From: an uncultured Nitrososphaerota archaeon
Lineage (GTDB): Archaea > Thermoproteota > Nitrososphaeria > Nitrososphaerales > Gagatemarchaeaceae
Assembly: GCA_963718895.1 (NCBI GenBank)
Contig: CAVRAG010000007.1
Coordinates: 288,001-352,000 of the forward strand
Reading direction: 5' to 3'
Length of the DNA: 64,000 bases
Below, one piece after another: positions 1-64,000 of the stretch. The notes beneath the pieces are model-generated. The model made no database searches. It saw only the letters and a program-made list of their open reading frames with translations, and was not told where the DNA came from. Numbering within the stretch: position 1 is the stretch's first letter; the number at the start of each line of letters is the position of its first letter. The position numbers and the translations under genes are program-made.

Positions 1-2
1 AG

Positions 3-758
3 CTAAGGCAGCACGAGGAGACCGTGCAGAGACTCTCAGAGGCCCTTCTCAGAAGGCTCGTCAGAGACGGAGTGCAGAGGGACCCCGTCGTCGTGGACGA
101 GGCCACTGGAACAATCCTCGACGGGGCACACCGGGTGGATGCGCTGGGGAGGGCGGGGGCCAGATTCGCGCTCACGTACCTCGTGGACTACGGCGACCCG
201 CGGGTGCTACTGTACAGATGGTACAGGGTCGTGACCAGACCCAGTCCGGAGGAGGCGAGGGAGATAATCGACGAGCTGAACCTGGAGAGGCTGGGGCACA
301 TCGGGGCGCGGGACCTTTCGCCGAGGCCGAGGAGCAGCCTCCTGGTGGCGCACCACGGCGATGCCTTCGGGAGGAAGACCTCCGACCTCGACGCCGATGC
401 GAGGACGATGAGAGAGTTCGACCGGGCCGCGGGCGAGAGGCGGCTGAGGGTCGGCTTCATAGACGAGGCATCGGGCACGCCCAGGCTCCTGCGGGGTGAC
501 GACCTCGTCCTAATCCCACCCGGGCTGGGGAAGGAAGACGTCCTCTGGGCCGGAGCGGAGCGGAGGCTCCTGCCTCCAAAGTCCACACTGCACGTGTTCC
601 CCCTGAGACCGCTCGGCCTGGACTATCCGCTCGAGGACCTCCGCACCGGGAGAGACGTCCTCGACCAGCTGCTCGAGTCCAGACGATCGAGGGTAATCGA
701 GCCTCGGTCGACCCACCGGGGTAGAGGATACCGGGAGAGGGTAGTGGTGTACGAGTGA
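3..758 (+). CDS. ParB/sulfiredoxin-like N-terminal domain protein (SerK/SbnI-like), 5' partial
   Basis: Frame is open to the window edge (LRQHEETV...); DPVVVD...ILDGAHR motif; C-terminal LLPPKSTLH resembles SerK-like proteins. Confidence 0.65.
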   Translation, partial: LRQHEETVQRLSEALLRRLVRDGVQRDPVVVDEATGTILDGAHRVDALGRAGARFALTYLVDYGDPRVLLYRWYRVVTRPSPEEAREIIDELNLERLGHIGARDLSPRPRSSLLVAHHGDAFGRKTSDLDADARTMREFDRAAGERRLRVGFIDEASGTPRLLRGDDLVLIPPGLGKEDVLWAGAERRLLPPKSTLHVFPLRPLGLDYPLEDLRTGRDVLDQLLESRRSRVIEPRSTHRGRGYRERVVVYE

Positions 759-1018
759 CGATAAGGGTCACCTGCGTGGGACACATACGAACGAGTCTCG
801 GAAGGGAGACGGTGGAGGTCCCAGGAGACAGGATAAAGGCCAGCGATCTGGTAGAACGGCTGAGGGAGATGGGCCGCTCTGACCCGAACCTGGGGTTCAA
901 CAGATACAACACCCTCTTGATCGTCAACGGGAGCGTCGCCTTCACCGCCGCGGCCAGCGACAGGATCCTGGAGGACGGGGACGAGGTGCTGCTCCTCCCC
1001 TTCTCGCACGGAGGTTGA
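755..1018 (+). CDS. Ubiquitin-like MoaD/ThiS/SAMP protein
   Basis: 87 aa ending LEDGDEVLLLPFSHGG (C-terminal di-glycine); start overlaps the upstream stop (GTGA). Confidence 0.9.
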   Translation: MTIRVTCVGHIRTSLGRETVEVPGDRIKASDLVERLREMGRSDPNLGFNRYNTLLIVNGSVAFTAAASDRILEDGDEVLLLPFSHGG

Positions 1019-1022
1019 GCGC

Positions 1023-1463
1023 ATGGAAAGCGTTGTCGCAGCGAGGGCCAAGCTCTCTGCTGGGCTAGCCGACAGCGAGCTCCTGGCTATGAGGAGGCGC
1101 CACCCCACCCTGATAGTGCAACTGGTCACCCTGAAGGAAATCCCCGGAAGTCAGACGATCAACATGATAGGGCAGCAGACGCTCAGGGCCATGAAGACCG
1201 GCGCCCTCCTCGCGGCCAAGCCCGAGGTCGACCTCCTCCTCAGGCTCGCCGGGACGACCCAGATAGCGCTCGCGATCGAAGAGGCCGGGTACAGGGCGAG
1301 GGGTGCGATGCTCCTGGTCGCGGCCGGGTCCGCCCGCGGGGTGTCGGGTCTCCGGAAGGAGCTCGTCGGGAATCCGACCTACGAGATCGTGGAGAGGGGA
1401 GGGATGGACGAGAAAGGCCTGGCGATGGTCGAGAGGGCGGCCCTGCTGGGCACCAGGTCCTAG
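1023..1463 (+). CDS. cgi121: KEOPS complex subunit Cgi121
   Basis: AAKPEVDLLLRLAGTTQIALAIEEAG and C-terminal VERAALL; close to sua5. Confidence 0.75.
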   Translation: MESVVAARAKLSAGLADSELLAMRRRHPTLIVQLVTLKEIPGSQTINMIGQQTLRAMKTGALLAAKPEVDLLLRLAGTTQIALAIEEAGYRARGAMLLVAAGSARGVSGLRKELVGNPTYEIVERGGMDEKGLAMVERAALLGTRS

Positions 1464-1973
1464 GACGACCGCTTCAGTCTTGTGATGCTGATGATCTCGT
1501 CTGGACGGGCAACGGCGAGCGCCGTGTACTCTCCGAGGACCTCTATCTGTATCACCATGTCGGGGGACTCGAGGTTGACCTTCCTGTCGACGACGTCCGC
1601 GATCGCATCGATAAGACTCCTTCCTCGAATAGGGCGAGTCGCGGTCGTCAATGTCTATCTTGAACGACTCGGTCGAGGCTATCTGAGACCCGAGCTGTTT
1701 GGCGCCCTCCTTGATCTGTTCCAGGTCGGTATCGACCACCATGTCGACCGGAATGACCCTCTGGACGAAGTGGACCCTGAACGGCTCCGACCTGACGTAC
1801 TCCCGCAGGAACGCCACGAAGCCCCGCGGGTCCTCCAGGTCCACCTCGAGCACTCCGTCGAAATCGGACTTTTCGATGTGAAGCTTCCTCAGGCCGTGCT
1901 GGAGCGCAATCTCCTTGAACTCCGCAGAGGCCTTCGCCTCGTTCCCCTTCTGTGAAGTCAGAATCAGGTTCAT
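1460..1973 (-). CDS. Stand-alone THUMP domain protein (one frameshift near 1620)
   Basis: QRVIPVD...ESFKIDIDDR, then in a second frame IADVVDRKVNLESPDMVIQIEVLG. Confidence 0.8.
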
Positions 1974-2590
1974 CTATCCAGTCTCTCCCGCTTAATCCCC
2001 GGCTCAAAGGCGACTGCACCCCTCCTTAAAACCTCGACAGCCTCCCCCTCGACCCTTACCACCGTCGACTCGGTGCCTCCTCTTGCGCCGTCGTCCAGTA
2101 TGGCGTCTATCCGGTCTCCCAGGGACATGAAGACATCCCCTGCGCTCCTCGATGACGGCTCCCCGGACAGGTTCGCGCTCGTCCCCGTGATGGTCCCGCC
2201 GCAACCCTTCGCCAGCGCAAGCGCCGTCTTGTCGTCTGGGACCCGGACGCCCAGCCACCCGGTCCTCTGGTCCAGCAGGAAGGGGACCGCAACCCTGAGC
2301 GGCGCGACTATGGTCAGAGCTCCCGGCCAGTAGCGGCGTGCCAGCTCCAGAGCCTTCTGCCCAAGGTCGACCAGTCTGGCCGCGTCTCCCTCGCTGGCGC
2401 AGAGCACCGGGATTGGCTTGGACTCCCTCCCCTTGGCCGCGACCAGCCTCCCGACGGCCTCTTGGTCGAACGGGTCGCACCCCAGCCCGTAGACCGTGTC
2501 TGTCGGGTAGGCCACCACTCCACCGCGCCCGACGATCGCTGAGACAACCGCGATCGAGCGGGAATCCGCGGGTAGGATGAGGGCCTTCAA
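1970..2590 (-). CDS. sua5: L-threonylcarbamoyladenylate synthase (YrdC/Sua5, short form)
   Basis: VAYPTDTVYGLGC, KGR..KP, YWPGALT, TSANLSG motifs. Confidence 0.95.
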   Translation of the reverse strand: MKALILPADSRSIAVVSAIVGRGGVVAYPTDTVYGLGCDPFDQEAVGRLVAAKGRESKPIPVLCASEGDAARLVDLGQKALELARRYWPGALTIVAPLRVAVPFLLDQRTGWLGVRVPDDKTALALAKGCGGTITGTSANLSGEPSSRSAGDVFMSLGDRIDAILDDGARGGTESTVVRVEGEAVEVLRRGAVAFEPGIKRERLDR

Positions 2591-2651
2591 ACCGGCCCCG
2601 GCGTCCGGGCAAGACTTAATAGCTTAACTAAAACCGGCACGGCCGGTTCGC

Positions 2652-2744
2652 ATGTCAGTGGAAGACGACGAATCCGACGAAGACTTCGATGAAGACCTCG
2701 ACGATGACGGGTGGGAAGAGGACTCGGACGAAGACGAACTCTGA
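2652..2744 (+). CDS. Highly acidic 30-aa microprotein MSVEDDESDEDFDEDLDDDGWEEDSDEDEL
   Basis: ATG 2652 to TGA 2742-2744; AT-rich TATA-like tract at about 2616-2633; fills the sua5-tpiA gap. Confidence 0.6.
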   Translation: MSVEDDESDEDFDEDLDDDGWEEDSDEDEL

Positions 2745-2811
2745 GACGACCTGGCCTCTCGAAGCCCTGCAGTTTTAAGGCCGTGAAAGCCGGTACCGGA
2801 CCAGAGCGCGC

Positions 2812-3486
2812 TTGTTGAAACGCCGGATCCTCCTCATCAATTTCAAGAACTATAGCGAGATTCTCGGCGAGGGAGCGATGCGAATGGCCAGCGCCGCCGA
2901 GCAGGCCTGTGACGGGCTCGAGGTCGAGCTCATCCTCGCCCCTCCCACGCCGACGCTTGGCGTCGTCGCCGCAGGGACGACGGCGCGGGTATTCGGCCAG
3001 AGCGTGACCAACCAGCAGGAAGGTAAGAGCACCGGTGCGATCATCCCCGAGGCGCTGAAGGCCTCCGGGTGTTCAGGCTCGATCATCAACCACAGCGAGT
3101 CGCGTCTCCCCCTGGAGGTCGTTCGCGCTCTGATTCCCAGGATGAAGAGACTGGGACTGTCATCGTGTGTCTGCGGGGAGGACGCCGGCGAGGTCGCGAG
3201 GATGTCTGCTTTCGCCCCTGAGTACCTTGCTGTCGAGCCCCCGGAGCTGATAGGGAGCGGCATAGCCGTCTCCCAGGCCCGGCCGGAACTGCTGCGTGAT
3301 ACCGTCGCAACCGCTCGGGGCGCGGGCTACTCGGGTGGGCTCCTCTGCGGAGCCGGAATCGTCTCGAGCGAAGATGCACGCACGGCCATCAGGCTGGGGA
3401 TGGACGGAATCCTGGTCGCCAGCAGCGTCGTGAAGTCAAAGGACTGGCGGGCCAAGGTCAGGGAGCTCGCCGCCGCCCTCTCTTGA
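2812..3486 (+). CDS. tpiA: Triosephosphate isomerase (archaeal short type)
   Basis: INFKNY, INHSE, AVEPPELIGSG, LCGAGI motifs. Confidence 0.95.
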   Translation: MLKRRILLINFKNYSEILGEGAMRMASAAEQACDGLEVELILAPPTPTLGVVAAGTTARVFGQSVTNQQEGKSTGAIIPEALKASGCSGSIINHSESRLPLEVVRALIPRMKRLGLSSCVCGEDAGEVARMSAFAPEYLAVEPPELIGSGIAVSQARPELLRDTVATARGAGYSGGLLCGAGIVSSEDARTAIRLGMDGILVASSVVKSKDWRAKVRELAAALS

Positions 3487-3559
3487 CCCCCTTCTGCAAT
3501 CGCGGAACAACCGAGGCACGTTAGAAAGCCGTAAATAAAGTGCCAAAACCGGCCGGGTC

Positions 3560-4813
3560 ATGAGTAAGACCAACCAGAGTCCCTTTGAGAACGTCCTAGA
3601 GCAGCTCGACATCGCGGGAGAGTACCTGAAGCTCGAACCGGGCGTCAGAGACCTGCTCCGACAGCCTAAGCGGATAGTCACGGTCTCGCTTCCCGTGAAG
3701 ATGGATGACGGGAGCACCAACGTCTTCACGGGTCACAGGGTCCAGTACAACGACGCCAGGGGCCCGTTCAAGGGCGGAATCAGGTATCATCCTGGGGTCA
3801 CGCTCGACGAGGTGAAGGCGCTCTCGGCCTGGATGACCTGGAAGTGCAGCGTCGCTGACATACCATTCGGGGGCGCCAAGGGAGGGGTCGTCTGCGACCC
3901 GAAGAAGATGTCCCAGGGGGAGCTCGAGAGGCTAACGCGCAGGTACGCCGCCGCCATCTCCAACATCATCGGCCCTGACCAGGACATCCCGGCACCTGAC
4001 GTCTACACGAACTCGCAGGTCATGGCGTGGATACTCGACACCTACAGCCTCATCAAGGGGCATGCGGTACCGGGTGTCGTCACTGGGAAGCCTATCTCGC
4101 TGGGCGGCTCTCTGGGAAGGGACACCGCGACGGGCAGGGGTGCGGCCTTCTGCACGAGGGAGGCCGCCAAGGTCCTGAAGGTTCCTCTAAAGGGGGCGAC
4201 GGTCTCTGTGCAAGGCTACGGAAACGCAGGCTCGAACTACGCGGTCATACTCGAGGAGATGGGCGCGAAGCTGGTCGCGGCCAGCGACTCGCAGGGCGGG
4301 ATCTACAACAAGAAGGGGCTCGACGCAAAGAAGGTCCTGGCCTACAAGGAGAAGGGAGGCTCCGTCGTGGGGTATCCCGGCGCAGAACCGATCTCCAACG
4401 AGGAGCTGCTCCAGAGCGAGTGCGACGTCCTCTGCCCCGCGGCCCTCGAGAACTCGATAACCAAGGAGATAGCCAGGGGAGTGAAGGCGAAGATAATCGC
4501 CGAGTGCGCCAACGGGCCGACGACCCCCGAGGCCGACAGGGTCCTCGACCAGCAGGGTGTCTACCTCGTCCCGGACATCCTTGCGAACTCCGGAGGGGTG
4601 ATAGTGAGCTATCTTGAGTGGGTCCAGAACCTCGAGAGGCTCTACTGGACCGAGGACGAGGTGAACTCGCGGCTCGAGCACAAGATCACGGGCGCCTTCA
4701 GGGCGGTCCACCAGGAGGCCAAGAAGCACGGTGTCTCGATGCGGACCGGGGCCCTCATCGTCGGCGTGGGGAGGGTCGCAGAGGCGGTCAGGACCCTCGG
4801 GGTCTGGCCCTAG
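3560..4813 (+). CDS. gdhA: Glutamate dehydrogenase
   Basis: GPFKGGIRYHP, GGAKGG, DIPAPD, QGYGNAG, PDILANSGGV. Confidence 0.95.
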   Translation: MSKTNQSPFENVLEQLDIAGEYLKLEPGVRDLLRQPKRIVTVSLPVKMDDGSTNVFTGHRVQYNDARGPFKGGIRYHPGVTLDEVKALSAWMTWKCSVADIPFGGAKGGVVCDPKKMSQGELERLTRRYAAAISNIIGPDQDIPAPDVYTNSQVMAWILDTYSLIKGHAVPGVVTGKPISLGGSLGRDTATGRGAAFCTREAAKVLKVPLKGATVSVQGYGNAGSNYAVILEEMGAKLVAASDSQGGIYNKKGLDAKKVLAYKEKGGSVVGYPGAEPISNEELLQSECDVLCPAALENSITKEIARGVKAKIIAECANGPTTPEADRVLDQQGVYLVPDILANSGGVIVSYLEWVQNLERLYWTEDEVNSRLEHKITGAFRAVHQEAKKHGVSMRTGALIVGVGRVAEAVRTLGVWP

Positions 4814-5707
4814 GGTCGGCAATCAGCGACTCGACCTCCCGCACGAGGCCTGCAGACCCCAGGTACAGGGGCGTCGTCTCGGCAAGGGCAGAGGGCGCGA
4901 CCGCGAGTATGTCGCGCGCGCCGTCCGAGGCGTACCCGCCCGCGTGCTTGGTGACGAAGGCCATGGGCGCAGCCTCGTAGAGCAACCGCAGCTTCCCGTG
5001 GGGCTTGTTCTTCAGAGCCGGGTATCCGAATATGCCGCCCCGGCGGAGGACCTGGTTGAAGTCTCCGACGAACGTGCCCCCGTACCTCAGCTTCAGGCCG
5101 CGGGCCTCGAGCGAGGAGACGAACCTCTCGACCGGGTCGATCCAGTCCACCCTCTGGCCGCCCAGGCCATACACCTCGGGCTCTTCGGGGATGGTGGCGT
5201 TCTCCTCCATGAGGATGAACGGGTTGCCCTCGCGCCCCTCCACCGCGACGAACGTGTGGACCCCGGACCCGGTGGTGTAGGTGAACGTCAGCATCGGTCC
5301 GTAGGTGACGAACGCGGACCCGACGAGGCGCTCTCCCGAGCACGGGAGGGCGGAGGAGTAGAATCCGAAGATGCTCCCGAGGGGGTTGTTCGTCGCGATG
5401 TTCGAGGACCCGTCCAGCGGGTCCATGGCGACGTGGATGCCCCCTCTGCCCCTTCCGGGGCTCCGCCATCTCCTCAGAGGCGACCTCGCCCACGAGCCCC
5501 GTCGCCAGGAGCGAAGAAGCGAAGACTTCGTTGGCGTAGACGTCGATCTCGGTCTGCCTCTCGCCCGACGGGTTCACTCCCCTCGTGAGCTTCGTGGTGA
5601 ACGGGAGCGACCGCCTCACCTGCATGCTCGCGCTCGCTATGCTTCAGAAGGAGGCGCGAGAGGTCGGGGGGCGCCCTTTCGCTGAGAAATGTATCCAGGT
5701 CCGTCAA
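4788..5707 (-). CDS. fbp: Fructose-1,6-bisphosphatase class I (two frameshifts)
   Basis: Three frames join: NPSGERQTEIDVYAN, ASEE, DPLDGSSN, LRYGGTFVGD, GKLRLLYEAAPMAF. Confidence 0.9.
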
Positions 5708-5765
5708 ATTGTCGCTGCACCCTTAAATACGCCTCGCGGGGGATAAAGCTATTGCGTGATGCAGC

Positions 5766-6554
5766 ATGACGGGCAAGAATGACCTCATGGACATCTTCCT
5801 AAGGGAGGGGAAGAGCCTTATCATCGCCTACGACCAGGGCCTTGAACACGGACCCTCGGCCGACTTCGACAACCGGAACGTCGACCCATCCTTCATAGTC
5901 GAGATAGCCTCCAAGGGAGGATTCAACGGGATAGCCCTGCAGAAGGGGCTGGCCGAGAAGTACTACGACGGAAAGGTCCCGCTGATAGTGAAGGTGAACG
6001 GCAAGTCCGGCCTCTCCAAGGGGGAGCCGAACGCGAAGCAGAACTGCTCCGTCGAGTACGCCGTCTCCCTCGGCGCCAAGGCGATAGGCTACACCATCTA
6101 CCTAGGCAGCGCCTTCGAGGCCGACATGTTCAAGGAGTTCGGACGGATTCAGGAGGAGGCCCACGAGAAGGGGCTCGCGGCCATCGCTTGGGTCTATCCC
6201 AGGGGTGCGGCCGTGCAGAACGACACGTCGAAGGAGGTCGTCTCCTACGCGGCGAGGACGGCGCTCGAGCTCGGGGCCGACGCTGCGAAGATAAAGTACA
6301 CGGGGGACAGCCAGTCCTTCGCCTGGGCGGTGCGGTCTGCGGGTAAGGTCAAGGTCTTCATGTCCGGAGGGCCCAAGGCCCCAAGCGACGAAGCCTTCCT
6401 TGCGCAGGTGAGGGGAGCCGTCGACGCCGGGGCGACCGGGATAGCAGTGGGCAGGAACGTCTGGCAGCACCAGGAGCCACTCAAGATGGCGGAGATGCTG
6501 AAGAAGGTCGTCTTCGAGAACCTCCAGATAGCGTCGGCCAAGTCGCAGAGCTAG
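5766..6554 (+). CDS. Class I fructose-bisphosphate aldolase (DhnA type)
   Basis: AYDQGLEHGP, WVYPRG, ELGADAAKIKYTG (Schiff-base Lys), GIAVGRNVWQ; divergent from fbp. Confidence 0.88.
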   Translation: MTGKNDLMDIFLREGKSLIIAYDQGLEHGPSADFDNRNVDPSFIVEIASKGGFNGIALQKGLAEKYYDGKVPLIVKVNGKSGLSKGEPNAKQNCSVEYAVSLGAKAIGYTIYLGSAFEADMFKEFGRIQEEAHEKGLAAIAWVYPRGAAVQNDTSKEVVSYAARTALELGADAAKIKYTGDSQSFAWAVRSAGKVKVFMSGGPKAPSDEAFLAQVRGAVDAGATGIAVGRNVWQHQEPLKMAEMLKKVVFENLQIASAKSQS

Positions 6555-6567
6555 AGAGACAGCACAG

Positions 6568-6936
6568 ATGAAGATATTCATCATAGACATCGACGGGACG
6601 ATCTGCGAGAACATCCCCAACGAGCTCGGCGCCGAGCGGATGAGGCACGCCAAGCCGTTCAACGACTCGATAAAGGCGATAAACAGCCTCTACGACGCGG
6701 GCAACTACATCTGCTTCTTCACCGCCAGGACCGACGAGCACGACGAGGCGACCAGGGACTGGCTCAAGAAGCACGGGGTGAGGTACCACCAGCTCATCCT
6801 GAACAAGCCCCGCAAGCTCCCTCCGTACGTCGAGTATCACTTCATCGACGACGCGCACGTCAAGGCCACAACGTTCAAGGGCAAGTTCTCGAACTTCGTC
6901 AAGAAGAACGTCGACATCGAGGTCTTCGAGGAGTAG
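6568..6936 (+). CDS. Small capless HAD-superfamily phosphatase
   Basis: IIDIDGT motif I, FTAR, KPR, FIDD. Confidence 0.75.
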   Translation: MKIFIIDIDGTICENIPNELGAERMRHAKPFNDSIKAINSLYDAGNYICFFTARTDEHDEATRDWLKKHGVRYHQLILNKPRKLPPYVEYHFIDDAHVKATTFKGKFSNFVKKNVDIEVFEE

Positions 6937-6981
6937 GGCTGCGGGATAGGTTAAATAGAGAAATCGGATAAGCGATAGGGT

Positions 6982-7290
6982 ATGTCACTTCCAAGGATAC
7001 AGTCCGCGTTGGAGAAGCTTCAGGCTCAGCTCTCCGAGACTCAGGCTCAGGTCAAGCAGGTCGAGGACCTCATAAGAAGCAACCGGGGCGAGTCCAACTC
7101 AAAGTCAGACAAGATGCTGGAAGATCAGGGTGCCAAGTTCACGAACCTCAAGACAGAGCTAAGCTCGATGAGGACGGACCTTAACTCCATGAAGACAGGA
7201 GTAACGATTCGCATAGACTCAATCGACAAGCGGATGAACAACCTCGAGATCAGTTTCAAGAAGCTCGAGGAGACGCTGAGGCAGGCCTAG
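6982..7290 (+). CDS. Coiled-coil hypothetical protein
   Basis: Heptad-like pattern; TTAAATA about 25 nt upstream. Confidence 0.6.
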   Translation: MSLPRIQSALEKLQAQLSETQAQVKQVEDLIRSNRGESNSKSDKMLEDQGAKFTNLKTELSSMRTDLNSMKTGVTIRIDSIDKRMNNLEISFKKLEETLRQA

Positions 7291-7300
7291 GCAGCAGCCG

Positions 7301-8265
7301 CTAGGCTCTTACGCTACCGCCACCCGCGACCCTTAGATTCTTCCCGTTCAGGTCGACCACGACCACCCGCATTCCGTCCCACGTCGGGACAGGATTTGGG
7401 AGTGCTGCAGTGAAGGTTCCCGAGCCGTCGTCGGTGATCTTCGCTATGGCCATCTCCCCCGGAAGCTGCAGGTGGAGGTCGCGAGCCGCCGATCTCCTGC
7501 CTGTAATACGGGCTGCGCGAGAACGCGAAGCTCGGTCTCTCCGTTAGCTTGAACGAACCGTCGTCGAGCCAGGCTGCCTTGTCGAGGTCCTCTCGCGTCG
7601 ACTCCCTTCAGCGAGAGGCCCACTCTGATCCCCTCGCCCGCGCTCTCGTAGTCCTCGTCGTTGACCTGGATGCCCTTCACCTCGACCGTCCTCTCGGACG
7701 AGGAGGGGACCGCCCGCAGCTTGTCGTGGACCGAGACCTTCCCGCCCAGGATGAAGCCCAGGACGACCGTCCCGACCCCCTTCACGCTGAAGGCGCGGTC
7801 GATGTAGACTAGGGTGCCCTTGGGAGGGGAGTTCGGTGACGGCCCGATTCCCGAGAGGTCGATTATCGACGAGTCGCCTGCTCTTTCATCCGTCGGGTAT
7901 TCGGCCAATCTCAGACCCCTGAAGGCGGCCTTGGTCACCTCCGACGGGGCGGCGCCGTCGATTATCCCGACGGTCCCCGGGAGGCTGAAACTCTCGAGGA
8001 GCACCGCGAGCTCACCGTCGGGAGGGGCCAGCTTGCCGCCCTTCGGCAGCAGGTAGTAGGCGTAGTCACAGATCGAGGCGATCCTCGAGTAGCCCTGAAT
8101 CCTGTCAGGATACTGGGGGTCGTCGAGGAGTGAGTACCGCTTCCCAGCCTCGTTCTTGTGGTACACTATCATCCCTTCGACCTCGGACTTCTTGGCGACA
8201 GACGCCATGAACCGGGCCTTCTGCTCCTTGTCGGTTCCGAAGACGCCTATGGTATGACCGTCCAT
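7301..8265 (-). CDS. SelB-like translation factor (aSelBL), frameshifted in the C-terminal part
   Basis: EF-Tu domain II signature IDRAFSVKGVGTVVLG...VKGIQ...RVGLSLKG; degenerate G domain; C-terminus VVDLNGKNLRVAGGG stops at 7301. Confidence 0.75.
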
Positions 8266-8302
8266 GCCGCAGAAGCCGGCGGCCCTTCGAGCCGTATTAA
8301 AC

Positions 8303-9262
8303 CTAGAGGAACAGGTCGGTGCTGAGATACTTGAGGCCCGTGTCCGGGATGAGGGTGACAATCGTCTCGGTCGCTGAGAGCCTCTTCGCGAGCTTCAGGG
8401 CCGCCGCGACGTTTGCCCCTCCGCTGAATCCGGACAGGATGCCCTCCCTCCTGGCGAGCATCCGCGCGGTCCTGATGGCCTCCGCGTCCGTGACGGTCAG
8501 GTATCCATCGCAGAGCGCAGGGTCCCAAATCTCCGGGACGAGGGCGTAGCCGGTCCCCTGGATCTTGTGTTTGGGAGCGGTCACCCGCCTTCCCGCCAGG
8601 ACGGGAGCGCCCGCCGGCTCGACCACGAAGCACATGACCGCCGGATTGTGCTTCTTCAGAGCCCTCGAGGTGCCGACGAAGGTACCGCCCGTGCCAGCTA
8701 TGGCCACGAAACAGTCGATCCTCCCTCCGGTCTGCTCCCAGATCTCCTCTCCTGTTCCCGCGAGGTGGGCGGCGGGGTTGGCCGGGTTCTTGAACTGGTC
8801 GACCCTGAAGGCGCGGTGGCGGTGGACGAGCTCCTCTGCCCTCTTCTCGACGAGGGCCAGGTCTTCCCCCGTCACCTTCCCCGGGATGCCTCCCTCGGCC
8901 TGGGGGACGAGCACCACCTTCGCCCCCAGCGCCTTCATGACCCTCCAACGCTCGCTCGAGTTACCTTCGCTCATGACCGCAGTGAAGGGATAGCCTTTCA
9001 CCGCGCAGGCCACGGCGAGTCCTATCCCCATGTTCCCGCTGGTGAGCTCGACGACCATCTGCCCGGCGCGAAGCCTCCCGCTCCTCTCGGCGTCCTCGAG
9101 CATGTTCAGAGCCGCCCTGTCCTTTACGCTCCCGCCCGGGCTGAAGTACTCGAGCTTGGCGAGGATGCGCGGTCCTACACGGCCTTCGGCCCTGAGGCGG
9201 TCGAGGGCGACGAGCGGGGTGTTGCCTATCGAGCCCAGGACGCTGTCGGCGAAGGGAGCCAT
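8303..9262 (-). CDS. cysK: Cysteine synthase family PLP enzyme
   Basis: IGNTPLV, PGGSVKDR, TSGNMG, GTGGT, HKIQG, PDTGLKYLST. Confidence 0.9.
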   Translation of the reverse strand: MAPFADSVLGSIGNTPLVALDRLRAEGRVGPRILAKLEYFSPGGSVKDRAALNMLEDAERSGRLRAGQMVVELTSGNMGIGLAVACAVKGYPFTAVMSEGNSSERWRVMKALGAKVVLVPQAEGGIPGKVTGEDLALVEKRAEELVHRHRAFRVDQFKNPANPAAHLAGTGEEIWEQTGGRIDCFVAIAGTGGTFVGTSRALKKHNPAVMCFVVEPAGAPVLAGRRVTAPKHKIQGTGYALVPEIWDPALCDGYLTVTDAEAIRTARMLARREGILSGFSGGANVAAALKLAKRLSATETIVTLIPDTGLKYLSTDLFL

Positions 9263-9364
9263 GCCGTCGTCCCCGGACCGAGCCGAGGTAGGATAACTCT
9301 ATCGCCCTCCAGGGACGCTCGCACAGCACAAGACATTTCTATCCAGGGCAGAACTCTCGAGGTC

Positions 9365-10285
9365 ATGCAGCATGAGCCTCTTGTGTACCTGAACGGAGAG
9401 TTCGTCCCCAAGTCCGAGGCCAAGATCTCAATCTTCGACCACGGGCTCCTCTACGGCGACGGAGTCTTCGAGGGCATCAGGGCGTTCGGCGGGTACGTCT
9501 TCAAGCTGAAGGAGCACGTGGACAGGCTTTACCAGTCGGCGGCGTGCATAGAGCTAGAGATACCGATGGAGAAGGAACGGATGGTCGAGACGGTGACAGA
9601 GACCCTACGGAGAAACGGCCTCAGCGACGCCTACATCAGGCTCGTAGTGACACGGGGAGTCGGAGACATGAGCGTCAACCCCGCGACCTGCAAGGAGAGC
9701 ACGGTCTTCGTGATCACGGAGCCCGTTGCTTCATCCACGTTCCCCAAGGACCCGCGGGTCCTGAGGACGGTCATCACCTCCGTTAGGAGGGACCCGGTGG
9801 ATTCCACGACGCACGAGATAAAGTCGCTCAACTATCTCAACAGCGTCCTTGCGGTGCTAGAGTCGAACCGGGCCAAAGTTGACTACCCCGTGATGCTCGA
9901 CCACAGAGGGTTCGTCTCGGAGGGCTCGACCATGAACATCTTCCTGGTGAAGGATGGGACGATCGTCACGCCTCCCTCCTCGTCCGGAATCCTCCACGGG
10001 ATAACGAGGGAGAGGGTCGTGAAGCTCTGCAGGGAACTCAAGTACGCAGTCGTCGAAAGGGAGGTGACCCCCTTCGAGCTCTTCACCGCTGACGAGGCGT
10101 TCTTCACGGGGACTCTACTGGGGCTCGCGGCCGTCGGCGAGGTCAGCGGAAAGCGCATGGGTAGCGGAGGTGTGGGACCGGTCACGAGAAGGCTCTACGA
10201 CGAGTTTAGGGACATAGTCTCCCGACCGGAGGAAGGGACGCCCATCTCCAGGGTCGAGAAGATGAAGCCCGTTCGAAGGCGCTAG
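9365..10285 (+). CDS. ilvE: Branched-chain amino acid aminotransferase
   Basis: YGDGVFEGIRA, KSLNYL, EGSTMNIF, ILHGITR, ADEAFFTGT; likely start MQHEPL. Confidence 0.92.
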   Translation: MQHEPLVYLNGEFVPKSEAKISIFDHGLLYGDGVFEGIRAFGGYVFKLKEHVDRLYQSAACIELEIPMEKERMVETVTETLRRNGLSDAYIRLVVTRGVGDMSVNPATCKESTVFVITEPVASSTFPKDPRVLRTVITSVRRDPVDSTTHEIKSLNYLNSVLAVLESNRAKVDYPVMLDHRGFVSEGSTMNIFLVKDGTIVTPPSSSGILHGITRERVVKLCRELKYAVVEREVTPFELFTADEAFFTGTLLGLAAVGEVSGKRMGSGGVGPVTRRLYDEFRDIVSRPEEGTPISRVEKMKPVRRR

Positions 10286-10680
10286 CCGTACAGGGTCAGG
10301 ACCCCGACTCCGCATTGGGGCGGGTCTCCTCATGGGTCGCGGCATCGGCCGCCGGTGGTTGCGAGTCGAGACTCTCTCGTACATCCTTGCGGCAGCGATG
10401 AAGAGCAGGGGGACCGTCCAGAAGGCGTCCTCAGAGTCGTCCCTCCAACGCTCGTCGTGAAGAAGAAGGGCAGGGCGGTCACCAGAAAGAGTGCACCGGC
10501 CACGAAGAGCTTTATCGAGTCCCACTTGAAGACATGCACCATGTCCTTCGGGACTAGGTTCTTGTCCCCGTCAGCCAGGCTGATGGTGAACGAGGCGACG
10601 ATGATCGATCATAGCCCCAGGGTCGAGCGCCGAAGGAGAGTCTTTGAGTATGTTGAAGAGGAAGGGTTCCGGTTCGGCCA
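10283..10680 (-). CDS. Small membrane protein, frameshifted, boundaries approximate
   Basis: Hydrophobic segments IIVASFTISL, KLFVAGALFLVTALPFFF and AFWTVPLLFIAAA spread over different frames. Confidence 0.4.
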
Positions 10681-10790
10681 GGGGAACCCGTCAGAGGGGA
10701 CCGGCGCGCCGCTCTAAAATCATCTTCGGAGTCTCCCTCGCAGAGCTTCCGCTGGGCAGGACTAAAAAGAGGTGGGAACGCTTTCGCGTT

Positions 10791-11060
10791 CTACTTCATC
10801 CACTTCATCGCTTCTTCGTAGGAAGTAGCGACGAGCGTCTCGGACGCGGCCGAGTCCGCCCCCATCATGGACATCCTCATCGGTCCGCTGATGTCGGGTG
10901 CCTCCGTAATCCAGACTGAGTCATACCTTCCCAAGGTCATGAACCCCTGATGGATCTTCACGCCCATCTTCTCGGCGGCTTCCATCATCATCTTGTTCAT
11001 GGCCTCTGCCTCCTCTGGCTTCGGGGCCTTCCTCAGCTTGACTAGGGTGATGAACCACAT
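10791..11060 (-). CDS. GYD domain protein
   Basis: 89 aa with TLGRYD...EAPD and SETLVA. Confidence 0.8.
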   Translation of the reverse strand: MWFITLVKLRKAPKPEEAEAMNKMMMEAAEKMGVKIHQGFMTLGRYDSVWITEAPDISGPMRMSMMGADSAASETLVATSYEEAMKWMK

Positions 11061-11249
11061 GTCGCTGGTAGCAAGAGTCGGTGAATATTTAAGTCAACAA
11101 TGACTACTTTGCGGCCGGCCTGCGACCCCTCGCTCGAGCGACCTTCGTGCCTCCGTCGACGCCACGAATGCGGCAGGGAATCTCGGTTGATTCCATGACC
11201 AGAACGGAAGGGCTCCGCCCGTCTTGCGGGGGACGCACGCATTGCCGGT

Positions 11250-11852
11250 CTAACGCCGCTCTGAGGGAGAACGGGACGAGAAACGCCTTGAGACCGCGTA
11301 GATGGCGAAGAGGGCAGCCGTTGACGAGGCAGCGAGCACCGCGAGAGGGTAGGGAAGGGAGATGCCAGAGACCGAGGAGTACAGAAACGTGAGCGAGTAT
11401 GAGAGCAGAAAGGCTGGAACACTGGTGTACGCGTAGGACTGCAACCTGTTTGTGAGGACCGAAGACTCGACGACCGTGCCCCGGATCCTCCTCAGGAGGA
11501 AGGAGAAGTCCAGCGCGGTGACCACAAGGACGACCTCGAGAAAAATGAAAAAGAGGTCGTGCGAACCCAGCGCGACCGACAGGAAGAGGAGCACCAAGAA
11601 GAAGGTCGACCTGTCAATGGCTACCATGAGGTCGCCGTTGGAGAGCGTGGCGAGCCCGTCGACCAACATCAGGGTCAAGAAGACGGCGTAGTAGCCAGGG
11701 AAGAGAGCGACGGCGGAAAATCCGAGGACGCAGAAGAGAAGGAAAGAATACGACTCGTAGGGGAGCGCAAGTCCCGTCTGTCCTTCGGTGGCACTCCTGT
11801 GGTCCGCAGGGACGCTGGCAACCTCTTCTCCGTCATCCTCGGCGCTCATCAT
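11250..11852 (-). CDS. Multi-pass membrane protein of the MoxR operon
   Basis: About 5-6 hydrophobic segments; overlaps the DUF58 stop. Confidence 0.7.
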   Translation of the reverse strand: MMSAEDDGEEVASVPADHRSATEGQTGLALPYESYSFLLFCVLGFSAVALFPGYYAVFLTLMLVDGLATLSNGDLMVAIDRSTFFLVLLFLSVALGSHDLFFIFLEVVLVVTALDFSFLLRRIRGTVVESSVLTNRLQSYAYTSVPAFLLSYSLTFLYSSVSGISLPYPLAVLAASSTAALFAIYAVSRRFSSRSPSERR

Positions 11853-13246
11853 CGGTGCCTCGCCGAGAGCGCGGCATACTTGGAGAGCGCCCTTCTGTGC
11901 AGCTCCATGACCTCATCGAGCGAAGCGGACGTGGTCCAGTCGACGACGAACGCGTTCGCCGACCTAAGTCGGCCCATGTCCATCTCACGCTCTATCTGCG
12001 CAAGCTTGAGGGCGACTCGCCACTCTCTCGAGTCAGGGCCCCCGGTCCTGGGCTCGGCGAGAGCGACGGGGTTGGGAGATACGACAATCACATCCCGTTC
12101 GCCATCACGGGTGAGTTCTGCGGCCGCCGAGATCGAATTGGCGTCCATCAGCGGTGAGACGAACACTATCTGGGAGATGTTGGGGAAGAACAGGTGTATG
12201 CTGCGCTCAACCCACCACTCGATGTCCGAACCTCCTGGCTCGACCTGAAGGATGGACAGGGCGATCCTGTCGAACTGGCGCCTCCCGTACCCCGGCGCGA
12301 TCCTTCGGGGTTCGGCCCCGGTGGTCAGGAGGCCTACGCGGTTTCGGTCGTGGAGCAGCCTCTCTGCGATTGAGAGGGCAGCCCTGACGGAGTGCACTAT
12401 GGTGGAATCGCGACCCGGGCGGCTCCCGGTGACCCTGCCCGGGTCTAGCACGATGAGTACCTCGGCACCGACCTCGGCGACGAATTCGTTGACGAGCAGC
12501 TCATCGGACCCCTCGGAGTGCCTGGCCGAGGCCTTCCAGTTGATGCGCTTCACAGGGTCGCCGGGCATCAACCTCCTGACGTTGAAGTAGTCCATCCCGG
12601 TCCCGGACCGCCTTGCCGCTATCTCGCCCGGCCATGATCTGGTCCTCCGCGGTCTGATCGCGAGGTGCTCGAGCTTCTCTGTAGTCTCCGGGAAGACCGC
12701 CAGTCTCGAGTACGACCTTAGCTCGGCCCTCGACTCGAAGAGGCCGGTCGAATCCTGCACGCGGAGGAACATCGGGCCGAGCGTGTGCACTCCAAAGGAG
12801 TTCGCGGACAACTCGTAGTAAAGGTCCCTGATCTCCCCCGCCTTCAGAGAGGTGGAGAACCCGCTGCGCGTATTCTTTCCGCGGAGTTCGGGAGGGACTC
12901 GATCTCTCACCTGCAACAGCGCGACGGCCCTCGGACCTGCGTTTCTCACTCTGACTCTAACGCGTGTGGTCTCGCCCTCTCTGATCCTCACCCGCTCCGT
13001 CGTTCGCTCTACCTCCAGGTCCGGGCTCTGATCCCGCGACCGGACGACCGTGAACCCTAGCAGCATAGTCAGAGGAATGGAGACAAAGATGAGGGGCTGA
13101 GCGACGAACAGGCCTCCGACGAACGAGATTATCGCAAGGTCAGCTAACAAGAACGCCCTGGCGTTCGTCTTCGGGCGTTCCCAACGGGGCGCGGCGTCCC
13201 CGCCGCTGGTAGCCTCTGGCATCGCCCAGGCCTCCTCTCGCCTCAT
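11849..13246 (-). CDS. DUF58 (vWA-like) protein
   Basis: GTGMDY..VRRLMPGDPVKRINWKASAR, LVNEF, DRNRVGL; N-terminal TM segments. Confidence 0.88.
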   Translation of the reverse strand: MRREEAWAMPEATSGGDAAPRWERPKTNARAFLLADLAIISFVGGLFVAQPLIFVSIPLTMLLGFTVVRSRDQSPDLEVERTTERVRIREGETTRVRVRVRNAGPRAVALLQVRDRVPPELRGKNTRSGFSTSLKAGEIRDLYYELSANSFGVHTLGPMFLRVQDSTGLFESRAELRSYSRLAVFPETTEKLEHLAIRPRRTRSWPGEIAARRSGTGMDYFNVRRLMPGDPVKRINWKASARHSEGSDELLVNEFVAEVGAEVLIVLDPGRVTGSRPGRDSTIVHSVRAALSIAERLLHDRNRVGLLTTGAEPRRIAPGYGRRQFDRIALSILQVEPGGSDIEWWVERSIHLFFPNISQIVFVSPLMDANSISAAAELTRDGERDVIVVSPNPVALAEPRTGGPDSREWRVALKLAQIEREMDMGRLRSANAFVVDWTTSASLDEVMELHRRALSKYAALSARHR

Positions 13247-14202
13247 CCTGCCTTCGGCACTTCGACAGTCCCCAGCAGGCTCTCCACTATCGACTCGGGT
13301 TTCGTTCCCCTTATCCAGTGGTCCGCGGTGAGAATCAACCTGTGAGACAGAGCCGGGACGGCTATGGCTTTGACGTCGTCGGGCAGGACGTAACTCCTAC
13401 GGTGGAGCCATGCGTGCGCCTTCGAGAGCTTGAGCATGGCGAGCGAGCCTCTGGGGCTCGCTCCCACCTCGACGGCGCTGTGCGCTCGAGTCTTGCCCAC
13501 GATGTTTACGATGTACCTCTCGATCTCGGGGTCGATGTGGACTCCCTCGACCATCTTCCTCATCCCGAGGACCTCGGCCTTCGAGGCGACCTGTTCGATC
13601 GAGACCTCCTCACCCTGGCGCTTCGTCCTCCTGTCCAGAATCTCCACCTCCTCGGACTGGGACGGGTATCCGATTCCGACCTTCATGATGAACCGGTCCA
13701 GCTGCGCCTCGGGGAGAGGGTAGGTTCCCTCATATTCGATCGGATTCTGCGTAGCAAAGACGATGAAGGGGGAATCCAGCCCGAAGGTGGTGTTCTCGAT
13801 GGTGACCTGTCGCTCCTGCATCGCCTCCAGCAGGGCCGACTGGGTCCGCGGCGGGGCCCTGTTGATCTCGTCGGCGAGGAGTATGTTGCAGAATATCGGC
13901 CCCCTCCTGAGCTCGAACGCAGAAGTGCTCCTGTTGAGGACGTAGCCTCCTGTAATGTCGGCCGGAAGGAGGTCCGCCGTGAATTGAATCCTCTTGAATT
14001 CGCATCCGAGACTGGAGGCAAAGCACCGCGCGGTCAGCGTCTTCGCCAGGCCTGGGTAGTCTTCGAGGAGCAGGTGCCCGTCAGCGAGTATGGCGACCAG
14101 CACCTGTTCGAGGACTTCCTGCTTGCCGACGATGACCTTGCCGACCTCATCCAGGACCATCTTCGCCTTCTCGTCGATTTGGACGTCCGCGCCCAAACTC
14201 AT
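13243..14202 (-). CDS. MoxR-family AAA+ ATPase
   Basis: EDYPGLAKT, RIQFTADLLPADITG, LADEINRAPPRTQSALLEAM, YPLPEAQLDRF. Confidence 0.95.
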   Translation of the reverse strand: MSLGADVQIDEKAKMVLDEVGKVIVGKQEVLEQVLVAILADGHLLLEDYPGLAKTLTARCFASSLGCEFKRIQFTADLLPADITGGYVLNRSTSAFELRRGPIFCNILLADEINRAPPRTQSALLEAMQERQVTIENTTFGLDSPFIVFATQNPIEYEGTYPLPEAQLDRFIMKVGIGYPSQSEEVEILDRRTKRQGEEVSIEQVASKAEVLGMRKMVEGVHIDPEIERYIVNIVGKTRAHSAVEVGASPRGSLAMLKLSKAHAWLHRRSYVLPDDVKAIAVPALSHRLILTADHWIRGTKPESIVESLLGTVEVPKAG

Positions 14203-14873
14203 GGGCCACCTGACCGATCCATGTCTCGTTCCAGCTTAGAGACTATCTTCTCGAGGTCGGCGAGATACTCGGCGCGGCCGACCTTCGGTGCGTCGCCCCC
14301 CGCACCCGTCCCTCGAGCGTGGCGTCTCCCCTCCACGACCGCTCGCATCTCAGTCTTGACCACTGGGTCGTCCTCATAGGGATGGATCACCGTCGCGAAG
14401 GCGTCCGACAGGTCCTCGTTGGACGGAGTCCCCTCGCCCCTGTTCTCGGACGCAGTCGACGAGTATGCCAGGATGCGCGCCAGAGTGCGGGCGATCTCTC
14501 TGCGCGAGAAGTCCGAGCCTCTCCCCGCCGACCTCGCGTACGATGACATTGTCTCGACGCTGCCGACGCTCACAAAGGCTCGATTCGCGGCCGGGCCCCG
14601 AGTCTCGCCGCCCACGATCATCTGACCGTCGATCGTCTGGCTCCGCCAGATCGCCAGATATATTATGGCGTCACCCTCCACGCAGATTATCGCGTAGACC
14701 AAGGGCACCGTCAGAAAGAGGCTACCCGCGACCGCGATCAGCAGCAGCGGTGCCCCGAAGGCCGCGTAGAGCACCAGGGCGCCCTTGGACACCCATCGCG
14801 AATTCCCGGCCCCGCGGCTCCCTCCGGCTCCGTCTTGGTCCATGCGTGGGGCTCCACTCTGTGCCTCCGTCAT
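14199..14873 (-). CDS. Membrane-anchored hypothetical protein of the MoxR operon
   Basis: Two N-terminal TM segments; 4-nt overlaps with both neighbours. Confidence 0.65.
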   Translation of the reverse strand: MTEAQSGAPRMDQDGAGGSRGAGNSRWVSKGALVLYAAFGAPLLLIAVAGSLFLTVPLVYAIICVEGDAIIYLAIWRSQTIDGQMIVGGETRGPAANRAFVSVGSVETMSSYARSAGRGSDFSRREIARTLARILAYSSTASENRGEGTPSNEDLSDAFATVIHPYEDDPVVKTEMRAVVEGRRHARGTGAGGDAPKVGRAEYLADLEKIVSKLERDMDRSGGP

Positions 14874-15667
14874 TTAACACCACCCGACGAGAGCGTGGGT
14901 TCCTTGAGGGAAGTGCTGAGGTTTGAGAGGCAGGTCACAGCCTCTTGGGATTGTTCCATCGTGATCTCCTGGTCGCTGTATCTGGCGACCTCGAAGAGTT
15001 CGGTTGCCTGGGCGAGGGAGGAGGGCTCCACCATGAGCTTCTCAGAGACCCGCGCCCTGAACTCCCTAGGCGTGAGGACCTTCCCGTCCACCGCTGACCT
15101 CTCCTCAAGTAGCTCACTGATCATCTTGTAGCACTGGATCACGGTCTCCCTGTAGGATGAACCGGTGTTCAACCTGGCTACCGCTGCGTCGAGGATGGCC
15201 GCCAGCCTCCTCCTGTTACCCTCGAGAAAATCTCCAGGGTCTTCGAACGGAGCCGTCCGACCCCGTCGAGATTTGAGACCTCTCCACACGACGAGCACGA
15301 GTATCGCTGCGGTTGCAAACAGAAGGAGCCCGACGAGGTCGATCGGGGACAGGTTCACCAAGAGTGGCGTCTCCAGTGACTGGGAGTTCAGCGACGGAAA
15401 GAGCTGGCCCGTCACCTGCTGGAGGCTCGTGTCATTGAAGGACTGGACCACGGTGAGGGTGGAGCTCCCCTGCGGGACAGCCGCGTCGAGCGCCGATAGC
15501 CCTGGAAGGACGCTCCGGGTGGCAAAGTAGGCGACAACCACGAGGAGTGGAAACGCCAGGATCATCCCGAGGAAAACGACGACGCGCGACCGGAATCCTC
15601 CCCCGGCTTGTTCGGGGGGGACGCCGCCCTCCTCCGGTGCGGCTTCGTGGGTCAGCGTCGTGGCCAT
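14870..15667 (-). CDS. DUF4129-domain membrane protein
   Basis: ETVIQCY...LTPREF...ELFEVARYS; start MATTLT at 15667. Confidence 0.8.
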   Translation of the reverse strand: MATTLTHEAAPEEGGVPPEQAGGGFRSRVVVFLGMILAFPLLVVVAYFATRSVLPGLSALDAAVPQGSSTLTVVQSFNDTSLQQVTGQLFPSLNSQSLETPLLVNLSPIDLVGLLLFATAAILVLVVWRGLKSRRGRTAPFEDPGDFLEGNRRRLAAILDAAVARLNTGSSYRETVIQCYKMISELLEERSAVDGKVLTPREFRARVSEKLMVEPSSLAQATELFEVARYSDQEITMEQSQEAVTCLSNLSTSLKEPTLSSGGVK

Positions 15668-15825
15668 GTATGGTCGGTTGTGATGGCACACTGGACAGAC
15701 TAAAGGTTGTCGAATGGTTGTCGGCCGATGGATTTCCGATGCCCCGAGGATGAAAGACCCCTGGAGGCCCTGCTGGAGCTGCTGAACCATCTCCCCAGGA
15801 TAGGGAATCCACGCACAGGAGGATT

Positions 15826-15918
15826 TGGCGGGCCCGATGGGATTTGAACCCACGGTATCTGAGAGTTTCTCTTCAGCTTCGGAGGCTGACGCCCTAATCC
15901 GTACTAGGCTACGGGCCC
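15826..15918 (-). tRNA. tRNA-Arg(CCG) with encoded CCA and a 14-nt intron (15857-15870) at position 45/46
   Basis: GGGCCCG acceptor; anticodon arm TCAGC-CTCCGAA-GCTGA; T arm GTGGG-TTCAAAT-CCCAT; 19-nt variable region folds as a BHB. Confidence 0.92.
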
Positions 15919-16062
15919 AAGTTCCTAGGCCAATCTGATTCACGGTAAAAGGCTTGCTCGAGGGCAACCGCGAGGAGAGGTTTCGCAGAACCCGGATCCT
16001 TGCGAAAGAGTTCGTGCGCGGCGCAATTATTATAAATTATCTCGTACCTCTCGACCTAACGA

Positions 16063-17406
16063 TTGAAGCCGAACATTCTGGTCAAACCGCCGGGCCCCAA
16101 AGCAAGGGCCCTTCTGGAAAGGGATGCAAAGGCATCCTCCACGTCCCTCCCGCGGGTGTACCCGCTTGCGATAAAGCGAGCCTACGGAGTCAACATCGAG
16201 GACATCGATGGGAACACCTTCCTGGACTTCAACTCGGGAATCGCGGTCATGAACCTCGGGCACTCTCACCCGAGGATAGTGAAGGCCATCAAGGATCAGG
16301 CTGAGCTCGCAACTCACGCGGCCTATCTTGAGTTCTACTCTGAGCTCCCGGTGAGGCTCTCAGAGAAGCTGTTCGAGCTCGTCCCCGGGATGAGCAGGAC
16401 CTATCTCGCGAACTCGGGGACCGAGGCAATCGAGGCGGCCATGAAACTTGCAAGGCAGCACACCAAGCGCAACTACTTCATCTCGTTCTATGGGGGATTC
16501 CACGGGAGGACCTACGGCGCGCTGAGCCTGACCAGCTCTCGTCTATCCCACAGACAAGACTTCGGGCCATTCCTCCCCGTGATCCACGCCCCGTACGCCA
16601 ATCCATACAGGCCCCTCGTAGGGCCGGAAGGCGACGAGAGCGGTCAGGCCGCCCTCGACTATCTCGAGAGGACGGTCTTCAGGATGGAGGTCGCTCCCGA
16701 GGAAGTCGCGGCGATCTTCGTGGAGCCCGTCCAGGGCGAGGGCGGATACATCGTTCCCCCGAAGGATTTCCTAAAGGGCCTGCGGGAGATCTGCACGAAG
16801 CATGGGATCTTGTACGTCGACGACGAGGTCCAGGCTGGATGTTTCAGAACGGGGAAGTTCCTCGCTAGCGAGCACTTTGGGGTCAAGCCTGACGTCGTCT
16901 GCCTCTCCAAGGCGCTGGGAGGGGGCCTACCCCTCGGCGCGATGCTCTGCAGGGAGGAGTACATGGACTGGGGTCCTGGGGCGCACGCCAGCACCTTCGG
17001 GGGCAACCTCGTCTCGTGTGCAGCGGGAGTGGCAGCGCTTGAGGTCATGAAGAAGGAGGACGTAGGACCGAAGGCGCTCCGGTCAGGCCATAGAATCATG
17101 CGGTACCTCAAGGACCTCCAGGGCGAGATCGACCAGATAGGCGACGTCAGGGGCCTGGGTATGATGATCGGACTGGAGCTCGTAAAGGACAGGAAGAGCA
17201 AGAAGTTCAACCCGAAGATGAGAGATGGCGTCATCAAGGACGCCTTCGAGAGGGGTCTTTCTCTTCTCCCCGCGGCGGACTCCGTCATCCGCATCGCCCC
17301 GCCGCTCATCATTGAGAAGGACGATGTGGACGTTGGACTCGAGATACTGGGAGACGTCCTGCGGAGCCGGGCGGGGAGCTGGGGACTCGCGAACCCACCT
17401 CGGTGA
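16063..17406 (+). CDS. Class III PLP aminotransferase (GABA/ornithine AT or amino-acid racemase subfamily)
   Basis: NSGTEAIEAA, FHGRT, EPVQGEGG, DEVQAG, SKALGGG, HASTFGGN. Confidence 0.9.
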   Translation: MKPNILVKPPGPKARALLERDAKASSTSLPRVYPLAIKRAYGVNIEDIDGNTFLDFNSGIAVMNLGHSHPRIVKAIKDQAELATHAAYLEFYSELPVRLSEKLFELVPGMSRTYLANSGTEAIEAAMKLARQHTKRNYFISFYGGFHGRTYGALSLTSSRLSHRQDFGPFLPVIHAPYANPYRPLVGPEGDESGQAALDYLERTVFRMEVAPEEVAAIFVEPVQGEGGYIVPPKDFLKGLREICTKHGILYVDDEVQAGCFRTGKFLASEHFGVKPDVVCLSKALGGGLPLGAMLCREEYMDWGPGAHASTFGGNLVSCAAGVAALEVMKKEDVGPKALRSGHRIMRYLKDLQGEIDQIGDVRGLGMMIGLELVKDRKSKKFNPKMRDGVIKDAFERGLSLLPAADSVIRIAPPLIIEKDDVDVGLEILGDVLRSRAGSWGLANPPR

Positions 17407-17504
17407 ATCGGACGAGCGGGAGAGAGGCATCCGCCATGTGACCATGGAACAACCCTCTTGCGCCGGTTCGACCTCTCCTGGAAATCCGGAGCTCTCCCGG
17501 CAAA

Positions 17505-17521
17505 GGAATAAATAATATTCC
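17505..17521. promoter_or_regulatory. Inverted repeat GGAATA-N5-TATTCC over the permease TATA region (possible operator)
   Basis: Perfect 6-5-6 palindrome about 25-40 nt upstream of the TTG at 17546. Confidence 0.35.
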
Positions 17522-17545
17522 ATATGTTATAGGGCCGCCAAAAGT

Positions 17546-19141
17546 TTGACCGCTTCCGAGAAGGGAGCTTTCGTGCGAGAGGCGACGGGCCTCACGAGAC
17601 AGATTTCGGGTTGGGACGCGTTCCTCGGCAACATCCTCGCGATGGGGATCGCCTACTTCTTCGTCTTCGAATACTTCGCCACCCTCCTCTTCCCGGGCGT
17701 CGACCTGCCGATCACGATCATCGTGACCCTAATCCCGGGCGTCGTGGTCGCACTGCTCTACTACCTCTTCACTGTCGCCATGCCGAGGACCGGAGGCGAC
17801 TACGTCTGGACCAGCAGGATCCTGGGCGCACCGCTCGGGTTCATGACGAACCTGGTGCTCACGTTCACCTGGATGGCTAGCATGGCGACCGCGGTCGCTT
17901 GGGGGATCAGCTACGGAATCGTCCCCATGACGGCCGCCCTGGGAATGGTCCAGAACAACTCCGGACTGCTCAGCCTCTCCTCTACGCTCGCTCAGCCCAA
18001 CAACGCGTTCATCCTGACCGCTGCCCTCATTGTGCTGTTCATCGTTCCAATCATGCTCGGGACCAGAGCAGCGTTCAGAGTCATGTGGGTCATGTTCGCG
18101 ATATCTCTCATCGGGGCGCTCGTGACCGTCGTGGCTTTCCTCTCGGCCCCCAACGCCACCTTCATCGCGAATTTCAACCGGCTCTCTGGGATGGACTACC
18201 ACACGGCAATAACGGAGGCGGCGCTTCCGCTGGGCTTCGTCTTTGGAGCGACCATTACCGGGTCGATATTCACCATGACCAACTTCCTGGGCTTCTTCAG
18301 CTCTGCCTACTTCTCGGGCGAGGTGAAGCGGGTCCAGAGGTCCCAGGTTCTCGCGATGTTCGGCTCGCTCCTCTTTCTCATGGTCATCGCCTTCCTAATC
18401 TACGGCTCGGCGTACTACTCCGCCGGCTCCGACTTCCTTAACGCCATCTCCCTGCTCTACGTCACAGGCACCGGGTACGCTCTGCCCGCCGTCCCGACTC
18501 TGAACTTCCTTGTGGCTTTCGCGTCCCCAAATCCGGCCGTGATAGTGCTCTCGGGTCTGGCCCTCCTTGCGACGGGTCTCGGGGGAGCCACCCTCTTCGC
18601 CTTCGTCTGCGTGAGGAACCTTTTCGCCTGGTCGTTCGACAGGGTCATGCCTACAGCCCTGACCCGCCTTGACTCCAAGAGGGGCAGCCCGAACTACGCG
18701 GTCGCAGTCATCCTGGTCATCGCCGTCCTCCTCACTGGAGTCTACTACTACACGTCGTTCTTCACCTACTACGTCTTCGCCACCCTCAACCTCTTCGTCG
18801 TCTTCACCATGGTCTCGATAGCCGCGGTCCTCTTCCCCTACAGGCTGAAGAGCGTCTTCGAGGCCTCCCCGGCGATCGTGAGGAAGAAGCTGGGAACCGT
18901 CCCGCTCATCACGGTGCTGGGAGTCATCGGCATCCTCGTGAACGTCTACTTCGGATGGGCGACGGCGCAACCCGCCATCAGCCCCCCACCGAGCGGGTCC
19001 ATACTCGTCCAGTACGTCGCCTACACGACCGTCCCACTGACGATAATCGCGGGCTTCGTGATCTACGGGGTCTCGTATGCGGTCAGGAAGAGTCAGGGGA
19101 TAGCCCTGGGAGCCGCATTCAAGGAGATCCCGCCGGAGTAG
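17546..19141 (+). CDS. APC-family amino acid permease
   Basis: FVREATGL, AMPRTGGDYVWTSR, about 12 TM segments, C-terminal FKEIPPE. Confidence 0.92.
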   Translation: MTASEKGAFVREATGLTRQISGWDAFLGNILAMGIAYFFVFEYFATLLFPGVDLPITIIVTLIPGVVVALLYYLFTVAMPRTGGDYVWTSRILGAPLGFMTNLVLTFTWMASMATAVAWGISYGIVPMTAALGMVQNNSGLLSLSSTLAQPNNAFILTAALIVLFIVPIMLGTRAAFRVMWVMFAISLIGALVTVVAFLSAPNATFIANFNRLSGMDYHTAITEAALPLGFVFGATITGSIFTMTNFLGFFSSAYFSGEVKRVQRSQVLAMFGSLLFLMVIAFLIYGSAYYSAGSDFLNAISLLYVTGTGYALPAVPTLNFLVAFASPNPAVIVLSGLALLATGLGGATLFAFVCVRNLFAWSFDRVMPTALTRLDSKRGSPNYAVAVILVIAVLLTGVYYYTSFFTYYVFATLNLFVVFTMVSIAAVLFPYRLKSVFEASPAIVRKKLGTVPLITVLGVIGILVNVYFGWATAQPAISPPPSGSILVQYVAYTTVPLTIIAGFVIYGVSYAVRKSQGIALGAAFKEIPPE

Positions 19142-19169
19142 CCTTGCAATCGGGAGACAATGTCAGGAT

Positions 19170-20060
19170 TTGAAACCGAGAAACACGAAGAGCGAGGGAC
19201 GGGTCGACGTACTCGGCTTCAGCATCTTCTACAAGGTGTTCGCCCCGCCGATGCCCAGGGCAACTATCCTCTGCCTGCACGGAGGGCCGGGAGCGACGCA
19301 CGACTACCTCCTGCCCATCAGGGACCTCGCCAAGTTCGGCTACAGGGTCGTCTTCTATGATCAGCTGGGGTGCGGGAACTCGGAGATGCCGAAGAACTAC
19401 GCCCTCTTTACCGTGGAGAGAGCGGTCGAAGAGCTCGAGGTGTTCCGCCGAGTGATGAAACTCGGGAAGGTGCACCTGATGGGTTCCAGCTACGGCGGCA
19501 TGCTTGCCCTGGCCTACGCTCTGAAGTACCAAAGAAACCTCCGCAGCCTCATCACCACAGGGGGACTCGCGAGCATCCCGCTGACGATATCCGAGATGGA
19601 GAGGTTGAAGTCGGAACTCCCTCCGGACGTAATCGAGGTACTGGAGAAGTACGAGGCAAGAGGAGAGTACGAGAACCCCAAGTACGAGGAGGCCGTGATG
19701 GTGTTCTACAAGAAGCACCTCCTGAGGCGAAAGAACTGGCCTGCGGAGCAGATCCACACTATGACCCACATGAGCAAGCCGGTCTACGGGACCATGAACG
19801 GGCCGAACGAGTTCACCATCATCGGGAACCTAAGATACTGGGACATCACTGACCGGCTCCACGAAATCAGGGTTCCGACCCTTGTCACCGGCGGGAGGCA
19901 CGACGAGGTCTCCCCGAAGGTCGCCAAGAGCATACACGACCACATCAAGGGGTCGAAGCTAGTCACATTCGAGAAGAGCTCCCATCTCCCGATGTGGGAG
20001 GAACGCTCGCGCTACATGAGCACGCTCGACCGCTTTATGAGATCCGTGGATTCGGCCTGA
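19170..20060 (+). CDS. pip: Proline iminopeptidase (tricorn-interacting factor F1-like)
   Basis: LHGGPG, YDQLGCG, GSSYGG nucleophile elbow, GPNEF, SHLPMWEE. Confidence 0.9.
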   Translation: MKPRNTKSEGRVDVLGFSIFYKVFAPPMPRATILCLHGGPGATHDYLLPIRDLAKFGYRVVFYDQLGCGNSEMPKNYALFTVERAVEELEVFRRVMKLGKVHLMGSSYGGMLALAYALKYQRNLRSLITTGGLASIPLTISEMERLKSELPPDVIEVLEKYEARGEYENPKYEEAVMVFYKKHLLRRKNWPAEQIHTMTHMSKPVYGTMNGPNEFTIIGNLRYWDITDRLHEIRVPTLVTGGRHDEVSPKVAKSIHDHIKGSKLVTFEKSSHLPMWEERSRYMSTLDRFMRSVDSA

Positions 20061-20862
20061 GGCCTACCCCTTGTGGGACTTGGAGAGCCACCAGCGCGCC
20101 ACCTCGTCCACAGCGGGCGATCCATACACCCTCGTGGGACTTCACATGAGTGATTATCTTCTCTAGAGTCTTGCTCGCCGCCGGCCTGCCCGTCATGAAC
20201 GGGTGCATCGTCAGGCAGTAGAACTTCCCCTCTTCGTAGAGGACGTCGAACTCATCTCGCCAGAGCTCGAAGACCTCCTGCGGAGAGTACCCCCTCTCTG
20301 CATAGTTATCGTAGTCGTCCAGAGTCACGGCGCTCGGCAGCTCGACGATTCCGCCGTCCCCGAACTCGTGGACGTAGGGAAGGTCCCTGTCGAGGGCGTC
20401 CCCCCTCCAGATGAACCCGCCTGCCTCGTGAAGGAGCCCGATGGTGTTCTTGCTCGGATTCCAGTCGGGGGTCCGGTGACCCACAGGGCGGGTTCCCGCG
20501 GTCTTGGTCACGACCTCGACCGTCCTCTTGATATCGCTGAGCTCTTCCTCGGTCGACATGTTGTAGTACGGTTTGTGGTCCCATCCGTGAACGGCGACTT
20601 CGTGGCCACCGTCGGCAATCGCCCTGACCACATCGGGCCGGGCCTCGGCGGTCCTACCAACCATGCAGAAGGTCGCCTTGATGTTCTGCCTCTTGAGGAT
20701 CCTGAGGACACGGTGCGTACCTTCGTTCGTGTCGTAGTATCCCTGGCTGACGTAGAACATCTTGTCGGGCCCGAATGCGTCAATGAGACCCGACTCGTCG
20801 TCGTTGTCGAAGGTGAATACGGCCGCGATTCTTATCCCGGGTGGCCAGATGTCCTCGGTCAA
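20035..20862 (-). CDS. Polysaccharide deacetylase (CE4, PuuE/HpPgdA-like)
   Basis: FTFDND, HEVAVHGWDH, GHRTP, LTMHP; probable indel near the C-terminus. Confidence 0.85.
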   Translation of the reverse strand: MTEDIWPPGIRIAAVFTFDNDDESGLIDAFGPDKMFYVSQGYYDTNEGTHRVLRILKRQNIKATFCMVGRTAEARPDVVRAIADGGHEVAVHGWDHKPYYNMSTEEELSDIKRTVEVVTKTAGTRPVGHRTPDWNPSKNTIGLLHEAGGFIWRGDALDRDLPYVHEFGDGGIVELPSAVTLDDYDNYAERGYSPQEVFELWRDEFDVLYEEGKFYCLTMHPFMTGRPAASKTLEKIITHVKSHEGVWIARCGRGGALVALQVPQGVGLRPNPRIS

Positions 20863-21009
20863 GCACTCTGATGGTCGCGTCCCGAGAATTTGAGCTTTGT
20901 GTCTGGCTCACCCGACCGTCCGTATCAGGTCGAGAGCCCCAAGAGAGACGAGGGACGGTCGTCTGCGTCCACAGGATTTATCAGCTTACGAAAGCGCGCT
21001 GGGCTCGTA

Positions 21010-22902
21010 TTGCTGTTCAGGCAGTTCGAGGATGAGGTCAGGGATGCCGTCACTTCCGCCCTGAAGGAGAAGGGCTATCCGCAGCCTGAGCTCGAACTCC
21101 TCATCCCGAACAAGGAGGGCCTGGGCGACCTGTCCTGCGCAGTGGCGCTGAAGCTGGCCAGGGAGCTCAGGAGACCGCCGGCCGCGATAGCAAAGGAGCT
21201 CCAGGAGTCCATCTCGTCCGGAGGGAGCATGCGCCTCATCCAGTCGGTGAACGCCCACGCCTCGGGATATCTGAACTTCACCCTCAACTGGCCGAGGTTC
21301 GCCCGCGAGACGGTCTCGGAGGCGCGAACCGGAGTCGGGTCCATCGGGATTGAGAGCAAGAGTGTCCTGATCGAGCATACGAATGTGAACCCCAACAAGT
21401 CCCTCCACATAGGGCACGCCCGGAACCTGGTCCTAGGAGACTCGCTTGCCAGGATAATGAGGAAGCTGGGCGACTCCGTACAGGTCCTGAACTACGTCGA
21501 CGACTCCGGAGCACAGGTTGCAGACGTCATCGTGGGCATGAAGTTCCTCGGGTTCAGCGACGAGGCTCCCCCCGGCGTAAAGTTTGACACGTACTCCGGC
21601 GATACCGTCTACATCAACGTGAACAGGAGGTACGAAGCGGAACCGGCCCTCAAGGAGAAGCAGAGGCTGGTCCTGCAGGAGATAGAGAAGGGCGAGGGCG
21701 AGATAAGCGACTACGCCCACAGGATAGTTCTGAAGATACTCGCGGACCAGCTGAAGACGTGCTGGCGACTCGGAGCGCGCTACGACCTACTGAACTGGGA
21801 GTCGCACATCCTGAAGACGGGGATGTGGGGGAGGCTCTTTGAGGAGCTGAAGAAGAAAGGGATAGCGGTCTACGAGACCGAGGGGGAGAACGCGGGCTGC
21901 TGGGTGATAAGGGACGAGAAACTCGGCGACGAGAAGGTGCTCGTCAGGTCAGACGGGACGGCGGTCTACGTCTCGAAGGACATACCCTACGCCGCGTGGA
22001 AGATCGGGCTGATCGATGACCCGTTCAAGTACGAAATCTATCCCAAACAGCCCGGGGCGAGAGAACTCTGGACCACGACGACCGGGACGGGCGACCGGGA
22101 CCACCCGAAGTTCGGGGGTGCAGACCTCGCAATCTCGGTGATCGATACCCGCCAGAGCAGGCTCCAGCAGATAGTCAGCAGGGTTCTCGAGAGGATGGAG
22201 GGCAAGGAGAGCGAGAGGTACCTCCACAGGAGCTACGAGGTCGTCGCGCTCTCAAAGAAGTCCGCTGAGTCTCTGGGCATCCAGACGGAGAAGGAGTTCG
22301 TCCACATGCAGGGCCGGAAGGGAGTCTACATCAACGTCGACGTCGTACTCGACGCTCTCAGGACGAAGGCAATCGCAGAGACCAAGAAGCGCAGTCCCCA
22401 GGACACCGAGACGTGGGTGGAGGAGGTCGCCGAGAAGATAGCGATCGCGGCTTTCAGGTTCGAACTGCTCAAGCAGGACCCGGACAAGATGATAGCGTTC
22501 GACATAGAATCGTCGCTCGAGCTCCAGGGCGAGACCGGACCGTACCTTCTCTACAGCTATGCGCGGGCAAGGAGGATCATATCAAAGGCAGGCTCCGCCC
22601 CCTCGATAGATGAGGAGGGCGCAGCAAAGCTGGCCAACCCGAAGGAGGTAGAGCTGATTAAGCGCCTCTCGATGTTCGACAAGGCGATCATGGAGGCAGG
22701 AGAGTATCTCAACCCGAAGGAGGTGGCGAGGTACGCCCACGGGATCGCCGCTCTCTTCAACGAGTTCTACGAGACGGTCCAGGTCAACAGCGAGCCGGAC
22801 CCCGTCTTGAAGGCGGCAAGGCTGGCTCTGGTGGAGGGGTTCGCGGTGACGCTCAGGGACGCGCTCGGGCTCATAGGAATAGAGACACTGGAGAAGATGT
22901 AG
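21010..22902 (+). CDS. argS: Arginyl-tRNA synthetase
   Basis: EHTNVNPNKSLHIGHARN, RSDGTAVY, QGETGPYLLYSYARA, C-terminal LEKM; TTG start at 21010. Confidence 0.95.
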   Translation: MLFRQFEDEVRDAVTSALKEKGYPQPELELLIPNKEGLGDLSCAVALKLARELRRPPAAIAKELQESISSGGSMRLIQSVNAHASGYLNFTLNWPRFARETVSEARTGVGSIGIESKSVLIEHTNVNPNKSLHIGHARNLVLGDSLARIMRKLGDSVQVLNYVDDSGAQVADVIVGMKFLGFSDEAPPGVKFDTYSGDTVYINVNRRYEAEPALKEKQRLVLQEIEKGEGEISDYAHRIVLKILADQLKTCWRLGARYDLLNWESHILKTGMWGRLFEELKKKGIAVYETEGENAGCWVIRDEKLGDEKVLVRSDGTAVYVSKDIPYAAWKIGLIDDPFKYEIYPKQPGARELWTTTTGTGDRDHPKFGGADLAISVIDTRQSRLQQIVSRVLERMEGKESERYLHRSYEVVALSKKSAESLGIQTEKEFVHMQGRKGVYINVDVVLDALRTKAIAETKKRSPQDTETWVEEVAEKIAIAAFRFELLKQDPDKMIAFDIESSLELQGETGPYLLYSYARARRIISKAGSAPSIDEEGAAKLANPKEVELIKRLSMFDKAIMEAGEYLNPKEVARYAHGIAALFNEFYETVQVNSEPDPVLKAARLALVEGFAVTLRDALGLIGIETLEKM

Positions 22903-23209
22903 GTCGCACTGCGGCGAGGTACCGGTCCGGTTTACACGGCGCCCGACCCGCATTACCGCCCGGAGCAGGTTACACACAGACACGACGTGCCGGACTCCTA
23001 GGCTCCGGGGACTGCGGAACCACGATGAATCGACTAATCGCACTCCACGCTCTTCGTGAAGCCGTGAAGTTCTTCAGGAATTCGCCGAAGGACGTCACGA
23101 TTCACATCGTGGGTACCTCATACCCACGCCGGAGGGAACAGCTCATGGGTCTCACCCCCAAAACTCTAGAACAACATAAAAGAGGTAGATTGTAAGGCCG
23201 GTGACCGTT

Positions 23210-23282
23210 AGCCCGATCGTCTAGTGGTCAAGGATAGGGGCCTCTGGAGCCTCTGACCTAGGTTCGAATCCTAGTCGGGCTA
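23210..23282 (+). tRNA. tRNA-Gln(CTG)
   Basis: AGCCCGA/TCGGGCT acceptor with A1-U72; GGGGC-CTCTGGA-GCCTC anticodon arm; CTAGG-TTCGAAT-CCTAG T arm. Confidence 0.95.
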
Positions 23283-23563
23283 TCTAGAACAAACCTGAAC
23301 CATCACAGTCATCTGGTGCACTGATGCTCACCGGAGGGCTTTCAGAGGGCGGTCTGCTCCAAAAAAAACAAAGTGTGTCGCTGCAAAACACGGGGGAACC
23401 CAGATCCAGAGCAGCGGCCATTGCGCAGTCTGTTTCGATCCGACCGGGCTGAGCAACATGGTCATGGGGACCATCAGCAGAGGACGATGCTGGGACCCAG
23501 AACAGGAGACCACGTTTCAGAAGCTCTATCTATTATAATGACCCGGAATCAGTGTAACGTTCA

Positions 23564-24562
23564 ATGCTTCGGCCAGAGAGAGGTTCGGCCGCGATTTCAA
23601 GGATCGCCTCCGCAATCGTCGTAGTGATCCTGGTGGTGGCAGGAGTGACAGGTGTCGCAGTCTACTACGGGGCCGCTCCTGGAAGGGAATCCACCGTCCT
23701 CGCCACCCTGCAATCGAACAGCGATTTCAGCACGCTCGTGAGCGCTCTCTCCACGGCAAGCGTGGCTAGCACGCTGTCGAGCTCAGCGCCGCATACGATA
23801 TTCGCCCCGACGAACGAAGCGTTCTCAAACCTCCCGCCCGGAGTTCTCACCACTCTCCTTGGCAACCGGACAGAGCTCACTTCGGTGCTCAACTACCAGA
23901 TCGTCGCCGGGAACCTCAACGAGACTAACATGTTCGTCCTGACCTCTCTGGTCACGCTCCAGGGCAGCTCCCTCTCCGTGGGCGTGTACCTGACCGGGTT
24001 GGAAGTAGGGGGCAACGCGTCGCTTACGCATGCGGCTATACCTTGCACGAACGGAATCATCTACCCGATCGACACCGTCCTCATGCCACCCAAAGCGGCC
24101 CCTTCCACACTGGAAGAGACGACCATTCTCCAGACCGCCGAATCTCTGGGTCTCAACTACCTCGTAGAAGGACTCGAGACAGCCGCCCTGGCTAACACAC
24201 TTTCGTCGCCCGGCGCTTACACTCTGTTCGCCCCGACGAACGCCGCCATGACCGTGTTCTCGTGCGGGAACCCGTACAATAACTGTCTTGCGGATCTAGC
24301 GATTCTCTTCTCGAACCAGTCTGCCATCACTTTGGTGATGGAGGACGACATCGCCCAAGGCAACTTCACGTCAGCCCAGCTCGTGACGACGGGGTCGGTG
24401 ACCACTTTGGGAGGCCAGACGCTGCAAGTCACCACGACCTCTGGCATAGTAAGCGTAGGGGCAGCACACATAACGCAAGAGGACATCCGCTGCACCAATG
24501 GGTACATCGACATAGTCGACCTGATCCTCGTACCGCCCAGTGTGAACCACTGGTGGTCCTAG
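23564..24562 (+). CDS. Secreted or anchored protein with two fasciclin (FAS1) domains
   Basis: Two H1 motifs (TIFAPTNEAF, TLFAPTNAAM) and two H2 motifs (CTNGIIYPIDTVL, CTNGYIDIVDLIL); N-terminal TM. Confidence 0.88.
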   Translation: MLRPERGSAAISRIASAIVVVILVVAGVTGVAVYYGAAPGRESTVLATLQSNSDFSTLVSALSTASVASTLSSSAPHTIFAPTNEAFSNLPPGVLTTLLGNRTELTSVLNYQIVAGNLNETNMFVLTSLVTLQGSSLSVGVYLTGLEVGGNASLTHAAIPCTNGIIYPIDTVLMPPKAAPSTLEETTILQTAESLGLNYLVEGLETAALANTLSSPGAYTLFAPTNAAMTVFSCGNPYNNCLADLAILFSNQSAITLVMEDDIAQGNFTSAQLVTTGSVTTLGGQTLQVTTTSGIVSVGAAHITQEDIRCTNGYIDIVDLILVPPSVNHWWS

Positions 24563-24856
24563 CGCCACTCGGAAGGCCGCCTGTAACAGTCATGAAACAC
24601 GCTGTTCACGTGCCTGGGAGGCGGAATCAGGCGCATCCCGAGGCGATTGTCTATCCCTGGCCTCCGGGTTGGGCCTTGCTTCCCATTTGAGGACCGCCCA
24701 GCCCGAGACCGCACGCGAAGTCCTCGAGGTAGCTCTCACCCCCCGTATCATCAATGAGAACTCGACCGTTTCAGCCACCTGGCGACTGTATCAGATTCGT
24801 TTCAGCGAACCAATTTAGTCGCAGCGCTCCCATGCTCTCCCTGTGGCTTGAGAGAA

Positions 24857-25315
24857 ATGACCGCACAACAAACGGCGGCTACGGCGGAAAGCTTTCCAAA
24901 CGGGGCCTCGGTGCTCGCCATGGTAGGCGGCTGCCTTATGATCGTGGCCGGACTCCTTATCCTGGGTCTGGGAGTGTTCGTGATCCCCCACCTGAACCCC
25001 TCGGTCTTCGGCAACGGGACCGCATCGATCCCGGTCCGGAACATGCCCAGCTTCGTGGGAAGCGTCCTGGCAGGGGTGGGCTCGTTCGGGCTCATCTCTG
25101 GGGTAATCGTGCTCGGCTCCGGCTTCATGCTGAGGGTCAAGCCAGACCAGTCGGCCGTCTGGGGGCTCTTGATGCTCATATTCTCCGTCCTGAGCTTCTT
25201 CGGCACTGGAGGGTTCATCGTAGGGGCCATCCTGGGCATAATAGGCGGCGTCATGACGCTTCGGTGGAAGCGTCCGGCGGCGTCGGCGCCATCAGGGAGC
25301 GTTCCAGGAGCATGA
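24857..25315 (+). CDS. Membrane protein (DUF6114-like)
   Basis: Four TM segments; GGFIVGAILGIIGG. Confidence 0.65.
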   Translation: MTAQQTAATAESFPNGASVLAMVGGCLMIVAGLLILGLGVFVIPHLNPSVFGNGTASIPVRNMPSFVGSVLAGVGSFGLISGVIVLGSGFMLRVKPDQSAVWGLLMLIFSVLSFFGTGGFIVGAILGIIGGVMTLRWKRPAASAPSGSVPGA

Positions 25316-25390
25316 GGACAGGCTTGTCACGGACAGGATAAAGAATCGCCCCGGGAGCCAGAGGGGAGCGAGAGGAGAGGGCCAAACGAC

Positions 25391-25905
25391 TTGAAGAAGC
25401 TCAAGGTTCTGCTCATACTGCTGGTCGCGGCGACGTCAGGTCTCGCTGTCTCGATCTACCTGCTGGCGCTCATCTATTCCCCGACGGAGACACCGACGAG
25501 GGTGCTCTACCTGATTCTGACGGGTGGCTTCCCTCAGAACCTGACCTTCTTCATCCCTCTCTCCTCCCTCCTGTTCCTCAGCACCGTCCTCGCCAGCATG
25601 GTAGGCGTAGTCTACTTCCTCGTCCTCCCCGAGATGAAGGACTACTACGAGTCTGACCCCGGAAGGGAAGCAGGCGCCATGGTCCTTAGGACCCTGAGGC
25701 CCGACGAGAGGAAGGTGGTCGGGGTGCTCAAGGTCCACGGAGGGACATACTTGCAGAAGTTCATCACCGGGAGACCGGTCTTTCCAGGCTGAAGACCCAC
25801 AGAGTCGTCGCCACACTCGCGGAGAGGGGCATCGTGCATGTTGAAAGGCAGGGCAACACGAACGAGGTCTCGCTCGCAAAGTGGTTCCTCGAAGGGATGG
25901 GGTGA
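25391..25905 (+). CDS. Membrane-anchored winged-HTH protein (frameshift near 25775)
   Basis: Two TM segments, then LRPDERKVV...GGTYLQK / GLSRLKTHRVVATLAERGIV...GNTNEV. Confidence 0.7.
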
Positions 25906-26085
25906 AGTCAGGTCTTCGTATCGAAACCCGCTTCTGGATAGGGCCTATCCTCCCTTCCCTCGTGATCAGGTATCTGGAAATGGAAGTAACCCTCAGAATG
26001 CGTTCCCCGCATTTCGCTGACCTTCGCCGGGCTTCGTCTCGGTGAATTCCGGCTGGTAGGAGGAATTCGACCTAACAGCAGGGTG

Positions 26086-27087
26086 TCAACTCCTGCCGCT
26101 CGACTTGAAGTATGGAAGCACCTTCCTCTCAAAGAGGCTCAATGCCTTCTCATCGTCGAAGGTGTTGATCATCAGGTAGGCGTGGTCGAATCCGCACTTG
26201 AAGTACTGCTCTATCCTCTTGATGAACTCGTTCTCGTCGGTCGCTATGGGGAAGACCTCGGCTAGCTGCTCGTCGGTGACGGAATTCCCTATCTTCTCGA
26301 TCTCCCTCGGGTCGGAGATGTTGTTGTTGAAGATCTCAGGTAGGATGGTGGCGCGCCACTTCCTGCAGGCCTGGACCGCCCGGTCGTAGTCCTCGTCGTA
26401 GCCGACGTCTATCTCGACGACCTTGAGGAAGTCGTCCAGCGTTCTCCCCGACTTCTTCGCTCCCTCTACGATGTTAGGGAAGAGGACCTCGTTTATGTAC
26501 TGTGGGGTCTTCCCCGCCGTTATTATCCCGTCCCCGTACTCCCCGACGATCTTGGCCATTTTCGGGCCCATCGCGGACATAAGTATCGGGATGTCGGCCT
26601 TCATGTACAGGTTCGCCCCCTTGATCTTGTAGTACCTCCCGTCGAAGTCGACGAAGCCGCCCTTCCAGAGCGCCCGGATTATCTTGACCGCCTCGATCAG
26701 CCTGTCCCTCCTCTCGGGGTACTTCGGCCATGTGTATCCCAGCGGGACCTCGTTCATGGCCTCCCCTGTCCCCACGCCGAGGATCACCCTATCTCCGAAG
26801 AGCCCCTGCATGGTCGCGAAAGCCTGAGCGGTAATTGCGGGGTGGTATCTGTAGGTCGGCACGGTCACGGCCGTCCCGAAGGGGATCTTCACCTCCTGCA
26901 TCGCGGCACCCATGAAGACCCAGCTGTTGTACTCGAGCGCGTCGGTGTTGAACCAAGGGTGGAAGTGGTCGGGCAGCCAGATCGCGTCGAATCCAGCCCT
27001 CTCTGCGCGCTTGCAGACCTCGAGCAGCTTCTTCGGTTCCGTGACGTCGGGGATCGCGTTGTAGCCGATTGAGTTCTTGGCTAGCAC
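26086..27087 (-). CDS. F420-dependent LLM oxidoreductase (G6PDH/Adf-like)
   Basis: WLPDHFHPW, RYHPAITAQAFAT, LGVGTGEAMNE. Confidence 0.88.
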   Translation of the reverse strand: MLAKNSIGYNAIPDVTEPKKLLEVCKRAERAGFDAIWLPDHFHPWFNTDALEYNSWVFMGAAMQEVKIPFGTAVTVPTYRYHPAITAQAFATMQGLFGDRVILGVGTGEAMNEVPLGYTWPKYPERRDRLIEAVKIIRALWKGGFVDFDGRYYKIKGANLYMKADIPILMSAMGPKMAKIVGEYGDGIITAGKTPQYINEVLFPNIVEGAKKSGRTLDDFLKVVEIDVGYDEDYDRAVQACRKWRATILPEIFNNNISDPREIEKIGNSVTDEQLAEVFPIATDENEFIKRIEQYFKCGFDHAYLMINTFDDEKALSLFERKVLPYFKSSGRS

Positions 27088-27241
27088 AGGCGCCGACTCG
27101 TGCGTGCCCGCTTGAGATAAGTATGCCGAAGATTGGCGGACGAAGCGCCTGCTGGAGGCATCAGGGAGGCGTCAGGAGCCGATACCTCCAACTTGGGAAT
27201 CCCGGTCTGATCACGAGAAAGCGATATCTACACCGGGCCTA

Positions 27242-27655
27242 GTGCGTGGGAGTGACCTCGAATTGCCTGACGCCAGGAAGGGTATGGTTCAGATCTCGAG
27301 TGAGCATTCCTTCGCCGAGACGTTCGCGAGGCTCGAGCTTGAGGTGACATCTCGAGGCCTCACCATCTTCGCGCGAGTAGACTTCAGCGAGGACGCCGAG
27401 AAGGCAGGGCTGGCGATGAGACCCACAGGCCTGCTCGTGTTTGGAAGTCCAAGAGCAGGCACGCCGGTGATGATCGCCGCCCCGACGGTTGCGATGGACC
27501 TTCCCCTCAAGGTCCTCGTCTCCGAGGACGAAGGCGGCAGGGTCTGGGTCTCGTACAACTCGCCGGACTACCTCCGGGAGCGGCACAACATCCCGGATGA
27601 CCTGGTGAAGAACATTACTGGGGTGGCTGGGATTGCAGAGACTGCGGCCCGATAG
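27242..27655 (+). CDS. DUF302 protein
   Basis: FGSPRAGTPVM...DLPLKVLV..D..GRVWVSYN. Confidence 0.85.
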   Translation: MRGSDLELPDARKGMVQISSEHSFAETFARLELEVTSRGLTIFARVDFSEDAEKAGLAMRPTGLLVFGSPRAGTPVMIAAPTVAMDLPLKVLVSEDEGGRVWVSYNSPDYLRERHNIPDDLVKNITGVAGIAETAAR

Positions 27656-27738
27656 AGCGAATCGTATCCTCAGCCCAGGACAAGGCCTCCAGTCTCCCAC
27701 GCCCCTCGGCGACTCGTGCTCGAAGTGCCTCGAGCTGT

Positions 27739-28497
27739 TCACCAGACGAGGGGGATGAGATGGTAGCGGACCCTCTTGCAGTATTCATCGTATCCCGACA
27801 GACTCCTCCTTAGGAACTTCTCCTCTTCTGCGAGTCTCACGACGATTACCAGAAACATGGGAAGAAAGGGGGCCAATCCCCAGTAAGAGCCCAACGCCAG
27901 TGGAGTGAAGAGCAGCATCACGAGGGCACCGGCGTACATCGGGTGACGGACCACACGATAGGGACCGGTCGAGACAACTTCCTGCCCCTCGTTCACCCTC
28001 ACGGCCGTTGAGGCGTGGCTGTTCTCCTTGAAGACCAGGAAGATGGTCGCGAGCCCGAGCATGACGAAGATGTCGCCCACCGCGACCAGGTAGATGGGGA
28101 CGGTGGACCAACGGAATCGATGATCGAGGGATGGAACGAGTATAATCAGGATGAAGAAGAGGCCTATGAGCACCTGGGCGACCTTCTGTACCCTCTCTCC
28201 CTCCGCCCCTGGACCCGCTTCCAATCGATTCTTTATCAGAGTCATGTCGTGTCTCAGGAGATAGATGCTGATGGCCGACACGCTGACGACGAAGAGGATC
28301 CAGTATACCCACGCCTGCCAGAATCCCAGAGACCCTCCAGTCAAGAACAGGACAAGCCAGAGCAGGAGAGCAAGAGAGGCCAAGCCTGCGAGCGCCTGCC
28401 TAGCCACCTTGGCTTCAGGCTCGTCGGCAGTCCCTGACCGGGGCAGATCTGAAGTCACCGACGCCGCCACCGCCTCACGAGTCCCTGTCGACCTCAA
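27739..28497 (-). CDS. Isoprenylcysteine carboxyl methyltransferase family membrane protein
   Basis: VVSTGPYRVVRHPMY, EEKFL...GYDEYC..VRY. Confidence 0.88.
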   Translation of the reverse strand: MRSTGTREAVAASVTSDLPRSGTADEPEAKVARQALAGLASLALLLWLVLFLTGGSLGFWQAWVYWILFVVSVSAISIYLLRHDMTLIKNRLEAGPGAEGERVQKVAQVLIGLFFILIILVPSLDHRFRWSTVPIYLVAVGDIFVMLGLATIFLVFKENSHASTAVRVNEGQEVVSTGPYRVVRHPMYAGALVMLLFTPLALGSYWGLAPFLPMFLVIVVRLAEEEKFLRRSLSGYDEYCKRVRYHLIPLVW

Positions 28498-28706
28498 GAC
28501 AAGATTCCGGCCGGAGGTGCCAATCTAAGGATTGCGGGGTGACCTAACTGGGTGATTCTGAGCCAACGGTAACCGGTCTTGAGCCTGCTTTCCCGTTCTC
28601 GGGGCTCTCTCCCTGGTCTAATCTCTCCCCGAGACAAGGTCATGACTGGAGAAGGTCGGCGGAACGCTTAAGACGACACTCGGGGCGCTCATCGCCAGTT
28701 AATCTC

Positions 28707-31049
28707 GTGAAGGTGCGCAACAAACGCCAAGTGACGACCGCGCTCGTCTTGCTAACGCTTCTGCTCCTTGCCTCTTCTTCCCACTTCTCTGTTAGCGGCC
28801 AAGCCGTGGTGGCGACGAAGAACATCGGGGGTACTTCGTACGGCATCGCCTACGACTCCGCTAAGGGACAGGTATTCGTTACGCACTTCTTCAATGACAG
28901 CATCACCGTCCTCTCCGACTCCAACAACGGGGTTGTTGCGACCATCCATTTCGGTCAGAACTACGAGCCAACTGGTATTGCGTATGACTCAGCCAAAGGT
29001 GAACTGTTCGTGGCCAACTACGGAGCCAACACTGTCTCTGTCATTTCCGACGTGACAGACAAGGTGACCACGAACGTCTCGGTTGGGGCCTATCCGCAGG
29101 CGGTCGCATATGACTCCGGGAAGGGCGAGGTCTTCGTCGCAAGCGGCACCTCCAGGACCGCCGGGTCCGTCTCGGTTATCTCCGACGCGACCAACACAGT
29201 CCTAGCTACCATCCCCGTCGGGAATCAGCCTAGAGCAGTCGCCTACGACCAGGCTGATGGGGAGATCTTCGTAGCGGACTACGGGACGAACGCCGTATCG
29301 GTCATCTCCGACTCTACCAACTTGGTGGCCGCAACGGTAAACGTGGGAACTGGCCCATCGGGGATCACCTACGACTCTGCTAAGGGGGAGATCTTTGTAG
29401 CTAACTACGGCGACAACACTGTCTCGGTACTCAGCGGCGCAACCAACTCGGTGACCGCTACGATCGCTCCCAATCCGCACTTCGGGCCCCTCGGACCCGA
29501 CGGCCTAGCGTACGACTCCGCAACGGGCGAGATCTTCGTGGCCGATGAAGGCAACATCAGCACCAGCACTACGTCTGTGACAGTCATCACCGACGCGACC
29601 AACACTGTCACTGCGGCTGTCAACACCGGTTTCACTAACACGGTGATAGCATACGACTCCGCCAAAGGAGAGATGTTTGTCGGGAGTGACAACGATTTCA
29701 AGATCGCAGTCATCTCTGTAAGTGCTGCCCTCGTTAGCACGTCGGCAACTACCGGGTCCTCATCTGGATCATCTGGTGTTACGACGACTTCGTCATCGTG
29801 CTTCAGTTCGGGCTCCATCGGGGCTCAGCTCTCTGTGAGTTGCACGAGCTTCTCGTACAACACGGGTACGGCTTCAGGCGGTCCCGGCAGCGTAGGGGTC
29901 GGATTGGACCCTATCGGTCTGGCCTATGATCCCGCCACCGGAGAGGTTTTCGTGGCGGATTTCAGCAGTCCCGCAGTCGCAGCCATCTCTGACGCGACCA
30001 ATGCTGTGGCCGCGAGTGTCGAGGTACCCGGGCTCAACAATCCGGGGTTCCACTTTAGCCCGAGTCCCCAGTACATCGCCTACGACTCCGCCAAGGGCGA
30101 ACTCTTTGTGTCCAATCTCTATGGAAACTGTATCACGGTCATCTCGGATGCGACCAACGCCGTGGTCACGACGATCGACCTGGGACACGATTCAGCGAAC
30201 AACGGAATCGGAATGTACCCCGTAGACCTCGCCTACGACCCCGCGAAAGGCGAGATATTCGTGGTCAATCAGGGGAACACGACGATCGTCGGGCAGTACG
30301 ACGCGAGCGCAGGTAGCGTCTCTGTCATCTCGGATTCAACGAATTCGGTGGTAGCGAGCGTGCCCCTAGGCGATTTCCCCAGCGTCATAGCATACGACTC
30401 CGCCAAGGGAGAGATGTTCGTGGCCGAAGACGGGGCGATCCCTTCCAGCGTAAGCGCGTCAAACACGGCACACGGACAAATCTCAGTGATATCCGATACG
30501 ACCAACTCCGTGATCGCGAACGTGACCGTGGGACCGTTTCCAGACGGCATCGTCTACGACCCCGCCAAGGGCGAGGTGTATGTGGCTAGCTCAGGTAGCA
30601 CCACCATCGCAGGCGGCGTCTCGGTCATCTCAGACACGACAGACGCTGTGACCGCGACCGTGCCCCTGAACGGTGCAGGCGCAGTCGCCTACGACCCCGC
30701 CAAAGGCGAGGTGTTCGTCGTAACTCCAAGCACAAACACCACCGCAGTGATCTCTGACTCGACCAACTCCGTCGTCGGTACGAGATCCGCTGGTCCGGGT
30801 CCATTCTGGATTGTGTACGACTCTGCAAAGAACGAGTTCTTCGTATCGAATCCCAGTGCGGACACCGTCACCGTCCTCTCTGACGCAACTGCGTCATCGA
30901 CCACAACCACTACTTCAAGCAGCTCTGCCCTCCAGCCCTCGTACCTGGCGGTTGTAGCGGCCAACGTCGCCATCATCCTCGTCGTGGGTGCTTTCGCTGC
31001 GTTGAGAGGACGAAACAGACACTCCGCAACACTCGTCGCTCAAGACTGA
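28707..31049 (+). CDS. YVTN/YncE-type double beta-propeller surface protein
   Basis: Signal peptide; 14 YD(S/P/Q)xxGExFV-type repeats in two groups of 7; S/T linker; C-terminal TM with basic tail. Confidence 0.9.
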   Translation: MKVRNKRQVTTALVLLTLLLLASSSHFSVSGQAVVATKNIGGTSYGIAYDSAKGQVFVTHFFNDSITVLSDSNNGVVATIHFGQNYEPTGIAYDSAKGELFVANYGANTVSVISDVTDKVTTNVSVGAYPQAVAYDSGKGEVFVASGTSRTAGSVSVISDATNTVLATIPVGNQPRAVAYDQADGEIFVADYGTNAVSVISDSTNLVAATVNVGTGPSGITYDSAKGEIFVANYGDNTVSVLSGATNSVTATIAPNPHFGPLGPDGLAYDSATGEIFVADEGNISTSTTSVTVITDATNTVTAAVNTGFTNTVIAYDSAKGEMFVGSDNDFKIAVISVSAALVSTSATTGSSSGSSGVTTTSSSCFSSGSIGAQLSVSCTSFSYNTGTASGGPGSVGVGLDPIGLAYDPATGEVFVADFSSPAVAAISDATNAVAASVEVPGLNNPGFHFSPSPQYIAYDSAKGELFVSNLYGNCITVISDATNAVVTTIDLGHDSANNGIGMYPVDLAYDPAKGEIFVVNQGNTTIVGQYDASAGSVSVISDSTNSVVASVPLGDFPSVIAYDSAKGEMFVAEDGAIPSSVSASNTAHGQISVISDTTNSVIANVTVGPFPDGIVYDPAKGEVYVASSGSTTIAGGVSVISDTTDAVTATVPLNGAGAVAYDPAKGEVFVVTPSTNTTAVISDSTNSVVGTRSAGPGPFWIVYDSAKNEFFVSNPSADTVTVLSDATASSTTTTTSSSSALQPSYLAVVAANVAIILVVGAFAALRGRNRHSATLVAQD

Positions 31050-31135
31050 AGATCCGGACAGACATAGGGAGCACAAAACTGGGACGGTCGCCGGAGCAAG
31101 GAACTTAAGCTCAGGCCTGGGAAGGACTGGAAGAA

Positions 31136-31225
31136 TTGAGCAGACGGTGGATAAGAATCCTGAGCATCATCGTCATGCTTCTCCTGATTCTATCGGCCGT
31201 CGTCAGCATTCTGATCTCCATCTGA
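31136..31225 (+). CDS. 29-aa single-TM microprotein MSRRWIRILSIIVMLLLILSAVVSILISI
   Basis: TTG 31136 to TGA 31223-31225; CTTAAG TATA-like box about 26 nt upstream. Confidence 0.55.
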   Translation: MSRRWIRILSIIVMLLLILSAVVSILISI

Positions 31226-31412
31226 CCTTTCCTGGGACCTGTCCGTTGCTTCGAACGGAGACGGCCGGGGTTCTGACTTCGGGGTGAAAGACTCCGTCCA
31301 CGAACACGTCCTTGGGCTCGGCCGCAGGCGATGTCGAGATACGCCCGATGTGAGTAGCCGTTGCAGCAGCTACCGATAGCATGAATAGGCGCCCGCGGGG
31401 GGCTCGTGCAGC

Positions 31413-31637
31413 ATGACTCTCATCGGGGACGTAAGGGACTCGTTCAAAGCCAAGGATTTGGAGTTCGTGTCGCTGACAGACGCCGGGAACAATAGATCGC
31501 GATTGACCTACAAGGACGGAGGCAAACTGATGACGAGAGAATTCGGGATTCCCCTGTCCCAACTGGAGGAGACGGTCGAGGAGCTCGATATCATGGACCC
31601 TGACGACCTGGCTGAGTATCTGCTTAAGCTCCAATAG
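31413..31637 (+). CDS. Hypothetical 74-aa acidic protein
   Basis: Protein-like composition and typical codon usage. Confidence 0.6.
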   Translation: MTLIGDVRDSFKAKDLEFVSLTDAGNNRSRLTYKDGGKLMTREFGIPLSQLEETVEELDIMDPDDLAEYLLKLQ

Positions 31638-31784
31638 CCGGCGGCCTCCAGTCCCTGCGACTTCTGACACTCTTTGGTCCATGTTCTGGGAAGATCCTCG
31701 AGAGGGTTCTCGAAGACACAGAGTGCTCCCCGGGCGATCATCCAGGGCGGAAGCTTATCTAGGGCAGGATAGCCCGAGGAGCAT

Positions 31785-32255
31785 TTGAACTACACCGAGC
31801 CTCACATACCGACCCCTGAGGACATCATCCCCAAGATGCTGACCATGGCCGCCGTGAAGCCGGGCGAGCTGGTCTATGACCTCGGCTCGGGGGACGGGAG
31901 ACTGGTCATTGCCGCGGCCAGGGACTTCGGAGCAAGGGCCGTCGGGGTGGAACTCAGGATGCGTCTTGTGAAGGAGTGCCGCAGGAAGGTCAGAGAGATG
32001 GGTCTCAACGGAAGGGTGACGATTACCTCCCAGAATTTCAAGAAGGTTAGCCTCCGAAAGGCAGACGTGCTCGCCCTGTACCTCTCCAGCTACACCCTGA
32101 ACCTGCTCACTCCCAAGTTCACGAGGGAGCTCAGGTCAGGTGTCAGGATCGTCAACTTCGATTATCCGGTGCCAGCCTGGAAACCCGTGAGTGAGGTCGA
32201 GGTCGTCCCGGCGGGCTGGAAGAAGCCTCATCCGATCTACCTGTACAGGGTCTGA
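31785..32255 (+). CDS. Class I SAM methyltransferase (aKMT/FAM173-like protein-lysine MTase)
   Basis: PHIPTP, YDLGSGDGRLV, AVGVEL, RIVNFDY, IYLY. Confidence 0.8.
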   Translation: MNYTEPHIPTPEDIIPKMLTMAAVKPGELVYDLGSGDGRLVIAAARDFGARAVGVELRMRLVKECRRKVREMGLNGRVTITSQNFKKVSLRKADVLALYLSSYTLNLLTPKFTRELRSGVRIVNFDYPVPAWKPVSEVEVVPAGWKKPHPIYLYRV

Positions 32256-32271
32256 GGGAGGGGGACCGCTC

Positions 32272-33159
32272 GTGCGAGCCATAGTCCACAGTATCCACTC
32301 GCAGGTCCCCGAGACCATCATACGTCTGAATCAGAGTCCTGACAGAATCCTCAGCCTGGACTCTCATCTTGACGTCTCCCTCGGAGGGGACTACAGCTTG
32401 TATCCACCCGAGCTTCGGATCTTCGCCCAGCGAACCAGCGTCCACGCCGCCCTGCGCGAGGTCTCCGGCGGCATCCTGGGGCTCAGGAGCTCGTCGTCCA
32501 GGCGCCGCCTCGGCGCGGAGGTGATCATTGCCATCCCTGAGAGGATGTTGGCTAGGCACGCCTCGGACATCGAGTCGAAGCTTCCCCCATCATTGAGGGT
32601 GCGCGACCCGCGGGAGTCGATCGCGTCTGTGGTGGCCTTCCTGAAGACGACTCTCGGCATAGAGGTCTATCCGAGCCCTCCGAAGAACCTCATAGATCTG
32701 GGCGCGCGAATGGACGGGTCAGGAGCTTGGCTCCTGGATGTAGACGTTGACTACATGCGTGAGATGCAGGACGAGTGTTACACTCAGATCAGGAACACGG
32801 CGCCGGGCGTCCTTCAGTCGATGTCGAAGGTCATCCGCTTCATCAAGAACTCCAGGCCCCCGGTAATCACGGTCTCGGAGGTCAAGGTCTCTGCGATCCG
32901 TGATGACGGAAGCAACTTCTCGCGTTTCATGGGGGCTCTGAGGGATTTTGGCTATCAGGTCGAGGAGAGTGGAGTCTACCGAACAGACGCAGAGGTCCTC
33001 AAAGGTATCTCGATCTGCAAAGAGTTCTACCGCACCGTCTCGAGGCGGCTCGCCTCCGACCACATGGGCTCGATGATGGGGGGCGACCTGGCCGGCTTTG
33101 AGGCGGAAGAGAGGAAGGTGGCCCGAGAGTTCTTCAGAAGGAAGGGATACGCGACCTGA
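32272..33159 (+). CDS. Hypothetical protein with arginase/deacetylase-like metal motifs (UPF0489-like)
   Basis: LSLDSHLD and LLDVDVDY; GGAGG RBS before GTG 32272. Confidence 0.55.
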   Translation: MRAIVHSIHSQVPETIIRLNQSPDRILSLDSHLDVSLGGDYSLYPPELRIFAQRTSVHAALREVSGGILGLRSSSSRRRLGAEVIIAIPERMLARHASDIESKLPPSLRVRDPRESIASVVAFLKTTLGIEVYPSPPKNLIDLGARMDGSGAWLLDVDVDYMREMQDECYTQIRNTAPGVLQSMSKVIRFIKNSRPPVITVSEVKVSAIRDDGSNFSRFMGALRDFGYQVEESGVYRTDAEVLKGISICKEFYRTVSRRLASDHMGSMMGGDLAGFEAEERKVAREFFRRKGYAT

Positions 33160-33174
33160 GGAGGATCCTCGGAC

Positions 33175-33660
33175 CTAGTCGACGCCCAGCGCGTCTCTCA
33201 GGTCTATCTCGTGGTCCTGCTCTTGGACGATTATGTCCCTCAGGGCCTCTGAGAGCGCAAACTCCCCCGCCCGCTCCGCCTGCCTTATCCGCTCCCGGTA
33301 GTTCTTGATGGTGTCGCGCTCTGCCTGGAGGTCGATCTCCAGCATCTTCCTGGAGTCGTCGGACGTCTGCGCTGGGACCATCCTGACCGTAGGCCTCCCA
33401 CCGAGATAGTCGATCTGCCTTGCGAGCTCGAGGGCGTGTGAGAGCTCCTGAGAAGCGTGCCCCTTGAGCTGGTCTGCTATCTCTCCGTACTGAGCCCCCT
33501 TCAAAGCCGCACTGAAGACGACGTACTGGACGATCGCCTTGTACTCCCTGGCTAGGTCCTCATTGAGCGCTTCGACAATCTCCTTTCGTAGCGCGGTTGA
33601 GGCTCCTACGGCGTCCGCCGCGTCCGTGGACCTGGTCTTGGCCGTCTCTGGCGAGGACAA
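33175..33660 (-). CDS. Ferritin-like / bacterioferritin-type protein
   Basis: LNEDLAREYKAIVQY, QELSHA, AERDTIKNY, QEQDHE di-iron ligands. Confidence 0.88.
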   Translation of the reverse strand: MSSPETAKTRSTDAADAVGASTALRKEIVEALNEDLAREYKAIVQYVVFSAALKGAQYGEIADQLKGHASQELSHALELARQIDYLGGRPTVRMVPAQTSDDSRKMLEIDLQAERDTIKNYRERIRQAERAGEFALSEALRDIIVQEQDHEIDLRDALGVD

Positions 33661-33804
33661 TAGAATCGCTGTACCTTCGATCTCGTTCTTCTATAGACTA
33701 GTGAATCTATCTTCTATCGTACTACGCAGCAGGTCCGGTCGAGAACGGCCCAGTCACACTTATGACGGGGTGCCGGATTACGAATGAAGCCGGGTGAGCC
33801 ATGC

Positions 33805-33900
33805 ATGCCTGAAAAGAAGCGCATGAAGCCGAAGACGTTTCTCGGACTCATGCCAAAGAAGAGGAAGAGATCCACAAGAGGGATAGCGCCTTCGCACTAG
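33805..33900 (+). CDS. Candidate basic 31-aa microprotein MPEKKRMKPKTFLGLMPKKRKRSTRGIAPSH
   Basis: GGGTGA SD-like motif at about 33792-33797; ATG 33805 to TAG 33898-33900. Confidence 0.4.
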   Translation: MPEKKRMKPKTFLGLMPKKRKRSTRGIAPSH

Positions 33901-33941
33901 CACGACCGGGAACCAGAGCAGGTCGGCCTTCGGGTTTACCC

Positions 33942-34896
33942 TTGCTTTCTGTGATTGGCGCCATCAACTGGGACATCAGCATCTTCGAGGATCGCTTCGC
34001 GAGATCGGGGGAAGAAGTCCCCGTCAGAAGAGTCGAGGAGTTCTCAGGAGGGAAGGCGGCCAACGTCGCGGTCGCAGCCGCAAGGATCCTGGGGAGCGGC
34101 AGGGTGGCCTGCATCGGGGCGCTGGGAGACGACCAGATAGCAAAGGCCCAGATCGCCGAACTGGTCTCGGAGGGCGTGACGGTGGAGGGGATCGTCGAAG
34201 TCAAGGGAAGACAGTCTGGGCGCGCCTACATCCTTGTCGACGCCGAGGGTCGGAAGACCATCCACACCCACTTCGGCGCCAACGCCGAGATCACATCGGG
34301 CGACATCCGTGAGAGGGGTTGCGCCAAGGTGATCTCCAAGACCGGCGCGATGGTGGTCATGGATCCACCCACGCCCGTGGCCCTGGCCGCAGCAGAGGCG
34401 GCGCGGTCGCACGGGGCGAAGGTGATCTATAGCCCGGGCGTGCGAACACAGGAGGGGGTGAAGACCCTGGACGCCATCCTAAGGATCTCTGACTTCCTGG
34501 TCGTGGACAGGATAGAGCTGATGAACCTCGACCGGGCCGCCGACGAGGAGAAGGTCCTGGGCATAGTCAACAAGAAGCACCCCAGGGTCACGGTCGTCGC
34601 GACCTTCAGGATCTGGAGGGTGCATCGTATCGGACGGCAGGTCCTTGACCAGAGTCTCCGGCGTCGACCTCTCGTCGCTGGACATGAAGGTGCTGAACAC
34701 GACAGGCTGTGGCGACGCGTTCCTAGGTGTCTTCGCGAGCTACCTCATGATAGGCAAGAGCCCCCTGGACGCAGCAAGATGGGGGAACCTCGCAGGAGCA
34801 CTGAAGGCGACGAGGCTCGAGACCCGAGGGAGCCCGAGGAAGAGGGAGCTCGAACGCGCGATGAGGACTTTCGAGACCGCGGGAAAGAGTTCCTAG
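33942..34896 (+). CDS. PfkB/ribokinase-family kinase (frameshift near 34608)
   Basis: GGKAANVAVAAA, IGALGDD, NTTGCGDAFLG. Confidence 0.88.
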
Positions 34897-34924
34897 GGGT
34901 CTGGACCCCCGGCTCGGGGCTGGA

Positions 34925-35869
34925 CTAGGGGTTTCGTCCGACCAGCCACTCCAACACCGCTGCGGCGCCGTAGAGCTTGTTCTCGCCCTGACGCCAGACT
35001 ATCGAGCGCGGACCCTCGATGACTTCATCGGTGATCTCCAGGCCACGGTGAGCGGGGAGGCAGTGCATCACGCTCACGTCTTTCTTCGCCACCTTGAGGA
35101 GGTTCGAGTCTATCTGATAGCCGCGGAAGGCCCTCAGCCTTCTCTCCTTCTCGGCCTCCTCCCCCATGCTGACCCAGACGTCGGTGTAGAGGACGTCGGC
35201 GCCGGAGGCGGCCTGTGCCGGGTCCGTGAGGACATGGACCTCGCTTCCCGACGACAGGCCGAGTTCGACTGCCCGCTTGAGAATCTTCTCGTTGGGACGG
35301 TAGTTCTCTGGACAGCCGACGGAGATGCTCATGCCCACCGTGGCCGCGCCTAGGAGGAGGGAGTTGCAGACATTGTCGCCGTCCCCGATGTAGGCCATCT
35401 TGAGACCCCTCAGCCTCTTCTTCACCTCGAGAACCGTGAAGAGGTCGGCCACGACCTGGGTGGGGTGCTCGATATCGCTCAGCGCGTTGATTGTCGGGAC
35501 TCCGGAGAAGTCGGCGAGCTGGTTCACGACCTCCTGGGAATAGACCCTTGCGGCTATCGCGTCCAGGTAGTCGCCGAGTATCCTCGCGGTGTCCTTGACG
35601 GGCTCCCCGCGGCTCAGCTGCAATTCGTTCGCCGAGAGATAGAGCGAGTGGCCGCCCAGTCTGAGGGTCGCGACCTCGAAGCTGGTCCTCGTCCTGGTGG
35701 AAGGCTTCTCGAAGAGCAGGCCGACCACCTTCCCTCTGAGAGACACGATCTCCTTCCCGGCTTTGATCTCCCGCTTGAGTCGTCCCGCCCTCTTGAGCAG
35801 CGAGCCGAGCTCTTCGCCCGAGAGGTCTGCCATCGAAAGAAGGCTTCTCATTGATTGGGCCGTCTTCAT
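34925..35869 (-). CDS. argF: Ornithine carbamoyltransferase
   Basis: FEKPSTRTR, HPTQ, DVWVSMG, HCLP. Confidence 0.95.
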   Translation of the reverse strand: MKTAQSMRSLLSMADLSGEELGSLLKRAGRLKREIKAGKEIVSLRGKVVGLLFEKPSTRTRTSFEVATLRLGGHSLYLSANELQLSRGEPVKDTARILGDYLDAIAARVYSQEVVNQLADFSGVPTINALSDIEHPTQVVADLFTVLEVKKRLRGLKMAYIGDGDNVCNSLLLGAATVGMSISVGCPENYRPNEKILKRAVELGLSSGSEVHVLTDPAQAASGADVLYTDVWVSMGEEAEKERRLRAFRGYQIDSNLLKVAKKDVSVMHCLPAHRGLEITDEVIEGPRSIVWRQGENKLYGAAAVLEWLVGRNP

Positions 35870-35921
35870 CGCCGACACTCGTGGGCGTTTAAGGAGACCG
35901 GAAGGTCAGGTCGCCTCGCAG

Positions 35922-37280
35922 CTAGCTCACCGCGGGCAGCGATTCCAGCGCCTTGTGTATGGTCTCGTCGGTTGGAGAGTAGTCTATGAGGGCCCCGCTC
36001 ATCTTGTCCTCGTAAGCCTTCAGGTCGAGCAGGCCGTGGCCGCTCAGGTTGAAGAGGATGGTCTTCGGCTCGTTCTTCTGCTTGCACTGGAGGGCGATGT
36101 CGATCGCGGCCCTTACCGCGTGGCTCGTCTCAGGGGCGACGACTATGCCCTCTGTTCGGGCGAAGGTGACGGCCGCGTCCATGGCTTCGTTCTGCGAGTA
36201 GGCAATGCTCCTCATGTAGCCCTTGTTTATCAGCATCGACATGGACGGCGCCTTGCCGTGATAGCGGAGCCCTCCGCCGTGGATGGGCGGCGTCTGGAAG
36301 GTGTGACCGACGGTGTACATCTTGAAGAGGGGGGTCATCTCCCCCGTGTCCCCGAAGTCGTAGCGGTACTCCCCCCTCGTGGTGGACGGGACGGCCTTCG
36401 GCTCTACGGCCACGAACTCGGCGTCGCTCTTTCCCCTTAGCTTCTCGCGCATGAAGGGATAGGCCAGACCGGCGTAGTTGCTGCCTCCGCCGATGCACCC
36501 GACCACATAGTCTGGCTCGGCGTCGAACATCTTCATCTGCTCCACCGCCTCCTGCCCTATGATCGACTGGTGCAGCAGGACGTGGTTCACGACGCTCCCT
36601 ATCGCGTACTTCGTCGTGTCGTGGGTGACGCAGTCCTCGACTGCCTCGCTGATCGCGATGCCGAGGCTCCCGGGGTGGTCGGGGTCCTGAGCGAGGAACT
36701 TCTGCCCCACCTTCGTGTTGCTGCTGGGAGATGCGAATACGTTGGCTCCGTAGACCTCCATCAGGGTCTTGCGGTACGGCTTTTGGATGAACGCGCTTCT
36801 GGTCATGTAGACCGTGCACTCGATGTCGAAGAGCGCGCAAGACATCGCGAGCGCGCTCCCCCACTGTCCTGCGCCCGTCTCGGTCGTCAGGCGCTTCGTT
36901 CCCTCCTTCGAGTGGTAGTAGGCCTGGGCGAGCGCCGTGTTCGGCTTGTGGCTGCCTGCCGGGTTGAGGTCCTCCCTCTTGTAGAATATCTTGGCGGGAG
37001 TCTTGAGTGCGGCCTCGAGCCTCGTGGCTCGGTAGAGAGGCGAGGGACGACCGAGGCGCAGGTAGGCCTCCCTTACACCCTCGGGGATTGGGATGTACTC
37101 CTCCGTCGACACCTCCTGCATCACGCACTCCTTCGCGAAGAGGCGGAAGAGGGGCTCCGGTGACATGGGCTTCATGGTCCCAGGGTCGAGCGGCGGAGGC
37201 AGCGGTTCGGGCAGGTCGTGCTGGATATTGTACCAGTTCCTAGGAAGGTCGTCCTGGTCTAGGGTAACCTTGATCTGCAT
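35922..37280 (-). CDS. trpB2: Tryptophan synthase beta-like TrpB2
   Basis: WYNI, GSHKPNTA, TTETGAGQWG, GGGSN, LSGHGLLDL. Confidence 0.93.
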   Translation of the reverse strand: MQIKVTLDQDDLPRNWYNIQHDLPEPLPPPLDPGTMKPMSPEPLFRLFAKECVMQEVSTEEYIPIPEGVREAYLRLGRPSPLYRATRLEAALKTPAKIFYKREDLNPAGSHKPNTALAQAYYHSKEGTKRLTTETGAGQWGSALAMSCALFDIECTVYMTRSAFIQKPYRKTLMEVYGANVFASPSSNTKVGQKFLAQDPDHPGSLGIAISEAVEDCVTHDTTKYAIGSVVNHVLLHQSIIGQEAVEQMKMFDAEPDYVVGCIGGGSNYAGLAYPFMREKLRGKSDAEFVAVEPKAVPSTTRGEYRYDFGDTGEMTPLFKMYTVGHTFQTPPIHGGGLRYHGKAPSMSMLINKGYMRSIAYSQNEAMDAAVTFARTEGIVVAPETSHAVRAAIDIALQCKQKNEPKTILFNLSGHGLLDLKAYEDKMSGALIDYSPTDETIHKALESLPAVS

Positions 37281-37427
37281 TGCCCTGGGAAAGCAGTCTG
37301 ACCATATTTATGCGCTCCGAGGCGAGGCTGAAGGCTTACCGAGAAGCCCGGGGATCCCCCAGGCGCGAGAGTCGACGACGGACCACGGGCGAAACTTTAA
37401 GCCACCTCCGCCTCGCCGCTCTGATTC

Positions 37428-38634
37428 TTGCAGCACAAGCCCGACGCGCGGGAGGACGTCTACTTCGTGCTCACGTCGTTCGCCCACGTGATGATAACCG
37501 TCCTCTTCGGCGTGCTGCTCAACCCCGGTCAATTCCCCGCGCTCGCGATCCTTGGCTTCGCCGTCAGCTCAAAGGCCTTCGCCCTCTTCGCCGGCGAGAA
37601 CGAGAGGTTCTTCACCCACCTTCGGTGGGCAGCCCTGCCTCTGGCGGCTCTGTCAGTCGCCATACTGCTCTTCCTGCCCCCGGTGGGTATCGTCCTCGGC
37701 GCTGCGGTGATGCTTCTCTACCTCAACTACCCACGGCTTATCAGGGCACGTGAGAAGTCCCCGTCCGACGTCGTCTTCCACGGCCTGAGATATGCGCTGC
37801 TCTTCTGGCTGGGGTACGGAGGGCCGGTGACGCTGGCGAGCGCGACCGCGCTCTCCGTTGTCTTCCTCTTCGGAGTTTCTGGGGAGCTGCTGGTGGGCCT
37901 GCGAAGCCAGGGGACCTGGAGGACGACCGCGTCGGTCCTCGGAACGGCGACCACGGTCAGGATAGTGAACGTCCTCACCTTCATCCTGATGGTCCTCGGG
38001 TCCCTTGTCTTCGCACAGGAGGTGAACTTCCCCCTGATCGTCGGTACTGTGGCCGTCCCCATACCTCTGATCGTAGGAGCGTTGGCTGGTCTCTTCATCA
38101 TGCGCCCGGTCTCGCTCGGCCGTAGCCGCCTTGCCCCGCTCTCCGTGAGGAGGCGGGAGATCGATTGCGATACTGCTCGTCGCCCTGGTGGTCGTCTCCA
38201 CTCCGGCGCTCACGAGGGTTGACCTCGAGAAGCAGCTCCCCGGGCCGAGCTACACGGTGACGGTGGGGATGCAGACCTTCGTAACGGGGCCGGACCCATG
38301 GGACGGGCAGTGGATCATATTCAACTACCAGAACACCAGGAACTTCTATTACGTACTCCTTCACACCGATGGGACGCTCGAGCTCGCCAGAGAGGTCAAC
38401 GGGACACGGGAGACGAACCTGAGTGACGCGCAGACGGGCCTGTCGCCCTTTGTCTGGCACAGTTACCAGATAGCGGTGGTCGGGGGAGAGGCCACCGTCT
38501 CGGTCGATGGCCGCGTCTACGAGAGCTTCCCGGTGGCGAGTCCCGGAGGGGAGGTGCTGATATCTCAGTCATTCCCTCACACGAGCCTGTGGGTTGTGAG
38601 GGTCACCGAGCTGCAGGTCAGCGCGGCGGGCTAG
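37428..38634 (+). CDS. Multi-TM protein (UbiA-like helices) fused to a concanavalin-like beta domain (frameshift near 38165)
   Basis: About 9 TM segments with LNYPR..RAREK...DVVFHG; then IIFNYQNTRNFYYVLL...WHSYQIAV. Confidence 0.5.
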
Positions 38635-39869
38635 CTGTCTGCTCGAGGTCGGGACCGCCCTGCTGATGCGTCCTGTCCGCCAGGACGTCAGCGAGGGGCC
38701 GCAGCTCGACCGCTCCGTCCCTGAACGTTGCCATCGAGCCCATCGAGATGCACTTCGTAGCCAGCTCGTCGAAGCCGAAACGTCGGGATGACTCGTCGAC
38801 GTCCTCGATCTTCATCCTCGTCCTCGGGTGCCTGGAGACTATGGAACAGCAGTCCTTGTAGTAGAGAATCGATGTCTCGTAGGTCCCGACCTGCCTCGCC
38901 AGCTGGATTATCTCGTCTTTGTCATAGCCCAGAAGAGGGCGGAGCGTCGGGAGGGACCCACCGCTGTCGATGCAGGCGATGTTCTGGAGGGTCTGGGAGG
39001 CGACCTGGGCGAGGTTGTCTCCGGTCGAGATCGCCGGGAACTCGAGGCGCTTTGCGAGGCGTTCTGCCACGATCCGTCATGAACCTCCTGAAGACTGTCG
39101 GTTCGAATTCGGGCGGGAGGTCGGTCGTCGCGAGCTGGTAGGGGCTGAACGGCACGAGGATGAGGCGGGACTCCTCGCCCGTCTGGGACAGCCTTCGGAC
39201 GAGTTCCGCTATCTTGCTCTGGAGAATCGGCTCGGGTCCGGGGGCAACGTAGAAGTGGAGATAGACCGGCCTGCACCCGCGCTTCATCATGAGCCATGCT
39301 GCGACCGGCGAATCGATCCCCCCCGAGAGGAGGTGCAGGACGCGCCCGCTCACCCCGACCGGCAGGCCGCCCGGACCCTTCAGGCGTTCCGTGTAGACCA
39401 GCGCCTCTTCCGATATTATGTCCACGGAGAGTGTGACGTCTGGGTTTGAGAGGTTCACCCCCAGACCTAGCCTCTCGATCACGTCCTCGCCCAGCTTCCT
39501 CGCCAGCTCTTGGGAGGTCATCCCAAAGGTCTTGTTCGGTCTCCTGACGCTGACCCTGAAGCTCGTCTCCTTTGGACGCCCGGCCAGGGCGCGGACCGCA
39601 GTCTCCCGTATGTCTGGGTAGGACAGGGGCGCCGTCTCGACCTGCGCAAACCAGACTATCCCGAAGACCTTCGAGAGCCGCAGCTTCGCCTCGGCGACCT
39701 TCTCATCGTCGAGGAGGACGAAGAAGCGGTTGTCGACCATCCTGACCCTCGCGCCTCCGAGGGGGCTCAGGCCGGCGAGGATGTTCCTCCGCAGGCTGCC
39801 CTCGAAGACCTGCCTGTTCCCGCCCTTGGTCCCTATCTCGCCATAGTGGACCACGATTCTGGAGGGCAA
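38618..39869 (-). CDS. thiI: tRNA 4-thiouridine synthase ThiI without rhodanese domain (frameshift near 39075)
   Basis: HYGEIGTKGGNR, THUMP, LSGGIDS PP-loop, TGDNLAQVASQT, RPLLGYDK, DCC. Confidence 0.92.
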
Positions 39870-39934
39870 AACCGGGCGCGGGGGAGGGTGCAGGTATAAA
39901 AGCTCAAGATGTCAAACGCTTCCACAGAGCCCTC

Positions 39935-40993
39935 TTGGTCAAGGAAGGTCTTGGGAAGGTCGACCGTGATTTCCTGGGGCGGGTGCTCCTGAGGAACACG
40001 GGTTCCGAGAACCGTTCGGTCCTGGTCGGTCCCGGCATGGGGCTCGACAACGCTGTGATCTCCATCGGCGGGCAGAGGGTGATGATAGTCACCGCCGACC
40101 CCCTCTCGATCATCCCATCCATCGGCATGGTCGATTCTGCCTGGTTGACCGTCCACGAGCTGGCTTCCGACCTCACGACGAGCGCGGTCTCGCCACAGTT
40201 CGCGGTCCTGGACTACAACCTGCCACCCTCGCTGACACCGGGTGACTTCGAGAGCTACGCAATCGCCGTGAGCGACGAGTGCAGGCGCCTCGGCATCTCC
40301 ATAATCGGCGGTCACACAGGGAGGTATCCCGGATCAGGCTTCTCGATCGTCGGCGGAGGCATGATGATGGCGATATCCGACGCGGAAGCGTACGTCACGC
40401 CCAAGATGGTCGAGACTGGCGATGATATCATCATGACGAAGGGGGCGGCGATCGAGGCGACCGCCGTCCTGGCTCTGGCGTTCCCAGAGACCACGGAGAG
40501 GAAGCTCGGGAGCAGGGTCGCAAGGAGGGCCGCGTCCTACCTGAGAAGGTGCTCCACGGTCGAGGATGCGCTCGTCGCAAGCTCCGTCGGGGTCAGATCC
40601 CGGGGCGTCACGGCGATGCACGACGCCACGGAGGGGGGCGTCATGGGGGGTCTCTACGAGCTCGCCCGGACGAGCGGCCGGACGTTGGACGTCGAACTCG
40701 GGAAGATCCACGTCTCCGAGGAGAGCAGGGCCGTCTGCAGCGCCTTCGGACTCGACCCGCTCATCACGGTGAGCGAGGGGACCCTCCTCGTCGCCTCCCG
40801 GCCGGAGCGCACCGGGGAGGTCCTTTCGCGGCTCGCCTCGAAGAAGATAGACGCCTACAAGGTCGGGAGGGTCGGGGCCCGGGGTGCGGGTCTCAGGGTG
40901 TCCGAGGGCGGGCCGGCGAGGGTGTACACCCCACCAAGGTTCGACCCCTACTGGGAGGCCTACGCCAGAGGCGTGAAAAAGGGATGGAAATAG
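39935..40993 (+). CDS. AIR synthase-like (PurM/HypE/ThiL superfamily) protein
   Basis: GPGMGLDNA, ADP, GGHT, AMHDATEGG, SEGTLL. Confidence 0.85.
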   Translation: MVKEGLGKVDRDFLGRVLLRNTGSENRSVLVGPGMGLDNAVISIGGQRVMIVTADPLSIIPSIGMVDSAWLTVHELASDLTTSAVSPQFAVLDYNLPPSLTPGDFESYAIAVSDECRRLGISIIGGHTGRYPGSGFSIVGGGMMMAISDAEAYVTPKMVETGDDIIMTKGAAIEATAVLALAFPETTERKLGSRVARRAASYLRRCSTVEDALVASSVGVRSRGVTAMHDATEGGVMGGLYELARTSGRTLDVELGKIHVSEESRAVCSAFGLDPLITVSEGTLLVASRPERTGEVLSRLASKKIDAYKVGRVGARGAGLRVSEGGPARVYTPPRFDPYWEAYARGVKKGWK

Positions 40994-41036
40994 GGCCCAA
41001 AAATTGTTTTTGAGGTGGATTGAAGCGGGTTCGGCC

Positions 41037-43543
41037 ATGAAGGGGAGGAAGTCTTTCCACGTCCCGGGGGCCCGGAGGCACTACATGCCCGACCGCGAGT
41101 TCCAGACAGACCACATCAAGGTCGAGATCAAGGTCGACCCGGAGAAGAAGAGCATCGAGGGCAGCTGCTACCTCAAGATCACCCCTCTGAGGAATGATCT
41201 CGCGGCAATCCACCTCGACGCGGTGGAGATGAGGGTCTCCAGGGTTCAGCTCGACGGCGCGAAGGCCCGATTCGACCACGATGGCGAGAGGCTCACCATA
41301 AGGGCCGGAACGCCCCTGAGCACGACAGCGCATCTGGTGGCCGTCGACTACTCGGCCAATCCGACCCACGGCGCCTACTTCGTCCACCCGGACGACAAGT
41401 ACCCCGACAAGCCCGTCCAGGTCTGGACCCAGTGCGAGGCCGAGGCGGCGAGATACTGGTATCCCTGCTACGACCATCCGAACGACAAGTCGGCCTCGGA
41501 GACGGTGATAACGGTGCCAGAAGGGTTCGAGGTCATCTCGAACGGAAGACTCGTCTCCCAGACCGCATCGGAGGGATGGACGACCTACCACTGGCACGAG
41601 AGTGCGCCGCACTCGGCCTACCTCAACTCGTTCGTGGTCGGGAAGTTCGTCCGGGTAGACGACAAGGCGGGGAGGGTGCCGCTGCAGTACTACGCCCCGG
41701 AGCAGAAGCAGGCCGACATCATGCGCTACTTCGGTCAGACGCCCGACATGATGAGGACCTTCGTAGAGATCACAGGAATCGAGTACCCCTACGAGAAGTA
41801 CGCGCAGGTGGCGGTCCACGACTTCATCTACGGCGGGATGGAGAACATCAGCGCCACGACCCTCGTCGACACCCGGTTCCCCGACGAGCGGTCGGAGGAG
41901 GACTACTCGTCGAGGTATTCGCGTCCCGACAAGAACCACATCGAGCTGGTCGCCCACGAGCTGGCGCACATGTGGTTCGGTGACCTCGTGACCATGAGGC
42001 ACTGGTCCCACTCCTGGCTCAACGAGGGCTTCGCCACCTACATGGAGGCGCTCTACCACGAGAGACGGTACGGCCTCGACGAGTTCGGGCAGAACATGGA
42101 CTTCAAGGCCCGCTCGTACTTCGAAGAGGACGAGGGTCGGTACCGGAGGGCCATAGTGGAGAACGACTACGTCTACGCCGACGACGTCTTCGACGCGTGC
42201 ACCTACGAGAAGGGCGCCTGGATGATCCACCAGCTCAGGGGGATACTCGGGGACGAGCGCTTCTTCACGGGGACGAGGGAGTACCTGAAGAGGTTCGCCT
42301 ACGGGAACGCCGAGACCAACGACTATCAGGCGGGCGATGGAGGAAGCCAGCGGGGTCTCCCTCGAGCGCTACTTCGAGCAGTCGTTCTACAGGGCGGGGC
42401 ACCCCGAGTTCGAGGTCGAGTACGCATGGGACCAGAGCAGAAGTACGGCGGAGGTCGCGGTTGCTCAGGTCCAGCAGACAGACGACCTCACCCCGCTCTT
42501 CGAGCTCCCCGTGGACCTGGTCTTCTACACTGCCAGAGGGAGGCAGGTCAGGAGGGTCATCGTGCGGGGGCAGAGCGAGCGCTATCACTTCGAGCTCGAC
42601 TCGGAGCCGAAGATAGTGGAGTTCGACCCCGAAGGCTGGGTCCTGAAGAAGCTCAAGTTCAAGAAGAGCTACGCTCTCCTGAGCAACCAGCTCCTGTCGA
42701 GCGTGGACATGCTCAGCAGGAAGAGTGCCGCGGAGGAGCTGGCCTCCTTCAAGAACGCGGAGACCTTGGGGATGCTCAGGGAGGCCGCGACGAGAGACCA
42801 GTACTGGTCCGTGAGGGCCCAGGCGATTAGATCGATCGGTAAGATAGGAGGACGGGAGGCCCTCGACGCGGTCCTCGAACTCTCCCGCGCCGGAGCCCCG
42901 GAGGGTCAGGAGGGCCGCGATCGCCGCGCTATCGGAGTTCAAGGGCGAGGAGAGGGTCCACGAGGCGCTCAAGGGTGCGCTCTTCGGCGACGAAAGCCCC
43001 TTCAACCAGTGCGAGGCGGCTCTCTCCATCGGCAAGATCGGGGCCAAGGACGCCTTCCAGCTTCTGACCGAGGCGATGAAGATCGAGTCCCCGGAGCACG
43101 GCCTCGCCGAGGCCTCGCTCGAGGCCCTGGGATTCGTCAAGGGTCGGGAAGCAAGAGAGACCATAAGGGCGCACATCCTGTACGGGCAACCGCTCCGCGA
43201 GAGGATAGGATCGCTCAAGGGTTACGAAAAGCTGGGATCTCTGGAGGTCGAGGACCTGGAGGTGCTGAAAGAGATCGCCGTCAAGGACCCCGACTTCGCG
43301 GTGAGGGACCAACTCCTCGAGCTGGTTGCCAACCTCGGGGAGAGGAGGTTCATCGAGACCCTGAAGAAGGTCGCGGACGAGGATGGCGACAACCGCAACA
43401 GGAGGAGGGCTCTCGAGATTCTCGAAGACTTCGCATTCGGGGACTCCGGGAAGGACCTGGCGGGGCTCCGAGACGAGGTGGAGGGGTTGAAGAGGGAGGG
43501 AAGGGAGCTCAGAGACACGCTCTCCAGGGTCGAGCGGGTCTGA
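41037..43543 (+). CDS. pepN: M1 aminopeptidase with HEAT repeats and a C-terminal coiled coil (two frameshifts)
   Basis: GGMEN, HELAHMWFGD..WLNEGFA, YEKG; HEAT-like repeats; tail LRDEVEGLKREGRELRDTL. Confidence 0.9.
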
Positions 43544-43547
43544 GGAG

Positions 43548-44207
43548 CTAGACCAGGTCAAGGAGGCCGGAAAGCGAGCTCAATATGTAGTCGCTCCCCT
43601 CGCTGAGGAGCCTCTCGTGGGTGTACCTCCCGGTCGTGACCGATGCGACCCTGACGCCAGCGCCCTTGGCGGCCTTCACGTCGATGATGCTGTCACCGAC
43701 GTAGACCACTTCGCTCTTTGGGAGCTGCATCAGGTCGACGGCCTCGAGCAGGCCGTCCGGGCTCGGTTTCAAGGCGCTCACGTCGTCCCTGGTGAGCGTG
43801 AAGTCAAAGCGCCTCAGGAGGTCGTGCCTCTTCAGGAGCCACTCCGAGGGCGTCCTCCCGCTGTTGGTCAGAGTCGCCAGCTTCACGTTCGCGGACCTGA
43901 GGCGGTCGAGGACCTCGCCGGTTCCCTGTATGGGTTCAGCCCTGGCGTTCCAGTCCATCTCGACCTCATCCAGCGCCGCGAAGAGCGCTGCCCGGAAGGA
44001 CTCGAAGTCTATTCTGACCGATCCGCTCTCCACCTGTTTCCTCGCCCAGTCGATTATCTCCTGGGTGTGTAGATTCGTTCCGTCCATGAAGGACACGTCG
44101 AATCCGACCTTGACGAGTTCCCGCGCCGTCGTCGATCGGAGCTTCTCCACGTCGACCTTGAGGCTGACCAAGGTTCCATCGACGTCGAAGATCAGGCCTC
44201 TCACCAA
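43548..44207 (-). CDS. HAD-family phosphatase (Gph-like)
   Basis: FDVDGTL, KPSP, VGDSIID. Confidence 0.88.
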   Translation of the reverse strand: MVRGLIFDVDGTLVSLKVDVEKLRSTTARELVKVGFDVSFMDGTNLHTQEIIDWARKQVESGSVRIDFESFRAALFAALDEVEMDWNARAEPIQGTGEVLDRLRSANVKLATLTNSGRTPSEWLLKRHDLLRRFDFTLTRDDVSALKPSPDGLLEAVDLMQLPKSEVVYVGDSIIDVKAAKGAGVRVASVTTGRYTHERLLSEGSDYILSSLSGLLDLV

Positions 44208-44218
44208 AGGGCACCTCC

Positions 44219-44338
44219 TCAGATCTTGTCTTTGGCGAACAGCAGCAGGATCGCTATGCCGGCGATGCCCAGAGCCACGGCCAGTATGGCGAGTGCCTGC
44301 AAGGTCCCCGAATCGAGGTCCAGCGGGATTGGAAGCAT
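44219..44338 (-). CDS. 39-aa single-TM microprotein
   Basis: MLPIPLDLDSGTLQALAILAVALGIAGIAILLLFAKDKI; CTTAAG about 27 nt upstream; GAGGAGGTG RBS of the next gene follows. Confidence 0.6.
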   Translation of the reverse strand: MLPIPLDLDSGTLQALAILAVALGIAGIAILLLFAKDKI

Positions 44339-44432
44339 CGCTAGTACGCAGCGTTCCTGTGGCCGACTTAAGTATTTCTGATTCGTCCGCCCTCCGTGAC
44401 AGTTTTTATCTTGGCACTTCGCGGCCGGAGCA

Positions 44433-44957
44433 ATGGAGAACGCCGACCTCCCGTTGGGTACGGTCCCCGTCGAGAAGGACACGCTGCGGATCTACGGCTT
44501 CTCCTTCCAGTTCCCATCTACCTCGAAACTGGAGTTCAACCCCAAGTTCAAGAGGGAGGACGGCGACGTCGCTGTAAAGTCCCCTGACAAGGCGAACGTA
44601 TTCGTGTCCTGGGGCGACCTTGACAAGGTCATCAAGAAGGCCCCGACTATCCAGGACCACGCCAAGTTCAGCCTGGATAGGGTGAAGAAGAGCGTCCAAG
44701 GTAAGATGACGACTCTCGAGTCGAAGGACATCAAGGTGGGAGGGCACGACGCCGTCTTCAACCACGTAAAGATCGAGGTCCCTCGCAGGGGGCTCTTCGG
44801 GAAGGGCCAGCTGCAGGACGTTAGGTCGGTCCACCTGCACTGCGACGAGACCAAGAGGTTCTACGTCATCTACGCCACGTCCACCGAGCAGAACAAGGAG
44901 GTCCAGGGCCGGACGATGCAGGAGATAGTGGACTCGCTGCAGTGCCATGGATTCTGA
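44433..44957 (+). CDS. Hypothetical protein (possible Mog1p/PsbP-like fold)
   Basis: YGFSFQFP at the N-terminus; RFYVIYA...EIVDSL at the C-terminus. Confidence 0.6.
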   Translation: MENADLPLGTVPVEKDTLRIYGFSFQFPSTSKLEFNPKFKREDGDVAVKSPDKANVFVSWGDLDKVIKKAPTIQDHAKFSLDRVKKSVQGKMTTLESKDIKVGGHDAVFNHVKIEVPRRGLFGKGQLQDVRSVHLHCDETKRFYVIYATSTEQNKEVQGRTMQEIVDSLQCHGF

Positions 44958-45062
44958 ATCCCGGGCCGAAGCGGGGCGCCGAGGTGGGGCCTCGTCAACC
45001 GACGCGGAGCGGCAACCGTAGACAAACATAGAAATAACATCAACTCCCGGAAGAGGGTCTGA

Positions 45063-46499
45063 ATGATCAGGGAGAACGTCAAGGAACTTGCCCAGCTTTC
45101 CATGCGCGAGGCCCGTCGGCTGGGCGCAGACTATGCCGAGGCGCGGGTGCAGAGCAGCATAGGATCGGGGTTCATGCTGAAGAACGGAGAGCCGCAGCCC
45201 TCCATGATGGGTGACAGTTTCGGAATAGGGATCAGGGTGCTGTGCGACGGCGCTCTCGCGTTCAGCGCGACCAACATCATGGAGAGGGCCGGGGTGAGGT
45301 CCCTGACGGCGAAGACAGTGAAGATGGCCAAGGCCTCCCAGCGACTTGTGAAGAAGAAGGTCAGGCTTGACGATTCCAGGTCGGTGCGCGGGAGCTTCAG
45401 CGCCGCCGAGAAGGAGAAGGTCGAGGGGGGAGACGCTTCCTGGCTCAAGTCGATCCTCCTCGAGATGGACAAGAGGATCCAGAAGGGGAAGGGAGCCAAG
45501 ATACCCAACCGGATCCTCGCCGCGGCTTCGGGGGTCGACGAGAAGTACTACATCAACAGCGACGGGGCGGAGATCGAGAGCAGGGTCCCGAGAGTCAACT
45601 TCTTCGGAATCCTCACGGCGATCTCGGGAGGCGAGGTCGCCCAGAGGATGGTCCAGCAGGGGGAGACCGGGGGGCTGGAGGTGGTCAAGAGGCTGGACCT
45701 CATCTCCAGGGTCGAGGAGGAGGCGAGGGTCCTCCGCTCGGTGATCGAGGGCGCGACCAAGCTGGAGGCGGGAGTGATGGACGTCATACTCAGTCCCGAG
45801 CTCTCGGGGATCGCGGCCCACGAGTCGGTGGGGCACCCCCAGGAGGCGGACAGGATACTGGGGAGGGAGGGCGCCCAGGCAGGGGAGTCCTACCTGAAGA
45901 AGAGCAGCCTAGGGTATAGGATCGGGAGCAAGGAGGCGAACGTCAGCGACGACCCGAACCTCGTCCACTCGAACGGCTACTGTCCGGTGGACGACGAGGG
46001 GGTGAGGGCGACGAAGAGGCGCCTCATCGTTGACGGGGAGATCACCGAGTTCCTTCAGAACAGGAGCACGTCCGCCGAGCTCGGGGTCAGGAACAACGGT
46101 TCGGCCAGGTCGGTGGACTTCAACAGGGAGCCGATAATCAGGATGTCGAACACCTTCGTCGAGCCCGGAGACCGCACGACGGAGGAGCTGATCAAGGAGG
46201 TCAAGGACGGGATCTACCTGAAGTCCTTCACGGAGTGGAACATCGACGACAAGCGGCTGAACCAGAGGTACGTCGGGCTCGAGGCGTACAGGATCAAGAA
46301 CGGGGAGCTCGGACCGCTCGTCAAGGCGCCCGTGCTCGAGATAACGACCCCCGCGCTCTGGGGCAGCGTCAGGGCGAGGGGCAAGGAGGTGGAGTTCGAG
46401 GCGGCAACGTGCGGGAAGGGGGACCCGATGCAGGGGATCCCCGTCTGGACCGGGGGACCCGACACCCTCCTCGGCGGAGTGAGGATAGGTACGAGGTGA
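45063..46499 (+). CDS. tldD: TldD metalloprotease
   Basis: AHESVGHPQEAD, DDEG, RMSNT, CGKGDP. Confidence 0.92.
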   Translation: MIRENVKELAQLSMREARRLGADYAEARVQSSIGSGFMLKNGEPQPSMMGDSFGIGIRVLCDGALAFSATNIMERAGVRSLTAKTVKMAKASQRLVKKKVRLDDSRSVRGSFSAAEKEKVEGGDASWLKSILLEMDKRIQKGKGAKIPNRILAAASGVDEKYYINSDGAEIESRVPRVNFFGILTAISGGEVAQRMVQQGETGGLEVVKRLDLISRVEEEARVLRSVIEGATKLEAGVMDVILSPELSGIAAHESVGHPQEADRILGREGAQAGESYLKKSSLGYRIGSKEANVSDDPNLVHSNGYCPVDDEGVRATKRRLIVDGEITEFLQNRSTSAELGVRNNGSARSVDFNREPIIRMSNTFVEPGDRTTEELIKEVKDGIYLKSFTEWNIDDKRLNQRYVGLEAYRIKNGELGPLVKAPVLEITTPALWGSVRARGKEVEFEAATCGKGDPMQGIPVWTGGPDTLLGGVRIGTR

Positions 46500-46503
46500 G
46501 AGG

Positions 46504-47842
46504 ATGATACCCACCGAGCTGAACGAGCGCGGGCTGAAGGCCGCCAAGAGGCTGGGCGTCGACGAGGCGATCTTCGTATCGACGGCGGGGAGCGAACAGA
46601 TGATCCGGTTCGCCAACGACTCCCTCTCTGTCGCCAAGAAGACCGAGGAGAGCGTGGTCTCGGTCTACCTGGCGAAGGCGGGCAGGAGGATAGTGGGCGG
46701 GTCCTCGAACACCGACGAGGAGGGTCTGAGCGCCTTCGTCGAGCGGCTGTACAAGACCATGATCAACCTCTCCAAGGAGCCCGTTTACGCGGGTCTCCCG
46801 AGCAGCGCGACCAAGCTGAAGAAGGCAGGGACCTTCGACAGGCGGCTTGGCGACGCCGAGAAGGCGGTCTCGGAGTTTGCGAGCGAGGCGATCGAGTCGG
46901 CCCGCGGGGCGGGAGCGCGTCGGAGTGCGGGGGCCTCGAGGCCTCTCTGGTCTCGAGCTACCTCCTGTCGTCCAACGGGACCCAGGGGCAGGACACAACC
47001 TCGAGCATCCTCCTGAACATCAGGTCGTTCACCGAGAGGAACGCGAGCGGGCACGGCCTTTCGTGCTCCTCGAGTCTCAAGGGGTTCCGTCCTGCGGTCG
47101 CCGGGAGGAGGGCGGGAGAGGACTCGAAGAGGATGCTCAACTCCAAGAAGCCGGACGAGGGGACGTACCAGGTCCTGATGAGCCCCACGGTGGCGGCGAA
47201 CCTGATCTCGCTGGTAGGCGGCTTCGCCTCCGCCTTCTCGGTCGACTCGGGGACGTCCTACCTCGTCGAGAAGATGGGAAAGAGGGTGGGCTCGGAGTCG
47301 TTCAGCCTCACGGACCACGGCCGGATCGAAGGGGGGCTAGGAGGAAGGGTCTTCGACGACGAGGGCAGCCCACCCAGTCGACCAAGATGATCGAGGACGG
47401 CGTGCTCGTGAACTACCTGCACAACCTGACCACCGCGAAGAGGTTCAAGGTCAAGAGCACGGGGAACGCGGGCTGGATCGAGCCGGACGCCTGGAACCTG
47501 GAGGTGGCACCAGGGGACTCGGGCTACGCCGAGATGGTGAAGGAGATGAAGCGCGGGATAATACTCACGAGCAACTGGTACACCCGCTTCACGAACTACA
47601 GGACGGGGGAGTTCTCGACGGTCCCGCGGGACGGGACGTACCTGGTCGAGAACGGCCGCATCACGAAGCCGCTCAGCGGGCTCAGGATGAGCGACTCGCT
47701 CGAGAGGATCTTCTCCTCGGTGAAGCTTCTCTCGAAGGAGAGGGAGTGGGTGCAGTGGTGGGAGGTCGACACCCCGACCCTCTGCCCGTGGGTCCTGGTC
47801 GACGGGGTCAAGGTCACGAGGGCCTACGGTTCAGCACCCTGA
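46504..47842 (+). CDS. PmbA/TldE partner subunit (several frameshifts)
   Basis: IRFAN, FDDEG, TGNAG, NWYTRF, PRDG; no HExxxH; follows tldD. Confidence 0.85.
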
Positions 47843-47869
47843 CCCAGACACCCCAGGGAGAAGAAGAAC

Positions 47870-48376
47870 GTGTGGTCGAAGGTCAGGGAACAGTTCGAGG
47901 GCCAGAAGGTGAGGCTGGACGTCGCCAGGAAGATGCTGGAGTACGGGATAAGGGTCTCGGACGATGCGGGCTCTTCGTCGGGGGGCTGGAGGTCGACTAC
48001 TCGGCGCTCGCGAGGGACGTCGGCGCCGACAGGCGCGTCGTCAAGCAGACCGCGGAGCAGATCAGGAAGGACCCCTTCCTCTTCTCGGTCTTCTCCAAGA
48101 TAACGCCCGTCGGCGCCAGCCTGGTGCCAGTGGTCTCGAGGCTCGGCTACTCGGCGATAGTGATAGACGGCGACCCGAGGGCCGCAGGCATCATCTCGGA
48201 CGCGGCCGGGGCGCTCGCGAGGCACGGGATAGTCGTGAGGCAGGCGCTGGCGGACGACCCAGACATGGTCCCCGAGCGCGAAGCTCACACTGGTCGTAGA
48301 GGGCAGAATCCCCGGAGAGGTGCTAGCCGAGCTCAACTCTCTGGCGGCCGTGCGGAGCGTCACTGTGGTGAAGTAG
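47870..48376 (+). CDS. ACT-domain regulator of amino-acid metabolism (frameshifted)
   Basis: VARKMLEYG, LARDVGADRRVV HTH, GIIS...GIVVRQALADDP. Confidence 0.75.
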
Positions 48377-48921
48377 GAGCCTTCTCGAGCATCCTCGAGA
48401 AAGTCCAGCTCACGGTGTTCAGAATCTCGGTGAGGCGCTCTCCTTCGCGGTAGTTCTCGATCGTCAGCCCGCTGATCTTCCCCCCTTTCTCAGCGACGCT
48501 GAACCTCAGCTCCTTCCCCTTCTCCAGAGTCCCTCCGGAGACGAGCGCGTCGTCCTTGGCCTTCATGCCCGTAAGGATCTTGCCGAGGAGGAAGGACTTG
48601 AAAGGCGGCGTCTCCGACCTGAAGCGCGACCTCGGCCACTGGTTCCACGACAACCTTCCCCCTCGTGACCTGGGCGACGGCTATCGTCTCTCCGCCCTTG
48701 TCCCGGCGGAGCTCGCGCATCTCCGGGATCTGCACCGAGTCCTCTTTCGGACGGGGGAGGACCTCGGAAGCGGGCCTGAAGCTCGACGCCCTCAGGACCG
48801 TATCGACCATCGTCTGCGCCTCCTTCAGCTTCTCGACCTCCTCCTGGAGCTCCGCGATCCTCGAGTCTATCCAGAGCTTGAGGTCGGCAGCCCTCTTCAG
48901 CTGTTCGTCGCTGGTCGCCAT
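48360..48921 (-). CDS. Hypothetical protein (one frameshift)
   Basis: N-terminal coiled coil, SSFRPASE, TPPFKSFLLGKIL, IENY...RLTEILNTVSWTFSRM. Confidence 0.65.
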
Positions 48922-49039
48922 GGTAGCCGCGAAACTCAGCACAATCTAAAAACCTAGCGCGTCGTCACAGCTTCCCGCGGGGAGAGAGGTGCCGCCGAGG
49001 TTCAACCCCTTTAAGGCGACCGGGGGGGGAGAGACCCCG

Positions 49040-49816
49040 TTGGACAGCGGCACCCTGAAGTTTCGGGCGGAGGACGGGACTGCCGAGGCGGTCTTTGCCG
49101 ACCCCGGGGGAAGCGCGCCTCCGGTCATCGTTCTCCACGAGGTCTGGGGCATGACGCCCTTCATCGAGTCGGTCTGTGAGGAGCTGGCCGACCAGGGTTT
49201 CGCCGCCTTCGCCCCGCTGCTCTTCTGGAGGGATGGGGACCTCTTCTCTCGCGAGAACATTCGCAAAGCCATGTCCGTCGTGTGGGATCTTCCCCTCGGG
49301 GAGAGATACGATCGGCGAAACCTGGAGGTGGCGTTCGAGCGGGCGAGGGCATCCCGGGGGGTGCGACGGCTGCTCGGGACCCTGTACGACCGCTCGTATC
49401 GGTCGCTGCTCGCCGGGGACGTGGCGGCGCTGGCGCGCTCAGTCTCAGGACACAGGCGGAAGCTCGGTGTCCTCGGGTACTCCATGGGAGGGGGGCTCGC
49501 CCTTGGTCTGGCGGCCGAGCGCAGCGGAGTCGGCGCCTGCGTGACGTTCTCCGCGGAGCCGCCCCGGTCGGCTGAACTCGCGAAGGTCCGTGCGCCGATT
49601 CTTTCGTTCTACGGGAGCGACGACTCGTTCATGGCGGCGCGAGTCCCGGAGTTTGTGGCCGATGCGCTCAGATTGGGAAAGGCGCTGACGCTGTCCGTCT
49701 ATCCGTCGGCCGGCCACGAGTTCTTCGACAGCGGGAGCCCCTCGGGGTATGAGCCGGGCGCGGCTGCCGAGTCGTGGAGGTCACTGACCCGGTTCTTCAC
49801 CGACCACCTCCGATGA
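49040..49816 (+). CDS. Dienelactone hydrolase family protein
   Basis: VLHEVWG, GYSMGG, YPSAGHEF. Confidence 0.85.
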   Translation: MDSGTLKFRAEDGTAEAVFADPGGSAPPVIVLHEVWGMTPFIESVCEELADQGFAAFAPLLFWRDGDLFSRENIRKAMSVVWDLPLGERYDRRNLEVAFERARASRGVRRLLGTLYDRSYRSLLAGDVAALARSVSGHRRKLGVLGYSMGGGLALGLAAERSGVGACVTFSAEPPRSAELAKVRAPILSFYGSDDSFMAARVPEFVADALRLGKALTLSVYPSAGHEFFDSGSPSGYEPGAAAESWRSLTRFFTDHLR

Positions 49817-49885
49817 GCAGGGCTGTGTCAAATATCGTCCGTTCGGTGCCTAAGCTTTAATTCCACTAGTTGAAACTCGGAGCGA

Positions 49886-50655
49886 GTGAGCCTCCGCGTC
49901 CAGACCAGGAGGATAGCTACGGTCGCTATCTTCGCGGCGATCTACGCCGTTCTGAACCAGATTCCTGTCTCGAAGCTCATCGGGGCGAACAGCACCCTCA
50001 CCATGGCCGAGGTCTTCAGCCCGCTCGCCGGGATGATCCTGGGCCCTTCGCGGGTGGGGCGTCGGTCGTGCTCGGGACCTTCGTGGCCGCCCCGGGTCAC
50101 CCTCTGGTCTTCGACGGGCTGGACTTCATGCCCCCGCTCATGGCCGCCATGACCGCGGGCTTCGCAATCAAGAAGAAGGCGTCGTGGGCGATCGGACTGT
50201 CCCTAGCGCTTCTCCTGATCTACTCCGCCGACCCGTACTCCCTGCCGCTGATCGACGTAGGTTCGGTCCCGGTCCCGTACTACTGGCTCCAGGTCGTGGC
50301 CCTCGCAGCCTACGCCGGCGTCTGGTACTCCCGAGTGAGGGGGTTCAGGTTCGCCACCGCGGACGCCCTCGTGGTCGCGATAGTCCTCCTCTCGACGATG
50401 AACGCAGAGGTAGGGGGAGGGATAATGTACGAGAACGTCTTCGTGCTGACGGGCGTCGAGAGCGCCAAGGCCATGGTCAGCTCGTGGCCGTACTTTTTCT
50501 ACGCCTACCCCGTCGAGCGGGCGTTCTTCACGGCGGTCGGGTCCGTCCTGGCGATCCCGGTACTCAGGGGCATACCGGGTTCGACTCTGAAGATGCTGAG
50601 GGGTCCCGGCGCGGATGTCAGAGACGAGCCGCGATCGCCTGGGCCATCTCCCTAG
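49886..50655 (+). CDS. ECF S-component-like membrane protein (frameshift near 50050)
   Basis: IATVAIFAAIYAVL, PLAGMILGP, YPVER; about 6-7 TM segments. Confidence 0.6.
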
Positions 50656-51628
50656 TGCCCGCGGTGCCGCCCAGATCGTAGGTGACCTGTTTCCCCTCGG
50701 CGACGACCTGCGTGGTCGCATCGAAGATCGCCTTTCCGGCGCTCTTCTGGCCGATGTACTCGAGCATCCAGGCCGCCGAGAGGATCGTCGCGGCGGGGTT
50801 GACCTTGTCCATCCCCTTGTACTTCGGGCTGCTGCCGTGGGCCGGCTCGAACATCGCGCGGTCGTCTCCGATGTTCGCCGAGTAGATCATCGCGATGGAT
50901 CCGACGAGGCCAGAGGCCTCCTCGGAGACGATGTCCATGAACAGGTTGGTCCCGACCACGACCGTCTGATCGAACCGCTGGGGGTTCTTCATCAGCTGCT
51001 GGGCGAAGTTGTCGATGTAGAGGTCCTCGATCGACACCTCCGGGTACGCCGCACCCACGGCGTGTACCGCTTCGAGGAAGAGCCCGTCAGAGATCTTGAG
51101 GATGTTCGCCTTGTTTATGGCGACCAGCCTCTTCCAGCCTCTTCGCCTAGCCTCCTCGAAAGAGAAGCGGGCGACCTTGGTGGACTTGTCCCGGGTTATC
51201 ACCCTGACCGCTGAAGCGACGTCATCGCTGAGCTTGTACTCTATGCCCGAGTACAGGCCCTCGGTGCCCTCTCTGACGCAGACGAAGTCCACCGGGCCGA
51301 GCGGGCCCACGTGGTTGGGGAAGCTCCTTATCGGTCTGACGTTGGCGTAGAGACCGAACCTCTGCCTGATGCTTATCGCTACCGACCTCGGCGTCCCCGG
51401 TGCCGACAGCGTCGTCGTCGGCCCCTTGAAGCAGCAGTCGGCCTGCTCGAGGACCTTCCAGGTCTCCTCGGGGATGAAGCTGGGGCCCCCGTTCTTCTCC
51501 CACCACTCGGCGCCGGCCTCGCACCTGATGAACTCGGCTTCCGCGCCGCTCGCCCTGAGGACGATCATCATAGCTTCGATCAGCTCCGGGCCGGTACCGT
51601 CTCCCTCTATGAGGGCGACCTTCTTCAT
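50618..51628 (-). CDS. Isocitrate/isopropylmalate dehydrogenase family protein
   Basis: IEGDGTGPE, LYANVRP, REGTEGLY, KANILK, FEPAHGSSP. Confidence 0.92.
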   Translation of the reverse strand: MKKVALIEGDGTGPELIEAMMIVLRASGAEAEFIRCEAGAEWWEKNGGPSFIPEETWKVLEQADCCFKGPTTTLSAPGTPRSVAISIRQRFGLYANVRPIRSFPNHVGPLGPVDFVCVREGTEGLYSGIEYKLSDDVASAVRVITRDKSTKVARFSFEEARRRGWKRLVAINKANILKISDGLFLEAVHAVGAAYPEVSIEDLYIDNFAQQLMKNPQRFDQTVVVGTNLFMDIVSEEASGLVGSIAMIYSANIGDDRAMFEPAHGSSPKYKGMDKVNPAATILSAAWMLEYIGQKSAGKAIFDATTQVVAEGKQVTYDLGGTAGTREMAQAIAARL

Positions 51629-51672
51629 GTGTCGGGGACGTGCCTGGGTATCGGATTTATCCTTTCCAAACC

Positions 51673-51950
51673 TCAGTCGCTTATCCGGAAACCCTTCTGT
51701 GGCGGATAGACGTCCAGGACCTCCTCCTCGACCTCGGTGACACTTGCGAGCGGCGGCCCACGCCTTGCCCAATCCAGGACCCTCCTCACCTCCTCTTCGT
51801 CGCCCTGGAGCAGCGCCTCGACCGACCCGTCGCTCCGGTTGCGCACCCAGCCCTCCACGCCGTGGATGGTAGCCTTCTCGAGCGTTGCCGCCCTGAACGA
51901 GACACCCTGGACCCTCCCCCTGACAACTATCCTAACGCTGACTCGATTCG
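51673..51950 (-). CDS. acyP: Acylphosphatase (start uncertain)
   Basis: VRGRVQGVSFR, GWVRNRSDGSVEA, GPPLA. Confidence 0.9.
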
Positions 51951-52036
51951 ACTCCTTCCAGCCTCCGGCGTCTGGGCCATGGGGCGGTGGTGGGTATTTA
52001 TTCGAACGGCCAGGGTGCGAGGGCTTGGACGCAGAA

Positions 52037-52455
52037 TGGAGGGCTTGAAGAGGGCAATCGACTGGCTGGTCTATGCCTCGGTCGCACTGGGGCTCCTCTT
52101 CGCATTCGCGGCGAGCACCCTGGTCCCCACATGGCTCCTCGCTACCATCGCCGTGGGAGAGGTCGCGTACGCGGGGACCGCCGTGGCCTTGGCGCGCGGG
52201 TCCAGCCGAGCCTATTACGTTGTGGTCGCGCTCGCCCTCCTCGTCCTCGCCGTCTCCCTCCCGCAGCCGGGTCACTACGCGTTCGCGGGGGACGGTCAGG
52301 TCGGGGCGTTTCTGATATTCGCGACGGGATCCGCCCTGCAGATCTGCCTCCTCGTCATGATACCAGTCTACCTAAGGCGGAGGCGCGCGTCTCAATCTTC
52401 ACGAGTCCGGCTAGGCCACTCTGATTCGGCCGCGGCCCGGGGCTCGGCGGAATGA
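52037..52455 (+). CDS. Small four-TM membrane protein
   Basis: Four hydrophobic segments; divergent from acyP with a shared AT-rich box. Confidence 0.6.
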
Positions 52456-52492
52456 CAACAACGCTTATTTTTTCCGGCGACGGGACTTGACC

Positions 52493-53278
52493 ATGGATCG
52501 CCTGAAAGGTAGGGTGGCGCTGATCACAGGTTCCGGTTCAGGAATGGGCAGGGCGACTGCAAAGCTCTTCTCGAAAGAGGGCGCGATCGTCGCTGTCAGC
52601 GACATCGACGTTGACGGAGGCGAGGAGACCGTCGCAGCAATCAAGAAGGATGGCGGAGAAGCCTCCTTCTTCAGGTGTGATGTGACGAAGGGCACGGACG
52701 TTAGGGCTACAGTCAACGCCATAGTCGCGAGATACGGTCGGATCGACGTAGTCCACAGCCACGTGGGCGGCGACATCGGGCCCAACGACACGGTCGTCGA
52801 CGACAGCGAAGACGACTGGGACAGGCTGATGGACCTCAACATCAAGAGCCACTTCTTGGTCACCAAGGAGGTGATCCCCCAGATGATCAAACAAGGTGGC
52901 GGGGCAATAATCATCACGATCACGACGAACGCCTTCATGAACTACCGGCACGTGCAGGCCTACGGGACCACGAAGTCGGCCCTGATCCAACTGACCAAGT
53001 CCCTGGCTATGGACTACGCAGAGAACAACATCAGGGTGAACGCGCTGGCGCCCGGAGAGATCCTCACGCCTCTCTGGGAGAGACACTTCAACGCCCATTC
53101 CAATCCCGCAGAAGCCAAGGAGGCGGTCCGCAAGAAGATACCGATAGGCCGGATTGGGACCGCCGAGGAGGTCGCTTCGTGCGCCCTCTTCTTCGCCTCA
53201 GACGACGCGCGGTACGTCACCGGGAACATCCTGTTCGTTGACGGCGGCCTTATGGCAGGCTTCTACGACTCGTCGTAG
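52493..53278 (+). CDS. Short-chain dehydrogenase/reductase
   Basis: TGSGSGMG, YGTTK, IRVNALAPG, VDGG. Confidence 0.92.
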   Translation: MDRLKGRVALITGSGSGMGRATAKLFSKEGAIVAVSDIDVDGGEETVAAIKKDGGEASFFRCDVTKGTDVRATVNAIVARYGRIDVVHSHVGGDIGPNDTVVDDSEDDWDRLMDLNIKSHFLVTKEVIPQMIKQGGGAIIITITTNAFMNYRHVQAYGTTKSALIQLTKSLAMDYAENNIRVNALAPGEILTPLWERHFNAHSNPAEAKEAVRKKIPIGRIGTAEEVASCALFFASDDARYVTGNILFVDGGLMAGFYDSS

Positions 53279-53365
53279 AGAGACTCGACGTCGCGTCCGG
53301 TTCAGAGACCGCCTCGGCCGGATGGGGTACTCAGGCTCTCTGTCTAACCCTAAGGAGACGGGGAG

Positions 53366-53440
53366 CGGGCCCGGCCGGATTTGAACCGGCGGCATCTAGC
53401 TTCGCAGGCTAGCATTCTATCCATACTGAACTACGGGCCC
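53366..53440 (-). tRNA. tRNA-Arg(GCG), intronless
   Basis: GGGCCCG acceptor; CTAGC-CTGCGAA-GCTAG anticodon arm; GCCGG-TTCAAAT-CCGGC T arm. Confidence 0.95.
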
Positions 53441-53535
53441 GGCAAAACGGGCTCCTTATTGTTGGGCCTAATAACTTTCTTCGGCGAGCCGGCTGCCTCT
53501 GGCCCTTTGGACCCATGACCCTACCGAAACCCAGC

Positions 53536-55197
53536 CTAGCTCTCCCTTGAGTTATCGAGCGCGCCGGTAATCTTGTTCGCCGTCGCTTCCTGGCCCGCGT
53601 CCATTATGTACGGACCCAGCCTCGGTCCCCTCTCGGTCCCGAGGAGAATTTGGTAGATGGCGGAGAAGAACTTGCTGGGCTCCGTACCGCTGCTCCGGAT
53701 GGATGCGAAGGCGGCGCCCTGGATCTCGTCGGAGGTCTTGGACCGACCGAGGGCCTCGGCGAACGACCTGAGGGCGGTGACAGTCTTGGCGTCCCAGTCC
53801 CGGGGCGCGAGCTTGGCCTTCGGGAGGTCCGACTCAGCCGTCTTCTCCACCCTAAGGTCCGCGTCCCTGGCCCACTTTGCGGCCCAGCCTATGCGGGTCG
53901 AGAGCTCCGGCGAGGGTCCCGCGACCGCCCCGTTCGAGATCAGGCGCTTCGTGACGAACTCCTCCACGGCGCCCTCGGGAGCCACAGCGGCAAGCTCGGC
54001 GACCTGGCGGTAGGGGACGTGAACTCCCGGGCGTTCGGGGACAGAGGTGAGAACCGTGTACTCGTAGAGCCCCCGCTGCCTCGCGTCCTTCATGGTGTTC
54101 GGGTCCCTCTTCTTCGAGAAGTAGTCGTCCTCGAGCTCGTCGAACTCGTCCATGTAGGTCGGGACGTCGTCGACGGAGATGTTCCTGGCACCCACGATTC
54201 GCTTGAACATGAGGAGCCTGAGGCTGGCGGGGGAGGCGTAGGTCGAGCCAGTCCTGTGGCGTCATGACGTTGCCCACCGACTTGCGCAATCTTCCGCCCC
54301 GCTCTTGTCCTGGAACATCTCGTACCGCGCGTGGTAGCGGCGGAGGGTGCGCGAGGACGTTCTCGCTGATCCAGTCGTTGACCTTCACCGAGTCCGCGAT
54401 GTCCTTGCCGTAGGCCTCGAACCTGATGTCGAGCGCGGCCCACCTCGCGGCGAACTCGCTCTTCCAGATGAGCTTCCCCTCGCCCTCGGTGATGCTGCCG
54501 GTCCCCCTCGAAGCCGCACCCCTTGACGATGCTGTGTCACGGATCTCGGCGCTGTCGCACTTGTAGTGGACCGTCCGCCCGACGCGGCGTCGTAGGAGGA
54601 GACCACCGTGGTGTAGAGCCTGCCGCAGTTCTTGCAGATGGGCGTGTAGGGGAGGACGGTCTGGTACTTGTCCTGGCCGGTCAGCTCCTTGATCTTGTTC
54701 CCGACGAGCTCTGCGTTGTCGAGGATTGTCTTGATCTGGTCGTTGAGCAGCCCGCTTCTTGTAGACCTCGGCTCCGCTCATGAAGGTGTAGTCGATGTCC
54801 GAGCGTCGTCGAGGGACGCCTTGAGCAGGGAGCCGACGTGCTCGCCGAAGGACCTGTGGCAGCCGAACGGGTCGGGGATTCGCGTGACGGGGTGCGCGAT
54901 GTAGTCGTTGAGCGAGTCGGGGAAACCGGCAGGGACCTTCCTGAGCCCGTCGAGGTCGTCAGAGTAGGCGATGAGCTCCGACTTGTAGCCGAGGCCCTCG
55001 AGCGCCATCTTGACGCCGTAGCGACCGGATGGCGTCCCCGACGCTCCCGATGTGCGGGAGTCCCGAGGCGCCCAGGCCAGCTCTCGACCCGGATGAGCGA
55101 GAGGTCCCTCCCGAGCGACTTGTCCCTCTCGACGACCTCGCTGGCCACCCTGTCGAGCCACGTGCCCCTCCCGATGATCTTGACCTGCTCGAGACAA
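53536..55197 (-). CDS. lysS: Class I lysyl-tRNA synthetase (many indels)
   Basis: GTWLD, ASGLPHIGS, SDDLDGLRKVP, IPDPFGCH, RFEAYGKD, GPRLGP. Confidence 0.92.
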
Positions 55198-55253
55198 GCG
55201 AGTACATGCGCGGGGTCCCGAGGCGCCGATTAAAGAGATTGCGGCGGCCCGTA

Positions 55254-57433
55254 TCAGCGGTAGTAGGGGACCGCGACCTTCTCCATCGGCTTGCACTCTC
55301 TCGAGGAGCGGACCTTCTTCGCCGCGTCCTTGAAGTGGTCGTAGGTGACGATGGCCTCCTCGAGGTGCTTCTTCGCGTCCTCGGGCTTTGGGTACTTCGC
55401 GACGTACTCCTGGAGCACCATCGAGACCGCGGTGTTGACGAGCGCGGCGAGGTCGGCCCCGCTGAACCCTTCGGTCATGTCGACGAGCGCTGTCGGCGTC
55501 TGACGTCGCTGGTCCTTCTGCTTGCCCTCCATGTTGATGGTGAGTATCTGGTGCCTGGACTTCCTTGTCGGGCAGCGGTATCGGAGATGATCTTGTCGAA
55601 CCTTCCCGGCCTCACGAGCGCCGGGTCGACCATGTCGATCCTGTTGGTCGCTGCGAGGACCACGACGCCCGTTGAGGTGCCTGGATGCCGTCGAGCTCCG
55701 TGAGGAGCTGGCTGACGACCCTCTCGGTGACCATGCTGTCTCCGCCCATGCCTCTCGTCGGAGCCAGGGCGTCGATCTCGTCGAAGAAGATCATGCAGGG
55801 CGCAGCCTGGCGCGCCCTGCGGAAGACCTCCCTCACTCCGCGCTCGGACTCGCCCACCCACTTGCTGAGGAGCTCCGGGCCCCGGATGCTGATGAAGTTC
55901 GCCTCGCTCTCGGTCGCGACCGCCTTTGCGAGCATGGTCTTGCCGGTGCCCGGACGGGCCCGTAGAGGAGGACTCCCTTTGGCATGTTGTAGCCGATGGC
56001 CTTGTAGAGGTCCGGGAACTTCAGCGGCCACTCCACCGCCTCCTGGAGCTCCTTCTTGACGTCCTCGAGGCCGCCTATCTCGGCCCACTTTACGTCTGGC
56101 GTCTCGAGGTAGACCTCGCGCATCGCCGAGGGCATGACGTCCTTCAGCGCGCTCCTCGAAGTCGTTCATGGTCACGATGAGCTTGTCGAGTATCTCCGGG
56201 CTGAGCCTCTCCTCCTCCAGCTTGAGCTCCGGGAGCATCCTGCGGAGGGTCTTCATCGCAGCCTCCTTGCAGAGGTACTCCGCGTCCGCGCCCACGAAGC
56301 CGTGGGTGACCGCGGCGAGCTTCTCGAGGTCGACGTCCGGCGTGAGCGGCATGTGCCTCGTGTGTATCTGGAGTATCTCGTATCGGCCCTTCTTGTCGGG
56401 GACCTTGATCTCGATCTCCCTGTCGAAGCGTCCAGGCCTCCTCAGGGCCGGGTCGATGGCGTTGGGGCGGTTGGTCGCCGCGATCACGATGACCTTGCCC
56501 CTGGCCTCGAGGCCGTCCATGAGGGAGAGCAGCTGGCTGACGACCCTGCGCTCCACCTCGCCGGTGACCTCCTCCCTCTTCGGCGCGATCGAGTCGATCT
56601 CGTCGATGAATATGATGGTCGGCGCCTTCTCCTTTGCCTCCTTGAAGATCTCCCGGAGCCTCGCCTCGGACTCGCCGTAGAACTTGCTCATGATCTCGGG
56701 ACCCGATATCGGGATGAAGTGCGCGTTGCTCTCGGTCGCGACCGCCTTTGCCAGCAGGGTCTTGCCGGTCCCCGGAGGGCCGTACAGGAGCACTCCCTTC
56801 GGAGCCTCGACGCCGAGCTTCTCGAATATCTCCGGGTGGCGGAGCGGGAGCTCGATCATCTCCCTGACCTTCTGTATCTCGTCCTTCAGGCCGCCGATGT
56901 CCTCGTAGGTGACCTGGGGGACTCCTCGGAGCGCCTCTCCCTTCTCGGAGATCACGAAGACCGTCCTCTGGGTGATCAGGGCAGCCTCTGCGGCCGGGCT
57001 CACGCCCATGACCTGGAACGTGAGCCTCCCGCCGAAGTACGGAATCATGACGTTGTCGCCCTTGGTGACGGGCACGCTCTCGAGCGTGTCCGCGAGGTAC
57101 CTCTCGTCGATCGGAGGGACCGCCTCGAGCGGCGCGACCACGACCTTCTCGGCCGGCGGCGCCTTGACCTTCTTGACGATGACCATGTCGCCGATGGCGA
57201 CGCCGGCGTTGTTTCGGATGAGTCCGTCTATCCTGACGATGCCCCTGCCCTCGTCGGAGGGATAGAGCGGCAGGCACTTGGCGACGGTCCTCCTCTTCCC
57301 GCGGATCTCGATGACGTCGCCCGGTCGAGGCGTCGAGCGCGTCCATGGCGTCGTAGTCGATCCTGGCCACGCCTCGGCCCACGTCCCTCGTGTAGGCTTC
57401 CAGTACCTTTAGTTGGACTTGTTGCTGGCTCAC
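55254..57433 (-). CDS. cdc48: CDC48/VCP AAA+ ATPase (several indels)
   Basis: [11 protein letters not shown]; two AAA modules ([12 protein letters not shown]); [11 protein letters not shown]; C-terminal PYYR. Confidence 0.95.
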
Positions 57434-57446
57434 GCCTCTATCACTT

Positions 57447-57964
57447 TCAGACAACTCTGACTCCCCTATATCCCTTATTAGTCTTGTCCCTAAGTTTGAA
57501 GACGACCTCGAGAAGGCCGTTGTTGAAGGAGGCCGCGCCCGAGTCGGGGTCGATGTCGCGCTGCAGGACGATCTCCGTCCTGTACTTCCTGTCTTCCTTG
57601 ACCGCCTCCAGGGTGACCTTGTCCTCCAGCGCGGACAGCTGGACATCATCCTTGCTGACGCCGGGGAGCTCGACGAGCAGCCTGAGGCTGCCCTCCTTCT
57701 CGTCTACCACCTGCTCGTAGATGGGAGCTCTGAATCCGTCCGGACCTATCAGGTTGTCCCCGAAGAACTGTATCCTGGGCTTCCCTTCCGGCCCGAAACC
57801 CATCGCCATACCCGCGACGACGGGCTTTGAAAACGCCTTCTGTCCAGATTCACGCTCGACTTCACGGCATCCTCCACGCTCCTCTCGAACTCCTCGAAAT
57901 ACCGGTCAAGCTCGTCGAGCATGTCTCGCAGGTTACGTCGCCTCTCCTCCGACAAATTAACCAC
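57447..57964 (-). CDS. hsp20: Archaeal small heat-shock protein Hsp20 (frameshift near 57840)
   Basis: GPEGKPRIQFFG, VELPGVSKDD, ASFNNGLLEV. Confidence 0.88.
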
Positions 57965-57986
57965 TGGTTAATTAGCCCATGGTTAA
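57955..57986. promoter_or_regulatory. Tandem operator TTAAC-N5-GTTAA / TTAGC-N5-GTTAA (HSR1/Phr-like)
   Basis: Perfect palindrome AATTAACCACTGGTTAATT over the hsp20 start codon; second copy 15 bp away; adjacent TATA tract at 57988-57997. Confidence 0.75.
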
Positions 57987-58022
57987 ATCTTTTTAAGTCT
58001 TTCCTTCGCGGCACCCCTCACC

Positions 58023-58632
58023 TTGGCCACGATAGAGGATATCGCAAACTCGCGGGTGAGGCTCACTGTCGCCAGCCTCATCTCTTCGAGGCCGAGGACC
58101 CTTGGGGAGCTCGCCGAGATGACCGGAATCTCTGTGCAGGGGGTCCTTAAGCACCTGAAGCAGACTGTCGGAGTCAGGGATGGTGAAGACGAGAAACCTT
58201 CCTTCCGGGAGATACCTGAGGCCGAGGAAGCTGTACTACATCGCGGAGCGAAGGGTCGCTGACTACTCGGAGGGCGAGATGATTGTCGCCACTCTCGGTG
58301 ACAGGGGCGTCGCGAGCGAGCTCGAGACCAGCGACCCCTACGATGAGCTGGACGGGCTCGCCCAGGACATCATCGTGATGCGGAGGAGAGTCCGCGAGCT
58401 CTCCGGGCGGATGAGGCGGATGATCGAGGAAGTGACGGAGAACGAGTCCAGGATAGCGGGGCTCATCGACACGATGAACCTGAGCTCCGAGGAGAAACAG
58501 ATAGCATCTCTTATCTTCGGTGACGACGGGCCGGAACAGACGAGAAGGATATTGAGGGAGCACTACGGCTGCAAGAATCCTGAAGGTGCGATCGAGGAAG
58601 TTGTCGAGAAGATGAAGGAGGCAGGAGCCTGA
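58023..58632 (+). CDS. Winged-HTH plus coiled-coil regulator, probable heat-shock repressor (frameshift near 58168)
   Basis: IANSRVRLTV...RTLGELAEMTGISVQGVLKHL...RPRKLY, then a coiled coil. Confidence 0.75.
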
Positions 58633-58649
58633 AGAAGTCAGCTCTGATA

Positions 58650-59484
58650 ATGGTGACCAATGACGACGGCGTCTTCAGCCCAGGGATAGTCGCTCTGACA
58701 GATGCGGTCGAGCACTACGCACACGTCTCCGTCATCGCGCCGGAGGGCCAGCAGAGCGCTGCCGGGATGAGCCTGACCTTCCACAGACCGCTGCGCGTCG
58801 AGAAGGTCCTGGTCCACGGCAGGGCTTGCTACGCGGTCTCCGGAAGCCCGGCGGACTCTGTGATGGTCGGGGTCAACAAGCTGCTCCCCCGCCGACCGGA
58901 CATGGTCGTCTCTGGCATAAACATAGGGGAGAACCTCACCATCCAGGACATCCTCGCGTCGGGCACCGTCGCCGCCGCAATGGAGGCCGCACTGCTGGGG
59001 ATCCCGTCGCTGGCCTTCTCGATGGAGGTGCCGGGCGGCATGCAGTTCAGCCACGGTCAGAAGAACAACCGCTTCGACCTTCCCGCCATGGTCGCGGCGG
59101 AGATAACGCACGAGGTGCTCCTGAACGGGCTTCCTCCGGGCGTCAGCCTCCTGAACGTGAACTTCCCTTGGAAGACCCACGTGGGGACGAAGGTCAGGCT
59201 GACCTCGATAGAGGTCAGGAAGTACAGAGACTACGTCCTCCAGAGGAAGGACCCGAGGGGCAGACCCTACTACTGGGTCTGGGGCGCGAGGCTTCCCACA
59301 TACAAGAAGGACTCCGACGTCTACGCGGTCCACAAGTGATGAGACCATCTCCATATCGCCGCTCTCGCTCGACCTGACTCCCTCGGTCGCTAGGCGGGTC
59401 AGGTCACTCGGGGCTCGCCTCGAAGAGAGAATATCGGGAATGTACGGCAAACTGTCTAGATTAAATACAAAGAAGGATGATTGA
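58650..59484 (+). CDS. surE: 5'/3'-nucleotidase SurE (indel near 59337, end approximate)
   Basis: VTNDDG, SGSPAD, SGINIGEN, SGTVAAAME, DPRGRPYYW. Confidence 0.92.
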
Positions 59485-59523
59485 GATTCCAAGTAGAGAA
59501 CCGATGGGGGTCGAAGGTTAGTC

Positions 59524-60048
59524 TTGGCGAACACCACGAGGGCTTTGGGCTCTCCGGCCGGTTCCCTTTCACCACCTGCTGTGAGGTTCGTCATCCTCTC
59601 CAGCATGGTGAAGCTGGCCTTTCCTCCGCTCTTCTTCTCCTCGCTTCCGAAGAGGGCCATAGGTTTCTCCTATCCCAGCGGGAACGAGGGGAAGGTCCTC
59701 GGCGTCTGCCCTCCTCGCAGCGACGGTCTCGGTCGCGTTCCTCCTCACAAGGACCCTGGGACCCCTGGGCGTCTGTTCTGATGATCTGGCTGACGGGGGG
59801 ACGGCCGCGCTGATGCTATACAACTCGACACAGTGCAGGGTGGCCTTCGTGAAGGAGTACTGCTCGGCGTGCAGGCTGAGGCCGATCATAGAGGAGCACG
59901 AGTCGATGCACCTGAACGGGGAGAGGAGCGAGGACGTGGTCTGGGGCGAGGCGAGGAAGAAGTACAGCTACGACGGCCTCTCGCTGGCGGGCGACCCGAG
60001 GATCTGTTCAGCTTCTGTCCGATCGCCAAAAAGCTAAGAGACAACTGA
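59524..60048 (+). CDS. Hypothetical membrane protein with CxxC-HExxH-CxxC (reconstructed across indels)
   Basis: Hydrophobic segments, then YCSACRLRPIIEEHESMH...RICSFCPIAKKL. Confidence 0.5.
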
Positions 60049-60064
60049 GGAGGGGTGGGCAGCC

Positions 60065-61941
60065 TTGGTTCACAGGGTAGCGGTACTGGACTGAGGACCT
60101 CTGCCACTCCGACAAGTGCGGCCTAGAGTGCATCAGGGACTGCCCGGTGAACATCAACGGCGAGCAGTGCATCGTCCTGGGCGAGGAGAAGCTCGCCGTC
60201 ATCTCGGAGCCGCTCTGCATCGGCTGCGGCATCTGCGTCAAGGTCTGCCCGTTCGAGGCGATCACGATCCTCAACCTCAGCGAGGAGCTGAAGCAGGACA
60301 AGATCCACCAGTACGGGATCAACACCTTCCGGCTCTACCGCCTGCCCACGCCGAGGAAGGGGCAGGTCGTCGGGCTGGTGGGGAGGAACGGGTCGGCAAG
60401 TCCACGGCGCTCCAGATCCTCTCCGGACAGCTCATCCCGAACCTCGGGGACTACGAGAAGGAGCCCTCCTGGGACAGGTTCCTCGACTACCTCAGCGGGA
60501 GGGAGCTGAAGGAGCACTTCAAGAGGGTCGAGAGGGGCGAGGTGAGGGTCTCGCTCAAGCCCCAGGCGGTCTACAAGCTCCCGGAGGTCTGGAAGAAGGA
60601 CGTGAGCTCCCTGCTCGAGAAGGTGGACGAGACGCAGGACGATGGAGGAGGTCGTCGAGACGCTCGGGCTCGGCGAGGCGCTCGGCAAGAACGTCCCCGA
60701 CCTGAGCGGAGGGGAGCTCCAGAGGGTCGCGGTCGCCGTGGCGTCGCTGAAGGACGCCGACATCTACCTCTTCGACGAGCCCTCGTCCTACAACGACGTC
60801 TACCAGAGGCTCGCGGTCTCCAGGCTCATCAGGTCGATCGCGGCGAAGGGCAAGTACGTCCTCCTCGTCGAGCACGACATCACCTTCCTCGACTACGCCA
60901 GCGACTACGTCCAGATAATCTACGGCGAGCCCGGGGTCTACGGCGTCGTCTCCTCGCTCTATCCGTCGCGGACGCGGGATCAACGCCCTCCTCGAGGGGA
61001 TGCTCCCGCAGGAGAACATCAGGTTCAGGGACACGGGCGTCACCTTCGAGAGCGTCACACCAGCGTGGAGAGCCAGCAGTCCGAGGAGGTGATAGCGAGC
61101 TACACGGACATCGCCAAGACGTTCCCCGGGTTCAGCCTCGAGGCCCGCGGCGGAGAGCTGACGAGGGGCATCGTGCTCGGGGTCATCGGGGCGAACGCCC
61201 TCGGGAAGACGACGTTCCTCCGCATGCTCGCCGGAGAGGAGAAGCCCGAGACTGCGGGAGCGTCAGCCTGGGCGCGAAGATAGCGCTACAAGCCCCAGTA
61301 CCTCAAGGCCGACTTCTCCGGGACGGTGCAGGAGTTCTTCGGCGAGAAGGTGGGGAAGGGGTTCGACGACGCCGAACCTCCAGGCCAACCTCGCGGGCCC
61401 GCTCAGGATGGAGAAGCTCCTCGCCAGGAACGATGCCCGAGCTCAGCGGCGGGGAGCTGCAGAAGGTCGCGATCGTCACCACCTTCGCCCAGGAGGCCGA
61501 CCTCTACGCGCTCGACGAGCCGTCCGCGTTCGTCGACGTCGAGGACAGGTTCGTCATAGCCAAGGCGATGGGCAGGCTGGTCAAGGCGGTGGGGAAGAGC
61601 GCGATGGTCATCGACCACGACATCCAGCTGCTCGACCTCATCTCCGACAGGATGCTCGTCTTCACCGGGGAGCCCGGGCGTCGAGGGAGAGGCGACGGCT
61701 CCGCTGGGGAAGGAGGAGGGGATGAACATCTTCCTCGCGCGAGGTGGGGCTGACCTACCGCAGGGACATCAACAGCGGGAGGCCGCGGGTCAACAAGCCC
61801 GACAGCAAGGTCGACAGGGAGCAGAAGGAGAAGGGGCAGTACTACTACGTCGCAAAGCTCGCGGCAGCCGGAGCGCCGAGGAAGAGGAGCGGGGTGCTCG
61901 GGAGTTGGCGAAGTTCCTCAGGGACTCGCTGGGCGGAGTGA
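60065..61941 (+). CDS. ABCE1/RLI ribosome-recycling ATPase (many indels)
   Basis: Fe-S domain CxxxxCxxxCxxxCP / [12 protein letters not shown]; LSGGELQ twice; RPRVNKPDS. Confidence 0.93.
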
Positions 61942-62737
61942 TTCCTCCCGGAGCAGATCCGGGCGCTCGAGACGGGATAGACGTCATCGGGGACATCGCG
62001 ATAGTGAAGCTGAGCGAGGATGCCAGGCCGTACGGCGCCGCTGGTCGGCCAGGCCGATCATGGCGGCGATGAAGAACGTGAAGGGCGTCTTCGACCAGGA
62101 GGGAGGGATCGAGGGCGACTTCCGGCTCGGCAACCTCCGGCACCTCGCGGGGGAGGAGAGGACCATCACCATCCACAGGGAGAACGGGCTCAGGCTCAGG
62201 GTCGACGTCGAGACGTGCTACTTCTCTCCGCGGCTCTCCACCGAGAGGCTAGGATCGCGGACCTCGTCGAGGACGGGGAGGTCGTCCTGAACATGTTCGC
62301 CGGGGTCGGGCCCTACTCGATCACGATCGCCAAGCGAAGAAGGTCGGAGGTCTAGAGCAACGAGCTGAACGAGGCCGCCTTCAGGCTCCACCTGGAGAAC
62401 AACAGGCTGAACAAGGTCGAGGCGCGGTCTGAAGATGCTCAACGTGGACGCGATGACGCTGCCCGAGGACCTCCGGGTCAGGTTCGACAGGATACTGATG
62501 CCCCATCCGTCCCAGTCCGACCGCTTTCTCGGCACCGCGCGGCGGCTTCTCAAGGAGGGCGGCTGGATACACTACTACAGGCACGTCTCCGGTGCAGACG
62601 TCGACGAGGCGCGCACGAACCTTGGGCAGGAGCTCCGGCAAATCCTCGGCGAGAGCGTGACGTTCTCATCCAGGAAGGTGAGGGAGATCGGCCCCCACTA
62701 CATCGAGCTCGTCGCCGACATTCAGGCGACCGTCTGA
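61905..62737 (+). CDS. Trm5/Taw2-family tRNA methyltransferase (indels and one in-frame TAG)
   Basis: [41 protein letters not shown]. Confidence 0.85.
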
Positions 62738-63300
62738 AGCGCCGAACGTGCGGCGTGTGCCAGGAGCTTCGCAAGCCTCACCGGTTCTGGGACGCCGCCC
62801 TGGAGCGTGAACGACTCGATCACCCTTCTGGCGTCGGGCTCGGAGATCGAGGTCAGCCGTGCGTAGACGCTCTTTCCGGTCCCCAGCTGCATGCGGGTAC
62901 GATCTCCGAGCATCCTGTATCGTCGGACCTTGCCCTCGGGGTCCTCGAACTGCGCTCGGATCGAATCCTCGATTCCGGCTGATTCCCTGTAGGTGAGACA
63001 TATGACCGGCCGACCCGTCTTCTCCGACAAGGCGTCGAGGTCCACTATGTTGTAGTGGCTGATTATGCAGCCCGAGAGCATTACCACGTTCACGTCCTCT
63101 CTACCGAGGCTCCGGTGCATCCCGATGAGCGAGGAGGTCGCGTCGTCCCCTCCCACCCTCGCCCTCCCGAAACAGATGCCGTCCACGACGAGGTCGGACC
63201 TCATCACCACGCCGCCCAGCACGGAGAACGAGTCGCCCCTGCGGAAGCTCTCCGAGATGCCCAGGACCCTTATCGCCCGCTTGTTCGGGTGGACCCTCAT
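62722..63300 (-). CDS. DUF99 / endonuclease V-like protein
   Basis: RVLGISESF, VGGDDAT, YNIVDL, GVPEPVRLA. Confidence 0.85.
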   Translation of the reverse strand: MRVHPNKRAIRVLGISESFRRGDSFSVLGGVVMRSDLVVDGICFGRARVGGDDATSSLIGMHRSLGREDVNVVMLSGCIISHYNIVDLDALSEKTGRPVICLTYRESAGIEDSIRAQFEDPEGKVRRYRMLGDRTRMQLGTGKSVYARLTSISEPDARRVIESFTLQGGVPEPVRLAKLLAHAARSALQTVA

Positions 63301-63386
63301 GGGTGTCGTTTCCGGAGCCTCGCTTAATACTCTTGGCGATGCTCCTGCACGCCGACCGGACTAGGACCCGGGCAAACTAGTCGAAA

Positions 63387-63452
63387 GGAGGCTCAGACAA
63401 ATGCCTTCTCTTCATACAGAAATTTTCGTAACTCTGATTCATCACTGCCCCC
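63387..63452 (-). ncRNA. Box C/D methylation guide sRNA, probably targeting 23S rRNA
   Basis: GGGGGC-A-GTGATGA(C)-ATCAGAGTTACG-AAAATTTCTGT-ATGAAGA(C')-GAAGGCATTTGT-CTGA(D)-GCCTCC; terminal stem; TTTATA box about 24 nt upstream. Confidence 0.82.
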
Positions 63453-63544
63453 AAGTCCCACGGGCCGTCTTGGAGTATAAAGAGGTATTCGGGCCGTGCG
63501 CCAAGAAGCGGCTCGGTTTTGCGTCCCCGGACCGCGAAGGCCCC

Positions 63545-64000
63545 TCAGATGATGACCAGCCCCTCGTCGAATCGGCTGACGGCGAGGGCGAAGTCCCTGA
63601 GCGCGAAGACGGGAACGATCGGCACCCCCTGCACCTGCTTGACCGGAGAAGCTAGAAGCGTCAGGACGACGGGCAGGACCGGTGACCTGATTTTGGCCTT
63701 CCTCTTGTATCGCGCGGTCCGCTCGGTCTGGCTGGAGGCGACCCGCTCGAGGGTCGGACCAGAGAAGGTCTTTGCCCAGTGCTTGCAGTCGACGGAGAGG
63801 GCGAGCGTCTGCGATTCGGCGAAGATGTCTATCTGTCTCCGGGGTTTCGTGATGACTATGTTGGTCCTCACGAGGTAGCCGCAGGCCCTGAGCACTCCGG
63901 CACAGAAGCCTTCGAACTCCCGCCAGGTGAGGGAGGAGCTCACGGACTCGATGCTCATGCCGCCCCGGATGAGGACGATGGCGGCGAGGACCTGATCGTG
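63545..64000 (-). CDS. PD-(D/E)xK restriction endonuclease-like (Mrr_cat-like) protein, 5' partial
   Basis: LTWREFEGFCA...GY, QIDIFA, SVDCKHW. Confidence 0.75.
   Translation of the reverse strand, partial: HDQVLAAIVLIRGGMSIESVSSSLTWREFEGFCAGVLRACGYLVRTNIVITKPRRQIDIFAESQTLALSVDCKHWAKTFSGPTLERVASSQTERTARYKRKAKIRSPVLPVVLTLLASPVKQVQGVPIVPVFALRDFALAVSRFDEGLVII

Follow-up and report, generated by a model that had tools for sequence, protein, structure and literature searches.

What do the 66 nt on the minus strand at positions 63452-63387 of the window encode, the window being the whole stretch of 64,000 nt of DNA analysed here? The analysis points very strongly to an archaeal box C/D sRNA gene of the ordinary kind, with its own TATA promoter and a predicted role in guiding methylation of A1938 in 23S rRNA. 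The whole gene, its boxes, the linker and the promoter element were read from the sequence, and the 3' half of the terminal stem is supported by covariation:

63476-63481, minus strand: TATA box TTTATA, 23 nt ahead of the first stem base.
63452-63387, minus strand: whole box C/D sRNA gene, 66 nt.
63447-63452, minus strand: 5' half of the terminal stem, GGGGGC, whose partner is 63392-63387.
Between GGGGGC and box C, minus strand: a single A, also read from the sequence.
63439-63445, minus strand: box C, GTGATGA; its T, G, A and G are invariant in an alignment of 78 rows.
63427-63438, minus strand: D' guide, ATCAGAGTTACG, 12 nt; bases 2-11 pair with 23S GTAACTCTGA.
63423-63426, minus strand: canonical place of box D', occupied by a degenerate AAAA.
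63422-63416, minus strand: linker, TTTCTGT.
63409-63415, minus strand: box C', ATGAAGA; its TGA is at least 90% conserved in the 78-row alignment.
63397-63408, minus strand: D guide, GAAGGCATTTGT, 12 nt; bases 2-11 pair with 23S CAAATGCCTT.
63393-63396, minus strand: box D, CTGA.
63387-63392, minus strand: 3' half of the terminal stem, GCCTCC.

Apart from the internal D' box, the sequence features of archaeal box C/D sRNAs are present, with a RUGAUGA-type box C near the 5' end, a CUGA box D near the 3' end, a 12-nt spacer from C' to D, a terminal stem of 6 bp closing the C/D kink-turn, and a total length of 66 nt, within the size of about 50-70 nt of archaeal C/D sRNAs. Box C' (ATGAAGA) shows one departure from RUGAUGA. 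The stem and boxes C, C' and D had been placed on the minus strand in a preliminary description of this DNA, and all were recovered at exactly those coordinates. Fold prediction was unremarkable (z = -1.87), the MFE structure pairing guide portions internally, and no clear oligo-T terminator was found in the sequence 3' of the 3' stem half. A strict architecture scan of the 3.13-Mb genome, which required boxes C and C', a 12-nt spacer, CTGA and a stem with 5 or more of its 6 pairs, returned two occurrences, and none in the reversed genome. The second locus, on contig 8 near 1198100 (plus strand), has a D guide without a 9-bp rRNA match; judged by this strict scan, canonical C/D sRNAs would be very few in the genome.

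The genome (3.13 Mb, 11 contigs, 80.5% complete) contains one archaeal 23S gene of 4002 nt, on which each guide finds ten contiguous Watson-Crick pairs: TCAGAGTTAC of the D' guide with GTAACTCTGA at gene positions 2058-2067, and AAGGCATTTG of the D guide with CAAATGCCTT at positions 2386-2395. Both complementarities had been proposed from conserved LSU sequence, and both are perfect over 10 bp on the host's own gene. In a gap-free exon alignment to the E. coli 23S record, whose own coordinates run +2, the D' guide target corresponds to E. coli 1910-1919, the H69 loop plus its closing G, and the D guide target to 1935-1944, as originally assigned; the numbering was anchored on the psi1911/1915/1917 names used in PMC2794176. 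The fifth base upstream of box D is a U that pairs with A1938, so the count from box D agrees with the earlier D+5 prediction, and we are confident in A1938 as the predicted target of the D guide. On the D' side, a 12-nt spacer leads to A1913. The two targets had also been called adjacent, which holds for the mature rRNA, with 15 nt between them, and fails for the gene, where they lie 328 nt apart rather than 25 because a putative intron sits between them.

Matches of this quality are infrequent by chance. Ten Watson-Crick pairs on the host's 23S gene were reached by 1.4% of 200,000 random genomic 12-mers, and by 106/20,000 and 128/20,000 shuffles of the two guides, which gives a chance of about 0.5-1.4% per guide; it is far less likely that both guides would hit sites 15 nt apart in the mature RNA than that one of them would match. 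Across the genome the two 10-mers occur at 4 and 5 places, compared with ~6 expected by chance: in the sRNA gene itself, in the 23S gene and at scattered positions. The 16S region gave no contiguous match of 7 or more bases, and the best of 42 tRNAs reached 7. A second D-guide site on the 23S gene was rejected, being a 10-step run that needs G-U pairs and lies inside a second, 617-nt insertion. Both target 10-mers were present in 30 of 30 23S loci from relatives, the host's own included.

The proposed mechanism would start with transcription of a 66-nt sRNA from its own TATA promoter; the 6 sequencing runs listed for the locus, from 3 studies, include none recorded as RNA. With the 6-bp terminal stem closing them, boxes C and D would fold into a kink-turn bound by L7Ae, Nop5 and fibrillarin, and pairing of the D guide with 23S 1935-1944 would bring fibrillarin to the target nucleotide that faces the guide's fifth base counted upstream from box D, with 2'-O-methyl-A1938 as the predicted product. 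The second guide would pair with the H69 loop at 1910-1919. Genes for the protein machinery were found in the genome: fibrillarin (PF01269, 253 bits) and Nop5 (PF01798, 226 bits) are encoded by adjacent genes on contig 8, and an L7Ae-family gene (PF01248, 100 bits) is located on contig 7.

BLAST searches with a 121-nt query revealed clear homologs in relatives at the level of genus, family and order. In these relatives the guides, boxes and TATA box were retained and the flanks were divergent, and CAGAGTTA was present in every relative recovered. An exact-pattern scan for the two guides, with one genome per species, gave at least 120 contigs, in which the guide cores are invariant by construction, so that their conservation is free of bias only in the BLAST-found relatives. 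Among the matches listed, 113 had box C two bases upstream together with a terminal stem; the other 7 were bare chance matches (bacteria, one Promethearchaeota contig and one of unseen title). The titled true matches among those listed (n = 73) belonged to Nitrosopumilaceae, Nitrososphaeraceae, Nitrosotalea, Nitrosocosmicus, Caldarchaeales/Aigarchaeota, Conexivisphaera and unclassified archaea, and the host is therefore most likely a member of Nitrososphaeria. Of 401 genomes sampled from the phylum, 105 contain the exact two-guide pattern and none its reverse. By family, it was found in 61/61 genomes of one and in 18/27 and 12/16 of others, and in many families in none (e.g. 0/27, 0/24 and 0/23), in a scan that can overlook diverged copies.

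Of 116 distinct copies, 78 were aligned; the remaining 38 were near-duplicates, mostly of the Nitrosopumilaceae type. In these 78 homologs the terminal stem showed changes on both sides at all six of its pairs, with 92.1% of cells paired, compared with 27-55% when the partner was slid, and none of 500 shuffles reached the score. Box D reads CTGA in 62 of the 78 homologs and CCGA, CGGA or CAGA in the rest. A covariance model built from the alignment matched 50 of 61 genomes of the order, the host's own included, and 23 of 24 high-quality ones, some 23 of the genomes tested having themselves supplied rows to the model. A single match was obtained in 48 of the 50 genomes and two matches in the other 2; the host genome has exactly one. 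The conservation of guides and boxes on which the preliminary description had staked its reading is thus borne out by the BLAST relatives, the covarying stem and the model matches.

The D' side of the sRNA requires separate consideration. Neither CUGA nor NNGA stands about 12 nt after box C in the window, where AAAA is found instead; GA occurs only at 9 nt, and the sole GA nearby lies within ACGA at 63429-63426. Such a box is present in 53 of the 78 homologs, from other lineages, as CTGA at 12 nt (n = 9), CTGA at 13 nt (n = 25) or NNGA at 12-13 nt (n = 19). The remaining 25 copies have neither, and include the window, all 20 aligned BLAST-found relatives of its family and other rows; they read AAAA, AATA, ACAA, ACTT, GATA and the like at the canonical place, with GA only 9-11 nt past box C and with the D' guide intact. 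Box D' had already been described as degenerate and its H69 target as ambiguous, a caution justified by the AAAA of the window and by the 25 of 78 copies without GA at that place. Since the D' guide is intact despite the eroded box, the H69 half is under selection for pairing; methylation in H69 is uncertain because the box is eroded in the window genome and its family. The site of such methylation is likewise uncertain, being predicted at A1913 by homology, and at 1915 or 1916 if the shifted GA is used.

In relatives with a CTGA D' box and a 12-nt spacer, A1913 would be methylated. Homologs of the Nitrosopumilaceae type have a canonical CTGA D' box after a spacer of 13 nt, not 12, which would place the predicted H69 target at A1912 instead of A1913.

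A shifted D' element offers another explanation of the D' half, which would then be a fully active methylation guide directed to C1916 or U1915 and not to A1913. The candidates are ACGA after a 9-nt spacer in the window and, in some congeneric relatives, CGGA after a spacer of 10 nt. Two observations are consistent with this: the final ACG of the guide is conserved in the window's family despite a G that has no pairing partner in the target, and 20 of the 25 homologs without GA at 12-13 nt have one at 9-11 nt. However, efficient archaeal methylation needs a spacing of about 12 nt, and spacers of 9-10 nt are shorter than this; moreover, the upstream duplex would shrink to 8 bp, and the box stays at 12-13 nt in other lineages. 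An active shifted element is regarded as unlikely. With the sRNA taken as an ordinary guide for A1938, the second half in the window's family would most likely still bind H69, and could give inefficient methylation there or act mainly as a tether holding the H69 loop beside the H70/71 strand during domain IV folding.

Two insertions were found in the host 23S gene, the first of them between the targets of the two guides:

23S gene positions 2074-2376 (contig 8 locus 3127-3429), minus strand: insertion of 303 nt, between the two sRNA targets.
23S gene positions 2949-3565 (contig 8 locus 1938-2554), minus strand: second insertion, 617 nt, near E. coli ~2500 by simple offset.

The 303-nt insertion is a putative group I-like intron. 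It is located at E. coli 1923, on the 3' strand of the H69 stem, and matches the group I model RF00028 with 30.6 bits (E 3.7e-6), short of the gathering score of 50. With its borders shifted by 1 nt, a U precedes the 5' splice site and a G is the last intron base, and the exon end GACTCTC pairs with intron GGGAGTC in a P1-like helix with a U-G wobble pair. LSU/1923 is listed as an IB4 group I intron site of Thaumarchaeota and Aigarchaeota (Nawrocki et al. 2018, PMC6125680). A bulge-helix-bulge reading was also considered, and a 4-bp central helix with 3-nt bulges could not be placed by hand at the junctions; the group I reading fits better. The 617-nt insertion, also found in one relative of the same genus, matches the group I model weakly and in part (25.6 bits, E 2e-4) and contains no convincing ORF; the ORFs listed as overlapping it are of 85-118 aa.

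The sRNA targets bracket the 303-nt putative intron, one ending 4-5 nt before the 5' splice site and the other beginning 10-11 nt past the 3' splice site. Of the 30 23S loci, 16 have the target starts 25 nt apart and the other 14 have them separated by 301-779 nt, and the insert in the 1923 region is accordingly polymorphic, with 276-754 extra nt in those 14 of 30 loci. It is present in 12 of 18 loci of the window's family (the host's own included) versus 2 of 12 in the other families of the order, counts in which kin are non-independent. With the covariance model the sRNA was detected in all 16 relatives that lack the insert and in 11 of the 13 that carry one; the two insert-bearing genomes with no match are 90% and 84% complete. 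The sRNA is present in relatives that have no insert and is therefore independent of the intron.

An elaboration of the A1938 guide, to which we give a low probability, is that in the window's family the D' kink-loop was lost and the H69 guide remained under selection, leaving a methylation guide for one site that doubles as a methylation-independent clamp coupled to self-splicing. The clamp would join the exon flanks of the intron that splits H69, or the H69 loop and the H70/71 strand in intron-free relatives. A chaperone role of dual-guide sRNAs has long been proposed, and the clamp, if real, would be a natural example of it, tied to the removal of a self-splicing intron. The combination of an eroded D' box, a kept guide and a polymorphic insert could in any case serve as a natural series on the guide as a tether and on the order of methylation and splicing.

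It is very unlikely that the sRNA acts mainly as an exon tether, pairing both flanks of the putative group I intron and aiding its folding or the ligation of the exons. The bracketing of the intron by the targets would suit such a role, as would the higher frequency of the insert in the same family that has the eroded D' box, but this association may reflect lineage only, among kin that are non-independent, and three intron-free members of the family also have the eroded box. Furthermore, the sRNA is retained in insert-free and insert-bearing relatives alike, and the 2-nt overlap of the guide with the putative P1 helix would lead to competition rather than help. A methylation guide for A1938 remains the preferred reading.

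Promoter position was examined in 130 distinct copies with at least 60 nt of upstream sequence. A strict TTWAWA hexamer was found in 78 of them, starting 27-30 nt before the stem in 68 of the 78; the TTTATA of the window starts 29 nt before it. Several of the 52 copies with no strict hexamer show one-off variants at the same place, and the bases between the TATA box and the stem diverge across relatives. An own promoter had been proposed from a TTTATA about 24 nt upstream; the distance proved to be 23 nt, and is fixed in relatives. The neighbouring features are as follows:

63958-63545, minus strand: small Mrr_cat-domain gene, the upstream-side neighbour of the sRNA.
63324-63329, minus strand: TATTAA, 23 nt before the Endo_dU ATG at 63300.
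63300-62722, minus strand: Endo_dU/DUF99 gene, starting 86 nt downstream of the sRNA on the same strand.

The spacing of 23 nt between TATTAA and the ATG equals that between the TATA box of the sRNA and its stem. The TATTAA suggests that the Endo_dU mRNA is leaderless and transcribed from its own promoter.

The neighbours named in the preliminary description recur only in part. Of 29 other loci searched, 17 have an Endo_dU gene within 1.5 kb, upstream or downstream side alike, and 18 have an Mrr-like gene. Neither neighbour was found in two order-level relatives that retain the sRNA, and a third sRNA-bearing relative gave no tblastn match to either within 1.5 kb. The sRNA is kept at such loci and is therefore an independent gene.

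These loci bear on the idea that the element is a cis-acting kink-turn leader of the Endo_dU (DUF99) mRNA, a regulator that binds L7Ae and not a trans-acting guide. The same-strand Endo_dU start 86 nt downstream and the frequency of this gene nearby, either side counted, give the idea its appeal. Nevertheless, the sRNA is retained at loci with no Endo_dU gene within 1.5 kb, its guides have been conserved as rRNA-pairing sequences, and Endo_dU has its own TATTAA ahead of the ATG, which makes a cis-acting leader highly improbable. An accidental grouping of short motifs between genes, to which the shortness of the boxes and the lack of an Rfam family at threshold might lend some colour, is refuted by the stem covariation, the phylum-wide pattern with zero reversed controls, the covariance-model matches in 50 of 61 genomes, the architecture scan, the fixed promoter position and the match of both guides to sites 15 nt apart in mature rRNA, and its probability is negligible.

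Published sRNAs place the A1938 guide in context. Helices 68, 69 and 71 are given as archaeal methylation hotspots by Dennis et al. (2015, PMC4644070), where a dense cluster of methylation targets is placed near E. coli A1912, equivalent to alignment position A2178. Because these hotspots are known, the sRNA of the window is less unusual than first judged. An offset of 266 converts the alignment of Dennis et al. to E. coli numbering, with A2204 equal to A1938 and A2179 equal to A1913. In supplementary file 1 of that paper, Sac-sR125 of Sulfolobus acidocaldarius (D guide AAAGGCATTTGT) and Iho-sR109 of Ignicoccus hospitalis (GAAGGCATTTGT followed by CTGA) both have A2204 and G2172 as predicted targets. 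Like the RNA of the window, both are dual-guide archaeal C/D sRNAs with a D guide predicted at A1938 and the other guide also on H69; the D guide 12-mer and box D of Iho-sR109 are identical to those of the window. Both were identified by RNA-seq. As described there, they differ from the window's sRNA in having a canonical CTGA D' box, hyperthermophilic crenarchaeal hosts and a D' guide that pairs with the 5' strand of the H69 stem (G2172, E. coli 1906) and not with the loop.

The H69-loop guide has its own counterpart in the RNA-seq-derived lists of the same supplementary file, in Sac-sR113 of Sulfolobus acidocaldarius (D guide CTCAGAGTTACT and CTGA, with a 12-nt spacer), whose H69-loop guide core is the same as that of the window's D' guide. 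Unlike in the window, this guide is carried in the D position, and its partner guide is listed with no predicted target. The target of Sac-sR113 is printed there as '23S A21779', an apparent typing slip; given that A2178 is E. coli A1912, it was read as A2179, apparently E. coli A1913. The file also gives U2183 as the predicted target of Neq-sR22. The suggestion that the guide is possibly ancient thus gains support from the same guide sequences in published crenarchaeal sRNAs.

Comparison with yeast relied on the equivalence of psi2258 and E. coli 1915 (PMC2794176, Table 1) together with the gap-free E. coli alignment. Yeast Am2256 is reported as guided by snR63 and Am2280/Am2281 by snR13 (PMC5199042). 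By this offset Am2256 corresponds to 1913 and Am2280/Am2281 to 1937/1938, so that the proposed link between A1938 and an snR13-guided site is upheld with Am2281 as the counterpart; by the same mapping the predicted H69 site is matched in eukaryotes too, A1913 being equivalent to Am2256. The rRNA nucleotides are thus the same by offset, but in yeast two separate, longer nucleolar snoRNAs are used, while one 66-nt sRNA covers both sites here. A1913 and A1938, which belong to intersubunit bridge B2a and its neighbourhood, would accordingly be targets of crenarchaeal sRNAs, of yeast snR63 and snR13 and of the sRNA described here, and their being common to crenarchaeal sRNAs and yeast adds weight to the view that both ribose methylations belong to the oldest directed by guide RNAs.

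No published description of this sRNA was found in full-text searches whose matches were judged by title and abstract. Rfam searches of the window at gathering thresholds gave three tRNAs and no C/D family reaching its cut-off. At an E-value threshold, 11 of 11 matches in a 501-nt stretch and 27 of 28 weak matches in a 91-nt stretch were C/D box families on the minus strand, all below gathering, so that the Rfam search named in the preliminary description recovered the class of RNA and none of its families at gathering score. The top models were SNORD53_SNORD92 (23.2 bits, gathering 46) and Pyrococcus sR11 (21.7 bits, gathering 39), with which the boxes and overall length align; the guides differ and the scores are sub-gathering, which places the window's RNA outside both families. 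With no Rfam 15 family above gathering score, the sRNA would represent a new, widely conserved family. A partial weak match to SNORD15 (15.3 bits, E 0.092) spans the D guide and box D; SNORD15 is the vertebrate counterpart of snR13.

For Nitrososphaeria (Thaumarchaeota/Aigarchaeota), this adds a near-universal, single-copy and well-supported C/D sRNA family, and the 78-row alignment and covariance model could serve for annotation of the gene across hundreds of genomes. Elsewhere in the window, the tRNA match at 15829-15918 (minus strand) spans 90 nt, compared with the 71 positions of the model, and this tRNA may hold an intron or a long variable arm.
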